Translations under genes and position numbers: made by a program | Source of the DNA: a virus | Lineage: Duplodnaviria; Caudoviricetes | Strand: one strand, 5' to 3' | DNA length: 59,268 nt | IMG/VR virus record: IMGVR_UViG_3300028024_000010 | Coordinates: 1-59,268 of that record | Shown: piece after piece, positions 1 to 59,268 of the stretch | How positions within the stretch are numbered: the first letter of the stretch is position 1 | Layout of the letters: every line of letters starts with the position of its first letter | The notes under the pieces: generated by a model | What the model was told of the DNA's origin: nothing | Seen by the model: the letters and a program-made list of their open reading frames with translations, nothing else | The model's database searches: none

Positions 1-192
1 CGCTCTCCCACACGCTCTCCCCCACGCTCTCCCACACGCTCTCCCCCACGCTCGCCCGCACGCTCTCCCACACGCTCGCCCACACGCTCGCCCACACGCT
101 CGCCCGCACGCTCTCCCGCACGCTCTCCCCCACGCTCTCCCGCACGCTCTCCCGCACGCTCTCCCCCACGCTCTCCCGCACGCTCTCCCGCA
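1..192 (-). repeat. 12-bp coding tandem repeat, ~16 units, encoding V-[R/W/G]-[E/A]-S
   Basis: Minus-strand unit GTG-(C/T/G)GG-G(A/C)G-AGC. Confidence 0.95.
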
Positions 193-442
193 TTTCGACC
201 GAGAGCTTCGCAAGAAGCTCTCGGTCGGTCAGGATCGCGTACCAAATGGCGCCAGCCATCGGTGAGGTCGAGAAAACGACCTTGGGTTTCGGCAGGTCAG
301 CAGCCTTATAGGCGAGCTCAATCGCCTTTTCCGCGCGCTCGCGGTCCATCGGCTCCGTCGATAGCCCGATCTGGGTCCATTTATCCGTCCAGACCGGCAA
401 AAGTGCTGTTTGTTGTGGCGTCAATTTTTCGATGCGAGCCAT
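1..442 (-). CDS. 5' part of DUF6745-like repeat protein; continues across the window junction into 58398..59268
   Basis: Manual translation from ATG 442 with AGGAGG RBS: MARIEKLTPQQTALLPVWTDKWTQIGLSTEPMDRERAEKAIELAYKAADLPKPKVVFSTSP...EMRESVRESVGESV, open to the window end. Confidence 0.85.
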   Translation of the reverse strand, partial: MARIEKLTPQQTALLPVWTDKWTQIGLSTEPMDRERAEKAIELAYKAADLPKPKVVFSTSPMAGAIWYAILTDRELLAKLSVEMRESVRESVGESVRESVRESVGESVRESVRASVWASVWASVWESVRASVGESVWESVGESVWES

Positions 443-503
443 GATATCCTCCTAATGATCCATGCGAGGGCCGGCGCACCGGCCCTCTGACAGAACACCC
501 GGA

Positions 504-992
504 TCAGTCGGCGACGTTGCGGATAGCCTGAGGTGAATACTCCCGCTGCGGCGGAAGATCATAATTCCCCCGCAAGATGCCCTGTGTGTCGTGCTCTTCA
601 TGCTTGAGCGGAGACCAAGGGGCATTCGGAGTCACGCCGGTCGGCGTTTCCTTGACATCGGCGGCCGCAAACCACACGTCACCAACATTCGGCACTGGCA
701 TCAGAATTTGCTCGCCATATGGGCCTTTGCGCCGCTCTTTCACGGCCGCGTTAATGACGCCGGCGTAGTCACCATCCACGCGCAGACAACCACCGCTCCC
801 GGCGCCATCATCGCGGAACAATTTGACGGCCGGGGTATAAAAGGCATGTCGATGGCCGGTAACCTCTCCCAGCGCAAGAACGGTTGCGTCGTTATCCTTT
901 TTTGCTTCGGGCATGCCTTCAGGAATATCTTTGCGCGGGATAAGAATGACATCGCCTTGACGATAGGGATGCAACTGCTTGGTCATGGTCAT
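504..992 (-). CDS. Conserved phage protein with His-rich motifs, partner of the DUF6745-like gene
   Basis: YRQGDV, LALGEVTGHRH, LKHEEH and QREY motifs; GAGGAG RBS before MTMTKQ. Confidence 0.8.
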   Translation of the reverse strand: MTMTKQLHPYRQGDVILIPRKDIPEGMPEAKKDNDATVLALGEVTGHRHAFYTPAVKLFRDDGAGSGGCLRVDGDYAGVINAAVKERRKGPYGEQILMPVPNVGDVWFAAADVKETPTGVTPNAPWSPLKHEEHDTQGILRGNYDLPPQREYSPQAIRNVAD

Positions 993-1018
993 CTCCTCAA
1001 AAGATGGGTTGGGTGATC

Positions 1019-2278
1019 TCACATCACGCCGATCGAGACGGCGTGTTTCTTCAGTTTCTCAAGGCGCTCGATGATCGGCTTGCTGGCCGGGTCCTCGGCC
1101 TTCCGCAGCACAACCGTGAAGCCCTCATTGAAGGATTCGATGTTGTCGGAGGTCCAGATATCGTGCGGTTCCGGGAAAGTCGCGACAATGTTCTCCATCT
1201 TATCGAGCCAGCCGGTGATGCTCGGAATCGTCTCAACGGTCGTCGTACGTGGGTCGTAGAAATCGAGGCCTTTGCCGCCCTCGGCTTGTTTGCCTTCGGC
1301 GGGGCTTTGCTGTTTTACCGGCTCCCCGCCGTCATTTGCGCCGGCCTCGACGTTTGCGCCCTGCGAATCCGACTGCGCCTTATTCTTGCTGCTGCTTGCT
1401 GCTTGCCGCTTGCTCTCATCCGGCTGCCCATCATCGCCTTGGTCGGCATCAGTAGCCTCCTTGCGGAACTGCGCCTGGGTCGGCCGGTCCGGTGCGGTGG
1501 GCGTGATGACCTCGACACCGCCGCCGAGGTCGATCGTGTGCCCTTCGATCTCGTCGTTCGTCTCCCAATCGCCGACCTCTTCCGGGAAGGCCTTGCGGAG
1601 AGCGGCAGCTTCGGCGACCTTTTCCAGCATATAGCTCGGCCGTCGATCCCATTGATCATTGGGGAGGTCGGTCTTGCCCTTCTTCCCATAGTTCTCGAGG
1701 AAATAGATGCGCGGGCCGGGAAATGCGATGCGCTGGTCATTGACGAAGCGGTAGAGCGTGATCTGTGCCCAATCCGGAGCCGTCAGCTTAACGGTCTCCA
1801 TCTTGCCTTTTACCTTCTGCCCTTGCTCGCGGTCGTAATATTCGGGCTGGCCGGTGAAGGTGAATTCTTTCAGCGGGCCGAAGACAGTAGCGTCGGCGCC
1901 GGCATAGATCTGCGTCCGGTGGGCTGTCGTCCGCAGCTCGCCGATGCCTGGCCAGACGGTCTCGACTTCGCGTTTCAGCGCGCTGTTCCAAATCGGCACG
2001 ATATGGACAAGCCGCTTGGAGATGTCGAGCTTGCGCGCGCGGCAATAGGAGAGGGCAAGCCGGACACCTTCGATCGTCTTCGCAGAGGGAAAAAAGGCAT
2101 CCACAATGGCGCGCCATATGCCTTCATCGACAGACGGGAATTCCCGCTGAATGTCCGGATGCCAGGGCAGGCGAGGCGGCTGCAACGGCGCCAGTTGGCC
2201 CTTGCTCTGCGGTTCCTGCGCAAAGCCCTGCTGCTGTTGCTGTGGGCGCTCTTTGGTCTGCGTGTTCTGTTTGGCCAT
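1019..2278 (-). CDS. bet: Bet/RecT-family single-strand annealing recombinase
   Basis: ALSYCRARKLD, VHIVPIW, GIGELRTTAHRT, W..RPSYMLEKVAEAAALRKAFPEE motifs; disordered C-terminal tail. Confidence 0.85.
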   Translation of the reverse strand: MAKQNTQTKERPQQQQQGFAQEPQSKGQLAPLQPPRLPWHPDIQREFPSVDEGIWRAIVDAFFPSAKTIEGVRLALSYCRARKLDISKRLVHIVPIWNSALKREVETVWPGIGELRTTAHRTQIYAGADATVFGPLKEFTFTGQPEYYDREQGQKVKGKMETVKLTAPDWAQITLYRFVNDQRIAFPGPRIYFLENYGKKGKTDLPNDQWDRRPSYMLEKVAEAAALRKAFPEEVGDWETNDEIEGHTIDLGGGVEVITPTAPDRPTQAQFRKEATDADQGDDGQPDESKRQAASSSKNKAQSDSQGANVEAGANDGGEPVKQQSPAEGKQAEGGKGLDFYDPRTTTVETIPSITGWLDKMENIVATFPEPHDIWTSDNIESFNEGFTVVLRKAEDPASKPIIERLEKLKKHAVSIGVM

Positions 2279-2294
2279 GCTGGCTTTCCCCGGA

Positions 2295-3503
2295 TTAACG
2301 GACGACGGTATTGACGTCCTCGAAGATGATGACGCCGGCGAGATCGCGGCCGTCGGCGTCGACGAATGAGCGGATCGCACGTTCCAGCGCCGCCTGGTCG
2401 AAATGCTGCGCCAGCTTCAGGATGTCACCGCGCAACGCGGCCATATTGGTGATCTGGAAATCCCAGTCGGTGCGGAGAGACGCCGTGGCGCCGTAATCAC
2501 CACGGACCTGCCCGAACTCGTACGGCTTCGCCTCGATGACACGGGTTTCCTTGACGATCGCCGCCGTCTCGCGCTCCGATGCCTGCACGACACGGGCGTC
2601 AGCCTTTTCGATTTTCTTGGCGCCGGCCTCTTCGGCCAATTTGATCCGGGCAGCATTCCGTTCTTCCTGTTCCAAACGCTGACGCTCTAGCCTGGCCTGC
2701 TCCTCGGCCGCCGCCTGGCGCTCGCGCTCGGCTTTCAGCCGATCAGCCTCAGCAGCTTTGCGCTGACGCTCGGCGGTCTCCTCGGCTTCTTTGGCGGCCT
2801 TGACCGCGGCATCGCGCTTGCGGCCCGCCTCGGCAGCCTCTTCGATTGCTTTGCGGCGGTCTTCCTCGGCCCTGGCTCGAGCCTGCTCGGCCTCCTGCCG
2901 CAGGCGCTCGGCCGCCGCCGCCCGTTCCTTGGCCTCACGTTCCAGTGCCTCGGCCTGGCGCTGGCGCTCCTCGGTCTCGCGACGCTGCGCATCGGCCTTT
3001 TCCCGTGCTTCACGGGCGACGCGCTCGGCTTCCTCGCGCGCCGCCGCCGCCTTGGCTTCCTCTTCCTTGCGCAACCGCTCGGCCTCTTCGCGCTTTTTGC
3101 GGGCCTCTTCCTCGGCGATCTTGCGCTTGCGGTCGGCTTCCTTCTCCTGCCAGACCTGCAGGCGGTCCTCGACCGTTTCCTTGTCCTTTTTCAGGACATT
3201 GATCGGCTTCATGAAGAGGTTCTGCACGGCAGCCGCGGCGCTATCATGCGGCGCCTTCTCCGCGGTGCGGGTGGTGTTCAGATCCTTGACGCCATAACCG
3301 ATCTGCTTGGCGAAATCGGCCGCCTTGCGGGCCGCCTCCTCGTCATCAATCGTCTCCGGCACCGCAGTCATGCCGGCATGCAGATCATTCGCCCGCTTGA
3401 ACAGGAAATCGTGCTTTTCCTGCAGGTTGTCGACGATCTGCTGTTCCGGGGAAACGACGGCAATATTGGTGAGATCCGGGATCTCGGCGACGGCAACGCT
3501 CAT
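2295..3503 (-). CDS. Long coiled-coil phage protein next to the recombinase
   Basis: 402 aa, E/R/A-rich heptads; start overlaps the upstream gene's stop. Confidence 0.75.
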   Translation of the reverse strand: MSVAVAEIPDLTNIAVVSPEQQIVDNLQEKHDFLFKRANDLHAGMTAVPETIDDEEAARKAADFAKQIGYGVKDLNTTRTAEKAPHDSAAAAVQNLFMKPINVLKKDKETVEDRLQVWQEKEADRKRKIAEEEARKKREEAERLRKEEEAKAAAAREEAERVAREAREKADAQRRETEERQRQAEALEREAKERAAAAERLRQEAEQARARAEEDRRKAIEEAAEAGRKRDAAVKAAKEAEETAERQRKAAEADRLKAERERQAAAEEQARLERQRLEQEERNAARIKLAEEAGAKKIEKADARVVQASERETAAIVKETRVIEAKPYEFGQVRGDYGATASLRTDWDFQITNMAALRGDILKLAQHFDQAALERAIRSFVDADGRDLAGVIIFEDVNTVVR

Positions 3504-3865
3504 TTACGTGAACCTCCAAAAATGGGCGGCATCTGCCGCAGGTCGACAGGTTTGCGGGGAGTGGCCTCCGGCTCGTCAGGGGCATGCTTGATAGCCCATT
3601 GCCGCAGTGCCACGCGCCAGTTGTATTCGGCCTCTGGAATCGGCTCGCCGGCACACCAGGGCCAGACCTTGTCGATCGGCACGTCTTCGTCGCCGAGCAG
3701 GGCGTGAAAAGATGGCGACCGGTCCAGCAGCTCGCTGGTTTCCGAATCACGGGACGGGCGGAACTCGATCTTCACCGGCACCCACGGGCCACGCTTTATG
3801 ATGCGCATTTTGTAGAGGCCCGGGGTCGGCGTGCTGATGTCGTGGGAATCGCGCAGATCAAGCAT
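3500..3865 (-). CDS. Hypothetical phage protein
   Basis: 121-aa ORF (PGLYKMRIIKRGPWVPV) coupled to both neighbours. Confidence 0.7.
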   Translation of the reverse strand: MLDLRDSHDISTPTPGLYKMRIIKRGPWVPVKIEFRPSRDSETSELLDRSPSFHALLGDEDVPIDKVWPWCAGEPIPEAEYNWRVALRQWAIKHAPDEPEATPRKPVDLRQMPPIFGGSRK

Positions 3866-4028
3866 CCCGCTTGCGCTCCGCTGATAGCCCGGCGGCGCGC
3901 CGCGAAGCCTCAGTCTCAGCGATGACCTGCTCGACGCCTTCGCGATAGACGCGGAAATTGCCGAGATGCTCGTCGCACCAGGCCATTTGTTTCGGACCGA
4001 GGCCGCGCGGCTTGCTGGCCGGCTTCAT
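3858..4028 (-). CDS. Small hypothetical protein (start uncertain)
   Basis: C-terminal part of track ORF 3858..4208, starting MKPASKPRG. Confidence 0.45.
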   Translation of the reverse strand: MKPASKPRGLGPKQMAWCDEHLGNFRVYREGVEQVIAETEASRRAAGLSAERKRDA

Positions 4029-4036
4029 GGCGATGG

Positions 4037-4159
4037 CTACCATGCCAGCACCCATGACCAGGCGATATAGACGCCGAGACCGGCGACCAGGATGACGAAT
4101 TGTGCGAGGCCGCCCCAGGTCAGGGCATGAGCCATTGCATTGCGGGCATCGCGCTTCAT
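4037..4159 (-). CDS. Small membrane protein (40 aa)
   Basis: Manual translation MKRDARNAMAHALTWGGLAQFVILVAGLGVYIAWSWVLAW; ATGA overlap and GGAGG RBS. Confidence 0.55.
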   Translation of the reverse strand: MKRDARNAMAHALTWGGLAQFVILVAGLGVYIAWSWVLAW

Positions 4160-4380
4160 GCTGCAGTACCTCCGTCAGGCGCTGGGATGAAATGGACGGT
4201 GTCACCAATGGCGACGAGCCGCTTATGCGAGACGTTACGAAGACGATGGCTGGGGCCGCACCTGTAGAGCCGCCAAAGCTTCTCCTTATGGTCGCGATGT
4301 TCGGTGAGTTCGACGATCGGCCGCGCCAGCTCAGAGCTGGCCTCCCAATAATCCCGGGTCTTGTGCTCGGGGAGGCTCAT
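4156..4380 (-). CDS. Hypothetical protein
   Basis: 74-aa ORF with ATGA overlaps on both sides. Confidence 0.6.
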   Translation of the reverse strand: MSLPEHKTRDYWEASSELARPIVELTEHRDHKEKLWRLYRCGPSHRLRNVSHKRLVAIGDTVHFIPAPDGGTAA

Positions 4381-4643
4381 TGGTGCGCCTCGATAAGGTT
4401 GACGGAGTCGAGCAGCCCTACTGGCGGAATGCCAAGTATCTGGCGTGCTTCATTCGCCGTTATGTGGCCAAGCTCCGCCAAAAACGCGACCTGCCAGGCC
4501 TGAAGGGCCCTCGTCTCCCGGAAAATCACTGACGCTGCCGGCTTCACCGGCATGAGTGATGAAGCGCGCACGATGGCAGGAGCGACGATCAGGCCTGCGC
4601 CCATGCGAAGAAGCTGGCGGCGAGTGAGATCGATCAGGCTCAT
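4377..4643 (-). CDS. Small protein with twin-arginine-like N-terminus
   Basis: LTRRQLLRMGAGLIVAPAIVRASSLMPV. Confidence 0.65.
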   Translation of the reverse strand: MSLIDLTRRQLLRMGAGLIVAPAIVRASSLMPVKPAASVIFRETRALQAWQVAFLAELGHITANEARQILGIPPVGLLDSVNLIEAHQ

Positions 4644-4882
4644 GCGTGCCCCACGGTGCCAGGCGCGCGCGTCAGGCCGACCAGATAGCCGTCGTCACCT
4701 TCCTGGCCGGCGAGATCGTGCCAGCCCGAGGCGCATTTGAGTGCGTAATACGGCATCCCGTCGCGACCTTCGACCTCGTAGACCGTATGAACACCGCCTT
4801 CGAGGCAGGTGAAACCGTTATCGGCCACCAGCTTGTCACCCGGCTTGACGTCATCGAGTTTGATGCGCGAGACATTGCTCAT
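4640..4882 (-). CDS. Hypothetical protein
   Basis: 80-aa ORF, translationally coupled. Confidence 0.65.
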   Translation of the reverse strand: MSNVSRIKLDDVKPGDKLVADNGFTCLEGGVHTVYEVEGRDGMPYYALKCASGWHDLAGQEGDDGYLVGLTRAPGTVGHA

Positions 4883-5019
4883 CCCAAGACCTCTCTCAGC
4901 AGCGCCCTCGCGCCGAACGCGCTGACGAAAAAGGCCACCAGCAGCCAGAAGTAGAATGGCGCGGCGCTCGGAGGCGCGACGTTCTCGTTCGCGGGCTTAC
5001 GGATACCGGTCTCATCCAT
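4879..5019 (-). CDS. Small membrane protein (46 aa)
   Basis: Manual translation MDETGIRKPANENVAPPSAAPFYFWLLVAFFVSAFGARALLREVLG; GGAGG RBS. Confidence 0.55.
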   Translation of the reverse strand: MDETGIRKPANENVAPPSAAPFYFWLLVAFFVSAFGARALLREVLG

Positions 5020-5156
5020 CACCGACCTCCCAGGACGAAGATCTTCAAGGCGAGCCACGTCGCATCAAGAAAGAACGACCCGACCATGATGCGGAAGATG
5101 AAGGCGAGGCCGGGATTGTGGATTGGCGCCCAGAGCCAGCTGACGATGCGAAGCAT
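5019..5156 (-). CDS. Small membrane protein (45 aa)
   Basis: Manual translation MLRIVSWLWAPIHNPGLAFIFRIMVGSFFLDATWLALKIFVLGGR. Confidence 0.5.
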   Translation of the reverse strand: MLRIVSWLWAPIHNPGLAFIFRIMVGSFFLDATWLALKIFVLGGR

Positions 5157-5639
5157 TCAACAGCCCTCCGCCCAGGCCATCATCTCGCGCCGGGCACGCG
5201 AGACGCGCGAGCGGATCGTGCCGATCGGCGCCTCCTGTACCTGAGCGATAGCCTCATAGGTTTCGCCTTCGCCGGCGAGATAGAGCGCGACCCGCCTTTC
5301 CCAGGGAAGCCGCGCGGTCCCGGCCATGATCTCGTGGAAGAAGACAGCGTCTTCCTGCCGAGCCCGGTCACTGATAAGCGAGGTGAGATCAGGCTCGAGC
5401 GATACCGTCGGCCGGCGCGCAGAAGCGCGGATGCCATTGATCCAGCAATGCCGCATGATCACAGAAAGCCAGGCACCCAGGTTCGTCCCGGGCTGGAAAT
5501 GATCCAGCGCGCGCCAGGCACGCTCGAGCGTATCCTGGATGAGGTCATCGGCCGCCGCACGGTTGCGGGTCAGCTTCATCGCGATCGGACGCAGGTTCGG
5601 CATGGCGGCGATGAGATCGCGGTCGAAAGCGGCGATCAT
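5157..5639 (-). CDS. ECF sigma-70 factor, EcfG/SigT-like
   Basis: Region 2 ADDLIQDTLERAW..FQPGTNLGAWL and region 4 YEAIA..PIGTIRSRVSRAR. Confidence 0.85.
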   Translation of the reverse strand: MIAAFDRDLIAAMPNLRPIAMKLTRNRAAADDLIQDTLERAWRALDHFQPGTNLGAWLSVIMRHCWINGIRASARRPTVSLEPDLTSLISDRARQEDAVFFHEIMAGTARLPWERRVALYLAGEGETYEAIAQVQEAPIGTIRSRVSRARREMMAWAEGC

Positions 5640-6031
5640 CGGCCGCCGGCCCGCGCGATAACGCGCTGGATCTGCGAGAGCAGGGTGGGGATGCCTTCCT
5701 GCAGCGCGTCGCCCTCGAAGTCGCTGATGAAGCTTTCGGCCGCCCGCAGCGCCTTCAGCATCTCCGCCTCGATCGGCTGATCGAATTCCGTCGCCGGCTC
5801 GGCAACCGCTTCGCGCAGGGTCTGTTCGGCCTCGGCAATGAACGGCTCATTTTCCTTACCACCGATCTGCCGCAGCCGGTCGGTCAGGTTCTCGAGCGTC
5901 CGATACAGCTGCTCGCCATGGCCGCGAACGCGCCGCGCCAGCTCGATATCCTTCGCGCTGGCGGCGGTCAGCTCGGCCTGCGGGATCTTGCCGTCATAGG
6001 AGGAATGGAGGCGGTCGATATAACTGATCAT
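5636..6031 (-). CDS. Hypothetical protein
   Basis: 131-aa ORF with ATGA overlaps. Confidence 0.65.
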   Translation of the reverse strand: MISYIDRLHSSYDGKIPQAELTAASAKDIELARRVRGHGEQLYRTLENLTDRLRQIGGKENEPFIAEAEQTLREAVAEPATEFDQPIEAEMLKALRAAESFISDFEGDALQEGIPTLLSQIQRVIARAGGR

Positions 6032-6234
6032 GCCGCCACCTCGGGCTTCAGCGCCTGCGCCGTGACGACGGCATCGCTCAGGATCTTGATGAGCTGCAGG
6101 GCGTCATCGACGCCGAGCCAGAGATATGCATCGGCGCTGCCGGCAGATACCTGAATGCAGGGTTCGCCGCTGTTATCGAGAAAGGTGTGGACGCGAGAAA
6201 TACGGCCGCTCGCGAATGCCTGTATCCGCATCAT
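6028..6234 (-). CDS. Hypothetical protein
   Basis: Starts MMRIQAFASG after a GGAGG RBS. Confidence 0.6.
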   Translation of the reverse strand: MMRIQAFASGRISRVHTFLDNSGEPCIQVSAGSADAYLWLGVDDALQLIKILSDAVVTAQALKPEVAA

Positions 6235-6333
6235 TGGTGGCCTCCAAGGAGCGAATCCCGCGCGGAGAGGCATGGACGGCCTCCCTGCGCCCCCGCTACC
6301 ATCAAAGCTGCGAACCCTTTTATGGAGCGGGAA

Positions 6334-6621
6334 ATGAGCCAGGAAAAACTGGTGCTGACGATCGTCGAGGCTGTCACAGGTCTTACGGCGCAGACGCACG
6401 ACCTGTTGTTAGCCGGCATCCTCGATATGCTGCGCATCAAAGGCGTCATCGATAATGGCGATATCGTTCGCTTCATCGCCAAGATGCTTGCCCATGGCCC
6501 GCTCATGCCTTCGGCTCCGATGAGTGAGCAATGGAATGACCGGCTGACGGAACTCGCACTTCGCTTAGAGGTATCACCGGAAGAGTTAATCGCTTACGCA
6601 AAGCGCCCCCTGGACTCGTGA
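6334..6621 (+). CDS. Hypothetical protein, counter-oriented within the early-left operon
   Basis: Starts MSQEKLVLTIV with GGAG upstream; fills a gap between minus-strand genes. Confidence 0.5.
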   Translation: MSQEKLVLTIVEAVTGLTAQTHDLLLAGILDMLRIKGVIDNGDIVRFIAKMLAHGPLMPSAPMSEQWNDRLTELALRLEVSPEELIAYAKRPLDS

Positions 6622-6690
6622 GCCCACGCGCCAACCGGCGAAGCAACTTGGTGCAGCAGTCGCAGCGGGAATTCCGGGTGCGGCGCTTCT

Positions 6691-6918
6691 TCATGCGACG
6701 GCCCCCGCGGCTTCGACGCGCGACAGGCGCTGCGCCTCGAGCCGGCGCGCCGCTTCCAATGCCCGCGGCAGCTCATGCAGCAGGTTGGCGGTCTCTTCGA
6801 TGGTGAGATGAAGCGTGAAGTGCCCGAGGCTTTCGAGCGCGACGCCGGCCGGTGAGCTGAGGATCTGACTGGCCCGGGCCATGACCGGCCCCGCCGTCTG
6901 GGTGATGCAAGTCGCCAT
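6691..6918 (-). CDS. First gene of the early-left operon, hypothetical
   Basis: Starts MATCITQTAG after a GGGAGG RBS. Confidence 0.55.
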   Translation of the reverse strand: MATCITQTAGPVMARASQILSSPAGVALESLGHFTLHLTIEETANLLHELPRALEAARRLEAQRLSRVEAAGAVA

Positions 6919-7056
6919 TTTCCCGTTTCCCTCCCCCATCCCTTTCCCGAGGGACCCCGGCGCCTGGGAGAAGCGCCGGGGTATCGGGAATCAGTTCATG
7001 GTGTCCTTGGGGGTAAGGCTGGTTCCATGAAGCCGGCGCTTGATCGCCGGTGACCA

Positions 7057-7085
7057 ACAATCGCGTTAAATCGCGACACAGTCAA
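7057..7085 (-). promoter_or_regulatory. PL-like promoter
   Basis: TTGACT-17-GATTGT on the minus strand with an operator in the spacer. Confidence 0.7.
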
Positions 7086-7109
7086 GGCGAAATCGCGTTT
7101 CAACGCGAT
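7060..7109. promoter_or_regulatory. OL operators (7060-7077 and 7092-7109)
   Basis: Inverted repeat ATCGCG-N6-CGCGA(C/T). Confidence 0.8.
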
Positions 7110-7294
7110 ATTTTCTCGAACGAGATATCAAGCCATGCGACTAAATCGCGACGGATGGAGGACAAGCTATTGTCAGAAAAGGGGAAAATAGGCCGTGAAG
7201 CCGACCTAGGGACAGGCGCAGTCGATATAGGGAATCGCGTTCAAGGGACCTAGAATTGCTTCCGGTGATTTTTTCGGGCCCTTTTCGAGGGCCC

Positions 7295-8239
7295 TCAGGT
7301 CATCTTGAGATCGGTGATCCGATAGATGCCAACCACTTTCGATCGCTCCAGCTTAACGGTCTTCTCCGGATTGAGCTGACGCAATTCGACATAGGTATCG
7401 GTCTTGCGGACGAATTTCTTGACGATCGCCATATGCTCCTGCAGCTCGACAACGACATCATCGCCCGCTCGCGCTGGCAATCGTGGATCCAAGATCACGG
7501 TCTCGCCTGGCTGGAATCTCGGCAGCATGCTTTCGAAGGAGACAAGAAGCCCGGCGGCATCAGAAACACCGCGTAACCTTGCCGGCCGCTCGATGTACAT
7601 GACGGGATTCTGATAATCGATCTCGCTTCCGTCAAAACTACCTTTGACCGAACCGAAAACGGGGAGATCGGCATTACCCATATCACCCTCTCTTCCGAGC
7701 GAGAGATCGAATTCGGCGCTTCGCATAAGGTTATGAAAAATATTACTTTTTGGCGATGATCGCTCCAAGATATCAGCTTCCCCTTCATCCATGTTCCGAA
7801 GATCGGAAGGGGTGAGCCCAAGCAGATTGGCCAGCTTATCCCTCTCATCCTCATGTAGGACTATGGACGGAGAGTTATTAATAAATTCACCTAAATAGGT
7901 TTCAGGTCTTCCCAATTTCTTGGAAAGGAACTCAAGCTTATAGCCGATGGCCTCGGCCCGGTCGGCGATAAGTCGGCGCAGCGGACCTTCCGCGAGCCTG
8001 TCTTGGGGCACTTCCTCACCCAATAGCAGCTGCACAGGAATGCCCTCGGATTTGGCGATCTTGTCATAGGTCGCCATCACCATGCTGTGGGTGCGGCACG
8101 CCAGAAAATCACGCACTGTCGCGGCGGCCACGCCGGCTTTTTTGCAGATGCCGTTCATCTTTCGTGGGCGCGCGTCGAAAAAGGCCTGCAGCGCGGCGCG
8201 TCGTTTCTGTTCGATAATATCCACTGTTTTCTTGGGCAT
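7295..8239 (-). CDS. cI: CI-like repressor with two XRE HTH domains and an S24 peptidase
   Basis: S24 motifs ESMLPRFQPG and IVKK, LRQLNP; divergent from cro; start taken at MPKKTV. Confidence 0.88.
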   Translation of the reverse strand: MPKKTVDIIEQKRRAALQAFFDARPRKMNGICKKAGVAAATVRDFLACRTHSMVMATYDKIAKSEGIPVQLLLGEEVPQDRLAEGPLRRLIADRAEAIGYKLEFLSKKLGRPETYLGEFINNSPSIVLHEDERDKLANLLGLTPSDLRNMDEGEADILERSSPKSNIFHNLMRSAEFDLSLGREGDMGNADLPVFGSVKGSFDGSEIDYQNPVMYIERPARLRGVSDAAGLLVSFESMLPRFQPGETVILDPRLPARAGDDVVVELQEHMAIVKKFVRKTDTYVELRQLNPEKTVKLERSKVVGIYRITDLKMT

Positions 8240-8256
8240 AGCGCATTTTAACGCGC

Positions 8257-8321
8257 TTCGCGGTTTAACGCGCGCGCGAAGTAACGCGATTACGTTTGAC
8301 AATGTCGCGCCAAAACGCGAT
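8257..8321. promoter_or_regulatory. OR operators (8257-8274, 8273-8290, 8304-8321)
   Basis: Same CGCG-N6-CGCG dyad as OL. Confidence 0.75.
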
Positions 8322-8324
8322 TAT
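8296..8324 (+). promoter_or_regulatory. PR-like promoter
   Basis: TTGACA-17-GATTAT; aligns with PL; predicted start near the cro ATG, so possibly leaderless. Confidence 0.75.
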
Positions 8325-8331
8325 CCGTGCT

Positions 8332-8583
8332 ATGTTCATTGCCAAATCCATCGAGAAGATCAGAGCGTTCCGTGTCAGCCAAGGCTGGACGCTGAGCAAA
8401 CTCGCGCGCGAAGCAGGCCTGCGCGAGAGTTCCATCCGCGATCTCGATCGCGACAGCTGGAACCCTGAAAGCAAGACGCTGCGTAAGCTGGAGACGATCA
8501 TTCCGCCGGGGTTCGAGCCATCGACTATCGAAGGCCTAGCCGAGATCAGCGTTGTTTCTTCGTCGGAAGGGCCGGACCAATGA
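8332..8583 (+). CDS. cro: Cro-like HTH regulator
   Basis: WTLSKLAREAGLRESSIRDL..WNPESKTLRKLE; position opposite cI. Confidence 0.85.
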   Translation: MFIAKSIEKIRAFRVSQGWTLSKLAREAGLRESSIRDLDRDSWNPESKTLRKLETIIPPGFEPSTIEGLAEISVVSSSEGPDQ

Positions 8584-8797
8584 TCTCGTCCGCGGCGATG
8601 CGCATGTATTCACGTCCGCGCATCTCGTCACTGGGCGCCCAGCCATTGCGAAATTGGAAATTGTCTATCGAGTGCTCCACGCCTTGCGTGAAAGCCTTGG
8701 CGAATTTCGGATTGCTATGGAAGGCGTGGGCGAGGAGCTGTGTCAAGATGATCTGCACCGCCAGGGCTTCGGCGCGTTCCTTGAATTTCCGCATCAT
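8546..8797 (-). CDS. Hypothetical protein, counter-oriented between cro and the CII-like gene
   Basis: 83-aa ORF with purine-rich RBS. Confidence 0.5.
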   Translation of the reverse strand: MMRKFKERAEALAVQIILTQLLAHAFHSNPKFAKAFTQGVEHSIDNFQFRNGWAPSDEMRGREYMRIAADEIIGPALPTKKQR

Positions 8798-9025
8798 TTT
8801 CCTTTCCCTTCCGGCGGCTGCTCTGCGAACCCTGCCAGGCTCGCTCCCAACTGCCGCCGTTTGTCGCCAGGTGCTTTGATGGGCGCTTCAACAGCCATCC
8901 GCACCTTTATCGATCAGCCCGCGCCACAGCGCCGGCTGAGTTCGCGTCCGCTTCGAGAACCGCGAGCTATTCCAAGACACCGGGCTCTCTCATCGCGTGG
9001 AAATCATGCGATGGAGAGAGCCGAA

Positions 9026-9418
9026 ATGTCCTCCCCCAATATCGGGAAAGTTTTTCCGAACCCGCGCCAGTGCCGCGACGAGCATCGCGCCCGCATCGCA
9101 GCGGCACTGCGCCTTGCCCTGCAGAGCGGCCACTGGACCAAAGAGCAGATCATCTCGACCGCTCACATCGATCGGAAGACGCTCGATAACTGGCTGAATG
9201 GCTATTGCGATCCGACCAGCTGGCGCATCGCCGAAGTCTCGAAGCTGCTCGGCCCCTGGTTCTTCATGCATATCTTCGGCGGCGATGTCGGCCGCGCCAT
9301 GTTCGAGCGATTGCAGGCGCGCGTCGCCGCGGCACTCAGCCAGCAGAGCATGGACGCCGACCTGCAGGAGATCGCTTTCCAGATGTCAGAGCTCAAAGCT
9401 GCAGGAGGCAAACGATGA
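9026..9418 (+). CDS. CII-like HTH regulator
   Basis: WTKEQII..IDRKTLDNWLNG..P HTH; position after cro. Confidence 0.7.
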   Translation: MSSPNIGKVFPNPRQCRDEHRARIAAALRLALQSGHWTKEQIISTAHIDRKTLDNWLNGYCDPTSWRIAEVSKLLGPWFFMHIFGGDVGRAMFERLQARVAAALSQQSMDADLQEIAFQMSELKAAGGKR

Positions 9419-9516
9419 GCGGTAAACCGGGCTTTCTCCCGAGCATCCAGATCAAGATTCCCTTCACGTCCTGGGTCGTGACACTCGCCGTGCCGGCCTG
9501 GATCAGCCGTATCTGA
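9415..9516 (+). CDS. Small protein (33 aa)
   Basis: ATGA overlap and GGAGG RBS; MSGKPGFLPSIQIKIPFTSWVVTLAVPAWISRI. Confidence 0.45.
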   Translation: MSGKPGFLPSIQIKIPFTSWVVTLAVPAWISRI

Positions 9517-9680
9517 CTTTCTGAAATCCAAGGGGGAAGCATCCGGTCCCCGATCATTCGGGCGCGCGATCCGGCGGTCGATCGGCGGCCGACCGGGCAT
9601 ACCAAGCAGCGATTGGGGCGCCCTGATTCATTTCCCGATCGCAGCAAGCCGCCGACCTGACCCCACCTGAGGAGAGCCAT

Positions 9681-10343
9681 ATGGCCGACAAACTGCCCAA
9701 GCCGAAGAGCAAGAAGTCCGCGTCAAGCGACGCACCGGCATCGCCGGAGAAGGCAACTGCCAAGGTCACGGCCTCGGCGCAGCCGCCGGCGCCGAACGCG
9801 CTGACCGACAAGCAGACGAAGGATTTCGCCGTGAAGGCGGTCAGGCTCGAGAAGGCCTATCAGGAGACACGCGAGCGCTGCACCGGCGAGATCTCGAGCG
9901 CGCAGGGTCTCTACCGGGCACATCTGAAGGACTTCAAGAAGCAGGGCGGCAATCCCGATATCCTGACCAAGTTCATCGCTCTGGCGAAACGCGATCCCGA
10001 GGAAGTCGCCCGCGAGACCCGCCAGCTCAATCAGCTCGCCAAGCTGATGGAACTGCCGCTCTTCGCGCATCTCGGCGTCATGGATGATGGCCGCACCACC
10101 GCCACGGCGATCGAGGACGACAAGGGCGACCCGCTCGCCAGGCTCGAGGCCGAAGGCTATGCCTCCGGTAAGGCCGGCAAGACGATGTCGGAATGTAAGT
10201 TCGCCGAGGAGACACCGGAGCATGATGCCTGGCTCAAGGGCTGGAAGAAGGCCTTGGGCGAGAATGCCGGCGTCAAGGCTCTGCCGGCCGGCCGGGCCAA
10301 GGCGAATGGCAAGCACGGTGCGACGGGAGCGACGGCGCACTGA
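9681..10343 (+). CDS. GapR/DUF2312-like DNA-binding protein with an RMF-like C-terminal motif
   Basis: KKQGGNPDILTKFIALAKRDPEEVARE resembles GapR; EGYASGKAG..ECKF..AWLKGW resembles ribosome modulation factor. Confidence 0.65.
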   Translation: MADKLPKPKSKKSASSDAPASPEKATAKVTASAQPPAPNALTDKQTKDFAVKAVRLEKAYQETRERCTGEISSAQGLYRAHLKDFKKQGGNPDILTKFIALAKRDPEEVARETRQLNQLAKLMELPLFAHLGVMDDGRTTATAIEDDKGDPLARLEAEGYASGKAGKTMSECKFAEETPEHDAWLKGWKKALGENAGVKALPAGRAKANGKHGATGATAH

Positions 10344-10345
10344 TT

Positions 10346-11185
10346 ATGAAGGCGGGCGAACTATATCAGGCGCTGCTACAGCCGGCCGGGAACTTGGAAA
10401 CATGTTACCGGCCGGTCGGCGGTCTAAATGATCCGGCTCGCTGCAAGCGGCTGCGTGAGATCGCCCTGTTTTTGGCGACGGCGCAGAAGTTCGAATGCGC
10501 CTATGAAGGCGTTCTTGACGATCAGGTATTACACGCCACCTCGGTCGATTTCTTTCGGGCAGGCGCCCTGCGGTTGCCTTATCCGCTCTGCTATTTCGAG
10601 TTCTTCGGCTGCCATGAAACAAATAAGGCCATGAGGTTGAGCGGCATCGTAACTGAGATAGGTCCAGGCAATATCGACATGACCGTCTTTGCTTTTGATG
10701 GCGGCCAATGGTGGGACTTCGGCGCGAAGGTCAGGACCGGTCCATTTTTACGCAGCACCGAGACGGCCGTGCTGGAAGAGGCGCCGGAGTGCTACAACGA
10801 AGAAGGAATGCGCTATATCGAGCGCAACGCAACGCGCTGCACCCAATACCTGACGACGCTCCTGCTTTTCCTGGATACCAAGCATGCATCTGTCCGACCA
10901 ATGGCAGGCGCGTCCGATCGAGTAAATGAGCGCCGAGCGAATGACGGCAAGAAGCCAATATTTGACTACAACATCGTCAAGTTGCAGCCGGCAGACAAGA
11001 TTAGGGCGGACTTGGGCGGAACGCATGCTTCACCCAGGCCTCACCAGCGTCGCGGGCACAAGAGGATGTTGCGCGCCGGTGGCGAGACCTATGTTTCGCC
11101 GTGCCTTGTCGGTGTCTCTGGGAGGGGAGTGATCGACAAGCATTACTTGGTCGCCCCGTCTGACAAAGGGGGTGGCGCGAAATGA
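10346..11185 (+). CDS. Conserved phage protein of unknown function
   Basis: LRLPYP motif and C-terminal GGTHASPRPHQRRGHKRML motif. Confidence 0.7.
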   Translation: MKAGELYQALLQPAGNLETCYRPVGGLNDPARCKRLREIALFLATAQKFECAYEGVLDDQVLHATSVDFFRAGALRLPYPLCYFEFFGCHETNKAMRLSGIVTEIGPGNIDMTVFAFDGGQWWDFGAKVRTGPFLRSTETAVLEEAPECYNEEGMRYIERNATRCTQYLTTLLLFLDTKHASVRPMAGASDRVNERRANDGKKPIFDYNIVKLQPADKIRADLGGTHASPRPHQRRGHKRMLRAGGETYVSPCLVGVSGRGVIDKHYLVAPSDKGGGAK

Positions 11186-11685
11186 GCCGCCGCCTTGCTT
11201 TTTATGATCTGTCGAAATCGGTCGGCTGGGCTTTCGCAGAGGATCGGCTTTCGCCGAGATTCGGATGCAAGGAGTTTCCGCGCGGCCAATACGCGACCAC
11301 TGGGCAGGTGTTTCATAAATTCCGCTGCTGGCTTGTTGACGAATTCATTAAATGGGATCCGACGGACGTTGCCTTCGAAGCGCCGATGTTCGCCGGGAAT
11401 GCTGGCGAGGTCGCCTATCTTCTCATCGGCATGGCGGCGATCACCGAAGAGCTGTGCAATGAGCGCGGCGTACCTTGCTATCAGCAGACGCCAGACGAGA
11501 TCCGCAAGCACCTCCTCGGCTTTGCCAGGGGCAATGACATCAAGGGCCATGTCGGCTTCAAGCTGCGCCAGCTCGGCTATGATGTGGTCGACCATAATGC
11601 TGCTGATGCCTTGGCCGGCCTCATCTACATGCAGGACTGCTTCTTGCCTGAATCCGCAACCGTTCTCGCCGGAGCCGCACAATGA
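11182..11685 (+). CDS. RuvC-like Holliday junction resolvase
   Basis: DLSKSVGWA, VAFEAP and DHNAADA motifs (RNase H fold). Confidence 0.75.
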   Translation: MSRRLAFYDLSKSVGWAFAEDRLSPRFGCKEFPRGQYATTGQVFHKFRCWLVDEFIKWDPTDVAFEAPMFAGNAGEVAYLLIGMAAITEELCNERGVPCYQQTPDEIRKHLLGFARGNDIKGHVGFKLRQLGYDVVDHNAADALAGLIYMQDCFLPESATVLAGAAQ

Positions 11686-11888
11686 CCGGCGAGCGAAACC
11701 CAGGCCCTGATTGCAGCCTCTTTGTCGGCGACCGCATCGTCCATATGGAAGGCTGGGAAGGCGCCGTTGAGGCGATCAGCATCCTTGCCGATGGTGCGAT
11801 CGAGGTCAAAGTCTCCCGCGACACCGGCGGCACCTGGACCGGGCTTCGCGGCTATCTGCAATTCGATGGCCGCGACAGGGCGGCATAG
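11682..11888 (+). CDS. Small SH3-like hypothetical protein
   Basis: 68 aa, VGDRIVH..GAVEAI; ATGA overlap. Confidence 0.55.
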   Translation: MTGERNPGPDCSLFVGDRIVHMEGWEGAVEAISILADGAIEVKVSRDTGGTWTGLRGYLQFDGRDRAA

Positions 11889-11990
11889 GGGGCGAGATGT
11901 TCAAGAATGTTCTGCTGGGCGCTAGGTCACCAAGCTTCGTCTCCATGTGGATATGAGCCGGCGATAACAGGTTGACGGACGGGGACGAAC

Positions 11991-12869
11991 ATGGGGCAGG
12001 CAATACTGGCGATCCAGGAACCGGTAACACAGCTTTCCGAGCTCGGTGAGCGGCCGCAGCTGGTCTGGCTGCCGATCGGCAAGCTTGATACCGATACCTC
12101 CTATCAGCGCAGCATGGCCGGCACCGCCAGTCAAAGGCTGATCCGCCATATTGCCCTGAATTTCAGCTGGTCGCGCTTCCAGGTCCTGACCGTCACGCCG
12201 AAGCCCGCGGAAGGCTGGGACATTCCCGGTTGGCTGATCATCGACGGCCAGCACAGGGCGGCCGCAGCGCTTCTGCGCGGCGACATCGCCGACCTACCAT
12301 GCATTATTCTCGATCTGCCCGATCGCGCCAGCCAGGCGCAGGCCTTCGTCGCCTTGAACCGTGACCGGGTCGCCATCAACCGGATGCAGATGCACCACGC
12401 CGCCGCTGCAGCGGGCGATCCAGCCTCGATCCAGCTCAATGAGATCTGCGCCGCCGCCGGCATCGAGATCCCGCGCAACGTCGTGCCAAAAGGTATTCTC
12501 AAGCCAAATCAGACGATGGCCGTCTCAACCCTGCAGCGGATCCTGCGCGAACAGGGTGCCGCGACCATGCATGGCACATTGAAACTCACACGTATGGCCT
12601 GGCCGAGCCGGCCCTGCCCCGCGGATCTCATCGACGGCCTCGCCTTTTTCATCTCAAACCAACGCGGCGCGTTCGATGCCGATCATCTCCTGACAATCCT
12701 GAAACTCAGAATGCCGGATTCCTGGCTCGAGATCAGCCGGCGCCGGAAATATGAGGACAAGTGCAAGATCACCCGCGCTGTAACGCTGTCGATCATGGCC
12801 ACCTACAACGCCAAGGCGCCTGCCGGATTGCCGAAGCTGAAGCTGGAGGCCGTCGATGCCAGCGCCTAG
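11991..12869 (+). CDS. ParB/Srx-like (DUF6551-like) protein
   Basis: D.SYQR, F.WSRF and IIDGQHR motifs. Confidence 0.8.
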   Translation: MGQAILAIQEPVTQLSELGERPQLVWLPIGKLDTDTSYQRSMAGTASQRLIRHIALNFSWSRFQVLTVTPKPAEGWDIPGWLIIDGQHRAAAALLRGDIADLPCIILDLPDRASQAQAFVALNRDRVAINRMQMHHAAAAAGDPASIQLNEICAAAGIEIPRNVVPKGILKPNQTMAVSTLQRILREQGAATMHGTLKLTRMAWPSRPCPADLIDGLAFFISNQRGAFDADHLLTILKLRMPDSWLEISRRRKYEDKCKITRAVTLSIMATYNAKAPAGLPKLKLEAVDASA

Positions 12870-14025
12870 CAAGCTTCCGCCGATCAGCCGGAAAGAAGCC
12901 GAGTATTTGATCGCCGTTCACATCGCCGATAAGGGCGTCACGCTCTGCAAGGCGGGCGTCGCCATCGGGGCACCTGTGCATCAGTTGCAGGCCGACCCCG
13001 CAACGATGTTGAAATTTCCGGATGAGAGATCGCTTCCTGCGACCCGTGGCGGCGCGCAAGCACAGATCAAGGAGATCGCGCGGCGGAAACAGGAATTCAT
13101 TGAGATCAATACTCAGCCCGGCTTCAAACCCGGGATCGATGTGCCGCCAAAGCCGGCCCCGCGGCCTGTCCAAGTAGCGGTCCATGCCGCGAAACCGCTG
13201 GCCACGCCCAAGACCGTCACGCCGCAGGCCCTGGCGCCGGTTGCGGCGGATGCCAATGGGGGGGGCATGCCGGCTAGGAACGCCCATACCCAACACGCGG
13301 GGCCGAAGCGCCGCTTCGAGAAGCATTTCAGGCCGGGCAAGCCCCGTGTCCTGGCGCGCGACCACGACGCTGTCACCGCCAGCCATACGATGTTTGTTTC
13401 GACGGTCAAGCCAGCGGCCGGCGAGTTCCAGCTGCTGAAATCCGGCGAGCATCAGCGCAAGATCGGCAGCCATGTCGTCAAGGGCGACTGGGCGCAGATG
13501 CCGATCTTCACCCTGACGCTCGAGGAGCGGGCGACCTGTCCGCGCAGCTGTCTGCACTGGCATGACTGCTATGGCAACAATATGTACTGGTCGACGCGGA
13601 TCTCGGCAGATGAGACCTTCCTGCCGAAGCTGGAACGTGAGCTCGGCGCCTTGAATATGATCCATCGGGGTGGCTTTGTCGTCCGGCTGCACATCCTTGG
13701 CGACTTCTTCTCGGCCGACTATGCGCGCTTCTGGCAACGGATGCTGGCGACATTCCGCGCCCTCAGGGTCTTCGGTTACACCGCACGGTCGCCGTCCGAT
13801 GACATCGGTGCCGTGATCGATGTCATGAACCGGGAATCAGCCGGCCATTGTGTCATCCGCTTCTCGAATGGTGTCGCCTATATCCCGCGCACGGTGACGA
13901 TCGACCGGCCGGAACAAGCCGGCGCAGCGATTGTCTGCCCGGCGCAGACCGAGAGGACTGCCTGCTGCGGCACCTGCGCGCTGTGCTGGTCGAGTGACAA
14001 ACCGATCGCTTTCCTGAGGCATTGA
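12856..14025 (+). CDS. Gp88-like Cys-rich protein, possibly Fe-S/radical-SAM related
   Basis: TCPRSC..W..CY, VRLHILGDF, FGYT and CPAQ...CCGTCALCW motifs. Confidence 0.7.
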   Translation: MPAPSKLPPISRKEAEYLIAVHIADKGVTLCKAGVAIGAPVHQLQADPATMLKFPDERSLPATRGGAQAQIKEIARRKQEFIEINTQPGFKPGIDVPPKPAPRPVQVAVHAAKPLATPKTVTPQALAPVAADANGGGMPARNAHTQHAGPKRRFEKHFRPGKPRVLARDHDAVTASHTMFVSTVKPAAGEFQLLKSGEHQRKIGSHVVKGDWAQMPIFTLTLEERATCPRSCLHWHDCYGNNMYWSTRISADETFLPKLERELGALNMIHRGGFVVRLHILGDFFSADYARFWQRMLATFRALRVFGYTARSPSDDIGAVIDVMNRESAGHCVIRFSNGVAYIPRTVTIDRPEQAGAAIVCPAQTERTACCGTCALCWSSDKPIAFLRH

Positions 14026-14423
14026 AGATGGGAATCGATTGGCAACTCAATGCCCGGCGTCTGACCACGGATCTGGAGATGGCAACGGAACGGATCCGCG
14101 AACTTGAGGAGGCGCTCGGTGTCACCTTCCGCGGGGCGCCCTGCTTCGGCCTTACGAAAAGCGAGGAACGCCTGGTCGGCGCCTTCTTGAAAAACCGCTT
14201 CGTAACCAAACGCGCTGCTGCAGCAGCGATCTATATCGAGGGCCGCGACATGGCACCCAGCACTAACCTTCTCGGTGTCCATATCTCGCATCTTCGCCGC
14301 AAACTGGCGCCGTTCGAAATCCGCATCCGGACGGTTTATGCCGAAGGCTGGGCCATGGAGCCGCCTCACCAGGCGCGGCTGCGGGCGATCCAGGATGCCG
14401 CGGGACTGGCGGTGCAGGCATGA
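14022..14423 (+). CDS. Stand-alone OmpR/CtrA-type winged-helix DNA-binding protein
   Basis: LTKSEERL..VHISHLRRKL..IRTVYAEGW; no receiver domain. Confidence 0.78.
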   Translation: MKMGIDWQLNARRLTTDLEMATERIRELEEALGVTFRGAPCFGLTKSEERLVGAFLKNRFVTKRAAAAAIYIEGRDMAPSTNLLGVHISHLRRKLAPFEIRIRTVYAEGWAMEPPHQARLRAIQDAAGLAVQA

Positions 14424-14998
14424 GTTCAGCCGCGAAATCCTTCCGCGACGTGCCGGTCTATGACCGATCGCAAGATGATTGGTACGTCGACCCGATCTGG
14501 TGCACCGAGCTGCTCCTGAAGCATGAGCGGTTTGTCGGCCAAAGTTATGACCCTTGTGCTGGCGGCGGCAACATCATGCTCGCCGTCGAGCGATCGGGGG
14601 GTGCAATTGTCGGTTCTGACATTGCGCCGAAGGCAGCAGGCATCGAGCGCATGGACTTCTTCAACGCACGCTGCCGGTATCAGAATCTCATCTTCAACCC
14701 ACCCTACAAAGACGCCGAGCGCTTCATCCGCCGAGCGCTTGATCTTGCCGAGCATAAGGTCGCGGCGCTTGTCCAGCAGCAATTCCCTTTCAGCCAGACG
14801 CGCCATAGCCTCTTCACCGAGACGCCGGTTGCGCGGCTTTATTTCCTTAGCACCAGGCCATCGATGCCGCCTGGCCGGCTGCTACAGGCCGGCGAGATCA
14901 AGGCCAAGGGCGGCAAGACCGATTACCTCTGGATTGTATGGGACCACGACCATAAAGGACCGCCGCAGAGCTTTTGGCTGAGGCGAGAGGCGGCCTGA
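14420..14998 (+). CDS. DNA amino-methyltransferase (m6A/m4C type)
   Basis: DWY, YDPCAGGG SAM-binding motif, catalytic NPPY. Confidence 0.8.
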   Translation: MSSAAKSFRDVPVYDRSQDDWYVDPIWCTELLLKHERFVGQSYDPCAGGGNIMLAVERSGGAIVGSDIAPKAAGIERMDFFNARCRYQNLIFNPPYKDAERFIRRALDLAEHKVAALVQQQFPFSQTRHSLFTETPVARLYFLSTRPSMPPGRLLQAGEIKAKGGKTDYLWIVWDHDHKGPPQSFWLRREAA

Positions 14999-16485
14999 TG
15001 GGCAACATGCCGACTCAACAACAGCCCAAGATCGAGTTCCCGGAGCATCTCTTCGTGCCGGAAGCCGAAATCGCCCTGCTCGCCGCGATCATGGCGGACA
15101 ATTCGGTCATTCACCGCGTCAATGGGTGGCTGGAGCCGAGCCATTTCGGCGACCCGCTGCGTGCCCGGATCTTCGAGGCCATGCACGCCATGGCCAAGGA
15201 GAAGGCCAAGATCAGCCCGGTCTCGCTCCTGCCATACTTTGCCAGCGACCGGGCCTTCGCCGATCGTCAGGATATGACACCGCAGCAATACCTTGTGCGG
15301 CTTGCTCAAGGCGTGGTCAGCGTGATCGACGCAGAGGATTACGGGCGGCCGATACTCGAGGCCCACGTCCGGCGCGATATGATGCGCGTATCCGCGGAGC
15401 TCTCGAACAGCGCGATCAATGACCGCTTCGAGATCGACGCCGGCAGCTTTTCCCTGACGCCGCAGCAAGCGACCGCGAAGATCATCGCAGATCACCGCCA
15501 GAAGCTGATCGACCTCGAGGTGACGCTGCAGGGACCGAGAGAGGAGGAAACGCTTGAATCGATCGGCGACAGGGCGCTGCAGGCGATCGAGGCGTCCTAC
15601 CTTGCCAAGGCCCCTGTCGGTGGCATTCCAACCGGCCTTGCCGATCTCGACCGGAAACTCGGTGGCTTCTTCCCTGGTGAGCTCGTCATCGGTGGCGGGC
15701 GACCGGGAATGGGCAAGACGGTCTTCGCCGCCACCTGCGCCTGGCGGGCGGCCTATGGCGGCATCCCATCGGCCTTCTTCTCGAAGGAAATGTCATCCGA
15801 ACAGCTCTTCCAGCGCATCCTCGCCATGGAGACCGGGATCGGCACCGAGAAACAGCGGACCGGCAAGATCAGTGACCGGGAATTCAGCGAGCTGATTGAG
15901 GCGAAGCGGCGGATCAGCAGCTTGCCGATCCATATCATCGACCAAGCGCGCATCACAACTTCGATGATCGAAGCCAAAGCCCGCGGCATCCTGCAGCCCG
16001 GCAAGCCCGGCATCGTCATCATCGACTATCTGCAGCTGATCACCGGCGAAGGCGGCTCGCGCAACGCCAACCGCGTCGAGGAACTGACCAAGATCACCCG
16101 CGAGCTGAAGCTGATGGCAAAGAGCCTGCGGGTGCCCGTTTTGGCGCTATCTCAGATCAACCGCGGCGTCGAAGGGCGCGATGACAAGCGGCCGATGGTG
16201 TCGGATCTCCGGGAATCCGGCTCGATCGAGCAGGATGCCGACCAGGTTTTGCTGTTCTACCGGGAGGAATATTACCTCGAAAGGGGTGAGCCGCGCCGCA
16301 AGCCCGGCGAGGGTGATGCCTCGTTCAAGGAGCGCTGGAACGATCACCAGGCCGATATGGAGCGCTGCCGCGGTGTCGCCGAGATCATCATCGGCAAGCA
16401 GCGCTTCGGCTCCGGCGGCGCAGTCCAGGTAGCCTTCCTTGGCGAGGCGCAGCGCTTCGATGATTTGCAACACGGGGAATATTGA
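14998..16485 (+). CDS. dnaB: Replicative DNA helicase
   Basis: GGRPGMGKT, FSKEMS, IIDYLQL, LSQINR and SDLRESGSIEQDAD. Confidence 0.95.
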   Translation: MGNMPTQQQPKIEFPEHLFVPEAEIALLAAIMADNSVIHRVNGWLEPSHFGDPLRARIFEAMHAMAKEKAKISPVSLLPYFASDRAFADRQDMTPQQYLVRLAQGVVSVIDAEDYGRPILEAHVRRDMMRVSAELSNSAINDRFEIDAGSFSLTPQQATAKIIADHRQKLIDLEVTLQGPREEETLESIGDRALQAIEASYLAKAPVGGIPTGLADLDRKLGGFFPGELVIGGGRPGMGKTVFAATCAWRAAYGGIPSAFFSKEMSSEQLFQRILAMETGIGTEKQRTGKISDREFSELIEAKRRISSLPIHIIDQARITTSMIEAKARGILQPGKPGIVIIDYLQLITGEGGSRNANRVEELTKITRELKLMAKSLRVPVLALSQINRGVEGRDDKRPMVSDLRESGSIEQDADQVLLFYREEYYLERGEPRRKPGEGDASFKERWNDHQADMERCRGVAEIIIGKQRFGSGGAVQVAFLGEAQRFDDLQHGEY

Positions 16486-17489
16486 TGGCGCGTATACGAT
16501 CTATTCATCCCGGCACCTTTACCGACGAATCATTCGTCACCTTATCGTCCGACGCACAGGTCTTTCTGATCGGCCTTTGGACGGAAGCCGACGACCAGGG
16601 CATTTTTGAGTGGAAGCCACTCACGCTCCGCTTGAAACTGCGACCGACAAAAGACGGCGATGTCAGTGAGTTACTGGCTCAGATTGAAGCCGTTAATGCG
16701 ATCAAATCCTTCACCATCGAAGGCCGTAAGTACGGCGCAATTCGGAATTTCAGGAAGTATCAGAAGCCAAAATCTCCGAATTCGACCCATCCCACCACAC
16801 CGGAAATCCGAATTTACGTCTGCTTAGATAAGCCGATTTCCGAAACGTCGAAGCCTCAGCAAGAGCAATTTCCCCAAAAAGGAGAAACGGCGCTGCTGAT
16901 GGAGGATGGAGGAGATAAAGGGAAGAGGGAAGAGATTCAATCCCCCTTACCCCCTTCGCCAAAACTCAACACCGGCCGCGAATGGTCTGATGGCGGGAGG
17001 GGAATGGTTGAGCCTGATCCAAACGACAAGGATTTCGTTCAGGTCATTTCTGCCTTCGATCGGGAGCGCGTCCTGACATTCGGGCCGAAACAAGCTCGGC
17101 CCTTCATCCATGGCAGCGATGCGACGCAGGCTCGGAAATACCTCGCCGCGGGTGCCGATCTGATGCTTTGCAGGGAGGTGTTTCAGGCAGGGTTTCAGCA
17201 GGCAAAGGCGCAAAACGAAACCATCCCGGGAACGCTGAAGTATTTCGAGACGCGCATTGCCAATGCGATCGCCACGGCTGCCAAGCCGATGAAGGCCGGA
17301 TCGGCATCAGCAGGAGACCGGCAATCGCGGCCGCAAACCGTTTCCGGCCCGGATGATTTCACTTGGCAGCTCCGCATCGAGACCTTCCGCGCCAAGGGCA
17401 CATGGAACGCGATCTGGGGCGCAAAGCCCAATGAACCCGGCTGTCTGGCGCCGAAGCATCTGCTCGAGGGCAAGACCGATGCGGCGTGA
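16485..17489 (+). CDS. Phage replication initiator
   Basis: MARIRSIHPGTFTDE..IGLWTEADDQG N-terminus; adjacent to dnaB. Confidence 0.75.
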   Translation: MARIRSIHPGTFTDESFVTLSSDAQVFLIGLWTEADDQGIFEWKPLTLRLKLRPTKDGDVSELLAQIEAVNAIKSFTIEGRKYGAIRNFRKYQKPKSPNSTHPTTPEIRIYVCLDKPISETSKPQQEQFPQKGETALLMEDGGDKGKREEIQSPLPPSPKLNTGREWSDGGRGMVEPDPNDKDFVQVISAFDRERVLTFGPKQARPFIHGSDATQARKYLAAGADLMLCREVFQAGFQQAKAQNETIPGTLKYFETRIANAIATAAKPMKAGSASAGDRQSRPQTVSGPDDFTWQLRIETFRAKGTWNAIWGAKPNEPGCLAPKHLLEGKTDAA

Positions 17490-17673
17490 CCCGACGAGCC
17501 CATTGGGCGGCTGGCAGAGCAGCATTTGCACGTTGAGTCCGGAGCAGATCGAGGACTATCGGCGCCGCGCCTTCCATGCCGGTTTCTTCGATATTCGGCT
17601 CGATGATTGTCGCCTGGCCGAAAGCGAGCGGCAGGTTCTGATTACCATCGGTCAGCGCATTTGGGGGAGATAG
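17479..17673 (+). CDS. Small hypothetical protein
   Basis: Starts MRRDPTSPLG, overlapping the initiator end. Confidence 0.55.
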   Translation: MRRDPTSPLGGWQSSICTLSPEQIEDYRRRAFHAGFFDIRLDDCRLAESERQVLITIGQRIWGR

Positions 17674-18123
17674 ATGATCATGGCAAAGCGTCGACCGACC
17701 CGCGAGGCCGACGTCTGGGATGGCTGGGCCCCGACCGATGAGATGATCATGCGTGCAGCTGCCAGCCAGCCTTTCTGGACGCACTGGGAACGCGAGAAGG
17801 TCGAGAGCATCCAGGAGCTCTATGACGCCTTCACGATGCGCTGTTCAGCCCTTCTGGTGCGATCATTCGATCCAGCGCGGGTGCAGCGGCACGCGGCGCC
17901 GTTCATGTCCCAGGCCGAGGAGGACATCTACAGCCGCCTGGTTCAATGGCTGCGCGATGTCCATGACGCCGGCCTGCGGCGTTACGTGCCAATGGCGCAG
18001 GGCGTAATCGTTAACGAGGATCAGTGCCCCGACAAGCACCTGTTCGAACGGATTGTCGGGTTCCATGTGAAGATCCGGCAGGCCGAGCTACAGCGGTATG
18101 TGGCACAGAAGCATCGAAAGTGA
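17674..18123 (+). CDS. Hypothetical protein at the late-regulator (Q-like) position
   Basis: 149 aa with GGAG RBS; function inferred from position only. Confidence 0.6.
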   Translation: MIMAKRRPTREADVWDGWAPTDEMIMRAAASQPFWTHWEREKVESIQELYDAFTMRCSALLVRSFDPARVQRHAAPFMSQAEEDIYSRLVQWLRDVHDAGLRRYVPMAQGVIVNEDQCPDKHLFERIVGFHVKIRQAELQRYVAQKHRK

Positions 18124-18658
18124 GGTCGCCGTGAGAAGATTCATTGGATTAAAACATCAACAGGACATTCCTTCGCTCACACCGGCCGAGATGGAGAAAT
18201 TCTGGCACCGCGTGGACAGGTCCGCGGGATGGGGATGTTGGCGCTGGTTGGGTGGATCGAACGGCGGCCGGCCAGTGATCGTGGTTGCTGGCAGGAAGTT
18301 CTTTGCGCGCCGGGTGTCCTGGGCGCTGATCCGGGGCGAATCGATCGACGGCTTGGATATTCGAATGAGTTGCCACGACTCCAAGTGCGTTAATCCTTGG
18401 CACATGAGCCTATCGACGCGCGTCGAGACTGCCCGGGACAACGGCAAGTTAGGCAGAGCCGCTTACGGAGATCGGGCCGGTGCGGCCAAGCTTACTGAGG
18501 AGCAGGTGTCTCGTATTAGACGTCTGCTTGCCATAAAGCTGCATGATTTTAACGATTTAGCGGCAATGTTCGGTGTCAACAAAGAGACCATTAGAGCGAT
18601 TGCCAAAGGCCGTACATGGAAGCGCAATGATCAAGCTATTGACAAACGGGCGCCTTAA
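18098..18658 (+). CDS. HNH homing-endonuclease-like protein, possibly catalytically degenerate
   Basis: FW..VD..GCW.W.G, C....CVNPWH, AKLTEEQV..I HTH; the usual HR and LH residues are replaced by RR and RM. Confidence 0.75.
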   Translation: MWHRSIESEVAVRRFIGLKHQQDIPSLTPAEMEKFWHRVDRSAGWGCWRWLGGSNGGRPVIVVAGRKFFARRVSWALIRGESIDGLDIRMSCHDSKCVNPWHMSLSTRVETARDNGKLGRAAYGDRAGAAKLTEEQVSRIRRLLAIKLHDFNDLAAMFGVNKETIRAIAKGRTWKRNDQAIDKRAP

Positions 18659-18668
18659 CCATCAGTAT
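18639..18668 (+). promoter_or_regulatory. Putative late promoter (pR'-like)
   Basis: TTGACA at 18639 with a weak -10 (CAGTAT), followed by hairpins and a terminator. Confidence 0.5.
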
Positions 18669-18717
18669 CTAGTGGCGCTGGGATAGCTGCGCCTAAATCG
18701 AAGTGCCGCACATCCCC

Positions 18718-18754
18718 AAAGCCCCGAGCCTCATGGCTGGGGCTTTTGCTTTTT
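18718..18754 (+). terminator. Intrinsic terminator ahead of the late genes (tR'-like)
   Basis: AAAGCCCC-GAGCC-TCAT-GGCT-GGGGCTTT hairpin followed by a T-rich tail. Confidence 0.75.
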
Positions 18755-18764
18755 CGGAGATGGC

Positions 18765-19103
18765 ATGACGAAGCGACGGCTGGTTACCCTGTCCAGCCGG
18801 GTGCAGCCGCTGCGCCAGCCGTTAATGGCGCCAAGGCCGAAGCAACGTGACCCATTCTACGGCAGTCCGGAATGGCGCCAGCTGATCGCCGGGATCGTCA
18901 AGGCGCGCGGCCGGCGCTGCGAGGAATGCACCCGGACCCATGACAGCGAAGGCAAGCCGATCCGTGTCTTCGGTGACCATATCGTCGAGCTGAAGGACGG
19001 CGGCGCGCCGCTGGAAGACAGCAATATCAAGCTCTTATGCGGCAGCTGCCATACCATCAAGACGAACGCGAAGCGCGCCGAACGCGCGGCGAAAGTCTGG
19101 TGA
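18765..19103 (+). CDS. Terminase-associated HNH endonuclease (HK97 gp74-like)
   Basis: FY.S.EW, CEEC, DHIVEL..GG, N...LCGSCHTIKT. Confidence 0.9.
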   Translation: MTKRRLVTLSSRVQPLRQPLMAPRPKQRDPFYGSPEWRQLIAGIVKARGRRCEECTRTHDSEGKPIRVFGDHIVELKDGGAPLEDSNIKLLCGSCHTIKTNAKRAERAAKVW

Positions 19104-19127
19104 CAATCGATTTGCAAGCAATTGCAA

Positions 19128-19201
19128 GGGGATGGGGGTTTAATTCTGCGATGCCGAACAGGTGCTAGGACCGCGTCGGTGGCATGCGCAGAAAATTTTT
19201 C
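19128..19201. other. Putative cos region
   Basis: Between HNH and terS; G-run, then GACCGCG, then GCGCAGAAAATTTTT, an arrangement typical of HK97-like cos phages. Confidence 0.45.
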
Positions 19202-19261
19202 GTCCGCCGAAATTCCGGGCCCTGCGCTCGGTTTGTGCACAAATTGGAGAATTCGCAAATC

Positions 19262-19678
19262 ATGGCTGGAAAGCGGAAAGCAGCTTTCAGGCCGACGGCT
19301 GTGCAGCGTCGTGACGTCATGCTCTTCAAGGCCGGCGGCATGTCGGATGATGGCATCGCGACCGAACTAGGCATCTGCCGCAATACCCTGCTGAAGCATT
19401 TTGCGATCGAACTCGCCGCCGCACATCAGAAGGAAATGGCGGCGAATCTCAGGCGGCTGCGCAAGGCAGCAAACGCTGGCAATGTCACGGCGATACGCCA
19501 TCTTGATCACAAGTTCGGCCTGGTCGCCGCCGAGGATGCCTTCACCGGCGACAGCAGGAGAGAACCCAGGTCGACCGTCAAGGGCAAGAAGGAACAGGCC
19601 GCCGACGCGGCGGAAACGGCCGGCGTTGGCACCGGCTGGGGCAATGATCTGAAAACGCCGGGTACGCGCGTGAACTGA
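19262..19678 (+). CDS. terS: Terminase small subunit
   Basis: HTH IATELGICRNTLLKHF, GNVTA, GKKE; TGATG coupling to terL. Confidence 0.8.
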   Translation: MAGKRKAAFRPTAVQRRDVMLFKAGGMSDDGIATELGICRNTLLKHFAIELAAAHQKEMAANLRRLRKAANAGNVTAIRHLDHKFGLVAAEDAFTGDSRREPRSTVKGKKEQAADAAETAGVGTGWGNDLKTPGTRVN

Positions 19679-21369
19679 TGGGCGCCTGGCTGACGGCCTG
19701 CCCGGATTGGGAACAGCGGTTCCTCTGCGGGCAGACGCTCGTGCCAGACCTGCCACTCTTTACCGAAGAGGCGGCAAAGGCGCTCCGCGTCTATAAGCGG
19801 CTTCGTGTGCCCGATATGCATGGCAAGCCGACGCTCGGCGAAGTATCCGGACCCTGGGTCTTCCCGATCGTTGAAGCGATCTTTGGATCCTACGATCCAG
19901 ACAACAATGTCCGGATGATCCAGGAGTTTTTCTGGGTCATCCCAAAGAAAAACGGCAAGTCATCATCAGCCGCCGCGATCATGGTCGAGGCTCTGATCCT
20001 GAACCGGCGCCCCGAGGGCGAATATATCCTCGTCGCGCCGACCAAGGGTGTTGCTGACATCGTCTTTTTGCAAGCGTCGGGCACCATTCGGGCCGACCCA
20101 GAGCTGGAAAAGCTCTTTCAGCTCCAACCGCATATCAGAAAAATCACACATCGGCGCACCGGCGCCACGCTGCAGGTCAAGGCAGCCGATACCGACGTCA
20201 TCACCGGCGGCAAGCAGGTCGGAACGCTGATCGATGAAACGCACGTCTTTGCCGATAAGGCGGCAGCAGCAGAGATCTTCATCGAGATCCGCGGGGCCAT
20301 GGCGGCGCGCCCGGATGGGTTCCTGATCCAAATCACGACCCAATCGAAGAGCCCGCCGGCGGGCGTTTTCAAAGCGGAACTAACCAGAGCCCGCGACGTC
20401 CGCGATGGCAAATTGATTCTGCCGCTGCTGCCGATCATCTATGAGCTGCCGCAAAGTCTTGGCCGTGAAGCGTGGAAAGACGAGCGTTATTGGAGCCTGA
20501 TTAATCCAAACCTGAACCGCTCGGTGAGCCTCGATTTTCTCCGTCGCGAGCTGGAAAGCGCGGAACGGCAGGGAGCCGCACAGCTCGCGCTGTTCGCATC
20601 GCAGCATTTCGATGTCGAGATCGGCATTGGCCTGCAGACGGACCGCTGGGCTGGTGCCGATTATTGGGAACAGAGGGCTGATACTTCGCTCACCCTCAAT
20701 GAGCTGCTCGATCGTAGCGAGGTCGTAACGGTCGGCATCGATGGCGGCGGCCTCGACGACTTGCTCGGCTTGGCCGTGCTCGGGCGCGAGAAGAAGACGC
20801 GCCGTTGGCTGCTGTGGACGCATGCCTGGGCGCACCCGATCGTGCTGGAGAGACGCAAGGAGATCGCGCCGCGTCTCCTGGATTTCGAGAAAGATGGCGA
20901 TCTTACGCTGGTCGGCGAGATCGGTCAGGACGTGATCGGTGTCTGCAGCATCATCGAGATCATCGAGCGCCGTGGGTTGCTGCCGGAAAAGGAAGGAATC
21001 GGCGTCGACAGGGCCGGCATCACTGAGATTGTCGATGCCCTGGCGCGCCGAGGCTTTTCTGCCGATCAGGGCGGCATGATCGTCGCCGTGCAGCAGGGCT
21101 GGGCTCTGACGCCCACGATCAAGACGGCAGAACGGCAATTGGCGGGCCCGTATTTCGCTCATAGCGGCTCGCGGTTGATGGACTGGTGCGTCGGCAACGC
21201 GAAGGTTGAACCTAAAGGCAATGCGATCCTGATCACAAAGCAGGTCTCCGGCTCGGCCAAGATTGATCCACTGATGGCGACCTTTGATGCGGTCGCCTGC
21301 ATGGCTCTGAACCCCGAGGCGGCCGGCGCCTTCATCTACAACGAACGCGACGCAATCATCCTTGCTTGA
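19678..21369 (+). CDS. terL: Terminase large subunit
   Basis: IPKKNGKS Walker A, LIDETH Walker B, GIDGGGLDDL nuclease motif, KIDP. Confidence 0.95.
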   Translation: MGAWLTACPDWEQRFLCGQTLVPDLPLFTEEAAKALRVYKRLRVPDMHGKPTLGEVSGPWVFPIVEAIFGSYDPDNNVRMIQEFFWVIPKKNGKSSSAAAIMVEALILNRRPEGEYILVAPTKGVADIVFLQASGTIRADPELEKLFQLQPHIRKITHRRTGATLQVKAADTDVITGGKQVGTLIDETHVFADKAAAAEIFIEIRGAMAARPDGFLIQITTQSKSPPAGVFKAELTRARDVRDGKLILPLLPIIYELPQSLGREAWKDERYWSLINPNLNRSVSLDFLRRELESAERQGAAQLALFASQHFDVEIGIGLQTDRWAGADYWEQRADTSLTLNELLDRSEVVTVGIDGGGLDDLLGLAVLGREKKTRRWLLWTHAWAHPIVLERRKEIAPRLLDFEKDGDLTLVGEIGQDVIGVCSIIEIIERRGLLPEKEGIGVDRAGITEIVDALARRGFSADQGGMIVAVQQGWALTPTIKTAERQLAGPYFAHSGSRLMDWCVGNAKVEPKGNAILITKQVSGSAKIDPLMATFDAVACMALNPEAAGAFIYNERDAIILA

Positions 21370-21375
21370 GGCGAA

Positions 21376-22704
21376 ATGAGCTTCCTGAAACGACTGTTCA
21401 GCCGCGACGCTGCGACGGGCGAGCGCATCTCTGCGCCCGAAGCAAAAGCAGCAGCGGCCGAGGGCGGCACCTGGTCGGGTGGTACGTTCGGGGCGCCGTC
21501 ACTGGCCGGCTCCGTCCGATCGCTGACTGGCGTCACCATGAATCAGGTGACAGCCCTGCAAGTCTCGACGGTCTTTGCCTGCGTCTCGATCCGTGCCGAG
21601 GATGTCGCGCGCTGCACCGCCAGGCTCTTCCGCCAGCTGCCGGACGGCGACAGGGCGGAAATTGGCCCGAAGCAGCACCCGATCGCCATGCTGCTGAAAC
21701 GCCCGAACGATTTTCAGACCTGGTTCCAGTTCGTCGAGCAGATGGAACTCAATAGCCTGCTGCACCACAACGCCTATGCAGTGAAGCTCTATGATCGCCG
21801 TGGCAATATCGAGGAAGCGATACCGATAAACCCGGCGCAGGTCATCATGATGGCCGGGCCGGATGGCAGGCTGATGTATAACGTCGCGCGCCTCGGCCTT
21901 TGGGAGCAGGCGAAGCTGGTCGATTATGGCCCGGTCATCGCCGCCGAGGACATGATCCATCTGCGCGGCCTGACTTTGAACACGCTGCTCGGCTATTCGC
22001 GGATGCAGCTGGCGCGGGAAGCAATCGGCCTTGCCATGGCGCAGGAACAGCAGGCTGCGCGGTGGATCGGTAACGGCGCCCGGCCCTCCGGTGTGCTGAA
22101 GACCGACAAATCGCTGACCCAGGAAGGAGCCGATCGGCTGAAGTCGGTTTGGCGGACGCTGACCGCCGGCTTGAACAATACCGGCGCTACTCCTGTGCTG
22201 GAGAACGGCCTCAGCTGGGAAAAACTCGGCATGAATTCCGTCGATATGGAATTCTCCCAGTCCCGCAAGGATCAGATCCTGGAAATCTGCCGCTTCTTCC
22301 GGATGCCGCCGCATAAGGTCGGCATGATGGACGGTGTCGCCAAGGCCTCGCTTGCCCAGCAGGACCAGGATTACGTCAACAACACGATCATGCCGGACCT
22401 CGAGCGCTGGGAGACAAGCCTGGAGCGTGCCTTCGATCTCGACCTTTCAGATTATGAGATCGATTTCGATGAGACGCAGCTCGCCCGGGCCGATGTCCAG
22501 ACCCGCTATACCAACTATCGCACCGGCATCATGAGCGGCTTCCTCAAGCAGAACGAAGCCCGCAAGGCCGAGAATCTCAAGCAGGACCCGGACGGCGACA
22601 AGCTGCTGGTTCCATCGAGCATGGTGCCGCAGGGCAGCGACATCAATGGATCGGCCGACGACGGGGCCGGCCGTCCGCCCGCAGGTCAATCCGAGAAGGT
22701 GTGA
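21376..22704 (+). CDS. Portal protein (HK97 type)
   Basis: VFACV, RPN, NGARPSGVL, EICRFFRMPP, NEAR. Confidence 0.95.
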   Translation: MSFLKRLFSRDAATGERISAPEAKAAAAEGGTWSGGTFGAPSLAGSVRSLTGVTMNQVTALQVSTVFACVSIRAEDVARCTARLFRQLPDGDRAEIGPKQHPIAMLLKRPNDFQTWFQFVEQMELNSLLHHNAYAVKLYDRRGNIEEAIPINPAQVIMMAGPDGRLMYNVARLGLWEQAKLVDYGPVIAAEDMIHLRGLTLNTLLGYSRMQLAREAIGLAMAQEQQAARWIGNGARPSGVLKTDKSLTQEGADRLKSVWRTLTAGLNNTGATPVLENGLSWEKLGMNSVDMEFSQSRKDQILEICRFFRMPPHKVGMMDGVAKASLAQQDQDYVNNTIMPDLERWETSLERAFDLDLSDYEIDFDETQLARADVQTRYTNYRTGIMSGFLKQNEARKAENLKQDPDGDKLLVPSSMVPQGSDINGSADDGAGRPPAGQSEKV

Positions 22705-22705
22705 G

Positions 22706-23989
22706 ATGAACAAGAAATTCGCTAACGCCGCCGTCGTGAAGAGCGAAGGTCTGGGCGATAGGCAGATTCGCGCCCGCGCCTCGGATGCGACGGTCGATAT
22801 GGTCGGCGATATCCTGATCCCGAAGGGCTGCTCGCTGCGCGGCAATACGCAGACGGTCAAGGTCTTCGCTGATCACGAATCGAAGATCGCCAACACGCTC
22901 GGCAGCGCTGAGGTGACGATCACTGATAAGTCGGTCGATGCCGTCATCACCTTCCTGGAGAAGGGCATCAGTCCGCTCGCCGATCTTGCATGCGAGCTCT
23001 ACAAGTCCGGCGTCCTGACCGATGTCTCCGTGGGCTTCGATCCGGAAGAGGCCGAACCGCGGCGGGGCGGCGGCATCATCTTCACTAAGTGGAAGTTCCT
23101 CGAGCTTTCCTGTGTCGGCATCGGCTGCAACGAGAACGCCGTGACGACCGCGAAATCCGCCGGGCATGAGGGCGCCCATTTCTGGCTGGAGGCCGACGAG
23201 CATATGACGCGCGAAGCGATCGCCAGGGCCGGTGAAGTGCTCAAGGCATGGCTTGCGGACCCCTCGACACCGCTGGTGCTCGACAAGGGCCTCCATCTGA
23301 AATCGACCATTGCCACGAAGGCCGACGAGACCGATTGGCGTGTCGGCGCCTCGGGTGACCTGCCGCTTGGCGACGATGGTACCTGGGACGGCCCGGCGGC
23401 CGCCAAGAAGATGCTCGACGATGCCGCGGGCGAAGACGGCACGATCGATGTCGACAAGGCGAAGCGCGGCTTCCTGGTCTATGACCTGAAGAACGCCACC
23501 GAGCGCGGCGGCTACAAACTGCCCTTTGCCGAGCTGATCGACGGCGAGCTGAAGGCCATGCCGGGTGGCCTCCGCGCCGCGGCATCCCGACTTTCCGGTA
23601 CCGATATCCCCGACGCAGCCAAGGAAAAGGCCCGGAGCGTCATCGATAGCTATGAGGCGAAGATGAAAAACGACAAGGCAATTGCCGAGATCAAGACGAA
23701 GCTGCTCGATCGTTTCAAGACCAAGGGCCTCTATGACGTGGCGCAGCTTGCCTGCCTGCTCGATCAGCTGGGCTGGCTGCAGTACTGCGCCGAAGATGAG
23801 GCGGAGTGGGAGGGTGACGATTCGCTGGTCCCCGGCATGCTCGCCAACCTGTTGCAAGCCGGTGCCGAGGCACTCATGGCGATGGCCAAGGAAGAGACCG
23901 ACGAAGCGCTGGCGATCGCCCTGCGCAAGACCGTGGCCCAGATCCGCACCAAGGAAGCAATCACCAAACGGGCGAAGAAAATCGCCTGA
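22706..23989 (+). CDS. HK97-type prohead protease with a long C-terminal extension
   Basis: D..GD.L, VFADH, SVGF and ELSCV..N in the first ~150 aa; extra WDG..YKLPFA domain. Confidence 0.85.
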   Translation: MNKKFANAAVVKSEGLGDRQIRARASDATVDMVGDILIPKGCSLRGNTQTVKVFADHESKIANTLGSAEVTITDKSVDAVITFLEKGISPLADLACELYKSGVLTDVSVGFDPEEAEPRRGGGIIFTKWKFLELSCVGIGCNENAVTTAKSAGHEGAHFWLEADEHMTREAIARAGEVLKAWLADPSTPLVLDKGLHLKSTIATKADETDWRVGASGDLPLGDDGTWDGPAAAKKMLDDAAGEDGTIDVDKAKRGFLVYDLKNATERGGYKLPFAELIDGELKAMPGGLRAAASRLSGTDIPDAAKEKARSVIDSYEAKMKNDKAIAEIKTKLLDRFKTKGLYDVAQLACLLDQLGWLQYCAEDEAEWEGDDSLVPGMLANLLQAGAEALMAMAKEETDEALAIALRKTVAQIRTKEAITKRAKKIA

Positions 23990-24022
23990 GCCTTTCCGGC
24001 AGGCCGCCGGATAGCCCGTTCC

Positions 24023-24039
24023 GCCCTTGGGCAAGGCAG
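24023..24039 (+). promoter_or_regulatory. 17-bp leader motif, copy 1, upstream of the major capsid gene
   Basis: GCCCTTGGGCAAGGCAG, identical at 32767-32783. Confidence 0.6.
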
Positions 24040-24080
24040 CAGCGACGTGATGTCGCCGCGTCCCAACGAAGGAGCCTCTT

Positions 24081-25367
24081 ATGGCCAAGAAGCGAGCTGA
24101 GCTGGAAGCCAAGCGCATCCAGCTCTCCGATCGCATGAACGCGATCGCCGAGATGCCGGCGGCTGAAATGACGCCGGAAGTCCAGAAGGAGTTTGATACC
24201 GCGGAGAAGGATATTGAGGCGCTCGATACCGAAATCTCCAATCTTGACCGCGCCTTCCGCGCCAGCGCTGCCAAGGCGAAACCGGTCGGTGGCGGCGCTC
24301 AGCCGGCTACCGTGCCGGCCAAGGCCAAGGGCGAGGACTATCCGGTCGGCCGGTATGTGAAGTCGCTCTATGCCGGCCATGGCAATATGTTCCAGGCGGC
24401 AGAGCATGCCCAGCGCACTTATGGTGATGACGATATCGTCACCAAGGCGCTGAGCACGGCAGTCGCGGCTGACGGCGGCGCGCTGGTGCCGGAAGACTTC
24501 GCCGACCAGGTGATCGAGCTGCTGCGCCCGGCGACCGTCGTCCGTTCCAGCGGCCCCGTCGTCGTGCCGATGCCGCGCGGCACCATGCGCATGGCCCGCC
24601 AGACCTCTGGCGTCGCCGGCAGCTACGGTTCCGAGGGCGGCGCGCTCTCGGCCGAGCAGATGAAGGTCGATGATATCGTCGCGACCTTCAAGAAGCTGCG
24701 CGTCCTGACCCCGATCAGCAACGATCTGCTGCGTTATGCTTCGCCGCAGACCGATCGCATGGTCCAGCAGGACATCGTCCTCGGCCTGGCCCGCACGGAA
24801 GATTTTGCCTTCCTGCGCGGCGACGGTACTCAGGACTATCCGACCGGCCTGAAAACCATCGCTACCCGTGCCGCCAACAGCTTCGCGAGTAACGGCACGC
24901 CGACGCTGGATACCGTTTCGGCTGAGCTCAATAATGCCATCCTGAAGCTCCAGCAGGCCAATATTCCGATGTTGAGCCCGGCTTGGTTCTTCAATCCGCG
25001 CACGGAGCTCTATCTCAAGAACCTGAAGAATGCGAACGGGTTCTACGTCTACAAAGACGAGATGAGCGAGAGCAAGACCTTGCTCGGCTATTCGTTCAAA
25101 TCGACGACCGCGATCCCGGCCAACCTCGGCGGCGGCGGCGACGAATCGGAGGTTTATTTCTCCGATATGTCGCAGCTGATGATCTTCGATTCTCTCGCCC
25201 TCGGTCTCGCGATGTCGACTGACGCCACCTACACGGCGTCGGACGGTTCGCAGCGTAACGCCTTCGAGCGCGACGAGACGCTGATCCGCGGTATCGCCGA
25301 GCATGATTTCCACGCCCGGCATGATACCGCCGCCGCCTTGATCACCGCCGTCAAGTGGAAGTTCTAA
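24081..25367 (+). CDS. Major capsid protein (HK97 fold with delta domain)
   Basis: Coiled-coil N-terminus, GGALVPED, ISNDLL, EDFAFLRGDG. Confidence 0.95.
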   Translation: MAKKRAELEAKRIQLSDRMNAIAEMPAAEMTPEVQKEFDTAEKDIEALDTEISNLDRAFRASAAKAKPVGGGAQPATVPAKAKGEDYPVGRYVKSLYAGHGNMFQAAEHAQRTYGDDDIVTKALSTAVAADGGALVPEDFADQVIELLRPATVVRSSGPVVVPMPRGTMRMARQTSGVAGSYGSEGGALSAEQMKVDDIVATFKKLRVLTPISNDLLRYASPQTDRMVQQDIVLGLARTEDFAFLRGDGTQDYPTGLKTIATRAANSFASNGTPTLDTVSAELNNAILKLQQANIPMLSPAWFFNPRTELYLKNLKNANGFYVYKDEMSESKTLLGYSFKSTTAIPANLGGGGDESEVYFSDMSQLMIFDSLALGLAMSTDATYTASDGSQRNAFERDETLIRGIAEHDFHARHDTAAALITAVKWKF

Positions 25368-25423
25368 CCGTCAGCTAACCGGCTGGGCGGCGAGACCCGC
25401 CCATCCGAACAGAGGAGATTACT

Positions 25424-25894
25424 ATGCAGCGGATTCTCGCTACCGATCCGGGCAGCGTGCTGAAGGCGGTCATCGCCAGCACGATCCAGGATGTCACCGC
25501 CGGCGCCACGCCGGATAATCACAACGTCACCGGGCTTGCCATCGACCGGGAAGCCATGCGCATGCCGCCCGCGGCTGTGCTGACGATCCTGTTCGAGGCG
25601 GTCCTCGCTGCGGCGAAGACCCTCAGCATCAAGAGCGTCTCGATCCAGCACAGTGATGATGGGGCGACCAATTGGGCGACCTATCTGACGCTGACCGATC
25701 CCGGTGTCGTCGCCACCGGCCAGAGCGGCGGCTCGACCGAGCGCGGGCAGGTGCAGAACAGCGTCAATCTGTCCGGTGCGAAGCGCTGGGTGCGCGCGAT
25801 GTTCACGCCGGACCTGTCGGCGACCAATACCGACACCTGCGAAGTGGTGAGCGAGCTCATCTTCACCGGCTTCGACACGATCCCGCACGTCTAA
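25424..25894 (+). CDS. Probable head decoration protein
   Basis: Follows the capsid gene; IQHSDDG..W and KRWVR beta-rich motifs. Confidence 0.65.
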   Translation: MQRILATDPGSVLKAVIASTIQDVTAGATPDNHNVTGLAIDREAMRMPPAAVLTILFEAVLAAAKTLSIKSVSIQHSDDGATNWATYLTLTDPGVVATGQSGGSTERGQVQNSVNLSGAKRWVRAMFTPDLSATNTDTCEVVSELIFTGFDTIPHV

Positions 25895-25955
25895 GCGCTG
25901 CGGTGAGCCTGGCCGGCGCCATCCCGGCGCCGGCGCCTTCCTTCGGAGTTTCCTC

Positions 25956-26120
25956 ATGGTTGTCGAGTTCCAGAAGACCGTTACCCCCTATGTGAAGGGC
26001 GACGTTGCGGAGATCCGTGACGATGCCGCCAAAGGCCTGATTGAAAGGGGTGCGGCGAAAAGCTATCAGACCCGCGATGCGCGTCCCGCCGAGAACCGGC
26101 AGCGTCAGGCCGGTCAGTAA
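25956..26120 (+). CDS. Small head-associated protein (54 aa)
   Basis: Manual translation MVVEFQKTVTPYVKGDVAEIRDDAAKGLIERGAAK...; GGAG RBS. Confidence 0.7.
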   Translation: MVVEFQKTVTPYVKGDVAEIRDDAAKGLIERGAAKSYQTRDARPAENRQRQAGQ

Positions 26121-26131
26121 GGCCCAGAACG

Positions 26132-26803
26132 ATGCGGGTCGTCAGCACGGTCCTGACGCCAGCCGGCAGCGCCGCGCTGACGACCTGGTCGGATGTCCAG
26201 CTTGAACTCGGCTTGGCCGACGCGGCTCAGGCATGGACGGAGAAGGCCATCACGCGGGTGAGCGCCATTATCGCCCAATATTGCAACCGCGTTTTCGGAT
26301 TGCGCACTGTCCAGGATGAATTCCTCGCCGATTTCCAGCCCTTCGACTGGCAATACCCCGATGCGCGAGAAGAGCTCCGGCTTTCGTCGTTTCCGGTTCT
26401 GTCAACCATATCAGTGACGCTGGACGGCGATGACATTGCGGAAGGCGTCGATTATCGCCTCGACAAGACGAACGGCAAGCTGCTGCGCCTCGATGTCGCC
26501 GGCGATGTCAGTAAATGGGCCGCTCGGCCGGTGATCGCCGTCTATGAAGCCGGTTTTATCCTGCCGACCGATAGCGGATATATCGCCGGCGACGCCTCAG
26601 CCCTGCCGGCCGATATCCAGGACGCGGCGATTTCGCTGGTGAGGGCCCGGCACTTCGCCCGCAAGCGTGATCCGCTGCTGAAATCCGAGGACGTGCCGGA
26701 TGTCGGCGCAGCGCAATATTGGATCGGCTCGGTCGGCGACAAGCAGATGCCGAGCGACATCGCTGCCATTCTGGACAATTACCGGGTCGGCGTCGTCGCA
26801 TGA
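26132..26803 (+). CDS. Head-tail connector (adaptor)
   Basis: YCNR.F, Y.AG, LPADIQDA, LDNYR motifs. Confidence 0.85.
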   Translation: MRVVSTVLTPAGSAALTTWSDVQLELGLADAAQAWTEKAITRVSAIIAQYCNRVFGLRTVQDEFLADFQPFDWQYPDAREELRLSSFPVLSTISVTLDGDDIAEGVDYRLDKTNGKLLRLDVAGDVSKWAARPVIAVYEAGFILPTDSGYIAGDASALPADIQDAAISLVRARHFARKRDPLLKSEDVPDVGAAQYWIGSVGDKQMPSDIAAILDNYRVGVVA

Positions 26804-27171
26804 GTCCCGAAGAAGCGATCAGCATGCTGGATCGGCAGCTGGCTAATAATGGCAAGACCGTCACGGTCAAGAAACGGATCGATGGCAGCCTGACGAATCT
26901 CGAGCAGTACACTTGCAAGACCATGCACCGGACCTGGACCAAGGGGCGCGGTAGCGATGAGCTGGCCGGTGGTGTCCAGCAGCAATATGTTCTCGTCGTT
27001 TTCTCGCCAACCGATATCCCGGCAGGTTTCGGCACGGCTGCCGGCGGCCAGCAATGGCCCGATGTTGGCGACATCATTAGCGCCGATGGGCGCGACCGGG
27101 AAATAAAGGCCAGCAACCCTATCAAAATGGATGACGTCCTGGTCAGGATCAATTGTCAGCTGGTCGGCTGA
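26800..27171 (+). CDS. Head closure/stopper protein
   Basis: Position after the adaptor; ATGA overlap. Confidence 0.65.
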   Translation: MSPEEAISMLDRQLANNGKTVTVKKRIDGSLTNLEQYTCKTMHRTWTKGRGSDELAGGVQQQYVLVVFSPTDIPAGFGTAAGGQQWPDVGDIISADGRDREIKASNPIKMDDVLVRINCQLVG

Positions 27172-27173
27172 CG

Positions 27174-27830
27174 ATGATCCATTCGACGGCGAAATGGTCC
27201 GGCTCGGTCGCTCGGCCCGAGCTGGCTTGGCGGGCCGACCCGATCTGGGCCGGTGAGACGGTGATCTGCATCGCCTCCGGCGCCAGCCTGACGCAGGCGG
27301 ATGTCGATCTCTGCCGCGGCCGCAGAGTGGTCGCCGTCAATGACTGCTGGCGCCTGGCACCCTGGGCGGACTGCCTGTTTGCCGCTGACGCTTCCTGGTG
27401 GCAGGCAAAGGGTCCGAAGCCGGAGGAATTCGTCGGCATGCGGGTGACGACGGACCGGACGAACCCGGCCGGCTGCAAAGTAATGCTCTGGAACCGGATG
27501 ACGGGATTGGCTGCCGATCGGCGCTATCTCTGCACCGGTGCCAATTCCGGTTACTCGGCCGTCAATCTGGCGGTCCACCTGAACAATGGCGCCGCACCGA
27601 TCGTGCTGCTCGGTTACGACATGACCGGCGCGCACTTCTTCGGCCGGCACCCGGAGCCGCTCCGCAATCCCGAAGAGTCGCATTTCCGGCAGTGGCGCGA
27701 GAACTTCGCAACGCTGGCCGAAGCCGCGGCCAGGCGGGACCGGCCGATCAAGATCATCAACGCGACGCGGGCCACGGCTTTGACGTGCTTTCCCCGCATG
27801 AGTTTGGAGCAAGCGCTTGCCCTATCCTGA
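27174..27830 (+). CDS. Maf/DUF115/CstII-like glycosyltransferase-fold protein
   Basis: ICIASGASL, VAVND, NSGYSAVNLA, IVLLGYDM, HFFG, IINAT. Confidence 0.65.
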   Translation: MIHSTAKWSGSVARPELAWRADPIWAGETVICIASGASLTQADVDLCRGRRVVAVNDCWRLAPWADCLFAADASWWQAKGPKPEEFVGMRVTTDRTNPAGCKVMLWNRMTGLAADRRYLCTGANSGYSAVNLAVHLNNGAAPIVLLGYDMTGAHFFGRHPEPLRNPEESHFRQWRENFATLAEAAARRDRPIKIINATRATALTCFPRMSLEQALALS

Positions 27831-29001
27831 CGTGATCGGCGAATTCGAGACGATCGAGGCCTGCAAGTCGCGCTCGATCGCCCGTTATGGAGACGGTGAG
27901 TTCAATCTGGCGATCGGCCGCAAATGTGTCAGTCAGGAGGCAGATGACCGGCTCGCCGCCGAACTGCGCGCGATCCTGGCGCAGCCGACGTCCTGTATGG
28001 TTGGGATCCCGAACATCGCGCAAAGCCCCCGGGCGATCTCCTGGCAGAAATATGCCGACGGCCCGGCCGGCAGGCTGCTCGGTAAGGGTCCGTTCTATTC
28101 GAGCTTCATCACCCGGCCAGACAATGCGCCGCATATCGACACGCTGGCCTATTGGGATGCCATCTGGTCGCTCTGGCGCGGCAAAGACGTCACCCTCGTG
28201 CTCGGCGACCGCCGGTCGCTACGCCCGGAGATGCTCGAAGAGACCGGCAAGCTGACCGTGATCGAGGATCTGCGGCCGGTGACCGAGGGCGGCTGGACCA
28301 AGCATGCCTATCGGCATGTCGACGAGATCGAGGAGCGGATCGGGACGCCGGCCGGCACCGTGATCATGTGCCTCGGCGCTACCGCGACGGTCCTCGCCGA
28401 GCGGCTGGCGCGCAAGGGCGTCCATGCGCTCGATCTTGGCCACGTCGGCATGTTCGCGCGGCACGCTGGCATCTACCGTTACAGTCAGGATGACCTCTGT
28501 TCGCCGGCTTACCGGCAGACGCTCGCTCTGGTCCGAAAGAACGTGAAGGGCTGGGGCGGCGATGGCGGCAAGCATGCCGATGAAGCGCGGCGCCTGGCGG
28601 ACGAGTTCGAGGCGGCGACCATCCTGGACTATGGATGCGGTACCGGCAAACTGGCCGAAGCAATGGCGCCGCGCCGCGTCATGCAATACGACGCCGGCAT
28701 CGAGGGCAAGAATGGCATGCCGAAGCCGGTCGATCTGGTCGTCTGCACCGATGTCCTTGAACACGTCGAGCCGGAAAAACTGGATGCGGTGCTCGATCAT
28801 CTGTTCCGGCTCGCCGGCAAGGCGCTCTATGTCGTCATCTCGACCCGGCCGGCGCGGACGATCCTGCCGGATGGCCGCAACGCCCATCTTTTGGTGAAGC
28901 CGGCCGATTGGTGGCATGCCAAGTTCCAGGAGCAGGGCTGGAAGGGCGCCTATCGCCGCGAAGGCGATGACAAGGAAGCCCGGTTCTGGTTCCGGAAATG
29001 A
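27817..29001 (+). CDS. GT-D fold (DUF1792-like) glycosyltransferase fused to a class I SAM methyltransferase
   Basis: SIARYGDGEF and LGATATVLA..ALDLGH; then ILDYGCGTG and DLVVCTDVLEHV; TTG start. Confidence 0.8.
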   Translation: MPYPDVIGEFETIEACKSRSIARYGDGEFNLAIGRKCVSQEADDRLAAELRAILAQPTSCMVGIPNIAQSPRAISWQKYADGPAGRLLGKGPFYSSFITRPDNAPHIDTLAYWDAIWSLWRGKDVTLVLGDRRSLRPEMLEETGKLTVIEDLRPVTEGGWTKHAYRHVDEIEERIGTPAGTVIMCLGATATVLAERLARKGVHALDLGHVGMFARHAGIYRYSQDDLCSPAYRQTLALVRKNVKGWGGDGGKHADEARRLADEFEAATILDYGCGTGKLAEAMAPRRVMQYDAGIEGKNGMPKPVDLVVCTDVLEHVEPEKLDAVLDHLFRLAGKALYVVISTRPARTILPDGRNAHLLVKPADWWHAKFQEQGWKGAYRREGDDKEARFWFRK

Positions 29002-29621
29002 TCAGCCGCGCCGACTGGACCCCGCAGGTCAGCGACGAAGCCTTCGCTTTCCTGGCGATCCAACGCGGCCGGCTGAACGACATCGTCGGCAATCGGGCGG
29101 CTTGGCTGGAAGCCTATAAGACATCGCTGTTCGACTGGTACGAGACCGCGTTGCCCTACCTGCCGGAAGCCTGCGGCGCGATCTGCGATATCGGCGGTGG
29201 GATGGGCGGTATAGATGCGCTGCTGAGCCTGCATTACGGCGGCACCGATGTTTTCGTCCTGGACGGCGTCGCCGATCAGCCGATTTTCGCGCAGACCATA
29301 CGGCCGTTCAATGACATGCGGGTGACGGCCCGTTTTCTGGCGGCGAATGGCATCGAGACCTTCGGCTATTTCCCGCCGGCTTCGCGTTCGACCGAGACCA
29401 AGTTCGACCTGATCCTCAGCTGCCAGGCTTGGTGCTTTCATCTGCCGCCGGCGGCCTATGCCGAATTCGCCCTCGATGGCTGGAAGAATGGTACGCGCAT
29501 GATCGTCGATCTCCGGCGTGGCCGCACCGACTGGCGCGAAGAGCTCGAGGCGGATTTCGGCCGGGCCGAGGTCATCCATCAGGATCGCAAGTTCGAAAGG
29601 CTCGTTTTCGGGCATGCCTGA
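28998..29621 (+). CDS. Class I SAM-dependent methyltransferase
   Basis: ICDIGGGMGG and FDLILS..AWCFH motifs. Confidence 0.75.
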   Translation: MISRADWTPQVSDEAFAFLAIQRGRLNDIVGNRAAWLEAYKTSLFDWYETALPYLPEACGAICDIGGGMGGIDALLSLHYGGTDVFVLDGVADQPIFAQTIRPFNDMRVTARFLAANGIETFGYFPPASRSTETKFDLILSCQAWCFHLPPAAYAEFALDGWKNGTRMIVDLRRGRTDWREELEADFGRAEVIHQDRKFERLVFGHA

Positions 29622-30210
29622 CCAGATCACGGTCCTGGCAGGCGGCTGGTCGGCGGGCCTGCTGGACCTGACGCAGCTGCCGGGTCTGGTGATCGGGGTC
29701 AATGACAGCGCCATCCATGCGCACTGCGATCATGTCGTCTCAATGGACCGGCTTTGGACCGAGCATCGCGCCGCGCATCTGGCGTTCTGCAACATGCCGG
29801 CGCATATCCGCGCCGCGGCGCTGAAGAATGTGAAGCCCTGGCCGTCGCTGAAGCCTTTCGAATGTGATCATAGATCGGCGGTCTTCTCGGACGAGCCCGG
29901 CATCTTGAATGGGACGAATTCCGGGCTCTGCGCCTTCAATCTCGCCTACCAGATGCGACCGAAACGGATCTTCCTGATCGGCTTCGACATGCAGAAGGGC
30001 CCTAACGGGGCAGGGCACTGGTTTCCAGATTATCCGTGGGCACCTGGCGGCGCGACCAAACAGGGGAAATACAATGCTTGGGCAATGGAATTCCATTGCG
30101 CCGGCGGTAAATGCCACGCGGCCGGGATCGAGGTCATCAATGTGGGTGAGCGGTCGCTGATCGACGCTTTCCCGAAGATCAACAGCAAGGATTTCGGTCG
30201 TTACCGATGA
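29614..30210 (+). CDS. Second Maf/DUF115/CstII-like glycosyltransferase-fold protein
   Basis: VLAGGWS, IGVND, NSGLCAFNLA, IFLIGFDM, HWF; paralogous to 27174..27830. Confidence 0.65.
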   Translation: MPDQITVLAGGWSAGLLDLTQLPGLVIGVNDSAIHAHCDHVVSMDRLWTEHRAAHLAFCNMPAHIRAAALKNVKPWPSLKPFECDHRSAVFSDEPGILNGTNSGLCAFNLAYQMRPKRIFLIGFDMQKGPNGAGHWFPDYPWAPGGATKQGKYNAWAMEFHCAGGKCHAAGIEVINVGERSLIDAFPKINSKDFGRYR

Positions 30211-30902
30211 GAGATGTGACCCTCTGTTTAAGCTTCTACATCAACAATTCTATGCTGGCAGAGCAATACCGCCAGCTCCGCGCGCTGCCGGCTGATCTGA
30301 AAACGCATCTTCGCCTGATCGTTGTCGATGACTGCTCGCCAGATCCAGCCTGGGCCGAGGATCTCGGCTTGCCGATGCGTCTCTATCGGATGCAGAAGGA
30401 TATCGCCTGGAACCAGGATGCCTGTCGCAACTTGGCGGTCAAGGAAGCCGAGACCGACTGGGTCCTGATGACGGATATGGACCACATCGTCCCAGAACAG
30501 ACATGGCGCCGCGTCATTACCGGTAGCCTCGACCCGAACACCGCCTTTCGGTTTGCCCGCGTCTCGATGCCGAAACGGGACGCATACAAGCCGCATCCGA
30601 ACAGCTGGCTGATGACGACAGCGGTCTTCGAGAAGGCCGGCGGCTATGATGAGCGGTTCGCCGGCTATTACGGCACCGATGGCGACTTCGTCGGCCGATT
30701 GAGTGCGCAGGCGCCGATCGAGCAGCTGAAGGAGCATATCATCCGCTACCCGCGCGAGGTGATCCCGGATGCCTCGACAACGACGCTGATCAGGAAGTCG
30801 GAAGAGAACGGCGAGGCGATCAAACGGATCAAGGCCGAGCGTAAGCTGGAAACCGATGGCCGCCCCAAGCGCTATCAGACGCCCTGGGAGCGCATCGCCT
30901 GA
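30207..30902 (+). CDS. GT-A glycosyltransferase (GT2/GT7-like)
   Basis: IVVDDCS, RNL, DxD in TDMD, GGYDERF.GY..D.DF. Confidence 0.85.
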   Translation: MRDVTLCLSFYINNSMLAEQYRQLRALPADLKTHLRLIVVDDCSPDPAWAEDLGLPMRLYRMQKDIAWNQDACRNLAVKEAETDWVLMTDMDHIVPEQTWRRVITGSLDPNTAFRFARVSMPKRDAYKPHPNSWLMTTAVFEKAGGYDERFAGYYGTDGDFVGRLSAQAPIEQLKEHIIRYPREVIPDASTTTLIRKSEENGEAIKRIKAERKLETDGRPKRYQTPWERIA

Positions 30903-30904
30903 TC

Positions 30905-31612
30905 ATGCTGTCGATCGTCTGTTTTAAATGGAAACCGAAGGGCGCCTATCGGTCGATCTTCGGTGCCCAAACCGTCAATATCCTGAAGCGGATGGTCGAC
31001 CGGCATTATGCCAACCCGCACCGCGTGATTTGCGTTACCGATGACGCTCGCGATATCGATCCGGATATCGAGATCATGCCGCTCTGGGACGATCACGCGA
31101 ACGTGCCGTCGCCGCATGGTGCCGGCAATCCGAGCTGCTACCGCCGCTTGAAGGCCTACAGCAAGGAGGCGTCCGACTGGTTCGGTCCGCGCTTTGTCAT
31201 TCTGGATCTGGACTGCGTCATCGTGCGCGACATGGTGCCGGTCTGGGACACGCCGGCGGATTTCTGCATCTGGGGCGATACCAATCCGATGAGCCCCTAT
31301 AACGGCTCCATGCAGCTGATGAATACCGGAGCCCGGTCGCAGGTCTGGGAAACCTTCGACCCGGTCGAGAGCCCGAAGCGGTCGAAGGCGATGGGATATT
31401 TCGGGTCGGATCAGGGTTGGATCGCCGCCTGCCTCGGCCCGAACGAGAACAGATGGTCGACCGTCAACGGCGTCTATTCGTATCGCAACCATATCGCCCG
31501 CGCCGCCGGCAAGCTGCCGCCAAACGCGCGGATCGTCTTTTTTCACGGTCAAACGGACCCCTGGCATCCCCAGGCGCAGGCGTTAGACTGGGTCAAGGAG
31601 CATTACCGCTGA
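30905..31612 (+). CDS. GT-A glycosyltransferase (GT8-like)
   Basis: ICVTD, LDLDCVI, NGS, SDQGWI, IVFFHG..DPW. Confidence 0.8.
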   Translation: MLSIVCFKWKPKGAYRSIFGAQTVNILKRMVDRHYANPHRVICVTDDARDIDPDIEIMPLWDDHANVPSPHGAGNPSCYRRLKAYSKEASDWFGPRFVILDLDCVIVRDMVPVWDTPADFCIWGDTNPMSPYNGSMQLMNTGARSQVWETFDPVESPKRSKAMGYFGSDQGWIAACLGPNENRWSTVNGVYSYRNHIARAAGKLPPNARIVFFHGQTDPWHPQAQALDWVKEHYR

Positions 31613-32319
31613 TGGCCGAGGATTTCAGCCGCATCGTCGATCTCGGCGCCGAGCTGCAGCGCGACCTTGCGCAATTGCTACCGCAGGAAGTCCAGCAACT
31701 GCATGTCGCTTATGCCAAAGAGGTGAAGGCCGCGGAAATGTCTGCCGGCGGTTTCCGGCCGACCGAGGTGCAGACCATTGTCGACGGCCGGTCGCCGGCG
31801 GCCGAGGAACAGGTGCGGCCCTTCGGCATCATCGCTTATCGCTTCGGCTCGATTGTCGATGTGGCTTTCGAAGTGCGCGACCTGCTGATCAGGGAATCGC
31901 CGAAGGGCGAAACCGGCCTCTATTCGCAGAGCTGGTTCGCGATCGTCAACGGCGAGCCGGTTGCCTGGGAAGCGCTGGAGCAGACATGGAAGCCGGGCCA
32001 AGAGATCTGGATCAGCAACGACCAGCCGTATTCTCGCATCCTTGAAGTCGGCGCTGACCCCAATGGGCCGCTGCGGGTCTTCAAGGTGCCGAACCACACG
32101 ACGCAGAAGATCCTGCCGGAAGCCCGCAGCCGGTTCGGCAATCTCGTGCGCATCAACGACACCTTCATCGACCTGCATGGTCCGGGAACAGGCAAAGCCA
32201 AGCCAAGCCGGACGCATGGCAGCTCGGTCCCCTGGATCCTGCAGAATTCGCAGGGTCGCAAGGGCCGGCTGGCCGGCGATCCGATCAACTATCCTGCCGT
32301 GGTGATCACGCCGCTATGA
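31612..32319 (+). CDS. Neck/tail-completion protein (HK97 gp10-like)
   Basis: SP..TG.Y..SW and N..PY.RILE motifs; position. Confidence 0.7.
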   Translation: MAEDFSRIVDLGAELQRDLAQLLPQEVQQLHVAYAKEVKAAEMSAGGFRPTEVQTIVDGRSPAAEEQVRPFGIIAYRFGSIVDVAFEVRDLLIRESPKGETGLYSQSWFAIVNGEPVAWEALEQTWKPGQEIWISNDQPYSRILEVGADPNGPLRVFKVPNHTTQKILPEARSRFGNLVRINDTFIDLHGPGTGKAKPSRTHGSSVPWILQNSQGRKGRLAGDPINYPAVVITPL

Positions 32320-32747
32320 ATATCATCGAAGCCCGCCAGGCCGTGAAGCAATACGTCACGGATCATTGGACGACGACGCCGATCGTCTGGCCGAACCCGG
32401 CCCGCCCCGGAAAGGGACCGCCGAAGCAGATATCGGACATCGATCCGCATTGGATCGCCCTCGAAATCCTGGATCTCAGGGCCGATACCGGCCTCGGCGA
32501 GGTTGGAAGCCGTTTCGCGCAGGATGACGGCTTGTTCATCATCAACGCCTTTGCACCGGTGATGACGGATGAGGATCAGCTTTGGAGCATCGCGTTCCAA
32601 TTCAGCGAGATTTTCCGCGCGCTGAAACTCGATGGCTTGCAATTCATGTCACCGCGAATCCAGCCATCCGCCACGCGGTCCAGCGATGACGGCGCCTGGT
32701 ACGCGCTGACCGCGACGGTGCCGTTCATGCTTTTAGGTACCGTCTGA
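32316..32747 (+). CDS. Tail terminator protein
   Basis: IVWPN and W...TVPF motifs; position before the major tail gene. Confidence 0.7.
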   Translation: MNIIEARQAVKQYVTDHWTTTPIVWPNPARPGKGPPKQISDIDPHWIALEILDLRADTGLGEVGSRFAQDDGLFIINAFAPVMTDEDQLWSIAFQFSEIFRALKLDGLQFMSPRIQPSATRSSDDGAWYALTATVPFMLLGTV

Positions 32748-32766
32748 CAGACGGTCAGCCCTCATA

Positions 32767-32783
32767 GCCCTTGGGCAAGGCAG
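32767..32783 (+). promoter_or_regulatory. 17-bp leader motif, copy 2, upstream of the major tail gene
   Basis: GCCCTTGGGCAAGGCAG followed by an AGGCGCC/GGCGCCT hairpin and T-run. Confidence 0.6.
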
Positions 32784-32827
32784 TGATCGAGGCGCCTCCA
32801 GGCGCCTTTTTCTTTATGGAGCCCCCA

Positions 32828-33289
32828 ATGACTGCACAACCGTTACCAGCCTCTGGTTCCAAACTCTACATCGGCGGCATCGGCGATCTCGACGCCGAAA
32901 CGGGTTGGACCCTGATTGGCCGCGTGATCACCATGGGTGAATGGGGCGGCAAAGACGATCTCATCGACTTCGTCGACCTCGGCACCGGTATCCACATCAA
33001 ACTGAAGGGTCCGACCAATGCCGGGTCCATGGCATGCGGCATGGCGCGCGTGCCGAGCGATGCCGGCCAGGCCGCCTTGCAGGCAGCTTATGACGACAAG
33101 GTCAATGACTACAACTTCAAGGTTACGCTGCCGGATACGCCGAGCCATACCGGCGGCACGCCGACGACCCAGAAGTTCAAGGGCAAGGTGATGGGATATA
33201 CGACCAATATCCAGAATGCGAACAGCGTCATCCAGGCCGGCGTCGCGATCGAGCTGACGAGCGTACCGGAAGAAACGCCGGCCGCGTAA
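32828..33289 (+). CDS. Major tail tube protein
   Basis: GSKLYIG, KLKG..NAG, DAGQ.AL, YNFKV. Confidence 0.85.
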   Translation: MTAQPLPASGSKLYIGGIGDLDAETGWTLIGRVITMGEWGGKDDLIDFVDLGTGIHIKLKGPTNAGSMACGMARVPSDAGQAALQAAYDDKVNDYNFKVTLPDTPSHTGGTPTTQKFKGKVMGYTTNIQNANSVIQAGVAIELTSVPEETPAA

Positions 33290-33353
33290 CAGCCAAGCCT
33301 TTTCTGATTGAGCCGTCGCAGATCCCTGCGGCGGCATTTTCTTTGGAGCAAAC

Positions 33354-33704
33354 ATGTCGAATTTGAACGATGGCGAAGTGCAGATTGTCCTCGGCGATGA
33401 AACTGTCACCCTGGAGCCGACGATCGAGGCCGTGAAATCGCTTTCAAGGCTCTATGGCGGCCTGCAGGGTGCCCTGAAAGCCTGCAGCAACCAGGATATC
33501 GAGGCGCAGGCGGCGATCGTGCAGATCGGCGCCAATATCGAAGACAAGGCCGATATCAAGATGCTGCCGCTACGGATTTTCAAGGCCGGCATGCTGAAGA
33601 CGACGCCGCTGCTCAACGATTACATCCTGATGCTGATGAATGGCGGCAAGCCGCTCGTCGAGCAATCTGACAGCGGAAACGACGCGGGAAACTCACCTGG
33701 CTGA
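33354..33704 (+). CDS. Tail assembly chaperone (gpG)
   Basis: Between tail tube and tape measure genes; ends at a slippery site. Confidence 0.8.
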   Translation: MSNLNDGEVQIVLGDETVTLEPTIEAVKSLSRLYGGLQGALKACSNQDIEAQAAIVQIGANIEDKADIKMLPLRIFKAGMLKTTPLLNDYILMLMNGGKPLVEQSDSGNDAGNSPG

Positions 33705-33943
33705 GCATCGAGGACTACTGCGTCCACCTCTACGGCATCGCTAGAGGGGTGCTCGGCTTTACCGAACGCGAGGCAATGCGCACGCCAATGCCTCGGATCG
33801 AAATCGCCCATAAGGCGCGCCTCGATTTCGAGATCGATATCAATCCCATGATCAAGAAACCGGAAGCGTTCCCGATTCCGACGCAAGCGCCTGAGGAGTT
33901 TTTCGCCATGATGAAGCGCAGGCAGAAGGCCAAGAATGGCTAA
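33686..33943 (+). CDS. gpGT extension produced by a -1 ribosomal frameshift
   Basis: In-frame G GGA AAC heptamer at 33686-33692; the -1 frame is open (KLTWLSIEDYC..VLGFTERE) to 33943. Confidence 0.8.
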   Translation, partial: GKLTWLSIEDYCVHLYGIARGVLGFTEREAMRTPMPRIEIAHKARLDFEIDINPMIKKPEAFPIPTQAPEEFFAMMKRRQKAKNG

Positions 33944-36900
33944 TAATTTTCAGAAGATCTATCAGATCGTCATCAAAGCGACCGGCGCCGATGAGGTCGA
34001 GAAAGCGCTTGCCGGCCTTATTGAGACGACCAAACAAGCTGCGACTGCGACAGCATCCCTTGACCGTATCAATCAGCGATTTGAATCGTTACAGCGCAGC
34101 CTCGATCCCCTAGCACAATCACAGATGGCCCTCGCTAAGGGCCTAAATACGATCACGCAATATGCCAATGCTACTGGTCAGGCGCTGTCTACGTTTCAGC
34201 CCGAGATCCAGAAGCTATATGACAAATATGATGCTGGCACGAAAGCGGCCAAGGCATTTGCCGATGCTCAGAACGTCGACGCGAAATCCTGGGTCTCTCG
34301 CTATGACCCGGTAACGACTGCGCAGGCTCGGTATAACGATGCCGTCACGAAGGGCACCGCTCTTGTCAAAGCCAATCTGATCACCTCCGAACAATTTGCG
34401 GCGGGCCTCAGGTTCGAGCAGACGGCGCTTGACGCCGTGACTGCTGCGCAGAAGCGCGCCGCAGCTGGTGGCGGTTCACTGTTCGGCCTCAATAATATCG
34501 GCCGCATGGAGCTTCAGGCCTCGGCGATCAACTTCGTACAGGGCATCTCCGCCGGCATCTCCCCCCTTCGCATGATCCAAACCGAGGCGCCACAGGTCTT
34601 CGGCGCTCTTATCCAGGGTGGTTTGAAGGTCAGCGCCTCGATGCTTGGCATGGGCGCGGCGCTCGGTGGCGCGGCGCTTGTAGTGGGCGGTCTCGGATAC
34701 GCTTTTGAAGCGGGATCAAGGCAGGCCAACGCCTTTAACCAGGCAATGCGGCTGACGGCGGACTCGTCTGGCATGACGAGCACGCGCCTCGAGCAGATCA
34801 TCGCCTCGGCGCAGAAATTCAGCAATATCGGCGCCCTGTCGGCCCGCTCCGTCGCGACAGAGATGACGGCCAGCGGCAAGCTCAGCGCCGATGTCATCGA
34901 ACGGCTGACCGGCCTGACCGAGGATTACGCCAAGGCCACCGGGCAGACGGCTGAAAAAGCCGGTACGGAGCTGACCAAGCTCTTCAGCGACCCCAAGCAG
35001 GGGATGCAGCAGCTTGACGACCAATATAACCTCCTCGATCAACAGCAGCGCCATTATATCGAGCAGCTGATCGCTCAGGGTGATCGGACCGGGGCGCAGA
35101 TCGCGCTCTCCGATGCTCTGGCTGGCCGGATCCATAACGTCGCCGACAATGTCGGATATCTCGGGCAAGTCTTAAAAGAAACCGGACGTCTCTGGCAGGA
35201 CTTCTGGAACGCCGCCGACAGCATCGGGCGCCCGGAGACGACCGGGCAGAAGCTTGCTGATTTGGATGCTCAGATCACAAAGCTGCAGCAAGACCGCGAC
35301 AATCAGAGCCACGCTTTGCTTGGTCAGTTCCTGCCCTTCCCCGGGCAGCGCAACCTTCAGAACCTGATCAATCAGCGTTCCATCGTCGAGGCTCAGCAGG
35401 CCGCCGAAGAGCAGAAAGCCCAGTCCGATGCGGCGGCGGCACAGTTCCGCACGCTCACCAAGGACATGGGCGATGCGGCGCAAAAATATGACACCTTCAC
35501 CTCCAAACAAAAGGCGCTGACGGACGAAATCGCCCGGTTTGATCGGGCCATTATCGAACTCGAAAGCCATAAGCCGGCCCAGGGTCCGCAGGGCGCCGCC
35601 TCATCCGCCCGCGATCAGGCCCTTCAGGATGCGTTGACGTCACGCCGCTTCGCCGCCGCCGAACAGGCGGCGATGCGGACGCCGCAGGATGAAGCCATTA
35701 CCCGGTCGAATATCGATAAACAGGTAGCCGCCGCCGGTCCGATCACCCGGCCGGCGCTGCAGGCGCGTCTTACCGCCGAAGATTCTGCCCGCCACAACGT
35801 CCAGATTCTGGCGCAGCCGAATGCCGAGGATCTGATTAAGCAGCAGGGCCAGCTGGCGGCGACCAATGCTGTCCTCCAGCAGACGACAGCGATCAGGGAC
35901 CAGAACACCCAGCTCACCCTGAACGCCCGGCTGACCCTGGCGACGGGCGAAGCCTGGATGCGCTCCGCGACCGAAGGCGCTACCGCCGCGGCACGCCAGC
36001 AGGCTGCCGTCGAGGCGCTGACCCAGCCGATCAATGTCGGCGCCCGGACGCTGCAGATCCTCAATCAGCAGGTCAATGATGCCGTCACTGCCGGCGCGCA
36101 GCAGGTGCGCTCGCTCGACGACCAGGTCACCGCGCAGGAACGCCTGGCCGCCGCGGCGAAGGGCGGCCCGCTCTCCGAACACCAGGCCGAGGTTACCAAC
36201 CAGATCACGGCGGCGACCAAGGACCTGAACGACAAGATGGCGCTGGCGCTGAGCATCGGCAACACCAAGGCCGCGGCAGACTTTGCGGATCAGATCGGCA
36301 AGATCGCCGATCGGACACGTGAGGCCGATGCGGCGGCTACCAAGGCGGCGAAGTCCCTACAGCTATTCTCGGCCGTGGAAGACCAGGGCTATCAGATGCG
36401 CCTGCTCCAAGTACAAACGGACAATGTCGGGGCCAATGACAACCAGCAGCAAAAAGCTCTCGCCGTCGCGCAGGCACAGATCGATCTCGAGAAACAGCAT
36501 CAGGACCTGACCAGTGACGACGCCAAGAAGTATCTGGCGAACGCCGCGGCGATCGCGGACATGAATGCCGAGCTGACCCGCCAAAAGGCGATCGCCTCTG
36601 AGCTGCCGAACGCCTTCGACCAGGCATTCGACCGGATCGGCGAGGCGGTCACCCAGTTCGCGGTCCAGGGTGGCAACGCCTTTCAATCGCTGCAGAACGT
36701 CGGCAATGCTGTCCTTTCCGAGCTTTTCCAGGAAGCGCTCAAGCTGTCGGTCGTCAACCCGCTGAAAAACTGGATGAACGGCGACGATGCGCTACCGAGC
36801 TGGAACGCCGTCATGAACCATGTGACGCAGGGCAGCGGGTCGGTCGCCGGGGCCCGAAATCAGTCGACAGGTGCCTTCGACATGGTGCCCTCGAGCGGCA

Positions 36901-37265
36901 GCTGGCTTTCCGGCATCGGTTCCTGGATCGGTTCGCTCTTCGCCGATGGTGGCGTTATGACCTCGCGCGGCCGCCTGCCGATCCGTGCCTATTCCGCCGG
37001 TGGCGTCACATCGACACCGCAGCTCGCCATGTTCGGCGAGGGATCAACCCCGGAAGCCTATGTCCCGGTGCCGTCTGGCCGCATCCCGGTCGAAATCCGC
37101 AACTTTCAGCCGGCGCAGGCCGCGAACAGCAACGGCGAGCGCCAACTGGTCGTCCATTTCAACTTCCAGACCGCGGCTGCGGTGGATGCCTTCAACCGCA
37201 GTCCGTCTCAACACGCCTATAAGGCCGCCCGCGCCTTGCAATCCTCTCTTGCGCGGAACGGCTGA
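33936..37265 (+). CDS. Tape measure protein
   Basis: 1109 aa, A/Q-rich helical; FADGG and AMFGE.PEA C-terminal motifs. Confidence 0.92.
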   Translation: MANNFQKIYQIVIKATGADEVEKALAGLIETTKQAATATASLDRINQRFESLQRSLDPLAQSQMALAKGLNTITQYANATGQALSTFQPEIQKLYDKYDAGTKAAKAFADAQNVDAKSWVSRYDPVTTAQARYNDAVTKGTALVKANLITSEQFAAGLRFEQTALDAVTAAQKRAAAGGGSLFGLNNIGRMELQASAINFVQGISAGISPLRMIQTEAPQVFGALIQGGLKVSASMLGMGAALGGAALVVGGLGYAFEAGSRQANAFNQAMRLTADSSGMTSTRLEQIIASAQKFSNIGALSARSVATEMTASGKLSADVIERLTGLTEDYAKATGQTAEKAGTELTKLFSDPKQGMQQLDDQYNLLDQQQRHYIEQLIAQGDRTGAQIALSDALAGRIHNVADNVGYLGQVLKETGRLWQDFWNAADSIGRPETTGQKLADLDAQITKLQQDRDNQSHALLGQFLPFPGQRNLQNLINQRSIVEAQQAAEEQKAQSDAAAAQFRTLTKDMGDAAQKYDTFTSKQKALTDEIARFDRAIIELESHKPAQGPQGAASSARDQALQDALTSRRFAAAEQAAMRTPQDEAITRSNIDKQVAAAGPITRPALQARLTAEDSARHNVQILAQPNAEDLIKQQGQLAATNAVLQQTTAIRDQNTQLTLNARLTLATGEAWMRSATEGATAAARQQAAVEALTQPINVGARTLQILNQQVNDAVTAGAQQVRSLDDQVTAQERLAAAAKGGPLSEHQAEVTNQITAATKDLNDKMALALSIGNTKAAADFADQIGKIADRTREADAAATKAAKSLQLFSAVEDQGYQMRLLQVQTDNVGANDNQQQKALAVAQAQIDLEKQHQDLTSDDAKKYLANAAAIADMNAELTRQKAIASELPNAFDQAFDRIGEAVTQFAVQGGNAFQSLQNVGNAVLSELFQEALKLSVVNPLKNWMNGDDALPSWNAVMNHVTQGSGSVAGARNQSTGAFDMVPSSGSWLSGIGSWIGSLFADGGVMTSRGRLPIRAYSAGGVTSTPQLAMFGEGSTPEAYVPVPSGRIPVEIRNFQPAQAANSNGERQLVVHFNFQTAAAVDAFNRSPSQHAYKAARALQSSLARNG

Positions 37266-37888
37266 TGTCAGGGTTCGATGAGATCCGCATGCCGCAGAAT
37301 CTGGCGGCCGGCGCCGTCGGCGGCCCCGGTTTCAGCACGACAGTGTTCCCGCTGAATTCGGGTTTCGAGAAGCGCAATCAGAACTGGGCGAAGTCGCGCT
37401 ATCACTGGACGCTGACTCACTGGATGAAAAGCGAAGCCGATATCCAGGCGATGATCACGTTCTTCCATCGTCGCGCCGGCAAGGCGAACGGCTTCCGTTT
37501 CCAGGATCTCGCCGATTATCAGGTCACCGCCTATCAGCAGTTCGCGACCGGTGATGGCGCCACGACACAGTTTCAGCTCAATAAGACCTATACCGACGCC
37601 CTTGGCTCCTACCAGCGTATCATCAAGAAGCCGGTCAACAATTCGACGCTCAGCATCAAGGTCGGCAGCACGATCATCACTGAAGGCATCGGCTCCAGTC
37701 ATTTCACCTGCGATTACACGTCCGGGATCGTGACCATCGGGACGGCGCCGGCATTGTTGACGGCGATCTATTGGACCGGCCAGTTCGATGTCCCGGTCCG
37801 GTTCGATACTGACCAACTGGATATCAATTTCCATCTGCTGCGGATCGGCTCCGCCGAAGGCCTCGATATCGTGGAGCTACGCCTGTGA
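37265..37888 (+). CDS. Distal tail protein (DUF2460, RcGTA g12-like)
   Basis: GGPGFST, SGFE.RN..W, GFRF.D, FDVPVRFDTD. Confidence 0.9.
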   Translation: MSGFDEIRMPQNLAAGAVGGPGFSTTVFPLNSGFEKRNQNWAKSRYHWTLTHWMKSEADIQAMITFFHRRAGKANGFRFQDLADYQVTAYQQFATGDGATTQFQLNKTYTDALGSYQRIIKKPVNNSTLSIKVGSTIITEGIGSSHFTCDYTSGIVTIGTAPALLTAIYWTGQFDVPVRFDTDQLDINFHLLRIGSAEGLDIVELRL

Positions 37889-38997
37889 AGGCAGCCACGG
37901 CGCCGATGGATACACATCTGGCCGGCGATCTCACCAAGATGACGCTGTGCTGCCAGGTCACCCGCAAAGACGCGCAGGTCTTCCGCTTCACGACACATGA
38001 TCAGGATGTCGAATATCCGGCCGGCTCGGGCCTAATCTATTCGTCGTCTTTCGGATCGATTCCGAACGCCATCGACACGAACACCGATTACTCGGTGGCG
38101 ACGCAGAACTATTTCGGCTTCTGGGACGATGCCGAAGTCTCCGAGACCGACATGATCGGCGGCAAGTTCAATGGCGCCGATGTCCGCATCTTCCTGGTGA
38201 ATTGGTCTGATACCTCGGCGACAATGGGGCAGGTCAAGGAATTTCGCGGCAATTTTGGTCAAGCCTCGCTGACGAAGCAGGGATTCTTCCAGATCGAGCT
38301 CCGCTCGATGATGCAGAAATTGCAGCAATTGCTCGGCAGCTATTACAGTCAGACCTGTCAGCATAGCCTCGGCGATAGCAAGTGCCGAGTGCCGATCAAG
38401 CCTGACGATGTCCAGCGCGATACGGATTATGTGCTCGGTCAGATCGTCAAGGTGCCGGACATGATCCCGACGCCCGATAGCAGCGCCTATCATGACCGCA
38501 TCTTTACTTGCACAACGCCGGGCCATACTGACGTCTCGGCACCATTTTATGACTACGCCGTCGGCAACACGACGACCGATGGAACGGCCGCCTTCACCGC
38601 TGCGGAAGCCTGGACCCGCGCCGGAATCGTGGCGGCAGGAACCCAGACGACCGCCGCGGACAAGCACAGCTTCAATGTGACGTTGACGGAACCGCGTGCC
38701 ATCGACGGCTGGTTCAGCGCCGGTGTCCTGACTTTCGAGACGGGCCTCAATGCCGGCATCTCTCTCGAGGTCAAGAACTGGACCGCATCAGGCGCGATCA
38801 TGGGGCTGCGCTATGCGCTGCCTTTCGTGCCAGTCGCCGGCGACAAGTTCAGCGTTTATGCCGGCTGCAACCTGTTTAAATCCGGCTGTAAGAAGTTCAA
38901 CAATATCATCAATCGGCTCGGTTTCGACGATATCACCGGCGAAATCGCGATCCTCGGTTACGGCATCGGTGACGGCAATGTCAGTGTCGGGACCTGA
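37885..38997 (+). CDS. Baseplate hub (DUF2163/BR0599)
   Basis: FTTHD.D, C...LGD..C, GC.....C.KFNN. Confidence 0.9.
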   Translation: MKAATAPMDTHLAGDLTKMTLCCQVTRKDAQVFRFTTHDQDVEYPAGSGLIYSSSFGSIPNAIDTNTDYSVATQNYFGFWDDAEVSETDMIGGKFNGADVRIFLVNWSDTSATMGQVKEFRGNFGQASLTKQGFFQIELRSMMQKLQQLLGSYYSQTCQHSLGDSKCRVPIKPDDVQRDTDYVLGQIVKVPDMIPTPDSSAYHDRIFTCTTPGHTDVSAPFYDYAVGNTTTDGTAAFTAAEAWTRAGIVAAGTQTTAADKHSFNVTLTEPRAIDGWFSAGVLTFETGLNAGISLEVKNWTASGAIMGLRYALPFVPVAGDKFSVYAGCNLFKSGCKKFNNIINRLGFDDITGEIAILGYGIGDGNVSVGT

Positions 38998-39406
38998 GAT
39001 CGCCGCCGCCGCCCGCAAATGGCTGGGCGTCAAATGGCGCCACCAAGGCAGGTCGGGACGCGGGGTCGATTGCATCGGCATAGGCGTCTGTGTCGCCGCG
39101 GATCTCGGTTTCAAGATTCAGGACCGCACCAATTACGGCCGGGAGCCGATACCGACCGAGATCGTCGCGGCCTTTCGCGGCAACGGTTTCAAGGAGGTCA
39201 TCCCGAGGACCATGCGGCAAATAGGCGACGTGCTGGTCTTTCGTGACGGCCGGCATATCCGCCATGTCGGCATCCAGTCGCAAAAGCACGATGTTCCGCA
39301 TCTGATCCATGCGGCCGCCGGACTGCGCCAGGTCGTCGAGGAACCGCTGACATCTGAATGGTTGGCGAAATTGGTCTACGTCTTCAGGTTTCCCGAGGTC
39401 GATTGA
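38978..39406 (+). CDS. NlpC/P60 tail peptidase
   Basis: W.G....HQGR...GVDCIG, HVGI, LIHA. Confidence 0.9.
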   Translation: MSVSGPEIAAAARKWLGVKWRHQGRSGRGVDCIGIGVCVAADLGFKIQDRTNYGREPIPTEIVAAFRGNGFKEVIPRTMRQIGDVLVFRDGRHIRHVGIQSQKHDVPHLIHAAAGLRQVVEEPLTSEWLAKLVYVFRFPEVD

Positions 39407-39410
39407 GAAA

Positions 39411-42400
39411 ATGGCACGTACCGCGATTGTCACCGGAGCAGGTCTGCTTGGTGCGGCGATCGGCTCTGAGTTCGGCAGTCCCGGCCTCGGCTTCACATTG
39501 GGCAGCCTTGCCGGTTCCGTCGTTGCAAGCTTTGCCGTGCCGAGCGGGTCGACGACAAAAGGCCCGCGCATCTCCGATCTCAAAGTTACGTCCTCGGCCT
39601 ATGGCGCCTTCATCCCCTATGGCTTCGGGACCGTCATCGTCGGCGGCAACATCATCTGGTCGACCGATCTCAAGGAGCACAAGAAGAAGAGCAAGAGCGG
39701 CAAGGGCAGCAGCGATACCGCTGGTACGGCGATCACCTTCTACTACACCGCCTCTTTCGCCCTCGGTCTTGCCTATGGTCCTGCCCAGGATGTGCTTCGC
39801 ATCTGGTTCGACGACAAGCTCTATTTCGACAAGACCGGAACCGGCCCTGTTATCAAGAAGGGCGGCCTTACGTTCCGCTTCTATCCGGGCGATGACAGCC
39901 AGCTGCCGGATCCATCAATCGTTGCCGCACTGGGCGAAGAGAATACGCCAGCCTGGCGAGGCCTTGTCTATATCGTCTTCGATGAACTCGACTTGAGCCC
40001 GTTCGCCAATCGCATTCCGACGATCAAGGTCGAGTTCACCTATAACGCGGTGCCGACATTTCCCTATACACCGCTGACGATACCTGCTGGAGCACCGGCG
40101 CCGACAGGTTCGTTCCTGGCGGTGGATCTCACGCGCAACGTTGCTTATACGACATCCACCGGAAATGCCTATTTGGAGCGCATCAACCTCGACACGATGA
40201 CGCTCGATTTCTGGAAAGACGGAAATATCGTCAATTCCGCAGGCAACGGATTTGTGAAGAATGCCTTGGGCGTCGGTCTCGATGGCTATATTTATGGCTC
40301 AGATGGCTCGGCTTATAATGATACGCCTCTTCTGAAGGTCAATCCCGAGACGTTGATGGAGGTTGCCCGGGGCGGGCTCGACGGAGATTTCACCGGCTAT
40401 CCCACGGCGATTACCGGAACGGCTGATGATATTGCTTCCATCCAGAACTTCGGCGTCAATGCTGTCAACACCTATGCGATTATCATCAGCCGTTTCGCCG
40501 CGACCGGATTTGTCGGCGTCTTGACCGTCAATGGCGGCCCGTCGGCGGCGGAGGATATCTCCGCTGGTTCACTGCCGATTCAATTAGCTGGTTGGTCAGA
40601 AGGCACGCCCGGAGATGGGCCGGCGATCTATATGGTCGGGGCGACTGATCTCTCCAGTACCGGCGCGATCGATACCATCGAATCCTGGGCCTATGCCTAT
40701 GGCATGCTGGCTGACGGTCAAATCGTTCGGGTTATCGTTGCCGGCTATCCGCTGTTTCAAAATACCTATGGCGGCGGTGCTGAGGCCCTGGCGAAAGGCT
40801 GCGCGATTGATTATTTCGATCCCCTTTCTTTGGATGACATCGCCGCAGCGGCTGGAAAATATTCGGGATATTACCTCACTTACAACACCGTTGGAACGGG
40901 ATGGTGGGACCAGACCGACGACACAATCATCTTCACATGCCGCCTGAATAAAGGATCGGGGTCCGATGTCCTGCTGGTCAAATACAAGCCGGACAAGCAG
41001 AACCTGTTTACGCCGATAGACACCGTCATTTGGGCGACGGTCGTGACCGGCGGTCTTTTTACCGGCACGACACATGGAACAAAATTGATCGGCAACCGCC
41101 TCGCTTATATGATGGGCAATGTGGTTTATCAGTTCGATACGACGACCGGCGCGATGACCACTCAGGTCTGGCCGATCAGCGCCACGAATGGAAGCTTTCC
41201 GCAGGTTTACGACACCGAGTCAGACAGTCTCGTCGCCTTTATTACCGGACATAACTGGACCCGGATTTATCTCAATCGCGGAACCGGTGACGGCACGACG
41301 GATGGTAGCATCGTCGCCGATCTGTGCAGCCGCATCGGGTATGGACCCGGTGACATCGATGTCTCGCAGCTGACCGATCCGGTGTATGGCTTCCTGGTCA
41401 CCAATCAATCGGCGGTGAAGGACAATATCCTGGCACTTGGCCAGGCGTTCTTTTTCGATCCTGTCGAGAGCGACTTCAAGATCAAGTTCCCGAAGCGTGG
41501 CGGTCCGTCCGTCGTGACGATTCCGCAAGACGACATGATGTGGCTCGGCAACAGCGGTTCCGACAAAAATCCGCAATTCATGTCGGATGATGAAACACAG
41601 GACGTCGATCTGCCGTTTTCCGTCTCGGTCGCGTTCCTGAATAAGGATCAGCAGGATCAGCAAGGCAGTATGGAATATCGCCGCATCGATGCGCCCGTCG
41701 CGACAATGGGTTCGCAGAACCGGACGACGGCGCAATTGCCGATCGTGATGACTGGGACCGATGCTTTGAAGATCGCGGAGCAAGCAGTTGACGCGGCGTG
41801 GGTCAGCCGGCATCACTACAGCCATATGCTGCCGCCGAAATATCTGAAATATGACGGCACCGACGTCGTCACATTCGCCTACTCGGATGGGACATCTACC
41901 CTGGCCCGGATCATCCAGCTTGGTACCGGCGCCGATTTTTCGCTTGATGTCACCAGTGTTTCCGAGGACCCGACGGTTTATGGCGGCACATTGATTGCTG
42001 ATAATGCCAACTATCCGGCGCAGGTGATCTCCGGGCCTGTGATCGGAAAGCTATTTGTCCTCAACATCCCGCTGCCGCGCGATGTGGACGATACTGGCGG
42101 TGTCGGGTCAAGAATCTATCTGGCGACATCGGGGTATAGCGCCGCAACGAATCCGCCTCGCGTCATCATGCGGAGCTATGACCAAGGCGTCACCTGGGAT
42201 GAAGTAACCCGCACCTATCTCGACGCGACCTGGGGCAGCTGCGTCACCGCACTTCCAGACACGACGCATCCCTTCGCCTGGAATGACGATTATACGCTCA
42301 CGATCCAGCTGACCGATGCCGGCAACGAAGCCCTGGCCAGTGTCACGGAAGCAGAGGTCTATGCCGGCAGCAATGTCGCCGCCATCATCAAATCGAACGG

Positions 42401-43685
42401 TGATGCCGAGATCATCCAGTTCGCAGATGTCACCCTGAATGCCGATGGCAGTTACACGCTGTCGCATATCCTGCGCGGCCGCCGCGGGACGGAGGTCTAC
42501 ACGGCCGGCCATGGGATCGGGGATTACTTCCTGCTGCTCGATGCGAGCGAGATGACCTCGGTTGTGGTGCCGTTGAGCGATATCAACCGGTCCGTCATGT
42601 GGAAGGTCGTGACCGCCGGCCAGGTGGCGGCCGACGTGGACGGGTTCACGCGGATCACGACCGGCGCCGATCTCAAGCCTTATGCCGTCGATCACATCGC
42701 TGTTGCTGCGTCAGGTTCCGATCTCAATCTCATCTGGGTACGCCGGACGCGTCTCGGCGGTGGCCTCTTCGACGGCACTGGCACCGTGCCACTATCGGAA
42801 ACCTCGGAAGCCTACGAGATCGATATCCTTTCCGGCCCCGGCGGCATCGTGAAGCGGACCATATCGGGCCTGACATCGCCGACAGCAACCTATACCGGTG
42901 CGCAGATCCTGACGGATTTTGGTACATCCATCAGCAGCCTGACGCTGAAAATCTACCAGCTGAGCGGCGTCGTCGGGCGCGGCTTCGCCAGGGAAACCAC
43001 GCTATCCGTTACCGGCTTGCCGAGCCTGTCGCCAACCGCCATCCCAGCAGTTCCGACCGGTCCGGCATATTTCCCCGCGGCGGGCCAGAACGCGCTGACC
43101 TGGAATGCAAACGTGCTCGGCGATTATGTGACGGCCTATCATCTCTATCGTGCTGCAGGAAATGGCGCCGCTTTCGCCGATGCCAGCCTGATCTGGTCCG
43201 GTAGCGTCAATTCCTACGTCGATAGCGGGCTCGCGGTCGGCCAGAAGAACACCTATTTCCTGACCGCGACGAACGCCATCGGGACATCATCGAACACGGC
43301 CGGCCTCGATACGACGGCGGGCGTCATCGTCAAGGATCTCCGGATCATCGGTGGGACACCGGGTGTCAAACCGACAGGGCTCCAAGAACTTCTGCTGATG
43401 GTCATGCTGTCCGGCGATACGTTGCCGAAGGACCTGATTTACAACGGCGTGCATAGCAAGATCAGCTGCGAAATAGCGCCGACCGCCGATTACACCATCA
43501 CCTTGAAAAAGAACGGCTCAACGATCGGGACCGGCACAATATTGGCTGGTCACACAACGGGAACATGGTCATTTGCAGCGGCTGTCACCTTTGCCGATGG
43601 CGATCTCTTCACCGTCACAGCGCCGGTATCTGATTCCACCATGTCCGGGCTCGCTTTGACGATCCTCGGCTCCCGCACGACCTGA
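39411..43685 (+). CDS. Tail tip/central fibre protein (RcGTA g15 megatron-like)
   Basis: GPRI.DL, S.YG..IP..G, PAWRGL.Y..F, NRIP, RGRRGT, W.RR.R; FN3-like domain near the C-terminus. Confidence 0.88.
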   Translation: MARTAIVTGAGLLGAAIGSEFGSPGLGFTLGSLAGSVVASFAVPSGSTTKGPRISDLKVTSSAYGAFIPYGFGTVIVGGNIIWSTDLKEHKKKSKSGKGSSDTAGTAITFYYTASFALGLAYGPAQDVLRIWFDDKLYFDKTGTGPVIKKGGLTFRFYPGDDSQLPDPSIVAALGEENTPAWRGLVYIVFDELDLSPFANRIPTIKVEFTYNAVPTFPYTPLTIPAGAPAPTGSFLAVDLTRNVAYTTSTGNAYLERINLDTMTLDFWKDGNIVNSAGNGFVKNALGVGLDGYIYGSDGSAYNDTPLLKVNPETLMEVARGGLDGDFTGYPTAITGTADDIASIQNFGVNAVNTYAIIISRFAATGFVGVLTVNGGPSAAEDISAGSLPIQLAGWSEGTPGDGPAIYMVGATDLSSTGAIDTIESWAYAYGMLADGQIVRVIVAGYPLFQNTYGGGAEALAKGCAIDYFDPLSLDDIAAAAGKYSGYYLTYNTVGTGWWDQTDDTIIFTCRLNKGSGSDVLLVKYKPDKQNLFTPIDTVIWATVVTGGLFTGTTHGTKLIGNRLAYMMGNVVYQFDTTTGAMTTQVWPISATNGSFPQVYDTESDSLVAFITGHNWTRIYLNRGTGDGTTDGSIVADLCSRIGYGPGDIDVSQLTDPVYGFLVTNQSAVKDNILALGQAFFFDPVESDFKIKFPKRGGPSVVTIPQDDMMWLGNSGSDKNPQFMSDDETQDVDLPFSVSVAFLNKDQQDQQGSMEYRRIDAPVATMGSQNRTTAQLPIVMTGTDALKIAEQAVDAAWVSRHHYSHMLPPKYLKYDGTDVVTFAYSDGTSTLARIIQLGTGADFSLDVTSVSEDPTVYGGTLIADNANYPAQVISGPVIGKLFVLNIPLPRDVDDTGGVGSRIYLATSGYSAATNPPRVIMRSYDQGVTWDEVTRTYLDATWGSCVTALPDTTHPFAWNDDYTLTIQLTDAGNEALASVTEAEVYAGSNVAAIIKSNGDAEIIQFADVTLNADGSYTLSHILRGRRGTEVYTAGHGIGDYFLLLDASEMTSVVVPLSDINRSVMWKVVTAGQVAADVDGFTRITTGADLKPYAVDHIAVAASGSDLNLIWVRRTRLGGGLFDGTGTVPLSETSEAYEIDILSGPGGIVKRTISGLTSPTATYTGAQILTDFGTSISSLTLKIYQLSGVVGRGFARETTLSVTGLPSLSPTAIPAVPTGPAYFPAAGQNALTWNANVLGDYVTAYHLYRAAGNGAAFADASLIWSGSVNSYVDSGLAVGQKNTYFLTATNAIGTSSNTAGLDTTAGVIVKDLRIIGGTPGVKPTGLQELLLMVMLSGDTLPKDLIYNGVHSKISCEIAPTADYTITLKKNGSTIGTGTILAGHTTGTWSFAAAVTFADGDLFTVTAPVSDSTMSGLALTILGSRTT

Positions 43686-43731
43686 CCCCATCAACATCGG
43701 CGCATATGCGCCGCCGAAAGGCCTTAACGCG

Positions 43732-45246
43732 ATGGCACTCATCATCCGCGATAGCTTCGCGCCATATGCAACGGTCACCGATATGGGCTTGTCCTATTGG
43801 GATGTGGCGAATACCAACGCCAGCCTCTCTTCCGCAGTGACGCGGTTCGGTGAGGGACAATCCTTCCGCAGCCCCAGCGCCGGAGGCGGCGGCGCCGTCT
43901 TGCTGCAGAAGGCGATGACATCGAACCAGCAGACGATATTCGCTGCCTTCGCCTTCATCTATAACGCGGCGTTTTCCGGCACGAGCGAAGTCATCGGTGT
44001 CCAATATCTTGACGGCACGACACAGCAGGTAACGATCAGTCTCCGTTCCGATGGTGCCGTTGTGGTGCGGCGCGGCAGCTTTGCCGGCACCGTGGTGCAG
44101 ACTTTTACCGGTGTCTTTTCCGCCAGCGCCTGGACGCAATTCCAGATCAAGACCGTGATCGACGGTTCCACCGGGTCGGTATCGATCCGGCTCAACGGTA
44201 ATACTTCGGACGACTTCGCGGCGACCGGACTCAATATCAAATCCTCGGCGAACAGCTATGCGAATGTCGTCGCCGTCACCCAGACTGCCGCCGGCAGTAA
44301 CGCGTATATCCAGCATCTCGCCCTCTTCGACAGTTCGGGATCTGCGCCCTGGAACAACTGGGTCGGCGATGTCCGCGCCAATCTGATCCGTCCCTCTGCC
44401 GATACGGCGCAGAAGCAGTTCAGCCCGAGCCCGGCGACCTCGACCAATTTTGGTGAGCAGACCCAGGTCAGTACCAATACGCTTGCCATCACTGCCGGGC
44501 AGATCCGTGTTGCCAGGGTCATTACGGCACCGGTTGGCGGTACCCTGGGCAAGGCAACGGCGAATTTCAATGCCGCGATGACCGGCAACGCCAAGGTCGC
44601 TCTTTATGACAGCGATGGTGCGGCTGGTGTGCCGGGAACACTTCTAGCGACGTCGAACCAGGTCACCAACCCCGTCATCGGGGTCAATGACTTCACGTTC
44701 AGCTCACCGCCGCTTCTCCGCAGCTCACATCAATATTATCTCGCCATCCTCACCGATACGAATTGCACGCTGAAAGCAGCCACCGGCACGTCAGCGACCT
44801 TTATCCAGACACAGGCCTATGCGTCCGGCTTCCCGGCGATCATGACGCCAACCGGCAATACCGCAACCGATCCCGTCCTTTTCGGTACCATCACGGTGAC
44901 CAATTCCGGCTGTGTCCAGGAAGTGATCCAGGACGGTTCGGCATCCTATGTCTTCGACAGCACGGTCGGGCATTACGATCTCTATGATTTCGATGATCTT
45001 ACCTCGACGCCGGCTTCAATCCTCGGCCTGTCGCTGCGGGCCTTTGTCTCGAAGTCCGATGCCGGAGCGCGATCTGGTGCCCTCACCCTGAAATCCGGGG
45101 CGACGAGCCAGGACAGCGCGACGGTCGTTCTTTCGACGACGAACTCCAATCTCGTCATGGTGCAGGATACCGATCCGAATACTGGATCGGCGTGGACCCC
45201 GCCCGGTATCGCTGCCATGCAAGCCGGGCCGAAGACAGCCGCCTGA
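43732..45246 (+). CDS. Putative tail fibre/receptor-binding protein
   Basis: 504 aa, T/S/G-rich beta protein with lectin-like N-terminus; C-terminal DPNTG.AWT. Confidence 0.65.
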   Translation: MALIIRDSFAPYATVTDMGLSYWDVANTNASLSSAVTRFGEGQSFRSPSAGGGGAVLLQKAMTSNQQTIFAAFAFIYNAAFSGTSEVIGVQYLDGTTQQVTISLRSDGAVVVRRGSFAGTVVQTFTGVFSASAWTQFQIKTVIDGSTGSVSIRLNGNTSDDFAATGLNIKSSANSYANVVAVTQTAAGSNAYIQHLALFDSSGSAPWNNWVGDVRANLIRPSADTAQKQFSPSPATSTNFGEQTQVSTNTLAITAGQIRVARVITAPVGGTLGKATANFNAAMTGNAKVALYDSDGAAGVPGTLLATSNQVTNPVIGVNDFTFSSPPLLRSSHQYYLAILTDTNCTLKAATGTSATFIQTQAYASGFPAIMTPTGNTATDPVLFGTITVTNSGCVQEVIQDGSASYVFDSTVGHYDLYDFDDLTSTPASILGLSLRAFVSKSDAGARSGALTLKSGATSQDSATVVLSTTNSNLVMVQDTDPNTGSAWTPPGIAAMQAGPKTAA

Positions 45247-45497
45247 TGACCGATTTCCGCACGACAACTATCGTTGCCGAGGTCTGGTCGGTGATGACGC
45301 CGGCCTATCAGGCAACGGAGGTTGTTGCCGAGGTCTGGTCGGTGATGACGCCGGCCATGCAAATGTCAGACTTCCTGATTGAGATGTGGGCGCTCAACGT
45401 CACGGTCGGAACACAGTTCGTCGTCTCATTGATGGACATAGAAGTCTGGTCACTCATTCAACATAACACCGCACCCTTTTTCTTCGTGATCACATAG
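45246..45497 (+). CDS. Small tail-associated protein with internal repeats
   Basis: TGATG coupling; four ExW units. Confidence 0.65.
   Translation: MTDFRTTTIVAEVWSVMTPAYQATEVVAEVWSVMTPAMQMSDFLIEMWALNVTVGTQFVVSLMDIEVWSLIQHNTAPFFFVIT
45273..45356 (+). repeat. Exact 33-bp direct repeat, period 51 bp
   Basis: GTTGCCGAGGTCTGGTCGGTGATGACGCCGGCC at 45273 and 45324. Confidence 0.9.
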
Positions 45498-45507
45498 GCA
45501 GGTCAGC

Positions 45508-46200
45508 ATGACGGCTAGTCCCATTCTCGGCATTCAGGAAGTGTCCTCAAGCCAGAATCAGAAAGAGGCGACGATCAATACGGCGATCGAGCTTCTTGAA
45601 AAGGCGCTGTGCGATACGCTGGATGTCGATGTGACATCTGCGAATCAGACCATCGTCGATACCGATTATCAGCAGCATGTGCGCTTCCGGATCTTCGGCG
45701 CGACGACGCCTGGCCGGGTGGTTATCCTCGGTAACAATCCGATCAAGCGCCTGGTGATCCTTCGCTCTTCATTATCAAATACGCAGCCGGTTTTGATCGA
45801 GCGCGGCTCGACAACGATCACGCTCTATCCAGGACAGACGATCTTCGTTTACACGAACGGGACGGCGAACGGTCTCGACCGCATGGACGTCCCTGGCAAG
45901 GTGATGCCGTATTCAGTCGCCGGCAACCATCTCGTGCTTTCGGGCGATGCCGGCGCCTATATCTACTGCACCGCCGGCGCGCCGAGCGCGATGATCATCG
46001 CCTCGAACCAGGATTCGCCGATGGATATCGGCACGCGCATCTGGTTTGTGCAGAAGGGGGCCGGTCAAATCGCTCTTGCCGCCGGTACCGGCGTGACGAT
46101 CTTGACCGCCCGGAGCCTCACCACGCGGGCGCAATATTCCGAGATCTATATCACCAAAATCGACACCGATACCTGGATCGCCAGCGGCGACCTGACATAA
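45508..46200 (+). CDS. Tail fibre-like protein (DUF2793-like N-terminus)
   Basis: SP.LG...Q.QKE.T.N.A N-terminus; Q.GAG..RAQYS..DTW...GDL C-terminus. Confidence 0.7.
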   Translation: MTASPILGIQEVSSSQNQKEATINTAIELLEKALCDTLDVDVTSANQTIVDTDYQQHVRFRIFGATTPGRVVILGNNPIKRLVILRSSLSNTQPVLIERGSTTITLYPGQTIFVYTNGTANGLDRMDVPGKVMPYSVAGNHLVLSGDAGAYIYCTAGAPSAMIIASNQDSPMDIGTRIWFVQKGAGQIALAAGTGVTILTARSLTTRAQYSEIYITKIDTDTWIASGDLT

Positions 46201-46213
46201 GGGGGCAGGGAAG

Positions 46214-46447
46214 ATGGACCATTTGAGCATCAGGACCGAAGCGACTTTGGGGGCTGGTCTGATGACAACGCCCTTCTGGGTTTCACTTCTGAACAACATC
46301 GGCTGGGTTGCCAGCATCATTGCCGCGGTGTGCGGGGCCATCGTTGGTATTCATGCCGTCTGGCGCATCTGGAGCAATCGCAAAAAGTTGGACACGACAG
46401 CGGCCAAAAAGGCCGATGAAGACGACCTCGATATTCTCGCTCCGTGA
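46214..46447 (+). CDS. Putative holin/antiholin
   Basis: Small hydrophobic protein with a charged C-terminus at the start of the lysis cassette. Confidence 0.6.
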   Translation: MDHLSIRTEATLGAGLMTTPFWVSLLNNIGWVASIIAAVCGAIVGIHAVWRIWSNRKKLDTTAAKKADEDDLDILAP

Positions 46448-46459
46448 AAGGAAATCATC

Positions 46460-46819
46460 ATGCTGAAAAGCCTGCTCACTCTCGAAAATCTTTGGAAGGG
46501 CCTCGGCCACATGACGCGCTGGGTCCTGGTACCGCTGATCATGCTGGCCGTCACCATGGCAGGCCTCGTGCTGGTCAGCACCGATCTTCTCAGCCCGCGG
46601 ATGCAAAGCGAAATCGCGTCGCTCTGGTACGTTTTTATCGCCGTCACCGCTTGGTGGCTGATGCGGCGCTGGCTGAACTGGCTCAATGGCGTGAGGTTCA
46701 AAAAAGATGTCGCACCGCTCATTTATCAAAATGCTCTATCTGCTGCTATTCATAGCGTCGGCCAGTCTCTCGCCCTCGCCATCCTCATCAGCAGCGTTCT
46801 CGCCACAGTACGATTCTGA
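46460..46819 (+). CDS. Putative holin with about 3 TM segments
   Basis: Hydrophobic segments; overlaps the endolysin start. Confidence 0.65.
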   Translation: MLKSLLTLENLWKGLGHMTRWVLVPLIMLAVTMAGLVLVSTDLLSPRMQSEIASLWYVFIAVTAWWLMRRWLNWLNGVRFKKDVAPLIYQNALSAAIHSVGQSLALAILISSVLATVRF

Positions 46820-47300
46820 CATCCGCGGTGCGGTCGCCCAGTTCTGGCCCGAGGGGCCGGATTGGACCTGGTGGAAGGCGCAGCTCTACCAGGAAAGCCG
46901 CCTGGACCCGCAAGCAATGTCTCCGGTGGGCGCGCGGGGGCTGGCGCAGACGATGCCAGCTACATGGGCAGAAATAACCCGCCAGCTACATTGGGGCAAT
47001 GTCAGCCCGCATTCGCCGCGCCATGCGATCTACGGGGGAGCCTATTATATGCGGCGCATGCAGCTGGCCTGGACCTCGAGGCGCACAATCGAGGAACGGC
47101 AGAAGCTGGCCCAGGCGAGCTATAATGCTGGCACCGGCCATATCATCGAGGCGCAGGACGCCTGCCATGGCGCGTTGACATGGGACCGCATATGGCCATG
47201 CCTGGCGCAGGTCACCGGCCAGGAGAACGCTCAGCAGACGATCGACTATGTGACGCGCATCGCCGCCTGGCGCCGGCAGATCCTCAGCACGCCGCACTGA
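46731..47300 (+). CDS. Lytic transglycosylase (SLT) endolysin with N-terminal signal peptide
   Basis: QES, SPVGARGLAQTMP.TW, ASYNAG, T..YV; MLYLLLFIASAS leader. Confidence 0.9.
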   Translation: MLYLLLFIASASLSPSPSSSAAFSPQYDSDIRGAVAQFWPEGPDWTWWKAQLYQESRLDPQAMSPVGARGLAQTMPATWAEITRQLHWGNVSPHSPRHAIYGGAYYMRRMQLAWTSRRTIEERQKLAQASYNAGTGHIIEAQDACHGALTWDRIWPCLAQVTGQENAQQTIDYVTRIAAWRRQILSTPH

Positions 47301-47366
47301 TCACCACCTGACTTTCCGATCCTTCAACCGCGCTGCCCGAGCGGCAGCCGAGAGCGGAGCCTTGCC

Positions 47367-48137
47367 ATGGACAGACTGAAGAGCCGTATCGGCCGGCGTT
47401 ACGACTGGACCCCGGACCTGCCGGACCATCGCGACGCGGTCTATCAGGTCAGGCGTCGCCTGGCGCTGCCGCTGAAGGTCGATCTCTCGCCCAAATGCTC
47501 GCCGGTCGAGGACCAGGGCGATCTCGGCAGCTGTACCGCCAATGCGCTGGCTGGCGCGCTCGAATTCCTCGAGGCCGTCGACGGCACGCCATTCAAGGAT
47601 ATCAGCCGGCTCTTCATCTATTACGGCGAGCGGGCGATCGAGCATACGATCAATCAGGATAGCGGCGCGCAGATCCGCGACGGCGTCAAGTTTCTGCATC
47701 AGACCGGCGCCTGCTCGGAAGACCTCTGGCCCTACAACATCACCAAGTTCAAGCAGAGGCCGACAGCGGCCGCCTATGCAGATGCCGCGAAGCGCAAGAT
47801 CACCCTCTATCAGCGCGTCACCGGCATCAACGCACTGCGCGCCTGCCTGGCCTCCGGTTTCCCGGTCGTCTTCGGCTTCACCGTCTATGACGGCTTCGAG
47901 AGCGATGCCATCGCCCGGACCGGCAAGCTGAACCTGCCGAAGCCGACCGAGCGCGTTCTTGGCGGCCATGCCGTGCTGGCGGTCGGCTATGACGATGCCG
48001 CCAGGCGGGTGAAGGTCAGGAACAGCTGGGGCGCCGGCTGGGGCCTGAAGGGCTATTTCACCATGCCCTACGACTATATCGGCAACCCGCAACTGGCCGA
48101 CGACTTCTGGACCATCCGCGCGGGGCAGCAGCTATGA
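47367..48137 (+). CDS. Papain-like (C1) cysteine peptidase
   Basis: DQG.LGSCTANA (Gln/Cys), GGHAV..VGY (His), RNSWG..WG.KGYF (Asn). Confidence 0.92.
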   Translation: MDRLKSRIGRRYDWTPDLPDHRDAVYQVRRRLALPLKVDLSPKCSPVEDQGDLGSCTANALAGALEFLEAVDGTPFKDISRLFIYYGERAIEHTINQDSGAQIRDGVKFLHQTGACSEDLWPYNITKFKQRPTAAAYADAAKRKITLYQRVTGINALRACLASGFPVVFGFTVYDGFESDAIARTGKLNLPKPTERVLGGHAVLAVGYDDAARRVKVRNSWGAGWGLKGYFTMPYDYIGNPQLADDFWTIRAGQQL

Positions 48138-48583
48138 GCGGCCTGATCAAGACCGGGCTTGCCACCATCACCGGCGGCACGGCGGCCTGGCTGCCCTATG
48201 CCCTGGTCGCCGCGCTGGCGGCCGGCGGCGCCGGCTTCGGCCTATGGAAGCTGGTGGTGGCGCCGCGTCTCGAAGCGGCGGCGCTGAAGGTCGAGAAGGC
48301 CGAGGCCGACCTGAAGATCGTCACCGATGCCAATGCCGAGACCGAGCGATCGCTGCGCCTGCAAAAGGCCCAGGCCGATTACGACCGGCAGGCGACCGCC
48401 AGCAAGCTCGCCGACCTCCAAGCCATGGCCGATCGCGCGGCCACCGCCAAGAAGGATATCAGCCATGTTCAAGGTGCTCAGGACGCCATTGATCCTGTTG
48501 AGTTGTATGGCAATCAGCGGCTGCGGGAGCTCCGCGCCGCGCGTCGTGGTCAAGTCGGAAACGCAATACCTGTTTCCCCCTGA
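48134..48583 (+). CDS. i-spanin (Rz-like)
   Basis: N-terminal TM plus coiled coil; overlaps a lipoprotein gene. Confidence 0.75.
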   Translation: MSGLIKTGLATITGGTAAWLPYALVAALAAGGAGFGLWKLVVAPRLEAAALKVEKAEADLKIVTDANAETERSLRLQKAQADYDRQATASKLADLQAMADRAATAKKDISHVQGAQDAIDPVELYGNQRLRELRAARRGQVGNAIPVSP

Positions 48584-48767
48584 AGCCGATCTGACCTGCA
48601 AGGACGATCCCGAGCCACCGGCCGACAACGCGACCAAAGGCGAAAATGCCCAATACAAGATCGATCTCTGGATCGCCGGCGATGATTGCCGCCAGGCAGT
48701 GCGCGGAACCGCGAAATGGGCCGCCGATGCCAGGGCGCAAATGGCGCATGACGCGAGCGTGAAATGA
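48465..48767 (+). CDS. o-spanin (Rz1-like lipoprotein)
   Basis: Lipobox ISGC, Pro-rich, L.C...P and DCR motifs. Confidence 0.75.
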   Translation: MFKVLRTPLILLSCMAISGCGSSAPRVVVKSETQYLFPPEADLTCKDDPEPPADNATKGENAQYKIDLWIAGDDCRQAVRGTAKWAADARAQMAHDASVK

Positions 48768-48880
48768 CCCGGCGCGTCCTCGCGCTCGCGGCCGCCCTGG
48801 CGCTCGCCGGCTGCACGGCGCTGCTTGTCCAGCATCAGGACCATGGCTTTTCCCTCAAGATCCTGACGATCCATTTATGA
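48764..48880 (+). CDS. Tiny lipoprotein (38 aa)
   Basis: Manual translation MTRRVLALAAALALAGCTALLVQHQDHGFSLKILTIHL; LAGC lipobox; ATGA overlaps on both sides. Confidence 0.6.
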   Translation: MTRRVLALAAALALAGCTALLVQHQDHGFSLKILTIHL

Positions 48881-49137
48881 CCGAAGCGGTGAAGCATTCT
48901 ATGGGCGACGATTGCCGCAACTGCAGGGGCGGCCGGCTCTACTACGATGGCGGCCTGGCGGGCGGAGCATCGCATCTTGCCTGCTTCGCCTGCGGCTGGC
49001 GGCCCGACGCGGCCCCAGCATCGCCGCTGCCGCCGCGCGAGGCCTTCTGGCTGGCAGCCGAGGTCCGCGGCATCAGCCGGGCGCAATTCGACCTGGACTG
49101 GGACGAATACCAGCGGTCAAAGCTGCCTAAAAGTTAA
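48877..49137 (+). CDS. Zn-ribbon protein
   Basis: CRNC...CFACGW. Confidence 0.6.
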   Translation: MTEAVKHSMGDDCRNCRGGRLYYDGGLAGGASHLACFACGWRPDAAPASPLPPREAFWLAAEVRGISRAQFDLDWDEYQRSKLPKS

Positions 49138-49204
49138 CCATTCCTGGGCGGATTTTCTGATTAAGAATTTGATGCTATCCTGACTGTCTGGATAGGAGGG
49201 CATC

Positions 49205-50260
49205 CTGCAGCGCAATTTCGGCCTCGATCTGCTTCGGTGCATCGCGATTATCGGCGTGGTTGCTGTCCATATCGCCGATGGTCGCGCGCTGTATTGCTTC
49301 GCCGCCGTTGTCCCTGTGGATCTGTTTTTCTCACTGAGCGGCTTCCTGATCGCCCAGATGATGGTCGAGCGGTTCGACGGCATCTCGACGCCGGCCGCGT
49401 TCTGGGCTTTCATGGCAAACCGCTGGCTCCGCACGCTCCCGCTCTATTTCCTCGCCCTCAGCACCTATCTTGGCTTCCTCGTCATCCTGGCGCCTCAGCC
49501 CGTCGATATCGCCTCCATTTTCACCAGATACGCGCTCTTCATCCAATACATCCCCTGGTATCATGACAGCGAGGCCTGGCAGTCGACTTTCTTTACCGTG
49601 AGCTGGTCGCTCGCTATCGAGGAATGGTTCTATCTCCTTTGTCCGCTCGTCCTGCTGCTGGCCGGTGCGCGATCACGGCGGTTCTTCATTGGGCTGATTG
49701 GCATCCTTGTCATGACATCGATCACCTATAGACTTGCTGTCTGTCTTGCTGATCCTGCCATGACACAGAGCATCATCTTCAAGTCGACACCGACCCGGGC
49801 TGATGCCTTTGTCTTTGGCATCGGGGCATATTTCACGGTACGGGGTGGCCTAGGCAAGCGGTTGTCGCTGGCCTGCTGCGCGGCTGGGTTGCTACTGGCT
49901 ACGGTCAATGCCTGGATGATTCCTGCCGTGACTTTGGGACTATATACCAAGGCACTGACCCCATCCCTGGCCCCGCTCTCCATGGCGCTGCTGATCCCGG
50001 CCGCCCTGACCCTGAAAGCGCCCCAGGCCATTGCCCGGGCCGCGGCATGGCTCAGCACCCGGACCTATGCGATCTATCTGTTCCATACCCTGGTAATCGC
50101 CTTCGCTTTCCCGCCGGGCCAGCACACGGCATTTCGGCTGCTGGCCTTCGTGGTGGCGACCGGACTGCTGGCGGACTTCCTATATCGCTATGTCGAGCGG
50201 CCGTTCATGCGGTTGCGGCCGGTCCGGGCGCCGTCTGCTATTCCGGCTTTGGCTGAATAG
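49205..50260 (+). CDS. Acyltransferase-3 (OafA-like) membrane O-acyltransferase
   Basis: R..GLDLLR.IA..V..H, VDLFF.LSGFLI, R.LR..PLY, WSLAIEEWFY, Y.IYLFH, VERP; CTG start inferred. Confidence 0.9.
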   Translation: MQRNFGLDLLRCIAIIGVVAVHIADGRALYCFAAVVPVDLFFSLSGFLIAQMMVERFDGISTPAAFWAFMANRWLRTLPLYFLALSTYLGFLVILAPQPVDIASIFTRYALFIQYIPWYHDSEAWQSTFFTVSWSLAIEEWFYLLCPLVLLLAGARSRRFFIGLIGILVMTSITYRLAVCLADPAMTQSIIFKSTPTRADAFVFGIGAYFTVRGGLGKRLSLACCAAGLLLATVNAWMIPAVTLGLYTKALTPSLAPLSMALLIPAALTLKAPQAIARAAAWLSTRTYAIYLFHTLVIAFAFPPGQHTAFRLLAFVVATGLLADFLYRYVERPFMRLRPVRAPSAIPALAE

Positions 50261-50690
50261 CGCGCCGCGCGTTCATCACGGGCAGGTCATAGCTGATCGC
50301 CGCTGCCGTGGCCGGTGTAGAGCCGCGCGGGACGATCTTGAATCGCGCGCCGGGAAAGCTCGCAACGATCAATCCGATCAGCGCCTCATGGGCGCCGACA
50401 CAGGGCAGGCCGAGTTGTCGGGCTTCATGGTCATCGTCGGCGAGGCCGATCTCGATTTCTTCCGGCTCGCCATCTTTTTTAATCAGCGCCTCAATCTGAT
50501 CAGAGGCCGCGCCGGCTGCTTCCTCGATTCGTGTGTAAAGCTCACGCAGCTCGTCAATCACACCATCAGGCGCCCGGTTCCGGCCCGACGACCAGGATTT
50601 GACCGTATCGCGTCGGGCAGCCAAAAAGGCTGCGGCCTCCGTTTGAGAGAGGCCGCAGCGGTCACAGAGCAGGGAAAAGACGGTTTTCAT
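50238..50690 (-). CDS. XRE-type HTH regulator
   Basis: GLSQTEAAAFL..RRDTVKSWSSGR..AP. Confidence 0.75.
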   Translation of the reverse strand: MKTVFSLLCDRCGLSQTEAAAFLAARRDTVKSWSSGRNRAPDGVIDELRELYTRIEEAAGAASDQIEALIKKDGEPEEIEIGLADDDHEARQLGLPCVGAHEALIGLIVASFPGARFKIVPRGSTPATAAAISYDLPVMNARRAIQPKPE

Positions 50691-51178
50691 CAGACCAGCA
50701 CGACATCGCCATCAACTAAACGATATTCTGACACCCAGCGGCCTTCCAACCACTCGCCATCCGGCTCGCGGAATTCAACGTGCCCTTCGGCGTCGATCCG
50801 CACTTCCTTGCCGTCGTTTTCATAGTGCAGGCGCACGCGATCCGTCTTAAATTCTTCATCCTCGAATGCTTCGGGCTTACTGGCCCACCCGGCGGCGATC
50901 ACTTGGCGCGCGATATCCTGCGTCGCAGCAAACTCGTTGCTTTCCAGTGAATAAATGACGGATTTGACCAACGGTCGGCCGCCACAGGTGCTGTTGTTGG
51001 AAAACTGCGAGGTCCAAAGATGCCACGACGGAGCCCAGCTTGAGCCATCGCTTACCGGGCGGATTTCGTAGCTATGACCATCATGGGTCAAGATTACCTG
51101 CATTGCCTCGACCTCCGTCAGGCCGCTAGCGATGACATAGCCGGAATTTTCGTTAACGACGGTGTAAAGCTGGGTCAT
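50690..51178 (-). CDS. Hypothetical moron protein
   Basis: 162 aa, GGAG RBS, TGATG coupling to the HTH gene. Confidence 0.7.
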   Translation of the reverse strand: MTQLYTVVNENSGYVIASGLTEVEAMQVILTHDGHSYEIRPVSDGSSWAPSWHLWTSQFSNNSTCGGRPLVKSVIYSLESNEFAATQDIARQVIAAGWASKPEAFEDEEFKTDRVRLHYENDGKEVRIDAEGHVEFREPDGEWLEGRWVSEYRLVDGDVVLV

Positions 51179-51233
51179 TTCAGGTTCTCCACCTCATGCA
51201 GCAGGCCAATCCCACCGCGTTGTTGATGAGATA

Positions 51234-51262
51234 GATATATACACTATCGGTGTATTGTTCAA
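51234..51262 (-). promoter_or_regulatory. Moron promoter with palindromic operator
   Basis: TTGAAC-17-TATATC; dyad ATACAC-N5-GTGTAT at 51239-51255. Confidence 0.65.
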
Positions 51263-51509
51263 GGGGGCCAGTGAAGAAAAACAACCGCCCCAGCCAATGC
51301 TATCCCCCAATCCAATGCTCCGTTATCGTTCTAATTTGGTGGGAGGGAGACTAGGGCGCCGATCGAACGATTGAGGAACACCAGACCAGCGACCGTGACA
51401 GATCTGGGCCATTAAACCGCCTGGAGCTTCCGTTCGTTTCCTGAAAGTTCCGATTTACCGACCCGCGCCGGTCTGCTAAAAGCGCTGAAAAGCGAGGTTT
51501 ATCAAGCCT

Positions 51510-51549
51510 CGGGGTGTAGCTCAGTCCGGTAGAGTGCCTGCTTTGGGAG
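51510..51549 (+). other. attP core: 5' half of tRNA-Pro(UGG)
   Basis: CGGGGTG TA GCTC AGTCCGGTA GAGT G CCTGC TT TGG GA G; tRNA similarity ends just after the anticodon loop, 6 bp from the int stop. Confidence 0.85.
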
Positions 51550-51555
51550 GCTCCA

Positions 51556-52719
51556 CTACACCGCGTTTTTCTTATTATCTTCCATAGGTTTGGCCTCATC
51601 CGGCGTTTCTGCCGGGGTGGATTTCGGGCCAGCGATCAGCTGTGACATCGCGGTCATGCCGGTCTTCACCTCTTCCACCGCATGAACATAGCGCAGCGTC
51701 GAAGCGATGTCTTTATGCCCCATGAATTTCTGGGTCAGCTTGATGTCGTTGGTCGCTTTCAGGAACCAGGTGCCGGCTGTATGCCGGAGATCATGCCAGC
51801 GAAACTCGGCGATCTTTGCTTTCGCCAATATCGCCGCCCATTCCTTGCGCCAACCATTCTTCGAAAACGGCTGCCTCGACCCTTTCTGCCGGGGGCCGCG
51901 CTTCTTCTTCGCAATATAGGTGAAGACATATTCGGCATGATTGCCGCGCTCGTTGGCGAGCAGCACCTGCAGCTCCGGCGTAATGCCGATCTTCAGCGGT
52001 TCCTTGCCGGGCCGGCGGCTCTTTGTGCGGATGGTGATCTCGCCGGTAAGGAAATTGACCTCATCCCAGCGGAGCCAGAGCGCATTCTCCTGTCGGACAG
52101 CGGTGAGGATGGAGAAGCGGATCACTGGCAGCAGCTCCGGTCTCAGTTCCCGGATGGCGGCATAAAGGCGTTCGATCTCACTGAGATCGGCATAGCGCTC
52201 GATCGGGGCCGCTTCGAGAAGCAGCAACTGCTTCCATGCTGGCATCTCACCGATATCGACCTTCCAGAGATCCCGCGCGCGCATGAAGACGCGGCGCAGC
52301 AGCTCGACCTCCCGATTGACCGTGCTGGCGGCGACCAACTTGGTCGATCCCTTCTTGGCATTAGCCGGCCGCATGCCGCGGCGCCTTGCTACATATTCAG
52401 CGATCTCTTTATCGGTCAGGGCATCGAGCATGCGATCGCGGCCGAATTGGCGCTGCATATTGGCGAGCTGATATTCGATATCGTTGGCTGATGTCGCGTG
52501 CTTGCCGATCTCGAGCCAATATTTACCGAAGGCTTCCCTGACGGTGATCGACTCTTTCTGGCGGAAATGGGTGCCGGTTACCGCGTCGGTCCGGAGCTTC
52601 GCGGCGATCGTTTCTGCCTGCTCGCGATTCTCTGTCTGCGTGCTTCCTCGATATCGAACACCATTGAGCGTGAAGTCGTACCTGAAGTACGGCGAGTCCG
52701 GACGTTTATAGACACGCAT
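51556..52719 (-). CDS. int: Tyrosine integrase
   Basis: TAVR, HDLRHT, MGH and T.RY catalytic motifs; arm-binding N-terminus MRVYKR..F.LNG.RYR.ST. Confidence 0.95.
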   Translation of the reverse strand: MRVYKRPDSPYFRYDFTLNGVRYRGSTQTENREQAETIAAKLRTDAVTGTHFRQKESITVREAFGKYWLEIGKHATSANDIEYQLANMQRQFGRDRMLDALTDKEIAEYVARRRGMRPANAKKGSTKLVAASTVNREVELLRRVFMRARDLWKVDIGEMPAWKQLLLLEAAPIERYADLSEIERLYAAIRELRPELLPVIRFSILTAVRQENALWLRWDEVNFLTGEITIRTKSRRPGKEPLKIGITPELQVLLANERGNHAEYVFTYIAKKKRGPRQKGSRQPFSKNGWRKEWAAILAKAKIAEFRWHDLRHTAGTWFLKATNDIKLTQKFMGHKDIASTLRYVHAVEEVKTGMTAMSQLIAGPKSTPAETPDEAKPMEDNKKNAV

Positions 52720-52907
52720 GCCGACTGCCTCTGTCGATCGATGAATTCCTGCAGGTCGGAAAGGGCGAATTGCCGCCGCCGACCGATCAGCACATAGCGT
52801 AATTCCCCACGGCGCACACATTCAAGCAGCGTCTTTTCGCAGATATTCAACAGCTTAGCTGCTTCGGCCTGGATATAGAGGAGTTTTTGCGCGGGTTCGG
52901 CGCTCAT
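52578..52907 (-). CDS. xis: Excisionase-like HTH protein
   Basis: EAAKLLNI..KTL....RGEL..IGRR....DL..FI; overlaps the int 5' end. Confidence 0.8.
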   Translation of the reverse strand: MSAEPAQKLLYIQAEAAKLLNICEKTLLECVRRGELRYVLIGRRRQFALSDLQEFIDRQRQSACVSINVRTRRTSGTTSRSMVFDIEEARRQRIASRQKRSPRSSGPTR

Positions 52908-53176
52908 TGTTCCGTCGCCTGTTTCAGCACAGCAATCGCATCGATGTCATCGAATTCCACGACCACATCTCCGTGATCAATATACGGCGTCTTAGCCTCC
53001 CGCTGCGCGGCCGCACCCATCTGCATCAGCTTGACCGCGACAGCCTCAGGCACCGGCCAAGACCGGCGACCGCGCTCGCCGATGCCATACCAGCGCTCGG
53101 TCTCAGGATCAGACCAGCCGCAATCACTGTCAGGCTCATCGCGCCAGATGTTGAGCTCGTCACCTGCAATAGTCAT
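52904..53176 (-). CDS. Hypothetical protein
   Basis: 90-aa ORF with ATGA overlaps. Confidence 0.65.
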   Translation of the reverse strand: MTIAGDELNIWRDEPDSDCGWSDPETERWYGIGERGRRSWPVPEAVAVKLMQMGAAAQREAKTPYIDHGDVVVEFDDIDAIAVLKQATEQ

Positions 53177-53433
53177 AGCTTCTTCCTTTCAGGCTCAGCT
53201 GCTCGATCCGCGCGAGCCTCAGCTATGTTCTCTTTGGTAATGCCTCCGTTGTGCTTGAACCATAGCCAGGACCCTTTTTTCAGGTACCCAGCCCGCTCTA
53301 ATCGCCAGACAACAGCCATCGGTGTCATCTCAAAAAAGTCCGCGATATTGACTGCCATGCGCCGCGTGAATTTTGTCTGTCCTTCTTTATGAGCGCGAAA
53401 AGCTGTACCCAAGTCATCGTTACTTGCCATCAT
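53173..53433 (-). CDS. Hypothetical protein with wHTH-like pattern
   Basis: IADFFEMTPMAVVWRLERAGYL. Confidence 0.6.
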   Translation of the reverse strand: MMASNDDLGTAFRAHKEGQTKFTRRMAVNIADFFEMTPMAVVWRLERAGYLKKGSWLWFKHNGGITKENIAEARADRAAEPERKKL

Positions 53434-53675
53434 TTTTTCCTTTCGACGTAGGCTGCGATGGCAGCGTCAACCTTGTCTCTCGGCAGCCATAGAACAAGGC
53501 CCATCATCTTCGGCTGCTTGCCGTTCGCTGTGAATTCTTCAGCCTGGATTGCATTGGTATAGAAAACGATCCTTGTTCCGTTCTTCGTTTTTTCGATGAC
53601 CTGAGCGTCGTTCAAAAGGTTCTGGAATAGTAGGTTCTCATCACCCACTGCGAGGATCAGATCAGATATCTTCAT
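53430..53675 (-). CDS. Hypothetical protein
   Basis: 81-aa coupled ORF. Confidence 0.65.
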   Translation of the reverse strand: MKISDLILAVGDENLLFQNLLNDAQVIEKTKNGTRIVFYTNAIQAEEFTANGKQPKMMGLVLWLPRDKVDAAIAAYVERKK

Positions 53676-54277
53676 GACTGATCTTCCCCCGCCTCGGCGG
53701 CGAGGAAGGCAGCTGTTGCTCTTCCGGGTTCTGATAGCGTGTTTAGTCGCGCTGGAAGGTTCCAGTAATCTAGTAAGAACGTGGCGAACTCAATCAACCG
53801 TCCGTTCGGCGCCTCGTCGGGCTGGGGCTGGTGGCGGAGAGCATGCGCCATACCTTCTTTTTGATCTGGATGTCGATCAACGTAGCCGCATGTGCAGCAA
53901 CATCCCGGATATTGGCCGCACGGCTCATCCACCGCCGCGACCGGCTGTTGAACGCAGAGGGCTGCGATGCCTTTGACAATAGCTTCTGCCTCATGCATTG
54001 GCGTAGGGCCGTCCAGATACTCAGCGTTCTGTATAATCCCGACGCCGTATTGTTCAACGGCCTCTCTGATCAGGTGCAGGGCTTGCCATGCTTCGCGGTA
54101 GTTTTCTAAAAGAACATCATAACTGTTATTCTCCGCGCCCGACTGCGCGAGGGCGGCTTGCTGAACAGCCGGTTGCTTCCCGCACGCAGAGCAAGGAATG
54201 CGAATGGGCGCCCGGCAGGCCGTACTATTGATGTAACCTTTACCGCCGCAATGATCGCAGACGCCTTCCGTCGTCAT
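53672..54277 (-). CDS. Hypothetical protein with N-terminal Zn finger
   Basis: CDHCGGKG..CSACG. Confidence 0.6.
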   Translation of the reverse strand: MTTEGVCDHCGGKGYINSTACRAPIRIPCSACGKQPAVQQAALAQSGAENNSYDVLLENYREAWQALHLIREAVEQYGVGIIQNAEYLDGPTPMHEAEAIVKGIAALCVQQPVAAVDEPCGQYPGCCCTCGYVDRHPDQKEGMAHALRHQPQPDEAPNGRLIEFATFLLDYWNLPARLNTLSEPGRATAAFLAAEAGEDQS

Positions 54278-54747
54278 GGCTTAGGCTCCCGACCCACTAC
54301 TGTTAGCGCCTCTCGCCATTTGTCGCGTACACGCTCAATCTCCACATCCTTCTCTGCAAGCTGGCGGCAGACATCCGCATGTAGCCGCTGCCACGTTGCA
54401 TTATCGTCCTGCAACCGTTTCGCCATCGCCAACAGACGCTTGGCTGCGTTGCGGAAACCTACCGAGAATGCGACATTGCGCCGGCTGTTTTCGTTCCAGG
54501 CATTCATAGATCCATCATCGTCATAATCGACCTCAACAGCTCCGCCGTTGTCGCCCTCGGTGTCAGTCGTGAGGATTTTAGAGCCGGCAGCATTGACGAT
54601 ATAAAACTCGTCGAATCCTTCGTAGATGTCTTCGCCAGTGCCGAAAGAACCATCAGTTTTGAAGCTGTCCATTTCCCACGGTCCAGGGTCGGCTTGTTTT
54701 TCCAGCCGCTCCAACTCTTCGATTTCTTGCGCGGTGAGGTCGGTCAT
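54274..54747 (-). CDS. Ead/Ea22-like protein
   Basis: EL..LEK.A.PGPW and N..F....NA...LL motifs. Confidence 0.6.
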   Translation of the reverse strand: MTDLTAQEIEELERLEKQADPGPWEMDSFKTDGSFGTGEDIYEGFDEFYIVNAAGSKILTTDTEGDNGGAVEVDYDDDGSMNAWNENSRRNVAFSVGFRNAAKRLLAMAKRLQDDNATWQRLHADVCRQLAEKDVEIERVRDKWREALTVVGREPKP

Positions 54748-54750
54748 GGT

Positions 54751-54870
54751 TTATCCCTCCATCCTGTCATGTCCCGTCACCGGGTTGAATCGTGGCGTGG
54801 CCTTGGCGGTGGCTCGCAACAGGCGCCAGAGCTGGCAGTAGCGGTGCAACCATGTGAGGATGCGGGTCAT
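54751..54870 (-). CDS. Small basic protein (39 aa)
   Basis: Starts MTRILTWLHRYCQLWRLL; ATGA overlap with the ATPase stop. Confidence 0.45.
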   Translation of the reverse strand: MTRILTWLHRYCQLWRLLRATAKATPRFNPVTGHDRMEG

Positions 54871-57572
54871 GGGAACAGCCAGTCTGCTGCTTTGACAGTG
54901 CCTCGGCCATTCGGCTCTATCAGGCCATAGGCCGAGACGGCTGACATATAGACCCCGGCCGTGCTGGCAGTCGGCGAAAGACCGACCTTTTCGGCGACTG
55001 CGTCGCGGCGGATGTCCTTCGGCCAAGCCCGATAGATGACCTCGAAAACCCGCTGCTCCTGTGGACCAAGAAGGCCGCGCGCCATCTGATAAAGATCCTC
55101 GCGCGTGGCGGCCGTTGGTGTATTCGCAGCCTTCAAGCCGGCCGGCGTCAGCGCGATCTTGCCTGACGATGTCTCGAGCAATCCGGCTTTGACCAGCTGC
55201 GAGACATAGACGCCGAAAGTCGAGGCCTTCGGGCTATAGCCAGCGACGACGCAGGCGCGGTCACGGGTGGCTGGGTCCTGGCCGATCTTTCGCCACCACG
55301 CCACGGCATCGAGAACACGCTGCTGTGCCACCGCGATACCTTCGGCCTGGCGCGCGGTGGAGCGGACGACGGGATTCGAACCCGCGACATTCGGCTTGGA
55401 AGACTGATGTTCTACCGGCTGAGCTACGTCCGCGGTCTGCTTGACCCTTTCGAGCGGCGCGTTGATGGCGTCAAACAGGTGCTGTGTCTGTGCCAGGATC
55501 TCGTTGATGCATCGCGACGCCTTGCCGCTGATCTCCAGCAGATTGCTGCGCTCCCTGGCCATGCCGGCGGCATACCCCTCCTGATAGGCCTTGGTCCGCA
55601 CCGCAGCCAATTCCTGCTCGCTGGCGTCCTCCTTGCCGGCTTGTTTCTCCAACTCCACGATGCGCCGGCGCAACGCGATCGGATCGTCAGCTTCTGCAGC
55701 TGCCACGGCATCACCAATGAGCGCCCGCAGCTTGGCCGGATCGACTGGAGCCGTTTTGACCTCATGCCGATGATCGTCATCGGTCGGGGTAGCGCTGTTG
55801 TCGTAGGTGCCGATGCGGGGGAACTTGACCAGTTCGACGATATTGGCCTCGCCGGAGATCACCCATCCCTCGCCGGTCTTCAGGCCAGCCAGCGACCGGG
55901 AGACCTTCTCCGCGATGTCCTTGGCGACGTTCCCCTTAAGCCATTCCTTGATCGGCGTCTGATCGGCCGGCAACGTCAGCCGGTGCGCGATCAGCGTTTC
56001 GCAGCTGCCGAGCACGGCGTTATGCAGGGATTGGGTCCGCTGCGTCACCACCACGAGGCGGATGCCCTTGGACCGCCCGGCGGTCGCCAATTTCTTCGCG
56101 AAGTGGATGGTCAGGTTCTCGCCGCCGAAGCCCGCCCGCTCCTTAGGGCAGTTACCAGTCACAAATACCTTTCCATTCCGGCGCGCGACAAACGCGCCAG
56201 TGGGTACAGTCACATCCCAGACCAAGCCATCGTAGTGCTCGCGGGAAGGTTTCCGCACCCAATTCATTCGCCGTTTATTGGCGATATTGACGATCCATTG
56301 GCCACTCGCGGCGGTTTGTTTGGTTGCTGCCAGGCCGAGGCGGATCGCTATCTCCTGAAAATCGTCAGCCAACCCACCATTGTGACCGGGATAAAACCGA
56401 ACCCACTTGCCGTTCAGCGAAGTGCCATCACCCTCGAGCAAACCTTGGAACAGCGCTTCCAACTGATCGCGTGACGCCTGCTCAATGATCCGACGCGGAA
56501 CGCGGTGTAAATCCCCTTCGAGCAACTCAATAAAGCGACGGCTACTCGTCCCGCCAAAATACCAACACACGGACGGGCCTGAACTCACGGTCCTCCCCAT
56601 CGTGGCAGCGGCGCGTTCAGGGCGCTCATAGCGAGACATCCCCTCGATGCCTGCCAGAACGGTATCAATTTCGGAGGCGATAGACCGGCCCACCTTAGTC
56701 GTCGATATCGACTGCGACAGCATTATCCGCGGCTCGACGGTCCGCGCGGAATGGAGATTGCCGTCCGTAATGATCCAGCCAAGTATGCGTGCCTCATCGA
56801 GCGTGAGACCAGCCATTCCCGGTCCAATAGGCGCTCCGCCCACCGGCGTATAGACGTTGGTTGGCACTTTCTCCGCTTGGCAGAATGTCCAATCATATAG
56901 CTTGTAACGCCCGGAGCTTCCGCGTTGGACTCTCCGCAACACCACTCGGTGATCCGGCGTAGAGAGGCTGTCAATTCCGTCGCTCTTGAGCCTTACCATT
57001 TCGCCGCACCACTGGCGGCGAACCACTCGCTCGACCGCACCGTAGAAAAAACGGCCGGTCGCGGTATCAAAACAAACGGCCTCAGCACCGACATCAATAT
57101 CAGCGTGTCGTCTAAAGCCGCTCTTAGTTAGGATCTCAGTGTCTTCTGACAGACAGAACTCGTGCGCCTCCTCGATGACCAGGTAGAGGATGCCGCGCAT
57201 TTTCCGCAGCAGGGCTGGCGCGAATTCCGTGAAGAAGGTCTGCAGCCCGCCCGGCTTGAAATCGGCCATGTCGATGATGGTGAGCGGCAGCTCGCCACCG
57301 GCCACCAGCTCGGCGATCGGCTTACCCGCCGTCTCCTGGATCTGCACATGGCCATGAGGGCCGCCGAGGATCTGGAACGGCAGCCCCGGTCGCTTGCCGT
57401 CGGCGCTGGATATCAGCCCCCACCAGTCGGACTTGATCGGGTCCAGGATGCAGACGCGGGCGCCCTGGGCCACGACATGCTCGACCAGCAGCTTGGCGGT
57501 CGAGGTCTTGCCCGAGCCGGTTTTTCCAACCACGGCGGTGTGCTGGCCGATGATGTCCTTGAAGATCTTCAT
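54867..57572 (-). CDS. HerA/DUF87-like P-loop ATPase with intein and C-terminal winged helices
   Basis: GKTGSGKT Walker A, ILDP, VIEEAHEF Walker B, GRSKG, VTQR; ATGA overlap with the upstream gene. Confidence 0.88.
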   Translation of the reverse strand: MKIFKDIIGQHTAVVGKTGSGKTSTAKLLVEHVVAQGARVCILDPIKSDWWGLISSADGKRPGLPFQILGGPHGHVQIQETAGKPIAELVAGGELPLTIIDMADFKPGGLQTFFTEFAPALLRKMRGILYLVIEEAHEFCLSEDTEILTKSGFRRHADIDVGAEAVCFDTATGRFFYGAVERVVRRQWCGEMVRLKSDGIDSLSTPDHRVVLRRVQRGSSGRYKLYDWTFCQAEKVPTNVYTPVGGAPIGPGMAGLTLDEARILGWIITDGNLHSARTVEPRIMLSQSISTTKVGRSIASEIDTVLAGIEGMSRYERPERAAATMGRTVSSGPSVCWYFGGTSSRRFIELLEGDLHRVPRRIIEQASRDQLEALFQGLLEGDGTSLNGKWVRFYPGHNGGLADDFQEIAIRLGLAATKQTAASGQWIVNIANKRRMNWVRKPSREHYDGLVWDVTVPTGAFVARRNGKVFVTGNCPKERAGFGGENLTIHFAKKLATAGRSKGIRLVVVTQRTQSLHNAVLGSCETLIAHRLTLPADQTPIKEWLKGNVAKDIAEKVSRSLAGLKTGEGWVISGEANIVELVKFPRIGTYDNSATPTDDDHRHEVKTAPVDPAKLRALIGDAVAAAEADDPIALRRRIVELEKQAGKEDASEQELAAVRTKAYQEGYAAGMARERSNLLEISGKASRCINEILAQTQHLFDAINAPLERVKQTADVAQPVEHQSSKPNVAGSNPVVRSTARQAEGIAVAQQRVLDAVAWWRKIGQDPATRDRACVVAGYSPKASTFGVYVSQLVKAGLLETSSGKIALTPAGLKAANTPTAATREDLYQMARGLLGPQEQRVFEVIYRAWPKDIRRDAVAEKVGLSPTASTAGVYMSAVSAYGLIEPNGRGTVKAADWLFP
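55358..55433 (-). tRNA. tRNA-Gly(UCC), nested in frame within the ATPase CDS; possibly degenerate
   Basis: GCGGACG TA GCTC AGCCGGTA GAAC A TCAGT CT TCC AA GCCGA ATGTC GCGGG TTCGAAT CCCGT CGTCCGC T CCA: 76 nt, perfect acceptor stem, U73, encoded CCA. Confidence 0.85.
56151..57155 (-). mobile_element. Intein (335 aa) with LAGLIDADG homing endonuclease
   Basis: Block A CLSEDTEILT, block B TPDHRV, endonuclease GWIITDG and GLLEGDG, block F/G VWDVTV..FVTGN followed by Cys+1. Confidence 0.93.
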
Positions 57573-57871
57573 CCGTTGCCCTTCGTCGGCATTTGCTGCG
57601 CCCAAAAGTCGGCAATGAACTCGTCCAATTCGGCCTGGATCAGTGCAACGCGGTTAAGATCGCCCTCGGTGACGTCATCGTCATCATCGAGCGTGCGCAG
57701 CAGCGTCGCGAAGACATGCTGTGCGCCGGCAAAGAAGGCGGCCCGCATCTCAGACAGCTGGACATATCCAGCGTCTTCAGGAATCGCCATCATCCGCAGG
57801 CTATGCCAGCCGGCCTCAATCAGCTTGCCGCTATTGGCGAGTTCTCGTTCTAGTTCTTCAATCTGGCTCAT
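57569..57871 (-). CDS. Conserved hypothetical phage protein
   Basis: IEAGW..Q..EMRAAFFAGAQH motif. Confidence 0.7.
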   Translation of the reverse strand: MSQIEELERELANSGKLIEAGWHSLRMMAIPEDAGYVQLSEMRAAFFAGAQHVFATLLRTLDDDDDVTEGDLNRVALIQAELDEFIADFWAQQMPTKGNG

Positions 57872-58206
57872 GCAGCCTCCTTCATGCCGGCTCGTTCCCG
57901 GCGCTCTTCGTGTCTGGCAAGGGTCGCTAGGCGCAGCTTAATCGAGTTCTTGCGGCGCCCCATGCGGCGGCCGATATCGACCGGATGGCCACCGGCGATG
58001 ATCGTCGGGAGCGGTCCGTCGACGCTCTGGCCGGCCATGTGGTTGCGCAGGATGACCAGGAATGGCTCCGGCCAGTCGAACTTGATCGCGCCGGCATATA
58101 TCCGGGCCAGGGTCTTCCAACGCAGCCTGCGGGTCATTGTCTTGCGCCCGTCCAGCAGAGCGCGCACCATGGGGCCGCTGAAGATGATGGGTCTGTCGGT
58201 CATCAC
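57868..58206 (-). pseudogene. Chimeric remnant: ASCH-like N-terminus joined to a fragment of a C5 DNA methyltransferase
   Basis: RPIIFSGPMVRALLDGRKTMTRR, then TLARI..G..KF and SVDGPLPTIIAGGH. Confidence 0.55.
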
Positions 58207-58367
58207 TTCCTTGTCGCCTCTGACAGAATCTCGATTGCCCGTTGCGGATCATCATCGTCGATCGCGTTGATCGCACGGCCGATGGCGAGGCGCATCCGGT
58301 GGTTTTCGAAGAGCAGGGCGGCCTTATCGACCGCCGCCACCGCCCAGCTGAAGAAGGACTTGATCAC
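58203..58367 (-). CDS. Small hypothetical protein (54 aa)
   Basis: Manual translation from GTG: MIKSFFSWAVAAVDKAALLFENHRMRLAIGRAINAIDDDDPQRAIEILSEATRK. Confidence 0.5.
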   Translation of the reverse strand: MIKSFFSWAVAAVDKAALLFENHRMRLAIGRAINAIDDDDPQRAIEILSEATRK

Positions 58368-58397
58368 TGCGGCTTCGCCTGCTTCCGGGCTTCCACC

Positions 58398-59268
58398 TCA
58401 CGTCTCGATCTGCGGGTAATATTGCTTGCCGGTTAGCCCGAAGGTGCTGGCAATCGCATTGCGCGCCGTCAACTTCTGGGGATCGCCGAACTTCTGATCG
58501 GCAAGCAAAGGCCGACATTCCGGATGGACGCGAAGCGTATAGCGTTTCCAGCTGCCGTCAGGCTCCGGCGTCGAATTGATGACATGGACCATGACGAGTG
58601 GCTCATCATCGCGGACATTCTTGCGATAGAGCGCGCCGACGCCCTCTTCATGATCGAGGATCTCAGCATTACCGGCGAGCAGATATTTATCGAAACCGAA
58701 GCGTTCCATCATGACGCGCCGGATCTCGGCGTTCGGCTCGGCATCGATCAGCTCGACCGTGATACGTTCCGGACGAAGGATGACCCAATCCGGAACGCGC
58801 ACGCCATGCCAGGAATAGACACCCCAGCCATCACGATATTCGATTGCCGCGCGATCTTCGAAATGAAGCCGGCCTTGGTCATCGCGCGCCAAGTGGCGCG
58901 GGCGGTCGGTCACAAGACAGACTTTCTCCATCGGCCAGAACCAGCCGGCCGATTGCGTCAGTTCGATCAGGCCGACGAGACGCTCGGTCTGCTGGACCAG
59001 GGCGCAGTTTTGGCGGAAGAAATCATAGAAGCCGATCCAGCTGGCATCATGTTGGCCATATCCGCTCGCCCCCACGCTCGCCCCCACGCTCTCCCGCACG
59101 CTCTCCCGCACGCTCGCCCACACGCTCGCCCACACGCTCTCCCACACGCTCTCCCGCACGCTCTCCCGCACGCTCTCCCCCACGCTCGCCCACACGCTCT
59201 CCCGCACGCTCGCCCACACGCTCTCCCGCACGCTCTCCCACACGCTCTCCCCCACGCTCTCCCGCACG
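58398..59268 (-). CDS. 3' part of the DUF6745-like repeat protein
   Basis: GQHDASW..FYDFF, GW.WP, LH....PA-type RAAIEY.DGWGVY.WHGV, NAEIRR, STPEPDG, LRV.P. Confidence 0.85.
   Translation of the reverse strand, partial: VRESVGESVWESVRESVWASVRESVWASVGESVRESVRESVWESVWASVWASVRESVRESVGASVGASGYGQHDASWIGFYDFFRQNCALVQQTERLVGLIELTQSAGWFWPMEKVCLVTDRPRHLARDDQGRLHFEDRAAIEYRDGWGVYSWHGVRVPDWVILRPERITVELIDAEPNAEIRRVMMERFGFDKYLLAGNAEILDHEEGVGALYRKNVRDDEPLVMVHVINSTPEPDGSWKRYTLRVHPECRPLLADQKFGDPQKLTARNAIASTFGLTGKQYYPQIET
59064..59268 (-). repeat. 12-bp coding tandem repeat, ~17 units
   Basis: Same unit as at 1..192. Confidence 0.95.

What the first reader, a model, noticed from the sequence alone, without database searches (positions are those of the whole stretch)
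55358..55433. Complete tRNA-Gly(UCC) written in frame, same strand, inside a protein-coding gene
Seen: a 76-nt cloverleaf with perfect acceptor stem (GCGGACG/CGTCCGC), U8-A9, GG in the D-loop, UUCGAAU T-loop, Gly discriminator U73 and encoded CCA. It lies in the linker between the ATPase and winged-helix domains and translates without stops as ADVAQPVEHQSSKPNVAGSNPVVRS, with position 1 on a codon boundary. It has two stem mismatches (C11-A24 in the D stem and one A-C in the anticodon stem), while the acceptor/T arm is intact. Known: RNase P recognises mainly the acceptor/T-arm half. Inference: the element could be (a) a dual-coding tRNA whose excision cuts the early mRNA upstream of xis/int, (b) a decoy or replacement against anticodon nucleases, (c) an integration target for satellites, or (d) a captured relic turning into linker.
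Basis: partly seen in the sequence, partly recalled or inferred. Interest (0 to 1): 0.88.

Follow-up and report, generated by a model that had tools for sequence, protein, structure and literature searches.

The report
tRNA gene nested inside phage gene
A complete glycine tRNA gene sits in frame inside the floppy middle of a phage ATPase gene, and related phages keep glycine or glutamine tRNAs at the same spot, so one stretch of DNA is kept both as tRNA and as protein code, although this particular copy looks weakened.

Summary
ARAGORN and Rfam (60.9 bits) call one tRNA in the window, tRNA-Gly(UCC) at 55358-55433. It lies on the minus strand, in frame, in a 912-aa HerA-like ATPase/winged-helix ORF. 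It encodes 25 residues of a linker that AlphaFold2 predicts to be disordered.

It is not an oddity of this contig. Four other distinct contigs carry a full tRNA at the same linker with the frame open: Gly-UCC twice and Gln-UUG twice. Eleven further homologues, known as protein only, have linker peptides that allow 20-21 of 21 cloverleaf pairs.

The tRNA is an island of nucleotide identity. Fourfold-degenerate sites never differ inside it (0/14, 0/16, 0/15), against 31-62% in the flanking domains. The two Gln copies differ by six compensatory pairs.

Two lysogens keep the gene intact, and an attP-like tRNA-Pro fragment lies next to the integrase. It is therefore not the attachment site.

This copy alone has two A.C mismatches and no longer folds as a cloverleaf in silico.

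Best reading: a nested phage tRNA gene, probably matured from the early mRNA. Expression is untested.

The closest precedent in print is selC nested in selB. Earlier notes of this scan report similar nested tRNAs in marine phage genes.

The parts
55358..55433 (-). Nested tRNA-Gly(UCC), 76 nt with encoded CCA. It is read in frame as residues 725-749 of the ORF.
   Evidence: ARAGORN. Rfam RF00005 at 60.9 bits. Own tRNA covariance model at 83.9 bits. Mismatches C11.A24 and A29.C41.
54867..57605 (-). Host ORF of 912 aa: a HerA/DUF87-type P-loop ATPase, interrupted by an intein, followed by a long helix, a disordered linker and two winged-helix-like domains.
   Evidence: ORF and translation. Pfam DUF87 at 2.4e-9 and HerA_C. 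Profile hits to solved HerA chains, best E 1.8e-21. Homologues of 515-939 aa, most about 560-620 aa, nearly all covering 93-100% of the C-terminal half.
56151..57155 (-). Intein, residues 151-485, inserted after EEAHEF, from C...TGN to the next C.
   Evidence: Sequence. In every other locus where both extein parts were found they lie next to each other with no such insert. Weak LAGLIDADG_3 hit. Not studied further.
55434..55670 (-). Hypervariable helical region just upstream of the tRNA (C-extein residues 161-239).
   Evidence: In 60-nt windows, 27-52% nucleotide identity to L003 and L084 between about positions 510 and 700, against 72-93% in windows over the tRNA. AlphaFold2 helix at C-extein residues 178-229.
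54867..55357 (-). Rest of the linker and two winged-helix-like domains (C-extein residues 265-427).
   Evidence: AlphaFold2 gives pLDDT below 50 for C-extein residues 234-265, then two helix/strand domains at 274-341 and 350-421. Weak Foldseek matches to DtxR/IdeR, MarR and ScpB-type winged-helix proteins, E 5e-3 or worse.
51556..52821 (-). Tyrosine integrase, same strand, 2.5 kb downstream of the tRNA.
   Evidence: Pfam Phage_integrase at 1.6e-23. PHROG 1 integrase at 1.7e-48.
51510..51552 (+). attP-like 5' half of a tRNA-Pro(UGG) gene, abutting the integrase stop codon.
Evidence: Sequence. Local alignments to four metagenomic tRNA-Pro genes cover tRNA position 1 to the anticodon loop.

Best explanation
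This is a genuine phage tRNA gene nested in frame, on the coding strand, in the disordered linker of an early HerA-like ATPase/winged-helix gene.

Shown: the same linker in related temperate phages holds full tRNAs (Gly-UCC or Gln-UUG) with the reading frame always open. The tRNA sequence is held by selection on nucleotides and base pairs, not on the peptide.

Inferred: the tRNA has no promoter of its own and is transcribed as part of the early mRNA. On a given transcript there are two outcomes. Either RNase P and 3' processing cut the tRNA out, which leaves a 5' fragment without a stop codon and a 3' fragment without a leader. Or ribosomes read through and make the full-length protein with a 25-residue floppy linker. 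The released tRNA would read GGA/GGG; the Gln-UUG copies in relatives would read CAA. These A-ending codons are minor in this 61% G+C phage.

Seen, with its meaning inferred: this window's copy has acquired two G-to-A changes that break one D-stem pair and one anticodon-stem pair. It is probably a weakened tRNA, or one that has only just begun to decay. Its acceptor and T arms, the part that RNase P mainly recognises, are intact.
For: tRNA calls: ARAGORN, Rfam at 60.9 bits and my own covariance model at 83.9 bits.

Recurrence: of about 139 homologous loci (80 viral, 59 genomic, some duplicated between collections), default ARAGORN finds a same-strand tRNA inside the linker in L003=L083 and L084 (Gly-UCC) and in L005 and L100 (Gln-UUG). 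All have one open frame from the ATPase to the winged-helix domains. Their Rfam scores are 76.7, 68.9, 62.8 and 59.7 bits.

Protein-only homologues: P0002, P0003 (=L084), P0005, P0010, P0018, P0029, P0033, P0040, P0094, P0117 and P0243 have linker peptides that allow 20-21 of 21 cloverleaf pairs and 11-12 of 12 invariant bases. Shuffled peptides give a median of 14-16 pairs (maximum 20). Forty-three linker windows from tRNA-less homologues give 11-17 pairs. Peptide residues 2 and 23 covary as base pair 5-68 requires.

Selection on nucleotides: fourfold-degenerate sites differ at 0/14, 0/16 and 0/15 inside the tRNA. In the ATPase they differ at 31-38%, and in the winged-helix part at 46-62%. 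The tRNA is an island of identity (72-93% in the 60-nt windows that cover it) next to a region at 27-52%.

Covariation: the two Gln copies pair at 20 of 20 positions, with 6 pairs changed on both sides. The embedded Gly tRNAs differ from seven sampled free-standing tRNA-Gly(UCC) genes by compensatory changes at pairs 5-68 and 6-67. Their acceptor stem GCGGACG was seen in none of 20 free-standing metagenomic tRNA-Gly(UCC) genes.

Disorder: C-extein residues 234-265 have pLDDT below 50 and no secondary structure.

Not an att site.

No sigma-70-like promoter was found in 54700-58300.

Codon use in the window: GGA 8.6% and GGG 12.4% of Gly codons, CAA 18.9% of Gln codons.

Precedent with the same proposed mechanism: selC nested in selB (PMC8124441, text read).
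Against: No RNA evidence of any kind. No RNA run holds the stretch, so transcription, processing and charging are all inferred.

This copy is the weakest of the three close Gly copies. In a 10-sequence alignment, the only 2 unpaired cells of 210 are its C11.A24 and A29.C41. Its predicted minimum-energy fold (-24.0 kcal/mol, z -1.35) loses the D and anticodon arms. L003, L084 and a free-standing tRNA fold as cloverleaves at -31.5 to -32.4 kcal/mol. Its sister L003 has C8 in place of the near-universal U8. Three of the seven differences between the window and L003 therefore hit conserved or paired positions, which hints at relaxed constraint in this sub-lineage.

Nested tRNAs are a minority trait: 10 of the 120 listed close homologues and 2 of the 150 listed 50%-identity representatives. 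A decayed remnant exists (L062, 20.9 bits in my model, no Rfam call).

Frozen synonymous sites would also be expected for a conserved DNA site.

The codon-supply benefit is not shown, because no host genome is known for comparison.
Confidence: 0.6

Rival explanations
1. Recent relic. The ancestor carried a working nested tRNA, but in this phage it has lost function through the two stem-breaking changes. It now survives only as a tolerated linker peptide on its way to decay.
For: The only 2 of 210 unpaired cells are in the window's copy. The cloverleaf is lost in its predicted fold, which is 7.6 kcal/mol weaker than L084's. Its Rfam score is 60.9 bits against 76.7 for L084. All three window-specific changes fall in stems and none is compensated. 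A decayed in-frame remnant exists at the same place in L062. Remnant selC sequences are described inside selB (PMC8124441).
Against: Only 4 of 76 bases differ from the intact L084 copy. No fourfold-degenerate site has changed, although the flanks are 31-62% diverged at such sites, so any loss of function is very recent. Both mismatches are A.C, which can form a wobble-like pair (recalled, not tested). All conserved loop bases, the anticodon loop, the acceptor stem, the T arm, U73 and the CCA are intact. The score of 60.9 bits equals that of the perfectly paired Gln copies.
Confidence: 0.25
2. A cis-acting processing switch rather than a decoding tRNA. The tRNA shape is kept as an RNase P cleavage site that splits the early transcript. 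This would set the ratio of full-length ATPase/winged-helix protein to truncated product and uncouple the downstream genes, including int. Whether the released RNA is ever charged would be secondary.
For: The acceptor and T arms, the main RNase P determinants (established knowledge), are the best-kept part and are perfect even in this copy. The gene lies upstream of five small ORFs and int on the same strand. The frame is always kept open, so the full-length protein matters. An alternative-expression model has been proposed for selB-selC (PMC8124441).
Against: Relatives also keep intact anticodon stems and loops, Gly identity features and covarying anticodon stems. A pure cleavage site would not need these. 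Different tRNA identities occupy the slot. There are no data on transcripts.
Confidence: 0.1
3. A DNA site for recombination: an attP of this phage, an attB offered to satellites or other integrative elements, or a hotspot for exchange between mosaic phages.
For: The 31-nt 3' half of this tRNA occurs in 9 IMG/VR contigs. Six of these carry only an attP-type fragment, running from the anticodon stem to the CCA, of a tRNA-Gly(GCC); a seventh (L161) got an odd ARAGORN call. The gene is mosaic around the tRNA: the N-extein is 96% identical in protein to L084, but the winged-helix part only 35%. Frozen synonymous sites would also fit a DNA site.
Against: The tRNA is complete, not a half. It lies 2.5 kb and five ORFs away from int, and a separate tRNA-Pro 5' half abuts int. 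Two lysogens carry the gene unsplit beside other tRNA genes. No second copy or fragment of it is present in the window. Compensatory stem changes point to RNA pairing, not to a DNA site. The region of high identity shared with L084 ends about 200 nt before the tRNA, so the tRNA is not itself the mosaic boundary.
Confidence: 0.05

Closest known systems
selC (tRNA-Sec) nested in the selB ORF of Alphaproteobacteria (Mukai 2021, Int J Mol Sci 22:4605, PMC8124441; main text read)
   Same: An entire tRNA lies on the coding strand inside a bacterial-type ORF and is translated into extra residues. It is conserved across relatives, and decayed remnants occur in some lineages. The proposed mechanism is that processing yields a non-stop mRNA, so the tRNA and the full-length protein are alternative products. 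Like the present case, it is bioinformatic only.
   Different: There the tRNA forms a C-terminal extension and is the protein's own ligand, in a cellular operon. Here an ordinary elongator tRNA sits mid-gene between two domains of a phage ATPase, with no evident link between protein and tRNA. Several tRNA identities occupy the same slot. The paper calls its case the first nested tRNA in a bacterial protein ORF.
Mycobacteriophage Fionnbharth tRNA-Lys overlapping gene 37, and tRNA-dependent lysogeny (mBio 2024, PMC10865867; passages read)
   Same: A temperate-phage tRNA overlaps a protein-coding gene and lengthens its product. The phage tRNA is not close to the host's tRNA.
   Different: [quoted passage not shown] It replaces the host tRNA that integration destroys. 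Here it is on the same strand, mid-gene and in frame. The attP-like fragment beside int is tRNA-Pro, not Gly, so complementation of a disrupted host tRNA is not indicated.
Nested tRNAs in compact animal mitochondrial genomes (tRNA-Lys inside cox1 of Armadillidium vulgare; seen only as cited in PMC8124441)
   Same: A tRNA is fully inside a protein-coding region in direct orientation, so the tRNA and the mRNA are alternative products.
   Different: That is an organelle under extreme genome compaction, with reduced tRNAs. Here a canonical 76-nt tRNA lies in a 59-kb phage record.
attP sites inside phage or virus ORFs (integration-dependent immunity, attP within the repressor ORF: mentioned in PMC10865867; SSV1-type and Mx8 integrase genes: recalled, not checked)
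   Same: tRNA-derived sequence read as part of a protein-coding gene of a temperate element.
   Different: Those hold a tRNA fragment, and integration splits the gene. Here the tRNA is whole and the gene stays whole in lysogens.
Ordinary intergenic phage-encoded tRNAs
   Same: A single phage tRNA for a minor, A-ending codon family. It has diverged from host tRNAs in the acceptor stem while keeping the identity features.
   Different: Those lie between genes. This one is inside a reading frame that is kept open.

Membership tests
tRNA (Rfam RF00005), isotype Gly(UCC) | Score at or above the curated family threshold | tested here: met
   60.9 bits against a gathering score of 29, full model 1-71. 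ARAGORN calls tRNA-Gly tcc.
tRNA (Rfam RF00005), isotype Gly(UCC) | Cloverleaf with stems of 7, 4, 5 and 5 base pairs | tested here: inconclusive
   19 of 21 pairs are standard; C11.A24 and A29.C41 are not. The thermodynamic minimum-energy fold keeps only the acceptor and T arms. The close relatives L003 and L084 fold as full cloverleaves.
tRNA (Rfam RF00005), isotype Gly(UCC) | Conserved tertiary and loop bases (U8, A14, G18 G19, U33, G53 U54 U55 C56, A58, C61) | tested here: met
   All are present in the sequence. The list of conserved positions is recalled.
tRNA (Rfam RF00005), isotype Gly(UCC) | Glycine identity set: U73, G1-C72, C2-G71, G3-C70, C35 C36 (set recalled from memory) | tested here: met
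   All are present. These positions are invariant among the 10 aligned embedded and free-standing tRNA-Gly(UCC) sequences.
tRNA (Rfam RF00005), isotype Gly(UCC) | Transcribed, processed at both ends and aminoacylated | not testable with these tools
   No RNA run holds the stretch. This needs wet-lab work.
[quoted passage not shown] | Whole tRNA on the coding strand, inside an ORF that stays open through it | tested here: met
   The same holds in L003, L084, L005 and L100.
[quoted passage not shown] | Arrangement conserved among homologues, with RNA-level constraint | tested here: met
   Four other distinct contigs at the DNA level. Eleven homologues at the protein level. Frozen fourfold-degenerate sites. 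Covariation.
[quoted passage not shown] | Functional tie between host protein and tRNA (SelB binds tRNA-Sec) | tested here: not met
   The host protein is a HerA-type ATPase with winged-helix domains. The slot holds Gly, Gln and probably other tRNAs. No tie is evident.
attP or tDNA fragment of an integrative element | Only a 3' or 5' part of the tRNA, adjacent to the integrase gene | tested here: not met
   The tRNA is complete at 76 nt and lies 2.5 kb from int with five ORFs between. A different tRNA fragment (Pro, 5' half) abuts int.
attP or tDNA fragment of an integrative element | The sequence is split between the prophage ends in lysogens | tested here: not met
   In L084 the gene is intact in a 227-kb contig, followed by int and tRNA-Val. 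In L100 it is intact in a 4.1-Mb chromosome. No lysogen of this window's own phage was available.
tRNA-dependent lysogeny (Fionnbharth type) | The phage tRNA is of the same isotype as the host tRNA disrupted at attB | tested here: inconclusive
   The attP-like fragment is tRNA-Pro and the nested tRNA is Gly. The attB itself is unknown.

The most novel reading that the evidence does not exclude
The linker of this HerA-like early gene is a dedicated tRNA slot. Temperate soil phages park different rare-codon tRNAs there: Gly-UCC and Gln-UUG are seen, and peptides suggest anticodons CCN and CAY. On every transcript, ribosome read-through and tRNA maturation would compete. The phage would thereby gain a built-in switch that trades the dose of a DNA-binding ATPase, and expression of the downstream integrase operon, against tRNA supply. 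Together with this scan's earlier notes on marine phages, this would make in-frame tRNA nesting in disordered linkers a general and overlooked way of encoding tRNAs in phages.
Probability: 0.2. Interest if true: 0.8.

Novelty: new variant of a known kind. Interest (0 to 1): 0.62.

Why it matters
Annotation pipelines usually do not allow a tRNA and a protein gene to share the same bases on the same strand. Nested tRNAs are therefore either dropped or cause the gene to be split. The only report in print that my four full-text searches found for bacteria-type genomes is selC inside selB, which calls itself the first. That case is a C-terminal extension, and the tRNA is the protein's own ligand.

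Here an ordinary elongator tRNA sits mid-gene in a phage. There is quantitative evidence that the same bases are constrained as RNA while the reading frame is kept open. At least two tRNA identities occupy the same slot.

If the tRNA is matured, every maturation event destroys one mRNA. That gives a simple, testable coupling between tRNA supply and early gene dosage in a temperate phage. It also offers a natural system for studying how far one sequence can serve both as RNA structure and as protein linker.

Tried and rejected
attP hypothesis. I first suspected that the linker was the phage attachment site, as with SSV1- or Mx8-type attP inside an ORF. I rejected this for three reasons. The loci with short tblastn matches still have full-length ORFs. 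Two lysogens keep the gene intact. A separate attP-like fragment abuts int.

RNA evidence. No RNA holder was listed for the stretch. The single DNA run gave only Logan contigs, which break inside the tRNA. Nothing can be said about expression.

ARAGORN at 85% thresholds gave 737 calls over the loci. This was noise and was not used.

Foldseek on the C-terminal model gave no match with E of 0.001 or better; the weak matches were HerA chains and winged-helix proteins.

Widening the DNA sample. Viral scans with P0092, L005, L100 and alignment A7 brought no new nested tRNA, only the same two contigs.

The 'PGITH..' linker motif could not be examined, because no locus with DNA carries it.

Codon use is only suggestive without a host genome.

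A sigma-70-type promoter scan found nothing. This is weak evidence, since other promoter types are not covered.

The protein tree needs at least 8 gains or losses of the tRNA. However, the gene is mosaic, so I do not interpret the count as independent gains.

Literature. Four full-text searches found no phage case of a same-strand, in-frame nested tRNA.


Full report
**What is there.** The window is an IMG/VR virus record, linear and estimated 67% complete. ARAGORN finds a single tRNA in it: tRNA-Gly(UCC) at 55358-55433 on the minus strand. Rfam's tRNA model matches at 60.9 bits against a threshold of 29, and flags two non-standard pairs. The tRNA lies inside a 912-residue ORF, 54867..57605 on the minus strand. 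It is read without a stop as residues 725-749, with tRNA position 1 on a codon boundary.

**The host gene.**
- The N terminus matches DUF87/HerA (Pfam 2.4e-9). A profile of the family hits solved HerA chains, best E 1.8e-21.
- Residues 151-485 are an intein. It is absent from every other locus in which both extein parts were found.
- Homologues are 515-939 residues long, most about 560-620, and nearly all cover 93-100% of the C-terminal half. The ATPase/winged-helix fusion is therefore real.
- The family is large: 5,835 representatives at 50% identity with E up to 0.001.
- An AlphaFold2 model of the C-extein (mean pLDDT 77) shows a long helix at residues 178-229. A stretch with pLDDT below 50 and no secondary structure follows at 234-265, and it contains the tRNA-encoded peptide (240-264). 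Two compact helix/strand domains come after it. These resemble winged-helix proteins only weakly.
- A tyrosine integrase lies 2.5 kb downstream on the same strand.

**Recurrence in relatives.** I collected 80 viral and 59 genomic loci that encode relatives.
- Default ARAGORN finds a same-strand tRNA inside the same linker in L003 (the same contig as L083, L162 and L179; 78% protein identity), L084 (58%), L005 (45%) and L100 (32%).
- The first two carry Gly-UCC and the last two Gln-UUG.
- All have one open frame from the ATPase to the winged-helix part.
- The Gly tRNAs start on a codon's first base. Both Gln tRNAs are read with a codon that starts at tRNA position 2.
- Rfam scores are 76.7 (L084), 68.9 (L003), 62.8 (L100) and 59.7 (L005) bits.

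- P0002, P0003, P0005, P0010, P0018, P0029, P0033, P0040, P0094, P0117 and P0243 allow 20-21 of 21 cloverleaf pairs and 11-12 of 12 invariant bases under some choice of codons.
- Shuffled peptides give a median of 14-16 pairs, with a maximum of 20.
- Forty-three linker windows from tRNA-less homologues give 11-17 pairs and 3-9 invariant bases.
- Peptide residues 2 and 23 covary (D with V, G with A, P with G, R with A, A with G), exactly as base pair 5-68 requires. P0005 is the one exception.
- In this frame the anticodon is codon 12. It reads S (TCN) in most, P (CCN) in four and H (CAY) in one. This suggests further identities, but it is inference from protein alone.
- The trait is a minority one: 10 of the 120 listed close homologues and 2 of 150 representatives.
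- A decayed in-frame remnant sits at the same place in L062. It scores 20.9 bits in my model and gets no Rfam call.

**Selection acts on the RNA, not on the peptide.**

Identity along the gene, from 60-nt windows between the window, L003 and L084:

| Region | Nucleotide identity |
|---|---|
| ATPase part | 72-97% |
| Helical region just upstream of the tRNA (about positions 510-700) | 27-52% |
| Windows covering the tRNA | 72-93% |

Differences at fourfold-degenerate sites:

| Comparison | tRNA codons | ATPase | Winged-helix part |
|---|---|---|---|
| Window vs L003 | 0/14 | 31.4% | 45.6% |
| Window vs L084 | 0/16 | 31.5% | 60.0% |
| L003 vs L084 | 0/15 | 37.8% | 62.2% |

- The changes that do occur in the tRNA mostly alter the peptide, which is 76-88% identical.
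- The two Gln tRNAs form all 20 pairs. Six pairs are changed on both sides, one on one side, and none is broken.
- The three embedded Gly tRNAs share the acceptor stem GCGGACG/CGTCCGC. Relative to the sampled free-standing tRNA-Gly(UCC) genes this differs by compensatory changes at pairs 5-68 and 6-67.
- A metagenome scan with the central 27-mer gave 24 hits. Twenty are free-standing tRNA-Gly(UCC) genes, 14 of them in tRNA clusters such as Thr-Tyr-Gly-Thr or Pro-Gly-Arg, and none has that acceptor stem. One is an att-like fragment, one is cut by a contig end, and two are the nested copies of the L003 and L084 types.
- The central region of that alignment is identical by construction, because it was the search pattern.

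**Not the attachment site.**
- L084 lies in a 227-kb contig. Its twin L190 lies in an 811-kb contig. In L084 the intact gene is followed by small ORFs, an integrase and tRNA-Val.
- L100 lies in a 4.1-Mb chromosome. Its own tRNA-Gln is only 82% identical to the nested one, and a tRNA-Met lies 6.7 kb downstream.
- In the window, the 5' half of a tRNA-Pro(UGG) abuts the integrase stop codon.
- Many relatives have weak tRNA-like hits 2-5 kb downstream of the gene, in the position expected for attP.
- The 31-nt 3' half of the nested tRNA also occurs in other IMG/VR contigs as classic attP-type fragments of tRNA-Gly(GCC). This shows only that glycine tRNAs with this T arm and acceptor stem are common integration targets.

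**State of this copy.**
- Relative to L084 it differs at positions 24, 26, 29 and 31, by three G-to-A changes and one C-to-T change. Position 26 is shared with L003.
- The changes give C11.A24, A29.C41 and U31.G39.
- These are the only 2 unpaired cells of 210 in the 10-sequence alignment.
- Its predicted minimum-energy fold is -24.0 kcal/mol with z -1.35, and it keeps only the acceptor and T arms. L003, L084 and a free-standing tRNA fold as cloverleaves at -31.5 to -32.4 kcal/mol.
- The sister copy L003 has C8.
- This copy may therefore be a weakened tRNA or one that has only just begun to decay. Thermodynamic folding ignores base modifications and tertiary contacts, so this does not settle function.

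**Assembly.** Logan contigs of the one DNA run that holds the stretch break within the tRNA, where several contexts share it. One loose end continues into the L084-type linker, so relatives co-occur in that sample. Depth on the two sides is similar, 52.8 and 56.1. A join between two co-occurring relatives at the shared tRNA cannot be excluded for the window. The nested arrangement itself is present in separately assembled contigs.

**How it most likely works.** No sigma-70-like promoter is seen in the gene, so I infer co-transcription with the early operon. Each transcript then has two possible fates.
- It is processed by RNase P and 3' trimming. This releases the tRNA and leaves a non-stop 5' fragment and a leaderless 3' fragment.
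- It is translated through, giving the full-length protein.

This is the model that Mukai proposed for selC in selB (PMC8124441). UCC and UUG read A-ending codons, which are minor here: GGA is 8.6% of Gly codons and CAA is 18.9% of Gln codons. The 1,425-codon ORF at 39411-43685 has the highest density of GGA/GGG among the large ORFs, 3.2 per 100 codons against 1.7 per 100 overall. That fits codon supply but does not prove it. Nothing about expression could be tested.

**Comparison and novelty.**
- The closest case in print is selC nested in selB, which its author calls the first nested tRNA in a bacterial ORF.
- The closest phage case found is the Fionnbharth tRNA-Lys. It overlaps a gene on the opposite strand at the gene's 3' end (PMC10865867, passages read).
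- Four full-text searches found no same-strand, in-frame, mid-gene tRNA in a phage.
- Earlier unchecked notes of this scan report the same kind of arrangement in a small gene of marine phages. This window adds a second, unrelated host gene from soil temperate phages.
- I class it as a new variant of a known kind.

Noticed in passing
window 56151-57155 (-): An intein (residues 151-485) lies after the EEAHEF motif of the HerA-like ATPase. In all other loci where both extein parts were found they lie next to each other, so none has it. The long homologues P0008, P0096, P0117 and P0258 (791-939 aa) may hold inserts; this was not checked.
   Followed up: partly
window 51510-51552 (+): The 5' half of a tRNA-Pro(UGG) gene, from position 1 to the anticodon loop, abuts the integrase stop codon. 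It is a likely attP of the less common type that carries the 5' part of the tRNA.
   Followed up: partly
proteins P0034, P0043, P0045, P0080, P0081, P0087, P0088, P0092, P0096, P0104, P0112 (linker): A second conserved linker motif, PGITH[RA]..P[YF]TP, occurs at the same place in homologues from two separate tree clades. It may be another nucleotide-level element. No DNA was available and it remains unexplained.
   Followed up: partly
L062:6679-6754: A decayed tRNA-like remnant lies in frame in the same linker of a distant relative. It scores 20.9 bits in my model and gets no Rfam call.
   Followed up: partly
L161, L163, L164, L166-L169: Other IMG/VR contigs carry the same 3' end as part of attP-type fragments of a tRNA-Gly(GCC), running from the anticodon stem to the CCA. 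L165 shows the full tRNA-Gly(GCC) in a ten-tRNA array.
   Followed up: partly
window 54867-57605 vs L084 and L003: The gene is mosaic. The N-extein is 96% identical in protein to L084 and 93% to L003. The helical region before the tRNA cannot be aligned to either. The winged-helix part is 91% identical to L003 but only 35% to L084.
   Followed up: partly
L094:3075-4366: In Bradyrhizobium sp. NAS80.1 the ATPase part and the winged-helix part of the homologue match in different frames. This could be a frameshift, a sequencing error or a split gene. No tRNA was detected there.
   Followed up: no
window 58398-59267 (-): A DUF6745 gene has an N-terminal run of 12-base coding repeats (ESV[WR]...) that reaches the end of the record.
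   Followed up: no
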